Positions 1-19,928 of a DNA stretch of 19,928 nucleotides are shown piece after piece. The notes under the pieces were generated by a model, which saw nothing but the letters and a program-made list of their open reading frames with translations, ran no database searches and was not told where the DNA came from. Source of the DNA: Candidatus Thorarchaeota archaeon (lineage in GTDB: Archaea; Asgardarchaeota; Thorarchaeia; Thorarchaeales; Thorarchaeaceae); NCBI GenBank assembly GCA_048882485.1, contig JBHLRP010000054.1, forward strand, positions 1 to 19,928, read 5' to 3'. A program made the translations under genes and the position numbers. The number at the start of each line of letters is the position of its first letter. Within the stretch, counting starts at the first letter, position 1.

Positions 1-17
1 GAGTTAGAGAAGGATGT

Positions 18-2297
18 ATGATGAAGCAAGTCGGATGGCTCCTTGATGCCACCGTCGACTACGAGAATCAGGCACTGACGCTGTGGATCAAGGCCAGTGG
101 AAAGACCCGTGGATATGTGTACAAAGAGTTCCACCCCTCAGTCTTTGTCAGTCGTGAGAAGAAGAAAGGATTGGACTGGAGTTTTGATGACATCCTCAAG
201 GCGGCCCGTGCACATCCCAAGGTGACTAGGACAAGATTCACTCAGAAGCGTGCCAGTGTCTATGACCAAGAGATGAGTCGCGTATTGGAGGTCTTCACTA
301 CACCAGACGCCCACAGAGAAGTAGCAGGAGATTTGGAACAGATTCCTGGAGTCACTGTGTTTCACGGAGACATCGACCCTGTGCATCAGTTCTTCATCCA
401 CGATGACATCTTCCCATTTGGCAAGGTTGCCTTTGAGTCAAAGGGGAACACTGTCACTGCGATACGATGTGTCGACAGACGGGAGGACACTGACTATGAC
501 ATGCCAGACCTTGAGGAGATAGGCTTTGAGGTGTTCGTTGATGCCAGACGGGTCTTTCCCAGACTGGAGGACAAGATTCACCACATTGACGTATATCATA
601 AAGGACTGACCATTCGAATTGAGGGCGAGAGCGAGAAGGAGATTCTCGAGGGGTTTCAGAGGACCGTTGACGGAATCGACCCAGATGTGATCGTCACCAG
701 AGATGGGGACGCGACCCTGTTCAGATACCTGACACTGCGAGCAAAGCTGAATGACGTACAGCTTGTCATGTCGCGGGACGGGTCAGTCTTGGATGTCAAG
801 CAGAAAGAGGCAAAGTCGTTCTGGGTGTACAACCAGGTCTTTTTCAGAGCGGGCAACATGGTCATGTTCAATGGCAGACTCCACATTGACAGGATGCAGA
901 GCTTCTACTACTCGCCTACGGGCCTTGAGGGCGTGATGGAGGGGTGTAGGCTCGCATATGCAAGACCACAGAGAGCATCACGGATGTCAATTGGTACAAT
1001 CAATGCGGCCGTCCAGTACTACAATGCCTACAAGATGGGAATCTTGATACCACCAGTGAAGAAGAACCCCGAGTTCCTGAAGACCGTAACAGACCTTGCG
1101 TCCATTGATAGAGGAGGCCTCATTCTTCAACCAAAGCCAGACATCTATGAGAACATTGCAGAGTGTGACTTCTCGTCGATGTATCCCACGTTGATGGTGA
1201 CACGGAACATAAGCCCAGAAACCATCTGCACAGTTGAAGACTGTCCAGACTGCCCCGAGTATTGCGTCGAGGTCCCCGAGGTGCCAATCCGTATCTGTCA
1301 ACGAAAGAGGGGGATTGTGGCTCGGTCACTGGAACTGGTGTTGGAGAAACGTGAGGCTTTTACGCAACTGATAGAACGAGGGTATGACGCAAAGAAATAC
1401 GAACGCATGCAAAACACACTCAAGGGCATACTGGTGTCATGCTTTGGATACTTGGGCTTCAAGAACGCTAGATTTGGAAGAGTAGAGGCACACACGGCAG
1501 TCACTGGACTGGCACGAGATGTACTTCTGCAGACGCAAGATATCGGAGAGAAAATGGGTCTTGAACTGATACATGGTATTGTTGACTCAGTGTGGCTCAG
1601 ATCCAGAGGCAGGCCTGACTATGACACACTTCAGGAGTTTTGTAGACGTGTCACAGAAGAAACCAACATCAAGATGTCCCTTAAGGGGATATTCAAGTGG
1701 ATGGTGATTCCCTCATCAAGACTCCACCCATCTATCGCACCATTGAATCGATACTATGGCGTCTACACTAACGGGGGCATCAAGACACGAGGTATTGAAA
1801 CTAGACGACGAGACACCTGTCTGTATGTAGGTGATTGCCAGGCTTCAATGCTCAAGGTGTTTGCGCGGGCCCAAAACAGGGCTGAATTCATAGAGAAGAT
1901 ACCAGAGGCACATTTAGTAGGTCAGGAGTTCATTGAGAGGCTCTATAGAGGAGATGTTGACATCCGGGACTTGGTCCTACATAATCGCCTCACACGTGAA
2001 CCACACGAGTACCGTGCGACATCAAGAGCGGCAATAGTTGCTCAGCAGCTTGTGGAGAGCGGTCGAGAATTGCATGCAGGACAGAAGGTACGCTATGTTC
2101 TCGTGAGCGCAGACTCAGAAAGCCCTCTGCGCCGTGTCAGGGCACTTGAGCTATTTGATGACGCCACAAGATATGACCCCATGGCATATGCGGACCTCTG
2201 CCTAAGAGCATTTGAGAATCTGATACCACGTCATTTTCTTGACGAACAGGATTTACCCTCAAAAGAGGATGTTCTGGCGCACGCACCAAAGCTCTGA
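18..2297 (+). CDS. polB2: Family B DNA polymerase, archaeal PolB2 (Dpo2-like) group with degenerate 3'-5' exonuclease
   Basis: 759 aa. Motif A is CDFSSMYPTLM and motif B is KGILVSCFGYLGFKNARFG. Motif C reads HGIVDS instead of YGDTDS, typical of PolB2. C-terminal KTRGIETRRRD is present. The ExoII region TRDGDATLFRYL lacks the catalytic Asp. Start is ATG 18 or 21. Confidence 0.9.
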   Translation: MMKQVGWLLDATVDYENQALTLWIKASGKTRGYVYKEFHPSVFVSREKKKGLDWSFDDILKAARAHPKVTRTRFTQKRASVYDQEMSRVLEVFTTPDAHREVAGDLEQIPGVTVFHGDIDPVHQFFIHDDIFPFGKVAFESKGNTVTAIRCVDRREDTDYDMPDLEEIGFEVFVDARRVFPRLEDKIHHIDVYHKGLTIRIEGESEKEILEGFQRTVDGIDPDVIVTRDGDATLFRYLTLRAKLNDVQLVMSRDGSVLDVKQKEAKSFWVYNQVFFRAGNMVMFNGRLHIDRMQSFYYSPTGLEGVMEGCRLAYARPQRASRMSIGTINAAVQYYNAYKMGILIPPVKKNPEFLKTVTDLASIDRGGLILQPKPDIYENIAECDFSSMYPTLMVTRNISPETICTVEDCPDCPEYCVEVPEVPIRICQRKRGIVARSLELVLEKREAFTQLIERGYDAKKYERMQNTLKGILVSCFGYLGFKNARFGRVEAHTAVTGLARDVLLQTQDIGEKMGLELIHGIVDSVWLRSRGRPDYDTLQEFCRRVTEETNIKMSLKGIFKWMVIPSSRLHPSIAPLNRYYGVYTNGGIKTRGIETRRRDTCLYVGDCQASMLKVFARAQNRAEFIEKIPEAHLVGQEFIERLYRGDVDIRDLVLHNRLTREPHEYRATSRAAIVAQQLVESGRELHAGQKVRYVLVSADSESPLRRVRALELFDDATRYDPMAYADLCLRAFENLIPRHFLDEQDLPSKEDVLAHAPKL

Positions 2298-2304
2298 GGA
2301 GTTT

Positions 2305-3648
2305 CTATTCAGTGATAGCGTGCGCTTGCATAGCAATTCTGGGCTTGAGCTCACGCACTGGAATACCAGTTTCCTTGGAAACCTTCATGACATCATCAGC
2401 CTCAGGTTTGATATTGATTATACTCCCATCAACACCTCGTGAGACCTTCACACGAACCATGAACTCCATGCCCTCGATTTCCATCTTGCACACAATGGTT
2501 TCTCTTGCCGCCTTGAGTCGGTCCCAAGTTGTGTATCGAATTCCCAGGGTTCCAAGATGCCTGATCATGATTTCTGCAATATTCTGCAGCCCGGATTTAG
2601 CTGCAATCACCTTTACAACGTAAACAGGACGATTCTTCTTCCCATAGGCAGGAATCATCACCACATCATAAGCTAGGCCCTCTGAAAGAAGAGTATCAAA
2701 CATGGTTCCCATTATCTCACCGTCGATGTCATCAACATTGGTTTCAATCACGATTACTTCATCCGCACTCCATGAATCAATCATCCCAGCTCTATCCTCC
2801 TTTTTCGTCTTCGGTGCAGCTTTTTTCTTTGCAGGTTCTTTCTTGGGTGGTGCTTTCTTAGTTGGCTTCTTCGGTTCAAGCTTGACTTCATCAGCAAACT
2901 CGCCGACGATGACTCTCATTCTATTAGTCACATCACCTAGGTCACGAGAGCCGAATCCAGTACCCTGTTGCTTGACCATGAAACCTTCAGATGATTCCAC
3001 AAACTCAGTTGCCAATGTGACCAACAGAGCAGCGCCTGTTGGCGTTAGGACTTCTGTTTTTGCCTCACCCATTATGAATGGAACTTCGTTTGTCACGAGT
3101 ATTTCAGCTACAGCAGGGACAGGCACCTCGAGAGGGCCATGTTCCGTTTGTATTGTGCCACTCCCAACTGCTACATGAGTTGCAATTATCCGAGTATCAG
3201 TTAGAAGGCCTGAACGTTCCATGAGATAAGCAGTTCCAATTAAATCTAGGATGGTATCGACCGAACCGGTTTCATGAAGATGCAGCTTGTCTATTGGGGT
3301 CTCATGTGCTCTCGATTCAGCCTGCAGAATCTCATTCAATGCTCTCTGAGCTATTTCTTTCGCAGGTGGTGATAGCTCCAATTCCTCGGCAACTGCATCC
3401 AACATTTCAATCAAGTCATTGGGCCTGAATCGCATCTCGGAGTCCTTGGACACCTCCAATCGAACTCCTGACTGGTCATTTTCAGTCTTAGTGGTGAATC
3501 GAACCCTTAATGCTGGATCATAAAGCAATAGACTTGCAGCCACCGGAAGAAGAGCATCGTCTTCACCCAGAAAATCGACTAGTGCAGATAGAAACATGTC
3601 CCCTGATGTGCCAGCATTCCTGACATCAATAAGGACGGTTCTTGTCAA
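2305..3648 (-). CDS. larC: Nickel-pincer cofactor biosynthesis protein LarC (nickel insertase), LarC1 and LarC2 fused in one frame
   Basis: Motifs GTSGDMFLSAL, ESRAH..LHLHETG.VDTILD, HGPLEVPVPA, TPTGAALL, GTGFGSRD, ETNVDD, KKNRP, TLGIR and KPEADD. TTG start with GGAG about 9 nt upstream; an in-frame stop at 3682-3684 limits any extension. Confidence 0.92.
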   Translation of the reverse strand: MTRTVLIDVRNAGTSGDMFLSALVDFLGEDDALLPVAASLLLYDPALRVRFTTKTENDQSGVRLEVSKDSEMRFRPNDLIEMLDAVAEELELSPPAKEIAQRALNEILQAESRAHETPIDKLHLHETGSVDTILDLIGTAYLMERSGLLTDTRIIATHVAVGSGTIQTEHGPLEVPVPAVAEILVTNEVPFIMGEAKTEVLTPTGAALLVTLATEFVESSEGFMVKQQGTGFGSRDLGDVTNRMRVIVGEFADEVKLEPKKPTKKAPPKKEPAKKKAAPKTKKEDRAGMIDSWSADEVIVIETNVDDIDGEIMGTMFDTLLSEGLAYDVVMIPAYGKKNRPVYVVKVIAAKSGLQNIAEIMIRHLGTLGIRYTTWDRLKAARETIVCKMEIEGMEFMVRVKVSRGVDGSIINIKPEADDVMKVSKETGIPVRELKPRIAMQAHAITE

Positions 3649-3854
3649 TTCGTCATTCTCCGGTGCTTTCGATTGTCCAACTCATGACGCAACTAAGCCG
3701 CCCTTTTCTTTCTTTCGAGGGCGTAGGTTGATGGTCTTTGAGGTCAGACTAGAATTCTTGCGGGTAGCCTAAATAATGTTGCCAGCACGAACAATTGAGC
3801 TCTGCGGAGAAAATGAGTGTACATCCGAACATTAGAGGACTCTTCGATTCGGAT

Positions 3855-4667
3855 TCATTCTTTGAATGTCATCCGCGCATTTCTTTTCGCCGCAGAGCCA
3901 CCTCGCCGCCATTGTTCAAAGATTGCCATGTACATGCACTCTTGTGGACTAATCCACATATCAGAAGAGTCAAACGACTCATCGACGAACTCAACTGGTG
4001 CAGAACGAATCAAGGCCGCTGGGATTGATTCATCTGACTCACCCATCACTGCGGTACATGCAGAAGCAAGATTGTCCGCTATTGCTCGTCTAGTTATCCT
4101 CATCTCATTGCCAAAGAGATCAGTTCGTCCTCTGTCATCGGCCACCGGTCGAAATCCTGCCACACCAAGTGCCATCCCAATATTCCCAAGACGGAGTGGT
4201 TGAGTCCTGCTATCAATGATCAGAACTCCGATGTTTTTCCCATATCGATCATGTGCTGCCCGTCTTATTCGTTCAGCGCTCCCCTTTGGGTCGGTAGGTA
4301 GCAGAGACGCATGTCCGGGTGGCACATTGGACTTGTCCACGCCAGCGTTGGCCATGAGCGTGTTGTTTTTGATTGTTAGAATCACATGTGGAATCCCACC
4401 GAGAATCTCATCCGCCTCTCTGAGCACAAGCTCTGCGACCTCAGGCAAGAGATCATACTCATCAGCAAGCTCGATGGCTTCCTCACTAGGGTCAACTCCA
4501 GCAAGTTTGACTATCCGTTCTTCAGTAGTTCCTAATGGAGTCTCTGCAATCCCCAGGATGTCGTGATTCTCCAATTCGAGACCCTGTGATTCTAGTGCAC
4601 CAATGAGGACTTCAAGAATGTCATCAGTCTCAGAGATGATACACGTCTTAATGGGAAAGATTTGCAT
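3855..4667 (-). CDS. cofE: Coenzyme F420-0:gamma-glutamyl ligase
   Basis: Motifs ANAGVDKSN, LLPTDP..SAERIR, GVLIIDS...PLRLG..GMALGVAG, DDRGRTDLFG..MRIT..AIADNLASA and MGESDESIPAALIR. ATG 4667 (MQIFPIK) is preferred over the ORF-track start 4727 because GAGGT lies just upstream and the CofE N-terminus begins there. Confidence 0.92.
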   Translation of the reverse strand: MQIFPIKTCIISETDDILEVLIGALESQGLELENHDILGIAETPLGTTEERIVKLAGVDPSEEAIELADEYDLLPEVAELVLREADEILGGIPHVILTIKNNTLMANAGVDKSNVPPGHASLLPTDPKGSAERIRRAAHDRYGKNIGVLIIDSRTQPLRLGNIGMALGVAGFRPVADDRGRTDLFGNEMRITRRAIADNLASACTAVMGESDESIPAALIRSAPVEFVDESFDSSDMWISPQECMYMAIFEQWRRGGSAAKRNARMTFKE

Positions 4668-4727
4668 CAGTGATACCTCTGCTCCCGCGTGGAGGCATAC
4701 TAAGATAAAACCTCTCAATGAACACAA

Positions 4728-6164
4728 TTAGGCCTTGGATTTCTTCGACCGCTGAAGCTTCATCCTGGCATCCATTATGCATTTGTCGCCCTTTCGACCG
4801 CCCATTGGATTGTGAATAGTACCCATAGAATTCATGCATCGAGCGGCAACAGCCGCCCCCATTGCCAGACCATCTTCGACTATGAGCATTTGCCTCGACG
4901 CAGTCCATTTTGTGCCGCGGTCTGTAATCAGTTGTGAATTAATGATGCTAGGCTTATTTCCTGTTGTGATGGCCCTTCCTGTGAGTCCCAAGGAAGTATC
5001 TTCCAAAATTAGTCCTTCTGAGAACGCTAGGTCTACCAAGCGCTGTACCACTTGAGCCTGCACAAGATCAATGACGGTTAGCAAAGCATCAGTGCCGGAT
5101 TCTTTAACAATGCCCTTTCCAATTCGCTCCAAGTCTGAAAAGCGAGACCCATTCACTCCCGAGTCCACGCCTATCAGAATTACCTCGGATTCAATGGCTG
5201 CTTTCACATCAACTGGAACCATCCCAAATCTAGTAGTTCCCTTTGATATCGCCTCAACTCGAATATTGGAATGAATCTCATCTATCCAGTCATTGTCGAC
5301 ATCAACCTTTCGAGGCCGCGCTGAGTCTTTGACATCAAGAAGAGTACCAGTCTTTTCCTCTACGATACCAGAACCTCTGACTAAAGCATCCGGTATTGCT
5401 CCAGCTAAGCCAGCAAATGATCCAATGGTTTCTGCATATGGATGTCCATCATCTGTCACTCTACCAGCAAGAGTAGTTCCGAAGTCAAGGGTCATAACGG
5501 GATTTCTGAAGTCCACATCTGCAATCTTTGCTGCTCCTTTCAATCCAGCAGTTACGAGCTCGCCCTCCATCTCATTTGCGACTATCTCAGCATTAGATGG
5601 GGGAAGAGAACTGGCTACAGCACCGTCAAAGTATACCTTATGGAGCCAAGTGAAGTTTCTCAGACTTGGAGGAAGATTCTCCGGCGATATGGAAGCAGTC
5701 ATCTTTCTTGGAGCTACACCTGCATCAAGACAACCCTCCGCAAGCGCCTTAACAATGGCCCCGACTTCCTCCGGTTCGGCGAATCCTGCATTGACGCCTG
5801 TAGAACGAACAACAAAATGGAGGTCCTTATCGATGTCAAGTCGTGCGCGGACGAGTGCGGTTCTAAGTATATCAGATACCATCTCAGCAACTGACTCTTT
5901 CGTCAAGTCGATGCCAGTAAGTGTGCGACCAAAGACATCCTCGCCATTTAGTGGAGCGCGGACATCCCTGGTCATTCGAACTTCCTTGTCGATTTCGAAG
6001 ATTTCAGCAGTTTCGAGATTTGTCGATACAATCACACATTTTGTGGTCGTGTTTCCAAGTTCAACTGATGCAACGGTGTAGTAGGGTCCCATTCGAAGAC
6101 TAGAAGGTCCAATGCTACGCGGGCGAATCAGTCTCAATTTTCCTTCTCCTTTTCCATCATTCAT
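4728..6164 (-). CDS. mmp14: Methanogenesis marker protein 14 (DUF2114 family), actin/ASKHA-like ATPase fold
   Basis: Motifs YYTVASVELGNTTTKC, VRMTRDVRAP, DLHFVVRSTGV, VANEMEGELVTAGLK, DFRNP..TLDFGTTLAGR and C-terminal ARCMNSMGT..NPMGG..G.KCIM..R.K.Q. The ATG overlaps the mtrH stop (ATGA). An alternative TTG start at 6137 follows AGGAG. Confidence 0.9.
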   Translation of the reverse strand: MNDGKGEGKLRLIRPRSIGPSSLRMGPYYTVASVELGNTTTKCVIVSTNLETAEIFEIDKEVRMTRDVRAPLNGEDVFGRTLTGIDLTKESVAEMVSDILRTALVRARLDIDKDLHFVVRSTGVNAGFAEPEEVGAIVKALAEGCLDAGVAPRKMTASISPENLPPSLRNFTWLHKVYFDGAVASSLPPSNAEIVANEMEGELVTAGLKGAAKIADVDFRNPVMTLDFGTTLAGRVTDDGHPYAETIGSFAGLAGAIPDALVRGSGIVEEKTGTLLDVKDSARPRKVDVDNDWIDEIHSNIRVEAISKGTTRFGMVPVDVKAAIESEVILIGVDSGVNGSRFSDLERIGKGIVKESGTDALLTVIDLVQAQVVQRLVDLAFSEGLILEDTSLGLTGRAITTGNKPSIINSQLITDRGTKWTASRQMLIVEDGLAMGAAVAARCMNSMGTIHNPMGGRKGDKCIMDARMKLQRSKKSKA

Positions 6165-7096
6165 AGAAGTTTCCTGAAGGGGTGATTCGCTGGTGGCTCT
6201 AGACCCATTTCCATCTTTGCTGACTCGGCTGAAAAGATGTCTGCCATTGCTACCGCTGGAAACACTCTATCTGCATTGCCTATCGGACCATAAAGAAGGA
6301 AATCAGCTCCTAGTGACTGAACAACTAGGTTCGAGGCAATATCACATATCTTGTACGCTTCTCGGTTCTCCTTTCTATATTGCTTTAGCCAAGTCCATGA
6401 TGATGCGGCATTATGAATCCCAGAACCTGTAGGATGACCATACAGGGTTTTAGATACAAATGTGAAAGAGACCGCGGCGCCAGCTCCAGCCCCCATGGCT
6501 GTTGTGGCTGTATCAATCAGGGGTTTATTCACCCCTACGTCTTCTGCGATGGACAGTAGTCCCTGCTTCAGCGATGCAGTGCCTTCGTCGAGTATAGCCC
6601 TACGACCTGCTGTCGATGAGTCTTGCGGATTGAAGGCAAGCACAATTGCACACTCATGTTGGATATCACGCAGAGCATCAATTTCTTCCGTAGTCACGGA
6701 TATGTTGATAGAGTTGTAGATTGCCTTGTCGATGAGTCCAATCGCCTCAGAATACCGCAAACCTTCCACGCGTACCATAGGGTCTGTAGAATCAATGATG
6801 AATGGCGCATCCGTCAAAGCAGATACAAAATCTATGTATTTCTCCATAGCAATTGTCGACTCAGCGAATATCTGAACCATTGCAGGGTTTCCTGTCATAT
6901 CAGACATTGTTTCTTGACCGTTAATCAGATTCTCTGCTGCACTCGTATCCACTATCCCCTTGGAAGCATCTTGTACTATCTTGTGTCCTCCATAGAAGAT
7001 GGTCCCGGCCAGAACTGTTGGCGTTTCTCCGGGATTGCCCCCTATCTTTACGCCACCAATGTCATAGATGTACTGTTCTTTCTGAAACACAAACAA
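6161..7096 (-). CDS. mtrH: Tetrahydromethanopterin S-methyltransferase subunit H (pterin-binding TIM barrel), canonical-type copy
   Basis: N-terminus MFVFQKEQ...GGVKIGGNPGETPTVLAGTIFYGGHKIV, then IIDS, IYNSIN, IVLAFNP, PLIDTA, GHPTGSGIHN and GADFLLYGPI. TTG start with AGGAG upstream inside the end of mtrA. Confidence 0.92.
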   Translation of the reverse strand: MFVFQKEQYIYDIGGVKIGGNPGETPTVLAGTIFYGGHKIVQDASKGIVDTSAAENLINGQETMSDMTGNPAMVQIFAESTIAMEKYIDFVSALTDAPFIIDSTDPMVRVEGLRYSEAIGLIDKAIYNSINISVTTEEIDALRDIQHECAIVLAFNPQDSSTAGRRAILDEGTASLKQGLLSIAEDVGVNKPLIDTATTAMGAGAGAAVSFTFVSKTLYGHPTGSGIHNAASSWTWLKQYRKENREAYKICDIASNLVVQSLGADFLLYGPIGNADRVFPAVAMADIFSAESAKMEMGLEPPANHPFRKLL

Positions 7097-7099
7097 TGT

Positions 7100-7783
7100 C
7101 TACAACTCCTTTGCAATTAGAGCCGTTCCAGACTCAGTGGAATGAACCTCAATTCCGATAGATGTCGGATGGGCAGTGATTATAGCACCGGCTTCTTGAG
7201 AAGCAACTAAGAAAGAAAAGGGGTTCAGTGATACACCATATTCCGGAAGCAGAGAAATTGAAGCCCCAAATCCAATTCTTTCTGCCGTGCCTGCAGCCCC
7301 TCTGAAATCAATAAACATGGGTTCTTCATCAAAGGACCCTGGATTCTTGGCTTGCAGCTTTGCAGCCTTTTCAGCTATTTCATCAGCATGAGAGTTGTTC
7401 ATCATATCCACGAATTCGATCTGTTGCCTGAATCGCTCCACGCCTTCAAGTGGCACATTTTCAATATAGGGAATGGCTCCGGGTGCGTCCACTATCTTGC
7501 GTGTATCGGCGTCAACGCCGTTTTCGTAGAGAGCCTTCATAGATGATCCAGTCAAATGACCTGGAACCTCAGGACCTGCAAGAATCAAGAAACGAATGGA
7601 AGGATTCGAGATCACATTGATGATGACCCGCTCAATTCCAATATTCTCAGTCTTACATGTACCAAGTATGGCAAAACTACCAGGAACATGGAATTTCTTA
7701 CCTAATGTACAGATTGCTACAGAGTGATCGGGGTCTCCAACCTCGAAGTCTCCGGGCACATGAGGCCAGTTATTCGCAGACAT
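7100..7783 (-). CDS. mtrA: Corrinoid protein of the MtrA family, soluble (MtxA-like), no transmembrane anchor, about 55-aa C-terminal extension
   Basis: Motifs WPHVPGDFEVGDP, GTCKTENIGIERVIINVISNPSIRFLIL.G.EV.GH (cobamide-ligating His76), GAIPYIEN, VERFRQQI and PG.FDEEP. No hydrophobic C-terminal helix. GGAGG Shine-Dalgarno upstream. Confidence 0.92.
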   Translation of the reverse strand: MSANNWPHVPGDFEVGDPDHSVAICTLGKKFHVPGSFAILGTCKTENIGIERVIINVISNPSIRFLILAGPEVPGHLTGSSMKALYENGVDADTRKIVDAPGAIPYIENVPLEGVERFRQQIEFVDMMNNSHADEIAEKAAKLQAKNPGSFDEEPMFIDFRGAAGTAERIGFGASISLLPEYGVSLNPFSFLVASQEAGAIITAHPTSIGIEVHSTESGTALIAKEL

Positions 7784-7796
7784 GATGAAACCTCCT
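7784..7796 (-). promoter_or_regulatory. Shine-Dalgarno site of mtrA overlapping the upstream stop codon
   Basis: Minus strand reads TAGGAGGTTTCATCATG. Similar GAGG/GGAG sites precede both mtrH copies, consistent with a polycistronic mRNA. Confidence 0.7.
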
Positions 7797-8712
7797 ATTC
7801 CCTCGCCTTTGGCTCGAAGAGATGTTTCGTTGTTCCAAGCACTTGGCTAGCTTCCCCAACCGCCGAGAAAATTGCGTTCTGTATTAGCGCCACAGCTGCA
7901 AATACCTCTTGAGACCTTCTCATCGACCCATAAATTATGCAATCTGTGGCGAATAATTGGGCTGCCGCTATTGAGGCTACTACTGATGAATTGACTACCT
8001 CCTCTTTTTCTAGCTCCTGCTCCCTGATGAACTTCCAGGCAGATGGTGCATTATGTGGTGCTAGACATGTAGGCAGTCCCAGCTCTGACTTTACTGCGAC
8101 ATTCGTTCTCAGTTCTAATCCATATCCTGCTCCCACAGGCATCGTTCCAGGGTCAATAACGAATTTCTCTATCCCCAATCCCTTCGCATCAGAAACTATT
8201 GCCTCAATTACATCCATCCGTTCCTTCAGCGAGCTAGCCCTCGGGGACCATCCTAATACAACAGCCATGCTGAGCTGACTATCTTTCAAGAATGCACGTT
8301 CATCCTCATCCATGGACATATTGATCGAATTGTAGATTGCTCTCCCTGTTAAGCCAGCCTCATTGCAAAAGTCGGTGGCCCGCTTTTTGGCGCTAGAATT
8401 TGGGGATTCATACATGAAGGGGCCATCGAAATTCTCAGCCAGCCATGATAGATGACGCTCCATAGCAACGCCCGATCGCCCATATACTTCTACAATCATT
8501 GGATGACCAGTCCTCTCGGACATTTTAATCCCAGAGTCAAGCCACTCCTTTGCAGTCTTCTTGTCAAAGAGACCCTCTTTTGTGCTCTCCACAATTGATT
8601 GTCCTTTAAAGAAGAGTCCCCCCACAAGGACTGTTGGATTCTCTCCCGGATAGCCTCCGATTGTTATACCACTGAAGTCAAACGACTTCTGCTCTTTTTT
8701 AAAGACAAACAT
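7795..8712 (-). CDS. mtrH: Second, divergent MtrH-family methyltransferase (MtxH/MtgA-like)
   Basis: N-terminus MFVFKKEQ...GITIGGYPGENPTVLVGGLFFKGQSIV, then IYNSIN, VIDPG, GLPTCLAPHNAPSAW and IIYGS. Colinear over its full length with the 6161..7096 protein, but divergent. Confidence 0.85.
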   Translation of the reverse strand: MFVFKKEQKSFDFSGITIGGYPGENPTVLVGGLFFKGQSIVESTKEGLFDKKTAKEWLDSGIKMSERTGHPMIVEVYGRSGVAMERHLSWLAENFDGPFMYESPNSSAKKRATDFCNEAGLTGRAIYNSINMSMDEDERAFLKDSQLSMAVVLGWSPRASSLKERMDVIEAIVSDAKGLGIEKFVIDPGTMPVGAGYGLELRTNVAVKSELGLPTCLAPHNAPSAWKFIREQELEKEEVVNSSVVASIAAAQLFATDCIIYGSMRRSQEVFAAVALIQNAIFSAVGEASQVLGTTKHLFEPKARE

Positions 8713-8724
8713 TCTTGTTCAACC

Positions 8725-9627
8725 TCAACCGGGACGTGGATAAAGCCCTGCTGACTTGATGAGTTCTGGTACGCAGGACTCCCAGCCTACAGCCATTATA
8801 TGAACGCCGTCCACTCCATTAATCGTTCTCAATGAATTGATAGTTTCAGCAGCAATAGACAGACCTTCTTGCTGGATTGCCTGTTCCTTTTCCTCATCAT
8901 CAAGCCCCTCAGCAGCATTATCTAGGCGTTGAAGAATCGCATCAGGAATTGTGATGCCAGATACATGTTCGGTCATAAACTCGGCCATTTCTAGTCCCCG
9001 CAAAGGAACAACCCCAGCTAGAATATACGTATTCAAATCCGCAAGGGATTCTACAAATTCTGCTAGGCGAGATATGTCAAAGACAGCTTGAGTCTGAAAG
9101 AATTGGGCACCAGATTCATGCTTCAACTTTGCTCTTTGTATCTGATACTCAACTGGTTCGACAAAGGGATCGAACGTGGCTCCAAGAAAGAAATCGGGCA
9201 CCCCCTCAATCTCCTCATCGGAATGGTCTTTGCCTGCCATCATTCGAGAAGCCAATCGAAGAGCTTGAATTGAATCAATATCTGAAACAATCTTGGCTTG
9301 GGTGTTTGATCCAAGACCCGGAAGGTCACCTGTAACAAAGAGCACATTGCGAATTCCTAGAGCATAGGCGCCATAAAGATCACTCATCAAAGCCACTCTA
9401 TTACGGTCTCTCATTGCCATCTGCAGGATAGGTTCTAGTCCTGCATCAAGTGCCAACCTTGCTCCTGCAATGCTGCTCATTCTGGGGATTCTTCGTGGAT
9501 TGTCAGGTATATTAACTGCATCACAGAAGGGCTTGACCACACTCGCCTTCTCAATCAACGACAGGTGGTCAGCTCCTCGAGGCGCACCTATCTCAGCGGT
9601 TACAACAAACTCACCGCTTTGCAGCAT
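8725..9627 (-). CDS. metF: 5,10-methylenetetrahydrofolate reductase (FAD-dependent MetF family)
   Basis: Motifs FVVTAEIGAPRG, DAVNIPDNP, EPILQMAMRDRNRVAL, GIRNVLFVTGD, GAQFFQTQAVFD, ILAGVVPL and GVDGVHIM. The true start may be a CTG at 9651. Confidence 0.9.
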   Translation of the reverse strand: MLQSGEFVVTAEIGAPRGADHLSLIEKASVVKPFCDAVNIPDNPRRIPRMSSIAGARLALDAGLEPILQMAMRDRNRVALMSDLYGAYALGIRNVLFVTGDLPGLGSNTQAKIVSDIDSIQALRLASRMMAGKDHSDEEIEGVPDFFLGATFDPFVEPVEYQIQRAKLKHESGAQFFQTQAVFDISRLAEFVESLADLNTYILAGVVPLRGLEMAEFMTEHVSGITIPDAILQRLDNAAEGLDDEEKEQAIQQEGLSIAAETINSLRTINGVDGVHIMAVGWESCVPELIKSAGLYPRPG

Positions 9628-9732
9628 TTGCCCAAGACGAGATATCGGCAGTTTTGGGGACTCCCTGTGTGTGGATAGTGAAGGGTCAACCGATGTGAAC
9701 CTCTTAACTACTTTGGTGTGTTTTCAAGAATC

Positions 9733-11025
9733 TCACTCGTCAATTCTCATAAGAGTCCCGTCAGCGACCATCTTGGATAGTTTCTGAGCAAGTACAGCAT
9801 CTAATCTCACGTCAACAGATATTGTGCCCTTGCTATACTCTTGGTTAGAAACGGAAGTAACATCATGAAGCCAAGAAAGCATTGACATTGACGTATCATC
9901 ATACGGAAGAACAAGGCGATACGTCGCAAGTGGCATAAGACTTCGCTCCACTGCTTCAATTAAATCTTCCAGATTCGTTCCATTCATTGCAGAAATTGGG
10001 ACAACTTCTGGATTGGTGGATTCGATCAATTCGATGCGTTGAGCCATCTCGTCTTCATCAAGAAGATCTATCTTGTTTAGGGCGATGATAAGAGGAATGC
10101 CATTTGCCTCAATATCCACAAAAGTTTCTAAACAAGTGTTCAACTTGCGCTCAATCTCTTCCAATGAATCAGAACCGTCAACAACTAGTATAATGACATC
10201 GGCTTCACCAATTTCCATCAGCGTTGTATTGAATGCCCGAATTAGCGCACGAGGTAAATCACTGATGAAACCAACAGAATCGGTTAGAACTGCTTGATGA
10301 CCCGGTAGTGGAATTGTAGAGGTTTTGGTTGATAGTGTGGTAAACAATTGGTCTGCAACTTCGGCTTCTGAACCAGTTAACGCATTATGGAGGGTACTTT
10401 TCCCAGCATTCGTATACCCTGCGAGTGTCACTTCCTCAAATCCTTTCTTTTCCCGACCCCTTCGCTTCAGGCTCTGTTTTCTTGAGATGGTTTCGAGCTT
10501 CTCTTCAATGACAGCAATGCGTTTACGAATATGCGAAATATGGATGTCCAATGGATTCTCGCCAGGTCCTACCTGATCTGCGATTGGTCTATCGCCAACA
10601 TGCTCCTGCTGGAGCCGAATTCGAATCTGGTGACGCTGGAATGGTAGCTCATATCTAAGACGCGCCTGCTCTATTTGCAGCTTAGCCTGGGGAGTACGAG
10701 CATGACGGTCGAATATTTCTAGAATTACCTGAGTCCTGTCACGCACCTCAATCTCCCATTTTTCCATGAGACGAAACATTTGACCAGATGTCAGGGTAGG
10801 TGAAAAGAGAACAAAGTCGGGCTCGTTGACTTGAATCCATGTTTGGATTTCTTCAACCTTTCCACTTCTGATGCCATATTTCGCTGATGATGCGCCTACA
10901 ATGTCGAAGGTTCCTAACACCTCATAGCCTGCTGTGGTCGCTAAAGCCTCAAACTCACTGAGCAAATTCGGATCTTTGTAATCCCGCCTCTGTACGAGTA
11001 GAGCTTTTACATCGGTCATTGTCAT
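9733..11025 (-). CDS. hflX: Ribosome-splitting GTPase HflX
   Basis: N-domain DRTQVILEIFDRHART..AKLQIEQARLRYELP and GPGE. G1 GYTNAGKST, G2 LFTTL, G3 DSVGFI, G4 NKID, G5 ISA. A C-terminal domain is present. Confidence 0.95.
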   Translation of the reverse strand: MTMTDVKALLVQRRDYKDPNLLSEFEALATTAGYEVLGTFDIVGASSAKYGIRSGKVEEIQTWIQVNEPDFVLFSPTLTSGQMFRLMEKWEIEVRDRTQVILEIFDRHARTPQAKLQIEQARLRYELPFQRHQIRIRLQQEHVGDRPIADQVGPGENPLDIHISHIRKRIAVIEEKLETISRKQSLKRRGREKKGFEEVTLAGYTNAGKSTLHNALTGSEAEVADQLFTTLSTKTSTIPLPGHQAVLTDSVGFISDLPRALIRAFNTTLMEIGEADVIILVVDGSDSLEEIERKLNTCLETFVDIEANGIPLIIALNKIDLLDEDEMAQRIELIESTNPEVVPISAMNGTNLEDLIEAVERSLMPLATYRLVLPYDDTSMSMLSWLHDVTSVSNQEYSKGTISVDVRLDAVLAQKLSKMVADGTLMRIDE

Positions 11026-11042
11026 TTAACCGGAGTGAACCA

Positions 11043-11051
11043 TCTTAAAGC
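11043..11051 (-). promoter_or_regulatory. Putative TATA box for hflX (probably leaderless transcript)
   Basis: Minus-strand CTTTAAGA lies about 20-30 nt upstream of the ATGs at 11025 and 11019, in the divergent hflX/tgtA gap. No Shine-Dalgarno is evident. Confidence 0.35.
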
Positions 11052-11114
11052 GTTCCATTCTATCCATAAGGAAAGATTCATGGGCATATCCGACGGCACA
11101 CCAAAAGAACGAGT

Positions 11115-13148
11115 ATGAGTCATTTCGAAATCCGTGCAAAGGATGGACTCGCCCGGTTAGGGAGATTGACCACAGCCCACGGCACAGTGAAGACTCCGCT
11201 TCTTATGCCTGTGGTGCATCCAGGAAAATCAGCGATTACGCCACAGGAGCTGATTACCGAGTTTGGCTTCCAAATGGTGATCACAAACTCATACATCATT
11301 CGATCGCACGAACGATTCCGCACAAAAGCAATTGGCTGTGGAGTTCATGAACTTCTAAACTTCACTGGACCAATCATGACTGACTCTGGCACATTTCAGA
11401 TGTATTTCCATGGTCTGGCTGAAGGAGAGATTGACCCTCTCGAAATCATTGAGTTTCAGAAGACCATAGGGTCAGATATTGGAACCATCCTTGATGTATT
11501 CTCGGACCCATCGGTTGGAAGAGCCAAGGTTGAGCAGGATGTTGCCGTTTCATTGGAACGAGCACGGCTCTCAGTGCATAGGAAGGGGGATATGATGCTT
11601 GCAGGAACAGTCCAAGGCGGCATCTACGAGGATCTCAGAGAGAGCTCAGCAAAAGAACTTGCGTCCTTGGACTTCGATGTGCATCCAATTGGAGGTGTAG
11701 TCCCCCTAATGGAGCAATATCGCTATTCAGAGATGGCCCGGGTAGTACTTGCTTCAAAGAAACACCTTCCGCCTGATAGACCCGTCCATCTCTTTGGATG
11801 TGGTCACCCAATGCTCTTTGCTCAGGCGTCGCTTTTGGGCTGTGACTTCTTCGATTCAGCATCCTATGCAAAATTCGCAGAATCTGGTAGAATGTTACTA
11901 CCATCGGGGACTGTGCACTTGAAAGACCTAACTGAGCTTCCATGTAGTTGTCCAATCTGCAGTACAACCTCGGCTGATGCTCTGAAGAGTGAGAAGAAGG
12001 AGGAGCAAGAGCTACAGCTTATGAAGCACAACCTATATGTCAGTTCAGCCGAGATGCGAAGAGTGCGTCAGGCGATTTCAGAAGGCAAACTATTCGAATT
12101 GGCCGCATACCGAGCCAGAGGCCACCCAACCCTCTATGATGCACTGGCGCTGATTCTAGAGCAACATCTGCGATTGGAGAAGGAGGATCCAATAGGGAAG
12201 AAGTCTTCGATCTTCTATACAGGTCCGGAAACCACAAAACGACCAGAAATAACTAGGTTCCTTTCTCGGATTATCTCTCGCTATCCCTACAAAAGAACAA
12301 ATACAGTTCTACTCGTATCGGACCCAGGTCTCAGACCTTTCTCTGACACATCTGGCGAAATCATCAGGGAAGTCAGGAAGAGAAGAGCAGATGACTTAGT
12401 GTTACTATTTGTGACTCCAATGGGCATCGTACCCTGGGAATTGGAACACGTGCATCCAGCGCAGCAGTGTTTATTCCCAGAGCGTCTAGATTCAGAAACA
12501 CTTGGAATAGTCTGTGAGAGGACACGAATAATCCTTGAGTCGATGACATATGAAAAAGCCATTTGGTTCAAGCGAAAGGTCAATGTGGATGTGACACTTT
12601 CAGGACTAATCGATGAGCTTTCTATTGAAACTGTTTCGAGTGCGACTGATGCAACGAATAAGTTACCTCCAGGTGATGAAGATGTTTCTTGGACTAGAAG
12701 AAAACTTAGGGCACTCCTGATGCATCAATGGGGAGTAAATGCAGGAAAATTGGCAGACCTTGATGGTCTGAAAATTGACCTCTCGAAGAGTACAGGCAAA
12801 ATTAGACATTGTAAGATCAATGATGATATTCTTTTCACTTTAGTTCCCACGACTGGACTCCTAACTCCAACGTACCTCGGAGGGCAAGAGCTTCTACGGA
12901 TTGGTCTTAATGACACCTACAAGGTTGTTATTGATTCAGATGTTTCACAGTTCGTGGCAAATGGAAAGTCTGCCCTGGCCAAATTCGTGAAAATTGCTTC
13001 AACAGAACTCAACGCTGGAGAAGAGGTGTTGGTCCTTGATGAAGACCAGAATCTCCTAGCCACTGGAAGAGCTCAAATTAGCGGTCGTGAAATGACCTCA
13101 TTCAATCGTGGCGTTGCTGTTCAGATTAGGCATTCGTGGAAGAGCTAG
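11115..13148 (+). CDS. tgtA: Archaeosine tRNA-guanine(15) transglycosylase (arcTGT) with C-terminal PUA domain
   Basis: Motifs FEIRAKDGLARLG, TPLLMPVVHP, ITNSYII, IMTDSGTFQ, HPIGGVVPLME, HLFGCGHP and FDSASY. Zn site CSCPIC...HN. PUA domain FVANGKSALAKFV...GEEVLV...LLATG...GVAVQIR. Confidence 0.95.
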   Translation: MSHFEIRAKDGLARLGRLTTAHGTVKTPLLMPVVHPGKSAITPQELITEFGFQMVITNSYIIRSHERFRTKAIGCGVHELLNFTGPIMTDSGTFQMYFHGLAEGEIDPLEIIEFQKTIGSDIGTILDVFSDPSVGRAKVEQDVAVSLERARLSVHRKGDMMLAGTVQGGIYEDLRESSAKELASLDFDVHPIGGVVPLMEQYRYSEMARVVLASKKHLPPDRPVHLFGCGHPMLFAQASLLGCDFFDSASYAKFAESGRMLLPSGTVHLKDLTELPCSCPICSTTSADALKSEKKEEQELQLMKHNLYVSSAEMRRVRQAISEGKLFELAAYRARGHPTLYDALALILEQHLRLEKEDPIGKKSSIFYTGPETTKRPEITRFLSRIISRYPYKRTNTVLLVSDPGLRPFSDTSGEIIREVRKRRADDLVLLFVTPMGIVPWELEHVHPAQQCLFPERLDSETLGIVCERTRIILESMTYEKAIWFKRKVNVDVTLSGLIDELSIETVSSATDATNKLPPGDEDVSWTRRKLRALLMHQWGVNAGKLADLDGLKIDLSKSTGKIRHCKINDDILFTLVPTTGLLTPTYLGGQELLRIGLNDTYKVVIDSDVSQFVANGKSALAKFVKIASTELNAGEEVLVLDEDQNLLATGRAQISGREMTSFNRGVAVQIRHSWKS

Positions 13149-14289
13149 AAGGTGCAGCCGCAAGTGCCAGGGGATGGCCTGGAACCTTGCGTAGAGCATC
13201 AACCCCTCCTAGTGGAAGTATCATTACTTCATCTGAGGGTGCGAAGAGGTGAATATCATCACCCTCCTTGATTTCAGAATCGGGATCAAGTAGAGCCTGA
13301 GCCGAAATATCACCAACTTGGAAATAGACCTCCAAAGCATTTCCAACGTATATTGTCCTTGTGACTTTGCCTATAATCTCGTTGTCTGAGGCGCTTTCTC
13401 GCTGTAGGTGAAGGTCCTCAGGTCGAATGGCAACTTTGACTTCCTCATTTATCTCAAATGGGTAGCCATCAATCGTGGTTTGGCCAATAGCAGTCTGATC
13501 GTTTGGAATTCGTGCAGTAATGCTATCATTGACCTCATCAACAGTCCCATCAATAAAGGTGCATTGTCCTATGAAATCGGCGACAAAAACGGTCTGAGGT
13601 GTTGCATAGATTTCCCTTGGTGTATCGAACTGCTGGACATATCCCTTGTCCATGACAGCAACCCTATCTGAAATACTGAGTGCTTCATGTTGATCATGTG
13701 TAACATACACAGTTGTGATTGACATCTCCTTGTGTATTCTAATAATCTCCTCTCTCATCTCAATCCGAAGTTTCGCATCGAGATTGGAAAGAGGTTCATC
13801 TAGGAGGAGCACGTCTGGTTCAATGACAAGTGCACGAGCGAGGGCCACACGCTGCTGTTGCCCACCGGAAAGCTGGTGAATGTGTCTTTGTCCTAGTTCC
13901 TCCATTCTTACGAGACTCAGAGCTTCGTTAACACGACGGGCAACAGCACTCTTTGTGTACCTCAAGTTGTTCTCAAAACGTTTCAATTTCAATCCGTATG
14001 CCACATTGTCAAATACCGACATATGTGGCCATAATGCATAGTTCTGAAAGCACATTCCCGTGTTGCGTTTGTGAGGAGGAACAACTGTCATATCTTTATC
14101 ATCGAAGAAAATTCGGCCACGATCAGGGACATAGAATCCAGCGATTAGGCGAAGAAGAGTTGTTTTTCCACAACCAGACGGCCCTAGAAGTGTGGCAAGT
14201 TCACCCTCCTCAATAGCAATGTTCACTTCGTCTGTAGCGATAACTTCACCAAAGGTCTTTCGCAAATTCTCAGTTCTAATAACGACCAT
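13126..14289 (-). CDS. ABC importer ATP-binding subunit (FbpC/PotA class) with C-terminal TOBE domain
   Basis: Walker A GPSGCGKT, Q-loop FQNYALWPHM, signature LSGGQQQR, Walker B LLLDEP, H-loop YVTHDQ, plus FVADFIG and AIRPED. Confidence 0.93.
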   Translation of the reverse strand: MVVIRTENLRKTFGEVIATDEVNIAIEEGELATLLGPSGCGKTTLLRLIAGFYVPDRGRIFFDDKDMTVVPPHKRNTGMCFQNYALWPHMSVFDNVAYGLKLKRFENNLRYTKSAVARRVNEALSLVRMEELGQRHIHQLSGGQQQRVALARALVIEPDVLLLDEPLSNLDAKLRIEMREEIIRIHKEMSITTVYVTHDQHEALSISDRVAVMDKGYVQQFDTPREIYATPQTVFVADFIGQCTFIDGTVDEVNDSITARIPNDQTAIGQTTIDGYPFEINEEVKVAIRPEDLHLQRESASDNEIIGKVTRTIYVGNALEVYFQVGDISAQALLDPDSEIKEGDDIHLFAPSDEVMILPLGGVDALRKVPGHPLALAAAPSSSSTNA

Positions 14290-14299
14290 ATTTCACACC

Positions 14300-16384
14300 T
14301 CATATTCCTGTAATAGCTGCAGACCTAGCTCCCAATATTTTGTTTGTGAGCGTAATTATCATCCATTGCACAACCATCAATAATACACCTAAACATGCTG
14401 CACTAGTTGCCCCTCCCCATTCACCTATCATCTCCAGCACCCTAGACGTCCAATATGTAATGGGTGCCTCCGAATGCCCAACACTACCTAATAGAAGGCT
14501 TGTGCTAACCTCGCTCACTGAATATACAAATGAAAGAAGTGATCCTGCAAGAAGACTCACACCTATGAGCGGTAATGTGATCTTAACGAAGGTCCTATTT
14601 TTACTGGCACCCAGGTTTTGCGATGCCTCCTCCAAAACCACAGGCGTTGACATTAATCCAGCGTATGCAGCTCTGACAGTAAATGGGAATTTCCGGACGG
14701 TATATGACATGACTATCAAAAACGCTGGATGGCCAATTGGGAATACTGGAGTATTATAGAACAGAGTAAAGAAACCCGTGGCAATCACTATTCCTGGAAG
14801 TGCTATCGGAGCAGTCACGAGAAGATCAAGTGCGGTCTTTCCGGGAATGTCCTTTCTGGCAATTATGTAAGCCGCACTAGCCCCTAAGAGAACAATGAAT
14901 ATTGTTGCTATAATCCCATAAATAATAGTGACGTTAACCGATTGGGCTACATCAGGAAAGGCCCACAGAACCTCGAAGTTGCTCAGAGTCCATGTTTCAG
15001 GCAAAAGGTTCTGCTGTGGCCATGAGCCAGCGAGGGAAATCATGATAACACTGATTTGGGGTATTAATGCTAGAAATAGTATAGGGATCAATACACAATA
15101 GAGAAGGAGTTGAACTCTTCTACTTAGCCTTCTGGTCCTCGGATTCCACTGTCCACCTTTTGTCCCCGAATCATACGATCTTAGAGCTGTGTATTTTCGA
15201 ATGGCCAAGAATCCAATTAATGCAAACACTAGTAGCACAATGCCTATGGCTGGTCCTTCAGCACCAACCACTCCAGCTTGCGTTGCAACTGCTTGAAAGA
15301 CTCTGAATGCAAGTGTGTTCCTCGCGGTTGGGTGATCCTGGAATACTATAGGGGAACCTAAGTCCTCTATACTGAGAATGAAGGTCAATATTGCTCCAGC
15401 TTGAATGCCGGGCATCGCAAGAGGGAATGTAACAGAACGGAAAAGCTTGAAACCGGTTGCTCCAAGATTCTCTGCTTGCTCTTCCAAAGAGGGATCAATG
15501 CTCATGAAGGATGAATAGGCATTCAGATATACCAATGAAAATAACGAGAAGGACTGCACGAAAATCATTGCAGCAAGCCCTTGAAGCACGATAGCAGACG
15601 GCAGGATGTGAAGAGTTTCATAGAGCAGCTTGTTGATGAAGCCATCGAGTGCTAGGAATTCTTTGATTCCAATGGCACCTACAAATGGAATAGCCAAGAT
15701 TGGGAATATCAATAATGTGCGAACGACTCTTTTGCCAAAGAACTCATACTTAGCCATAAGAAATGCGAAAAAGACTCCAAGGGCAACGGCGGCTCCTGTA
15801 ACTATTATTGCTACATATATGGAGTTGAATATAGCTCCAAAGTCCCATCCCCAGATTGCTACAGCATTAAGCGCTTCATTGTATGCGGCAGCATTTAGAT
15901 TAATGTATACGTCTATTCCACCAGATTGGTTGGGAATGAATGGCCATATTCTTGGGTTCGAAAAGATATCTGTAAAGTTTCTCAGGGTAAATTGCCCAGA
16001 TGTAGTGAAGAATGCATAAATTCCGACACTCAAAAGAGGCATAATCAGAAAGAGTGTGAACACACCAACAACTGCGATCAATTGTATAGCTGTTATCTTA
16101 TCTAACTCGCGACGGGTTCCTTGGGCACCCTCGACCACCCTCATGCGGGTTCTTGAAGCCCACTTCTGAGTGCTTGTCTTTGGGTTCCTAATGAAACCCT
16201 CGAATCTAGTCAAGCCCCTGTCAATCCGAAGGGTAGCTGAATGGCTTCTTCGGGAGAACCATGAGGCTAAACTGATAGGAGCACCCTTGAGGGTACTCAC
16301 TAGGCTGCTCCGCCGATCTGCCGGAACTAGCTCGGAGTCTTCCTCAAGGATGTCCATTTCTTGTACTTCTATGTCTTTGGTCAT
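14300..16384 (-). CDS. ABC importer permease with two fused transmembrane domains (FbpB/ThiP class)
   Basis: Many hydrophobic helices and two EAA loops (SLEEQAENLGA..FRSVTFPL and LEEASQNLGAS..TFVKITLPL). Confidence 0.92.
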   Translation of the reverse strand: MTKDIEVQEMDILEEDSELVPADRRSSLVSTLKGAPISLASWFSRRSHSATLRIDRGLTRFEGFIRNPKTSTQKWASRTRMRVVEGAQGTRRELDKITAIQLIAVVGVFTLFLIMPLLSVGIYAFFTTSGQFTLRNFTDIFSNPRIWPFIPNQSGGIDVYINLNAAAYNEALNAVAIWGWDFGAIFNSIYVAIIVTGAAVALGVFFAFLMAKYEFFGKRVVRTLLIFPILAIPFVGAIGIKEFLALDGFINKLLYETLHILPSAIVLQGLAAMIFVQSFSLFSLVYLNAYSSFMSIDPSLEEQAENLGATGFKLFRSVTFPLAMPGIQAGAILTFILSIEDLGSPIVFQDHPTARNTLAFRVFQAVATQAGVVGAEGPAIGIVLLVFALIGFLAIRKYTALRSYDSGTKGGQWNPRTRRLSRRVQLLLYCVLIPILFLALIPQISVIMISLAGSWPQQNLLPETWTLSNFEVLWAFPDVAQSVNVTIIYGIIATIFIVLLGASAAYIIARKDIPGKTALDLLVTAPIALPGIVIATGFFTLFYNTPVFPIGHPAFLIVMSYTVRKFPFTVRAAYAGLMSTPVVLEEASQNLGASKNRTFVKITLPLIGVSLLAGSLLSFVYSVSEVSTSLLLGSVGHSEAPITYWTSRVLEMIGEWGGATSAACLGVLLMVVQWMIITLTNKILGARSAAITGI

Positions 16385-16417
16385 GCCGAATATCGACGCC
16401 TTGAACTAGGTTAAGTC

Positions 16418-17911
16418 CTATAATGCCTCGACTAAGGCTTGGACCGACTGATACTGTGTGATAGCTGCAGCAGTCCATGCGTTCTGGAAGAATACCTTGG
16501 CCCCATCATAATCGTAATGCATTGCATCGTTCAGCTCAATGGCCTTGTCAACGTCGAATAGACCGCCAGAAAAGCCGTATGTTCCGTTGAATCCAGCAAC
16601 GTCCAACATTGCAGCCATCTGAGCAGCCCAAGACTCAACTCCAGCATCGTCAATCTTATCAGCCGCTCGTGCATCAGCAATCGCCTTCCAGCATGCCCTA
16701 AGCTCGTCATGAGCGTTGGTGAAGACAGCTTGGAAGTATGCTCTGTATGAGTAGCTGGTTATGGCTGACAACGTGTCATTGAAGTCAAATCCAGAAGCTA
16801 CGACAGCTTCTTCAGTTTCAGTGAAGACATTTTCTAGGAACGGACCCCAGAATGGATCAGCATTAGGTTCGTCAAAAGCCTCAACCATGACTGGAAGCCT
16901 AAGAGCTTCTGGGTTTGTCCAGACAGCCTGACCCTCAGCACTTAGAACGTAATCCACGAAGACCTCAGCAAGTCCTTTCTGAGTACTTGTAGAGGCAATT
17001 GCAATTGGATCTCCGTTGACAATGTTGTAGTCACCAGGGCTGATGTATACGACATTTGGATTGACATTCGTTGATTGAAAGCCATAGAAGTCAATCGTTA
17101 ATCCATAGCCAACTGCACCCTGCTCAGCTGCTTCCTTGACAGCTGAAGATCCACCATAGAATCCACCGTTTCCGACAATTCGTGCCAGAATCGACCAGCC
17201 ATCATCCCATCCATAACCTTGGGTGATAATCTCATATGCGCGTCTGACTGATGATGATGCATATGCATCTGCAACAGCAACTGTTGGCAGTATAGGTAGA
17301 TACTGAGCAAGTGTTGGACTGGCTAGATCGGTCCAATTTGCAGCAATTGTAGAGTTTGGCAAGCTATTTGCATCACAGAAGTAATCATTGACTGTGAATC
17401 CGAATCCGGAGGTGGCTGCTGACACCCACATGATATCACCATTGTCGCTCCTCTTCAAGTCAACTCCTCCATAGGTATCAGGGACTCTGGCCGCAGCGGC
17501 TATCATCCTTGAACTTGTCCATGGCTCAAGGTAACCATCGGTCATTAGGTTGTCGAATACGGTCGGTCCACCGCCCCAAATGACATCTGCCCATCCATCA
17601 TCAAGTATGGGAGGCCATAGATTGTCGAATGGATCTTGCCACTCAATGTTGGTTATACCGGCGTCTATGGCTGCGTCAGTTGCTAAGAACTCTGCTTCAT
17701 ATAAATTCTGAATAGCGACGCTATGTCTGGTAAGAATGTGTAACGTATATTCATCTCCAGGTGTGGTTGTGGTAGTTGTGGTTGTTGTTGTAGTAGTCGG
17801 ACCTGGCAATCCACCTAAGAAGACATACGTTAATCCGGCGGTTCCAATAATTGCGATTAGCAAGACTGCAACAAACGCAGTCCTAGAAACGCCTCCTGAA
17901 TATTCACTCAT
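16418..17911 (-). CDS. ABC importer substrate-binding protein (Fe3+/thiamine-type family), N-terminal membrane anchor and poly-Thr linker
   Basis: Hydrophobic N-terminal helix, Thr12 linker, then LHILTRH, DVIWGGGP, GFGFTVN, IDFYG, NGDPIAI and FVDYVLSAEGQ. First gene of the ABC operon, with AGGAGA Shine-Dalgarno upstream. Substrate cannot be determined from sequence. Confidence 0.85.
   Translation of the reverse strand: MSEYSGGVSRTAFVAVLLIAIIGTAGLTYVFLGGLPGPTTTTTTTTTTTTPGDEYTLHILTRHSVAIQNLYEAEFLATDAAIDAGITNIEWQDPFDNLWPPILDDGWADVIWGGGPTVFDNLMTDGYLEPWTSSRMIAAAARVPDTYGGVDLKRSDNGDIMWVSAATSGFGFTVNDYFCDANSLPNSTIAANWTDLASPTLAQYLPILPTVAVADAYASSSVRRAYEIITQGYGWDDGWSILARIVGNGGFYGGSSAVKEAAEQGAVGYGLTIDFYGFQSTNVNPNVVYISPGDYNIVNGDPIAIASTSTQKGLAEVFVDYVLSAEGQAVWTNPEALRLPVMVEAFDEPNADPFWGPFLENVFTETEEAVVASGFDFNDTLSAITSYSYRAYFQAVFTNAHDELRACWKAIADARAADKIDDAGVESWAAQMAAMLDVAGFNGTYGFSGGLFDVDKAIELNDAMHYDYDGAKVFFQNAWTAAAITQYQSVQALVEAL
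17762..17797 (-). repeat. ACN x12 codon repeat encoding a poly-threonine linker
   Basis: Minus strand reads ACT ACT ACA ACA ACA ACC ACA ACT ACC ACA ACC ACA, flanked by Pro/Gly. Mixed codons indicate selection at the protein level. Confidence 0.9.
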
Positions 17912-17933
17912 TTCTCTCTTTCTCCTAATACGT

Positions 17934-17990
17934 ACAGAACAAAGAGTTCAGTTCTGTGAACGAATCATTTGCCACAGCTTGTAATAAGTC
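17934..17990 (-). promoter_or_regulatory. Putative promoter (TTATTAC) and inverted-repeat operator of the ABC operon
   Basis: Minus-strand CTTATTAC at about 17981-17988. ACAGAAC-N10-GTTCTGT (17934-17957) lies where transcription would start. Confidence 0.35.
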
Positions 17991-18192
17991 CTACTGCATA
18001 TCAATCATGTAAACAGAAGGTCTTTCGTATGCAAAGGGGAGTTGGTCAAGATATTCTTGCGTCAGCTCCCTATTTTAGGAAACGCTAAAGCCCAAGCAGT
18101 CAGACCGGTCGATTTTTGATAGTCCGCATACCTTCATATTGCTTCAGACTGACTCATAATAGCTGCAAAAGTTGAGGGAGCATCGGATAGGG

Positions 18193-18819
18193 ATGTATGA
18201 TAGACTGATGCCCGATGACTACGAGAGAGAGATAGAGATAGACATTCTCAGGGCATTTGGGTGGTCCATAATTGAGTTTGAGCCAGTTCTATATCAGAAG
18301 TATCTGCATATGTCAGCTCGAAGTTCAGTTATGCTCGAGGTTGATTTCAAGAAGCAATTGCAGGAGATGCACGCAAAGGGCTTTGTGTCGCCTCTTGAGT
18401 TTCAAGGAAGGAAGGCTTGGAGGAAGCTGGTGATTGAGTCAGAGATGGAGGAGGAACTCCAAGACGAGGATGAGATTCGGGCACTCATTGAAGCGGCAAA
18501 GCGGGCTCGCCACAAGCAGAGGAGGAAGAAGAAGACTCCTCATGGTAGAATCGTGACTGAGTCCAGAATCATTGCAGAAGAGATTCTAGGCACTCTAAGG
18601 GACAAGGTGATTCGAGGGGAAATGTCAGACCAAGCTGCACGGGATATTCTAATGCAGCATATTGAAGGAATGAGACGATCTCTATTGGAATCACCTGATG
18701 AGTTCATGAAATATGTCAGAAAAAACATTCCTGGCATGAGAAAGCCCATGAAGCATATTCTGGCATCCAAGGGGGAAGATGTGCTTCTTCTAAGTCTGCG
18801 CCTGATTGGCAATGAGTGA
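18193..18819 (+). CDS. Hypothetical protein with possible N-terminal winged-helix domain, charged linker and helical C-terminal domain
   Basis: Long open frame filling the gap between the ABC operon and the prenyltransferase. ATG 18193 is preferred over TTG 18172. The pattern FKKQLQEMHAKGFVSPLEFQGRKAWRK resembles a wHTH recognition helix and wing. No family recognised. Confidence 0.7.
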   Translation: MYDRLMPDDYEREIEIDILRAFGWSIIEFEPVLYQKYLHMSARSSVMLEVDFKKQLQEMHAKGFVSPLEFQGRKAWRKLVIESEMEEELQDEDEIRALIEAAKRARHKQRRKKKTPHGRIVTESRIIAEEILGTLRDKVIRGEMSDQAARDILMQHIEGMRRSLLESPDEFMKYVRKNIPGMRKPMKHILASKGEDVLLLSLRLIGNE

Positions 18820-18823
18820 CGTT

Positions 18824-19906
18824 CTAGAATGCCCTTGTAGTAAGAAACACTGAGAGTTCTAGCAAGAACTCGAGGTATTCCGTGTCAAGTGGGGGAGAAG
18901 CATTCTTCAGGGCAGATTGCGCATCATTGAGCAAGCGATCTCTGATTCCTTCGGTGGCTTCAAGCGCACCAGACTCACGGAAGATCGTTCTGACCTTCTC
19001 AACATCTTCTCCTGTCATTCCCTCTTTCCCGAGAAGGCTTTGTAGAGTCTTCTTTTGATCAGGCTTCGCCAGTTCGAGTGCTTTTATCAAGAGCATAGTC
19101 TTCTTTGCTTCTCGAATATCCCCTTCAGCAGACTTCCCTGTCACTTCCTCATCACCGAATGATCCTAGGATGTCATCCTGCATTTGGAAGGCCTGTCCCA
19201 CCTTTGATCCAAACTCGCTAAATGCTTCGAGTTGAGAGTCACTTGCTCCTGCAACTGTGGCACCCATCTGTAGAGCTTTTTGAAAAAGTGTGGCCGTCTT
19301 TCTGTAAACCATCTCCAGGTACGTGGACTCTTCCACTGTTGGATCCTTAATCATTGTCATCTCAAGAAGAACACCTTCTACTAGATCACTGAAACCTTGC
19401 TGGTAGTAGTGTAGTAGTTTCATCCCAATCTCTGGACTCAGTCCCGATGCGTTGATTGCTTCAGCTCCAAGATTGATCAGGGAGTCGCCGCCAAGGATGG
19501 CAAGAGTCATGCCAAAGTCTGCAGCTCTCTCAGGAGTGCCCCCGAACTGATTCTTGAACCATTCACGATAGCGAGCATGAAAGGTGGGACCCCCTCGCCT
19601 TGTTTCATCGTGATCAATAAGGTCATCGTGCAATAGAGACCCATTGTGTAGAATCTCCAAGGAACATGCTGCTCGATATGGATGTTCAACCTCAATCTTT
19701 TTCTTAACTGCTTTATGAGCAACGATTAGAGCAAGAGGTCGGAGTCGTTTTCCTCCACGCATGATGTACTCCTTGATGTTGTCGTAGTATTCATCATGGA
19801 TGGCACCCATATGGGATGCTCGCTCTCTCTTCATTGATATGAACTCTTCCAGAGCCGCATTGATCTTCTCTACTTCTTCTTTCCAAATCTCCTCGAATCT
19901 GCTCAT
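18824..19906 (-). CDS. trans-Isoprenyl diphosphate synthase (polyprenyl synthetase, GGPP synthase-like; product chain length uncertain)
   Basis: Motifs GGKRLRP, first Asp-rich motif LLHDDLID..ETRRG, AILGGD, KTATLF, second Asp-rich motif FQMQDDILG and GK..EGDIREAKKT. ATG 19906 is preferred over TTG 19924. Confidence 0.92.
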   Translation of the reverse strand: MSRFEEIWKEEVEKINAALEEFISMKRERASHMGAIHDEYYDNIKEYIMRGGKRLRPLALIVAHKAVKKKIEVEHPYRAACSLEILHNGSLLHDDLIDHDETRRGGPTFHARYREWFKNQFGGTPERAADFGMTLAILGGDSLINLGAEAINASGLSPEIGMKLLHYYQQGFSDLVEGVLLEMTMIKDPTVEESTYLEMVYRKTATLFQKALQMGATVAGASDSQLEAFSEFGSKVGQAFQMQDDILGSFGDEEVTGKSAEGDIREAKKTMLLIKALELAKPDQKKTLQSLLGKEGMTGEDVEKVRTIFRESGALEATEGIRDRLLNDAQSALKNASPPLDTEYLEFLLELSVFLTTRAF

Positions 19907-19928
19907 GTGGAACCCTCTCTTCAAGCGA

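What the first reader, a model, noticed from the sequence alone, without database searches (positions are those of the whole stretch)
4728..9651. metF - mtrH' - mtrA(soluble) - mtrH - mmp14 operon: candidate cobamide shuttle linking the folate and methanopterin C1 pools
Seen: five co-oriented genes with gaps of 12, 11, 3 and -4 nt and internal Shine-Dalgarno sites. Two different MtrH paralogs flank one MtrA that lacks a membrane anchor. No mtrE/D/C/B/F/G, mtxX or mcr genes are in the window. Established: MtrH-family barrels transfer methyl groups between a reduced pterin and a corrinoid. MtrH uses methyl-H4MPT, while the homolog MtgA methylates H4folate. MetF interconverts methylene- and methyl-H4folate. 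The Na+-pumping methyl transfer to CoM needs MtrE and the other membrane subunits. Inference: one corrinoid carrier between two pterin-binding methyltransferases is the minimal design for a methyl-H4MPT:H4folate transmethylase, with MetF connecting to methylene-THF and Mmp14 maintaining the corrinoid. Such a system would join the archaeal-type and bacterial-type methyl branches of C1 metabolism without ion pumping. It differs from the Methanosarcina mtxXAH operon by having two H copies plus MetF and marker 14. I know of no characterised example but cannot verify novelty.
Basis: partly seen in the sequence, partly recalled or inferred. Interest (0 to 1): 0.9.

Follow-up and report, generated by a model that had tools for sequence, protein, structure and literature searches.

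The report
Membrane-free two-site Mtr methyl shuttle
Thor (Asgard) archaea keep a soluble leftover of the methanogens' vitamin-B12 methyl pump, in which the B12 carrier seems tethered to a pair of specialised methyltransferases, perhaps to swap methyl groups between two one-carbon carriers; the gene set was partly published, but its build and job were not.

Summary
Observation confirmed. The metF-mtrH'-mtrA-mtrH-mmp14 operon is real and a core trait of Thorarchaeia: core four genes in 57/60 loci, metF in 52/54 loci long enough to show it. Part of it also occurs in Sifarchaeum. MtrE and McrA were not found.

MtrA's membrane anchor is replaced by a fused MtrB-like docking arm. The two MtrH residues that grip MtrB in methanogens are split between the paralogs: Arg211 only in H1, acidic residue 5 only in H2. 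This suggests a heterodimer.

H2 is canonical. H1 is a diverged canonical-type MtrH, not MtgA (AU p=4e-6), with an invariant Glu at the catalytic Asp and a reduced basic tail patch.

The methanopterin-folate shuttle is my best reading but only about 40% likely. This genome has both C1 branches. However, many carriers lack Mer, Mtd, Ftr and ACS, 46/47 lack the methanopterin enzyme MptG, and two lack MetF. The main rival is H1 as a non-catalytic scaffold.

Thorarchaeia MtrAH plus a linked marker is published as a remnant (PMC9635834). This scan also found the operon and the MtrB arm before, on other genomes. Verdict: new variant of a known kind, chemistry untested.

The parts
8725..9651 (-). MetF, methylene-tetrahydropterin reductase (YitJ/acetogen-like type; first ATG 9627, possible CTG start 9651). 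The genome's only MetF; no MetV found in this genome
   Evidence: PF02219 E=6e-28, PRK08645 200 bits; single copy (15, 75); MetV absent here but directly upstream in 20 related loci
7795..8712 (-). MtrH' (H1), diverged paralog of canonical MtrH. Keeps N128, D187, H220, N221; invariant E102 replaces the catalytic Asp; G32, F35, Q38; lacks the K242/K243 tail patch; keeps the MtrB-gripping Arg (R202)
8407..8409 (-). H1 Glu102 (56/56), at the position of MtgA Asp102 / MtrH Asp103
   Evidence: D102A abolishes MtgA activity (PMC7154762)
8107..8109 (-). H1 Arg202 (56/56), equivalent to M. mazei MtrH Arg211, the partner of MtrB Glu9; H2 has A/S/G there (0/58 Arg)
   Evidence: PMC12774963
7100..7783 (-). 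MtrA: cobamide domain (aa 3-164, His76 invariant 59/59), flexible linker (about aa 162-175), soluble beta tail; no membrane anchor
7199..7258 (-). MtrB-like docking arm fused to MtrA (aa 176-195; P180 and E181 invariant 59/59; E181 = MtrB Glu9)
   Evidence: top PDB hit MtrB 8q3v_B 7-26 for the Thor tail profile (E=0.053) and for the Sifarchaeum tail (E=0.02); MtrB models are the most frequent NCBIfam hits; numbering
7103..7198 (-). second half of the MtrA tail, two further predicted strands (P206 58/59, G219 59/59); origin unresolved
   Evidence: MtrF likeness not shown
6161..7096 (-). MtrH (H2), canonical: T32, Q75, D102, N128, D195, H228, N229 and basic tail patch kept; acidic residue 5 in 50/58
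   Evidence: TIGR01114 399 bits; best PDB match M. mazei MtrH E=3e-81 (16)
4728..6164 (-). Mmp14 / DUF2114, ASKHA-fold putative ATPase; follows mtrH exactly as in methanogen mtr operons; invariant C145, C443, C462
   Evidence: TIGR03285 594 bits; model pLDDT 85; folds; mtrH-mmp14 adjacency in Methanosphaera
3855..4667 (-). CofE-like gamma-glutamyl ligase, probable sixth member; candidate pterin (FolC2-like) glutamylase
   Evidence: seen in 57/60 loci; lies between an mtrH fragment and mmp14 in Sifarchaeum; the least CofE-like and most TIGR04132-like of the genome's three paralogs

Best explanation
A soluble, non-pumping descendant of the methanogen Mtr complex that moves methyl groups between two differently tailed reduced pterins. 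The membrane half (MtrCDE, the F/G stalk and the anchors) is gone. MtrA carries its own MtrB-like arm and clamps onto an H1:H2 heterodimer; its cobamide domain, on a flexible linker, visits the two active sites in turn. H2 does the canonical half-reaction with a long, acidic-tailed, methanopterin-type carrier. H1 stands in for the lost MtrCDE half-reaction and uses a shorter-tailed, folate-type carrier. MetF(V) interconverts that methyl-pterin with the methylene level used by FolD/Fhs and glycine cleavage. Mmp14 is an ATP-driven helper for the MtrA cobamide. Shown: genes, conservation, absence of the pump, residue patterns, folds. Inferred with good support (about 0.7): tethering and heterodimer. 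Inferred weakly: H1 catalysis, the identity of the two pterins, the direction of flow, and Mmp14's job.
For: Anatomy: MtrB-like arm in two separate lineages. In M. mazei this arm binds the MtrH dimer interface through R5-D5 and E9-R211 (PMC12774963); here E181 is invariant, R211 is kept only by H1 (56/56 vs 0/58) and the acidic residue 5 only by H2 (50/58; Lys 53/56 in H1). H1 is as conserved as H2 (74% vs 73% column identity). H1 keeps four pterin-ring residues and the corrin-contact rim W155, M/L191, P192 (PMC12774963; bioRxiv 10.64898/2026.07.03.736320), which argues against decay. The proposed methanopterin tail patch is intact in H2, while only the Arg/Lys matching MtgA R236 remains in H1. 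This genome has both enzyme sets. G003, G005 and G013 (95-98% complete) have Mer, Mtd, MetF and Fhs but no ACS, MetE, Rossmann corrinoid protein or third MtrH, so both methyl-pterins would be dead ends unless exchanged.
Against: H1's invariant D102E sits at a residue essential in MtgA (PMC7154762); E79 is reversed to Arg in 55/56 (116). H1 is not of MtgA descent, so folate use would be convergent. G022, G030, G053, G076 and G078 keep the module without Mer, Mtd, Ftr or ACS. G008 and G009 lack Mer, ACS and corrinoid proteins. MptG is found in 1/47 genomes and not in this one, so methanopterin would have to be scavenged. G010 (single-contig chromosome) and G014 lack MetF yet keep H1. Which MtrH subunit supplies D5 and R211 in the solved homodimer is not stated in the text I read, so the partition argument is an inference.
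Confidence: 0.4

Rival explanations
1. One catalyst, one scaffold. H1 is the descendant of the idle 'distal' MtrH copy: it holds the MtrB-like arm and may bind pterin only to regulate. H2 alone methylates or demethylates MtrA with the cell's single pterin, possibly a home-made folate. MetF(V) acts on that same pterin in place of Mer, as proposed for ANME-1, and methyl-MtrA trades with a partner encoded elsewhere.
For: D102E invariant, E79R, and the docking Arg only in H1. In M. mazei only the proximal MtrH engages MtrA (bioRxiv 10.64898/2026.07.03.736320). The genome has a true DHPS and MptE but no MptG, FolC or FolA hit, plus a linked CofE-like ligase; a CofE homolog replaces FolC in Chlamydia (PMC1971073). 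MetF is in 53/59 genomes and Mer in 24/59 (75, 77). Precedent for MetVF replacing Mer: PMC5947290 (a proposal, not biochemically shown).
Against: A pure scaffold should not keep N128, D187, H220, N221 and a corrin-contact rim invariant. No universal outside partner was found: ACS 21/47, MetE 0/47, Rossmann corrinoid proteins 27/33, McrA 0/5 (83, 84, 118, 119).
Confidence: 0.3
2. A complete substrate-demethylating system. H1 is a methyltransferase I for an outside methylated compound with a pterin- or guanine-like ring (scavenged methyl-pterins, methylated purines), MtrA is the carrier, H2 is methyltransferase II, Mmp14 is the activator, and MetF(V) oxidises the product towards formate and ATP via FolD/Fhs.
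For: The layout matches the classical MT1-corrinoid-MT2-activator plan (established knowledge). The module survives where no internal methyl source is evident (G008, G009). MetV sits beside metF in 15/17 ACS-less but 1/14 ACS-bearing loci (kin are not independent), as expected if methyl groups must be oxidised when they cannot enter acetyl-CoA.
Against: No candidate substrate, transporter or regulator is linked. Near-universal retention (80/87) suits housekeeping more than a niche substrate.
Confidence: 0.2
3. Methionine supply: methyl-MtrA donates to homocysteine through a MesA-type core methionine synthase, with MetF upstream.
For: MesA is predicted to use MtrA (PMC7857596); MetF usually serves methionine synthesis.
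Against: PF01717 in 0/47 genomes; no MetH homocysteine or pterin domain hit in this genome.
Confidence: 0.03
4. Scattered subunits of a full membrane Mtr/Mcr system, or a decaying relic.
For: The genome is 90.5% complete; the genes are of canonical Mtr descent (PMC9635834).
Against: No MtrE, MtrB or McrA. The anchor is replaced by a conserved soluble arm. Intact frames and invariant sites across about 16 genera.
Confidence: 0.02

Closest known systems
Methanogen MtrABCDEFGH (N5-methyl-H4MPT:CoM methyltransferase; PDB 8Q3V, 9QTP/9QTS) with its neighbour mmp14
   Same: Canonical MtrA cobamide domain with His ligand, canonical MtrH (H2), mtrH-mmp14 adjacency, MtrB-type docking arm
   Different: No MtrE found, no membrane anchor, arm fused to MtrA, second diverged MtrH, MetF(V) and CofE-like genes added, no Mcr
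Thorarchaeia 'canonical MtrAH' and marker m26 as methanogenesis remnants (Adam et al. 2022, PMC9635834)
   Same: Same lineage and same MtrA/MtrH; a marker 'tied to Mtr' retained (that m26 is DUF2114 I take from note e1-2790919 and the matching distribution; not checked in the supplement)
   Different: The main text I searched does not mention the second MtrH, MetF, the MtrB-like fusion or a mechanism
MtgA of Desulfitobacterium hafniense (methylcorrinoid:H4folate methyltransferase, PMC7154762)
   Same: Same barrel family; H1 keeps N129, D194, N227 and an R236 equivalent
   Different: H1 is outside the MtgA clade, has Glu for Asp102, lacks Ser32, Asp75, His38 and Tyr230, and is paired with MtrA rather than a Rossmann corrinoid protein
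Methanosarcina mtxXAH (from memory; not tested) and Asgard MtrA-MtrH fusions (PMC11291895)
   Same: Membrane-free MtrA/MtrH pairs of unknown function
   Different: No MtxX in the operon; two separate MtrH, Mmp14, MetF, fused MtrB-like arm
Acetogen/ANME-1 MetVF (PMC5947290)
   Same: MetF with adjacent MetV in 20 loci and in Sifarchaeum
   Different: MetV missing here and in most ACS-bearing genomes; pterin specificity unknown

Membership tests
Energy-conserving Mtr complex | Membrane subunit MtrE (Na+ and CoM site) | tested here: not met
   PF04206 no match in the genome, 90.5% complete; MtrC and MtrD not searched
Energy-conserving Mtr complex | MtrA with C-terminal membrane helix | tested here: not met
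   hydropathy and model
Energy-conserving Mtr complex | MtrA cobamide domain with His ligand | tested here: met
   PF04208 E=3e-59; His76 59/59
Energy-conserving Mtr complex | MtrH with T32, Q75, D103, N129, D196, H229, N230 and basic patch | tested here: met
   H2 only
Energy-conserving Mtr complex | MtrB N-terminal arm docking the MtrH dimer | tested here: inconclusive
   homologous arm fused to MtrA (E 0.02-0.05, top hit twice); no free MtrB; homology only
Energy-conserving Mtr complex | Coupling to Mcr / methyl-CoM | tested here: not met
   McrA 0/5 genomes including this one
MtgA (folate-methylating MtrH homolog), for H1 | Membership of the MtgA clade | tested here: not met
   NF047990 177 bits vs cut-off 550; AU test p=3.7e-6 (120)
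MtgA (folate-methylating MtrH homolog), for H1 | Catalytic Asp102 | tested here: not met
   Glu in 56/56
MtgA (folate-methylating MtrH homolog), for H1 | Methyl transfer with H4folate | not testable with these tools
   needs an enzyme assay
RACo/RamA corrinoid activators, for Mmp14 | ASKHA ATPase fold | tested here: met
   (Z up to 17.6, many ASKHA families near the top)
RACo/RamA corrinoid activators, for Mmp14 | RACo domains and ferredoxin-type Fe-S domain | tested here: not met
   only PF09887 matches; true RACo genes lie elsewhere in the genome
RACo/RamA corrinoid activators, for Mmp14 | ATP-dependent Co(II) to Co(I) reduction | not testable with these tools
   needs an assay
MetVF-type reductase | Adjacent MetV (PF12225) | tested here: not met
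   absent in this genome; present in 20 related loci
MesA-MtrA methionine synthesis | Core methionine synthase PF01717 | tested here: not met
   0/47
mtxXAH | MtxX gene in the operon | tested here: not met
   window scans; not searched genome-wide

The most novel reading that the evidence does not exclude
A self-tethered MtrA-B fusion on an asymmetric MtrH heterodimer acts as the first dedicated methyl-H4MPT:H4folate transmethylase. It evolved from the methanogen sodium pump by replacing the membrane half with a duplicated MtrH, and Mmp14 is the unidentified ATP-dependent activator of the MtrA cobamide in methanogens too.
Probability: 0.3. Interest if true: 0.85.

Novelty: new variant of a known kind. 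Interest (0 to 1): 0.6.

Why it matters
It gives a concrete build for the Mtr remnants whose role is stated to be unclear (PMC9635834) and shows how an ion pump can be reduced to a soluble enzyme. Four small soluble proteins offer a membrane-free way to test what methanogenesis marker 14 does. If the two-pterin exchange is real, it links the archaeal and bacterial C1 carriers in an Asgard lineage. It would also bear on how MetVF works beside methanopterin pathways, as in ANME-1.

Tried and rejected
Complex prediction of H1 + H2 + MtrA tail: no answer (0.48, 0.28, 0.03; median under the mark); not used as evidence either way. H1 as an MtgA relative: suggested by two short motifs and rejected by the tree. 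An H1+H2 clade is neither recovered nor rejected (p=0.23). MesA/MetE route rejected. MtrF likeness of the second half of the tail (lead from note e1-5620084): no match to the one MtrF tested, and none in the PDB search; unresolved. The tail profile against Methanosphaera MtrB is only weak (best E=0.41 of 441 ORFs, though an MtrB-position ORF ranked first). RACo (3zyy) ranked 19th in Foldseek and was not among the top 50 by VIA, and the diol dehydratase reactivase ranked 37th, so fold alone gives Mmp14 no function. The NAD(P)-dependent Mtd search (PF09176) rang in no control and is uninformative. The homolog search returned only H1 orthologs in its listed top 120. The careful 114-row tree did not finish; the quick tree and a finished 40-row tree agree. 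Literature searches found no functional study of Mmp14 and no two-pterin transmethylase, but the library lacks most subscription papers.


Full report
Observation. The MetF start is uncertain between ATG 9627 and CTG 9651. MtrA keeps the cobamide His and has no membrane helix. A cofE-like gene follows 60 nt downstream. Relatives place the genome in Thorarchaeia; it is 3.96 Mb and 90.5% complete.

Distribution. Mmp14 is in 80/87 genomes of the class. In a phylum sample it is in 54/55 of this family and in one other genome, Sifarchaeum, but in none of the other 164 genomes searched. Of 60 fetched loci, 57 show H1-mtrA-H2-mmp14 and the other three end at contig edges. metF precedes the block in 52 of the 54 loci long enough to show it. 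Sifarchaeum has H1-mtrA-H2, a separate metVF pair, and cofE between an mtrH fragment and mmp14. The wider neighbourhood (hflX, larC, polB) is also conserved in Thorarchaeia, so metF and cofE linkage within the class is partly inherited gene order.

The MtrA tail. Its first 20 residues match the MtrB N-terminus. MtrB (8q3v_B, residues 7-26) is the top hit among 177,635 PDB sequences for the Thor tail profile (E=0.053) and again for the Sifarchaeum tail (E=0.02). MtrB models are the most frequent NCBIfam hits. The scores are weak but twice on target. In M. mazei this segment docks the MtrH dimer, through Arg5-Asp5 and Glu9-Arg211 bridges (PMC12774963). Tail Glu181 corresponds to Glu9 and is invariant (59/59). 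Arg211 is kept in every H1 (56/56, also Sifarchaeum) and in no H2 (0/58). Position 5 is acidic in 50/58 H2 and Lys in 53/56 H1. This split is what a homodimer turned heterodimer would leave. It is an inference: I could not read which chain gives which contact, and the Arg5 equivalent in the tail is not conserved.

The two barrels. H2 keeps every pterin residue listed for MtrH and the basic patch proposed to hold the methanopterin tail. H1 keeps N128, D187, H220, N221 and the corrin-contact rim (W155, M/L191, P192). It has G32, F35, Q38 and R79, an invariant E102 at the Asp that is essential in MtgA (PMC7154762), and only the first of the three basic residues. Glu at this site is rare in the family; Asp occurs in 86 of the other representatives. 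H1 is as conserved as H2. In the tree H1 lies on a long stem inside a 100/99 clade with M. mazei-like and Methanosphaera MtrH and other mtr-operon copies. Grouping it with MtgA-like proteins is rejected. H1 is therefore a specialised duplicate of canonical MtrH. A third, unrelated MtrH lies elsewhere beside RACo and a Rossmann corrinoid protein.

Metabolic setting. This genome has Fhs and FolD side by side, glycine cleavage, Mch, Mtd, Mer, ACS, five Rossmann corrinoid proteins and a methanogen-type ThyA. It has no MtrE, McrA, MetE or MetH homocysteine domain. Across the class: MetF 53/59, Fhs 56/59, Mch 46/47, Mtd 31/47, Mer 24/59 over its cut-off, ACS 21/47, MetE 0/47, MptG 1/47. These are incomplete, related genomes, and Mer-like paralogs below the cut-off are common.

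The pattern cuts both ways. G003, G005 and G013 have both reductases but no other recognised methyl source or sink, which fits an exchange. G022, G030, G053, G076 and G078 lack Mer, Mtd, Ftr and ACS; an exchange would make sense there only as a relay from their corrinoid proteins. G008 and G009 have neither, and G010 and G014 lack MetF. The genome's true DHPS and MptE, the missing MptG and FolC, and the linked CofE-like ligase (precedent PMC1971073) suggest the home-made pterin is a folate, with methanopterin scavenged or absent.

Mmp14. The model (pLDDT 85) is an ASKHA fold. Kinases, FtsA, Kae1, a benzoyl-CoA reductase subunit and a dehydratase activator all rank near the top. It follows mtrH in methanogens too. 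Its retention with MtrA/H after loss of MtrE and Mcr points to the cobamide module as its client, which agrees with the published remark that marker m26 is tied to Mtr (PMC9635834). Activation is a guess.

Mechanism and odds. The tethered soluble complex is likely (about 0.7). For the chemistry I put two-pterin exchange at 0.4, H1 as scaffold with one pterin at 0.3, H1 as demethylase of an outside substrate at 0.2, and the rest at 0.1.

Novelty. It works like the soluble half of Mtr but is not a member of the pumping complex, and H1 is not an MtgA. The MtrAH remnant is published. I found no paper on the second MtrH, the MetF link or the fused arm. Earlier notes of this scan report the operon and the arm on other genomes; I found the arm before reading them, and they are not independent evidence. 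Interest 0.6.

Noticed in passing
class-wide: Thorarchaeia keep Mch (46/47) and often Mtd and Mer but lack beta-RFAP synthase MptG (1/47): their methanopterin-type enzymes must use a scavenged or different pterin.
   Followed up: partly
L052:2907-3563 and 19 other loci: metV sits upstream of metF in 15/17 ACS-less but only 1/14 ACS-bearing genomes; kin are not independent.
   Followed up: partly
window 3855-4667: The operon-linked CofE paralog scores lower on CofE and higher on TIGR04132 than the genome's other two; no FolC hit in the genome. Candidate FolC2.
   Followed up: partly
L014:5347-6339 (G000 C64): Second MtrA-like domain fused behind a 2x[4Fe-4S] ferredoxin, downstream of cysteine synthase-like and serine acetyltransferase-like genes (names read from sequence).
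   Followed up: no
L013:7790-11080 (G000 C10): Third MtrH with RACo and a Rossmann corrinoid protein: a conventional methyltransferase II module, present in about half of the genomes.
   Followed up: partly
L165 (G000 C38:21135-24848): mptE and a 423-aa DHPS with an unassigned C-terminal extension lie divergent to gcvT-gcvH; no FolA, FolC or clear SHMT hit in the genome.
   Followed up: partly
L184, L185 (G000 C32, C123; also C24, C37): One MttB-like gene and three genes that look MtmB-like (by eye; no NCBIfam hit for the one tested), each beside a corrinoid protein: possible methylamine-type donors.
   Followed up: partly
L034 (G014): Rearranged locus without metF: cofE lies divergent upstream of H1 and hflX is inverted downstream.
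   Followed up: no
L141:3186-3778 and L148:11232-11386: In Sifarchaeum an RRXRR/HNH-like ORF follows H2, and a second, frameshifted mtrH end precedes cofE-mmp14 on another contig; possibly an insertion that split the operon.
   Followed up: no
L021, L022, L027, L029, L037, L055, L057: Solute-binding-protein-like genes are inserted directly upstream of metF in several genomes.
   Followed up: no
window 2305-3648 and 18172-18819: A fused LarC1-LarC2 nickel insertase follows cofE in most loci; a 215-aa ORF at 18172 has no family.
   Followed up: no
L190:228-1820: A 530-aa MtrH fused to a Rossmann B12-binding domain in a metagenome contig.
   Followed up: no

Follow-up and report, generated by a model that had tools for sequence, protein, structure and literature searches.

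A soluble MtrA from Thorarchaeota lacks the membrane anchor and ends in a conserved tail whose first segment is very probably homologous to the N-terminus of MtrB

The window analyzed here, a stretch of 19,928 nucleotides from contig JBHLRP010000054.1, is a piece of a Thorarchaeota (Asgard) chromosome, and its nearest homologs all come from MAGs annotated as Thorarchaeota or Promethearchaeota. Its minus strand carries a compact operon with genes for an MTHFR-like protein, MtrH1, MtrA, MtrH2, DUF2114/Mmp14, and CofE, in this order (Table 1). The flanking genes are ordinary ones, encoding PolB, a LarC-like protein, HflX, archaeosine TGT, an ABC transporter, and a polyprenyl synthase. Thor-type MtrA is present in 65 species-representative genomes, with a complete gene at 63 of those loci, and the 65 species loci show essentially no deviation from the order HflX-MTHFR-MtrH1-MtrA-MtrH2-Mmp14-CofE. 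At every orthologous locus, in two Asgard families, mtrA lies between two mtrH paralog genes. Thorarchaeia have been described as having canonical MtrAH with the other subunits absent (PMC9635834). Pfam models for MtrB, MtrE, MtrF, and MtrG gave no matches in the genome of the window, which is 90.5% complete.

Table 1. Coordinates in the window of the genes of the operon and of the parts of MtrA.
Feature	Coordinates	Strand	Evidence
MTHFR-like gene	8725-9627	-	operon member
MtrH1, divergent MtrH paralog, 305 aa	7795..8712	-	Pfam MtrH 232 bits
mtrA-like gene, soluble corrinoid protein, 227 aa + TAG stop	7100..7783	-	ORF; Pfam MtrA PF04208 199.9 bits
MtrA corrinoid (cobamide-binding) domain, residues 3-164	7292..7777	-	Pfam MtrA; AF2 pLDDT 85-97
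MtrA flexible Gly/Ala-rich linker, residues 161-175	7259..7303	-	AF2 pLDDT ~51; highest C-terminal column entropy
MtrA segment resembling the MtrB N-terminus, residues 176-199, ISLLPEYGVSLNPFSFLVASQEAG, three predicted beta strands	7187..7258	-	hhalign vs MtrB; AF2
MtrA clade-specific C-terminal beta-hairpin module, residues 200-227	7103..7186	-	conservation; AF2 strands
MtrH2, canonical-like MtrH paralog, 311 aa	6161..7096	-	Pfam 387.6 bits; TIGR01114 399 bits
DUF2114 / methanogenesis marker 14 (Mmp14) gene	4728-6164	-	operon member
CofE gene	3855-4727	-	operon member

The product of the mtrA-like gene begins with a corrinoid domain. Its match to the Pfam MtrA model (PF04208) covers residues 3-164 with 199.9 bits against a cut-off of 25, and over 156 residues it shares 53% identity with Methanobacterium MtrA. 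His76, within GSEVQGHITGQ, aligns with the cobalt ligand His84 (Methanothermobacter numbering) and is invariant in 115 orthologs. Near the end of the domain stands PGSFDEEPMFIDF (residues 148-160), and the domain is followed by a Gly/Ala linker (residues 161-174 in the initial annotation's reading), for which the AF2 model gives a pLDDT of about 51, with residues 163-165 below 50. The linker (residues 163-175) is also the least conserved stretch in an alignment of 63 tails, with an entropy of 2.69 bits versus 1.86 bits for residues 176-199 and 1.59 bits for residues 200-227. Because its C-terminus differs, the protein falls under the cut-off of the MtrA equivalog model TIGR01111 (195.3 bits against 249), and the match stops at profile position 176 of 238.

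MtrA is a corrinoid protein without a membrane anchor, and its C-terminal membrane helix was either lost or never present. The initial annotation had noted that the linker is followed by two further peptides and by no transmembrane helix. All of these elements are indeed present in the ORF, and no transmembrane helix was detected in the tail, whose maximal 19-residue Kyte-Doolittle mean is 1.12 as compared with 2.29 for the anchor of Methanobacterium MtrA. Among the 63 orthologous tails, the corresponding maxima range from 0.47 to 1.78.

What follows the linker, which is about 15 residues long, is a beta-rich, conserved tail of 52 residues. Coordinates 7100-7264 correspond, on the minus strand, to residues 174-227 and the TAG stop, and the two peptides noted above are SISLLPEYGVSLNPFSFLVASQE (residues 175-197) and AHPTSIGIEVHSTESGTALIAKE (residues 204-226). 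Among the best 120 of 638 matches, homologs are about 228 aa long and cover 97-100% of the query, save for one partial sequence. Three residues, P180, E181, and G219, do not vary among the 63 aligned tails, and three others, P206, T220, and E226, are conserved to at least 95%; the consensus of residues 200-227 reads A..S.HPS.I.IE....GT.L.GKE. In a sample of 151 Asgard genomes, a profile of the tail matched 25 of the 26 genomes of the window's Thorarchaeota family and the single genome of one other Asgard family (G093), with 0 of 123 matched elsewhere. A full-length AF2 model built on a 115-sequence MSA (pLDDT 85.8 overall, pTM 0.68) places five strands in the tail, at residues 184-186, 193-195, 200-203, 209-216, and 219-226. 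Modeling of the tail by itself (pLDDT 79.8) likewise yields five strands, at residues 176-179, 184-187, 192-195, 209-216, and 219-226.

The initial annotation proposed that the first segment of this tail resembles the N-terminus of MtrB, and profile comparison bears this out at the level of the family, though not for the window's copy by itself. For this comparison, MtrB sequences were drawn from the mtr operons of Methanobacteriota genomes. The MtrB homolog search gave only Methanobacteria-like sequences, and the MtrB, MtrA, and MtrF profiles cover Methanobacteriota rather than Halobacteriota or Thermoproteota; Halobacteriota MtrB enters our comparisons solely as the PDB chain of M. mazei, through the results of Foldseek and phmmer. 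When the 63 tails were compared with 22 MtrB sequences by hhalign, residues 176-199 (tail positions 14-37) aligned to MtrB residues 7-30 over 24 columns, with a probability of 90.5% and a P value of 1.3e-6. The observed score of 36.2 lies beyond the maximum of 19.7 reached by 200 column shuffles and the 10.9 obtained with a reversed profile. Use of the first half of the tail alone gave a probability of 94% (P 1.2e-7), and probabilities of 82-91% were still obtained against 47 more diverse MtrB sequences, including those of the 'IIDDDLVLDVN' type. Over these profile-profile comparisons, the probabilities span 82-94% and the P values 1e-5 to 1e-7. A derivation of the tail from the linker and stalk of canonical MtrA, where a 'VAPETA' string occurs, was also considered and was rejected, with hhalign probabilities of 0.2-0.3%.

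The resemblance can be seen most directly in a divergent ortholog. At locus L131 of the genome from the other Asgard family (G093), the order MtrH1-MtrA-MtrH2 is kept, and the MtrA tail carries INLLPEFNINLDPYTGLVSAIAGDAFLTLT. By BLASTP, this tail aligns with MtrB over 30 residues without a gap (11/30 identities, 19/30 positives, pairwise E 8e-7); the corresponding pairwise match for the window's tail spans 13 residues with an E value of 0.004. A further comparison used an HMM made from the first 40 MtrB columns, with all 28,911 ORFs in six frames from the genome of the window as background. Ten of the 64 orthologous tails scored above the best background ORF (11.6 bits), reaching up to 19.5 bits, and the window's tail, at 0.5 bits, is among the weakest members of the family. 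The window's copy is therefore undetectable by HMMER alone, and the case for homology rests on the family. No MtrB (PF05440) match was obtained in a Pfam search with the tail or the whole MtrA at E values up to 10, nor did phmmer and hmmsearch with the tail recover MtrB from the PDB, nor did the Pfam MtrB model find anything at the mtrA locus when run over the Thor genomes. Direct HMMER detection failed in this way, and the relation to MtrB is visible only from profile to profile or by way of the better-preserved orthologs.

Structural comparison places MtrB high among the matches, though not significantly. In a Foldseek search of 350,542 PDB chains with the tail-only model, the M. mazei MtrB chains 9qts_E, 9qtp_E, and 9qts_D ranked third, fourth, and seventh, with probabilities of 0.38-0.63, rmsd values of 2.6-3.7 Å over 27-31 columns, and E values of 2.3-3.0 that are not significant. 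Foldseek also uses sequence, so this result is not fully independent of the sequence comparison, and re-scoring of the matches with VIA-align gave no Z score of 2 or more. When the P-E motifs are superimposed, residues 1-23 of M. mazei MtrB correspond to residues 173-195 of MtrA, where AF2 puts three strands, and MtrB Glu9 corresponds to the invariant Glu181 of the tail.

We considered whether a chance or convergent resemblance could account for these observations, such that the tail would be a lineage-specific small beta domain with no relation to the Mtr stalk subunits. The stretch of similarity is short, at 24-30 residues; HMMER-level searches fail and the window's own sequence is undetectable by them; the structural matches are not significant; and the tail profile finds, among 1.84 billion representative proteins, only Thor-type MtrA or its fragments. 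However, the hhalign P values of 1e-6 to 1e-7 come with clean shuffle and reversal controls, the divergent ortholog aligns pairwise with MtrB over 30 residues without gaps at E 8e-7, the predicted strands coincide with the three strands of MtrB, and three MtrB chains stand among the top seven of all PDB chains compared. Moreover, the match is to a subunit of MtrA's own complex, which had not been preselected by any search. We therefore judge a chance or convergent resemblance to be quite unlikely and conclude, from sequence comparison, that the first tail segment is very probably homologous to the N-terminus of MtrB.

The same methods do not extend this relation to the remainder of the tail. 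Since both halves of the tail are beta-rich and conserved, and share by eye a loose 'P...G(T)..L.G(K/R)E' pattern, the initial annotation had envisaged two MtrB-like hairpins, one for docking each MtrH paralog. When residues 200-227 were compared with MtrB by hhalign, the probability was 0.2-0.5% over 1-3 aligned columns, and comparison with the first half of the tail gave 1.0% over two columns. The second half is thus neither a repeat of the first nor a second MtrB arm, and with no second MtrB-like copy the idea of one hairpin per paralog fails. A second hairpin would also be unneeded, as one MtrB N-terminus serves the whole MtrH dimer in canonical Mtr, and we regard this arrangement as highly improbable. 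No relation of residues 200-227 to the C-terminus of canonical MtrA or to MtrG was found by hhalign. An alignment of the second half with the N-terminus of MtrF, covering 26 columns, scored 12.6, a value equalled or exceeded by 3 of 200 shuffles, and the addition of more MtrF sequences (Methanobacteriota) brought no gain. The N-terminus of MtrF is expected to form a short strand and then a helix, so its secondary structure probably does not correspond to the predicted hairpin of the tail. On these comparisons, a link between the second half and MtrF is unsupported.

The likely significance of the first segment is suggested by what is known of its counterpart. The cryo-EM structure of the M. 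mazei complex shows that residues 1-23 of MtrB fold into a three-stranded sheet, to which the MtrH homodimer binds, with salt bridges between Arg5 of MtrB and Asp5 of MtrH and between Glu9 of MtrB and Arg211 of MtrH (PMC12774963). In canonical Mtr a single MtrB N-terminus sits at the interface of the whole MtrH dimer, where in the methanogen complex the MtrB element plugs into a hydrophobic pocket, and the N-termini of MtrF and MtrG extend the MtrB sheet in the M. mazei complex (PMC12774963). The same contact between MtrB and the MtrH dimer had been predicted earlier by AF2 for M. marburgensis (PMC10998594). According to the cryo-EM authors, the MtrB-MtrH interface is weak and easily lost in purification (PMC12774963). 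This structure confirms the premise, on which the initial annotation had built, that the segment of MtrB in question is the element that docks MtrH.

Given the homology, a comparable docking of the MtrA tail on MtrH may be inferred, and the residues known to take part in the contact can be looked up in the Thorarchaeota proteins. Arg211 of M. mazei MtrH aligns with Arg202 of MtrH1 and with Ser210 of MtrH2. This position is Arg in 58/58 MtrH1 and 13/13 canonical MtrH sequences and A, S, or G in 61/61 MtrH2 sequences. Residue 5, an Asp in canonical MtrH, is Lys in 56 of 58 MtrH1 proteins and Glu, Asp, or Gln in MtrH2. The MtrH pair of the G093 genome shows the same split. On the side of the tail, the position of MtrB Arg5 is variable and non-basic, such that the Arg5-Asp5 salt bridge has no counterpart. 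The complementary retention of residues by the two paralogs is what would be expected if a homodimer with one asymmetric ligand had become a heterodimer, although this pattern is only suggestive. The equivalent of Arg211 is also present in a third MtrH of the window's genome, which is encoded beside a different corrinoid protein without the tail, and the corresponding residue is Ala in MtgA and Lys in 8z9u_B. Because the third MtrH has the Arg but no tail-bearing partner, this residue is not diagnostic of docking.

The two paralogs differ as well in residues that concern the substrate. MtrH2, whose TIGR01114 score of 399 bits exceeds the equivalog cut-off of 271, keeps all pterin-binding residues together with the R239/K242/K243 basic patch, the proposed binder of the H4MPT tail. 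In MtrH1, the pterin residues are kept (with D103 replaced by E) and K242 and K243 are lost. These differences are consistent with two different substrates for MtrH1 and MtrH2.

We propose that MtrA carries the corrinoid in a soluble methyl-transfer module of three proteins, MtrH1-MtrA-MtrH2, in which the tail would dock MtrA on a putative MtrH1/MtrH2 heterodimer. A pairing would form between Arg202 of MtrH1 and Glu181, the 'PE' glutamate that corresponds to Glu9 of MtrB, and the last two strands of the tail may complete the sheet in place of the N-termini of MtrF and MtrG in the canonical complex. One tail per MtrH1/MtrH2 pair fits better than one hairpin per paralog because one MtrB-like element per MtrH dimer is the canonical stoichiometry. 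On its flexible linker, the cobamide domain would then be free to swing from one to the other of two pterin sites that face opposite ways, and a methyl group could move between the substrate of MtrH2, in which H4MPT-type features are intact, and that of MtrH1. With its altered tail-binding patch, MtrH1 might act on a folate-type carrier, possibly supplied by the adjacent MTHFR-like enzyme. We consider it fairly probable, on present evidence, that the MtrA tail retains an MtrB-type sheet that docks the carrier on the MtrH1/MtrH2 pair through a flexible linker, as a soluble miniature of Mtr.

A different function for a tail of the same origin must also be weighed. The segment could be homologous to MtrB and yet have been repurposed, such that it binds Mmp14 (a candidate activase) or the MTHFR-like enzyme, oligomerizes MtrA, or folds back on the corrinoid domain. 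Of the two salt bridges published for MtrB and MtrH, just one has conserved counterparts here, and conservation is higher in the clade-specific second hairpin than in the MtrB-like part (1.59 versus 1.86 bits), which suggests an additional or a different interface; Mmp14 and MTHFR, furthermore, are equally fixed in the operon. Nevertheless, MtrH docking is the sole known role of the MtrB segment (PMC12774963, PMC10998594), neither the invariant Glu nor its Arg partner has been lost, and mtrH genes are found on either side of mtrA in two Asgard families. A fixed fold-back, in particular, is hard to reconcile with the low-confidence linker that parts the tail from the corrinoid domain (AF2 pTM 0.68 against pLDDT 85.8). 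Repurposing thus appears unlikely to us, and docking on the MtrH pair is the better-supported reading.

Comparison with known systems helps to define what is distinctive about this protein. The tail shares with the N-terminal arm of MtrB (about residues 1-36; PDB 9QTP/9QTS, M. mazei; PF05440) the motif [VIL]-x-[VIL]-[VIL]-P-E-[YF]-x-[LIV]-x-[LF]-[DN]-P-x-[ST]-x-[LIM]-[VI], three short beta strands with matching register, and an invariant Glu that corresponds to Glu9, and it is likewise encoded adjoining mtrA and mtrH. Unlike MtrB, however, the segment forms the C-terminal part of MtrA rather than the start of a protein of its own; the stalk helix, the GREG..Y.TAG motif, the transmembrane helix, and a basic residue equivalent to Arg5 are all missing from it; it is followed in the tail by the clade-specific beta hairpin; and it gives no match to the MtrB model of Pfam. 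With canonical MtrA (TIGR01111; PDB 5LAA, 8Q3V_A, 9QTQ_A), the protein has in common the corrinoid domain (53% identical, with His76 equivalent to His84) and a flexible segment after that domain. In contrast to canonical MtrA, it has neither stalk helix nor membrane anchor, its last 60 residues bear no relation to those of canonical MtrA (hhalign 0.3%), and the genome yielded no MtrB, E, F, or G. MtxA of the methanogen MtxXAH system (NF010654) is also a soluble MtrA homolog whose gene adjoins that of an MtrH homolog, but mtxX is absent here, and the window's protein is not an MtxA equivalog because its NF010654 score of 154.3 bits lies under the cut-off of 279.

Other rearrangements of the complex have been reported. 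Covalent MtrA-MtrH fusions occur in Atabeyarchaeia, Freyarchaeia, and other Asgards (PMC11291895), and these, like the module described here, keep the corrinoid domain with the MtrH barrel without membrane subunits; the tether proposed here differs in being non-covalent, in using an MtrB-type element, and in serving two separate MtrH paralogs. A fusion of mtrA with mtrF is known from a TACK-type operon, EDCB[AF]FGH (PMC9982363), in which the C-terminus of MtrA again carries part of a stalk subunit, whereas that fusion keeps the membrane complex and involves MtrF rather than MtrB. In the literature, we found no mention of an MtrB-like tail or of a piece of MtrB that survives fused to MtrA.

How such a tail arose bears on the history of the complex. 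Thor MtrA and MtrH reportedly branch near Thermoproteota (PMC9635834). It is possible, though we advance this tentatively, that in this tail a molecular fossil of the Mtr stalk survives, such that Thor MtrAH would descend from the complete, membrane-bound, MtrB-containing Mtr of a methanogen-like ancestor and would have been remodeled into a soluble MtrH1-MtrH2 heterodimer whose cobamide carrier tethers itself and moves methyl groups back and forth between H4MPT-type and folate-type carriers. If so, it would represent a previously unrecognised enzyme architecture that joins the two pterin pools of Asgard archaea. Should the tail dock MtrH in the manner of MtrB, it would also provide a concrete architecture for the widespread and biochemically uncharacterised MtrAH of non-methanogens, with one MtrA per MtrH1/MtrH2 pair and a swinging cobamide domain, as well as a naturally minimal soluble system in which to study the MtrB-MtrH interface. 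Docking of this kind would, in addition, supply sequence-level evidence on whether soluble MtrAH derives from the membrane-bound Mtr or gave rise to it, a question of relevance to the age of methanogenesis and to the C1 metabolism of Asgard archaea.

The arrangement of the genes constrains the route by which the segment came to be attached. The A-then-B-like order in the Thorarchaeota protein reverses the canonical order mtrB-mtrA, and a simple read-through fusion therefore cannot explain its origin. A read-through fusion at the other end of the gene, between MtrA and MtrH2, was likewise rejected, because over 64 loci the relative frames (19/19/26) and the stop codons (TAG 34, TAA 15, TGA 15) are distributed as expected by chance. 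No long fused form of Thor-type MtrA was seen among proteins of 399-2000 aa, and candidates of about 410 aa turned out to be an unrelated combination of PF14251 and MtrA. The spacing between mtrA and mtrH2 is mostly 1-5 nt across the orthologous loci; in the window, MtrH2 starts 3 nt past the mtrA stop, and the junction reads TAG, one codon, and an in-frame TTG.

The surface features of canonical MtrH were found to be divided between the two paralogs that flank mtrA. MtrH1 retains the arginine equivalent to M. mazei R211 in 58 of 58 sequences, carries lysine at residue 5, and no longer has the basic patch K242/K243. In MtrH2, residue 5 is still acidic and the basic patch is kept, but the R211-equivalent position is occupied by alanine, serine, or glycine (61 of 61). 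Because the features are partitioned in this manner, the sequences suggest that MtrH1 and MtrH2 would function only as a heterodimer, one that has two substrate specificities.

Features of the window and of related loci
Feature	Source	Positions	Strand	Description
MtrH1	Window	7795-8712	-	MtrH paralog
MtrH2	Window	6161-7096	-	MtrH paralog
mtrA stop/mtrH2 start junction	Window	7094-7102	-	TAG, then one codon, then in-frame TTG start
Methanogenesis marker 14 gene	Window	4728-6164	-	DUF2114 match, 615 bits
Second MtrA-family gene (L129)	G000:C64 (same genome)	2348-3340	-	330-aa fusion protein
Third-MtrH cluster (L130)	G000:C10 (same genome)	290-3580	-	MtrH homolog, activase, and corrinoid protein; separate from the window's operon
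MtrA locus (L131)	G093:C86 (genome from a different Asgard family)	1772-2548	-	MtrH1-MtrA-MtrH2 arrangement, as in the window

Arginine is likewise present at the R211-equivalent position of the third MtrH homolog in the genome (308 aa), which is encoded with a 534-aa RACo-like [2Fe-2S]/ASKHA activase and a 209-aa B12-binding corrinoid protein. This cluster is a conventional MtgA-type methyltransferase system. The second MtrA-family protein begins with a 2x[4Fe-4S] ferredoxin-like domain, which is fused to an MtrA-like domain; its C-terminus is hydrophilic and lacks the MtrB-like tail.

The in-frame junction of mtrA and mtrH2 could imply a fusion protein made by programmed read-through, a possibility that is ruled out because the relative frame of the two genes and the mtrA stop codon both vary across 64 loci. 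The spacing between the genes is mostly just 1-5 nt, and this tightness suggests that they may be translationally coupled. Directly downstream of mtrH2, and overlapping its stop codon, lies the methanogenesis marker 14 gene. Since this order holds with few exceptions among the 65 Thor loci, the marker 14 protein is a candidate to work with the soluble MtrA/H module, perhaps as an ATP-dependent corrinoid activase.

The G093 genome belongs to a different Asgard family, and the tail hairpin of its MtrA (PEFNINLDPYTGLV) is far nearer to MtrB than is the tail encoded in the window. This lineage may be the best choice for experiments or for rooting. Among methanogens, the docking-arm 'PE' is replaced by 'DD' in one MtrB subgroup (IIDDDLVLDVNNGIIG) encoded by mtr operons of Methanobacteriota (L117-L122), where the partnering MtrA carries LHTENLG in place of CKTENLG. 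Judging from this substitution, methanogens themselves do not all share the Glu9-type contact.
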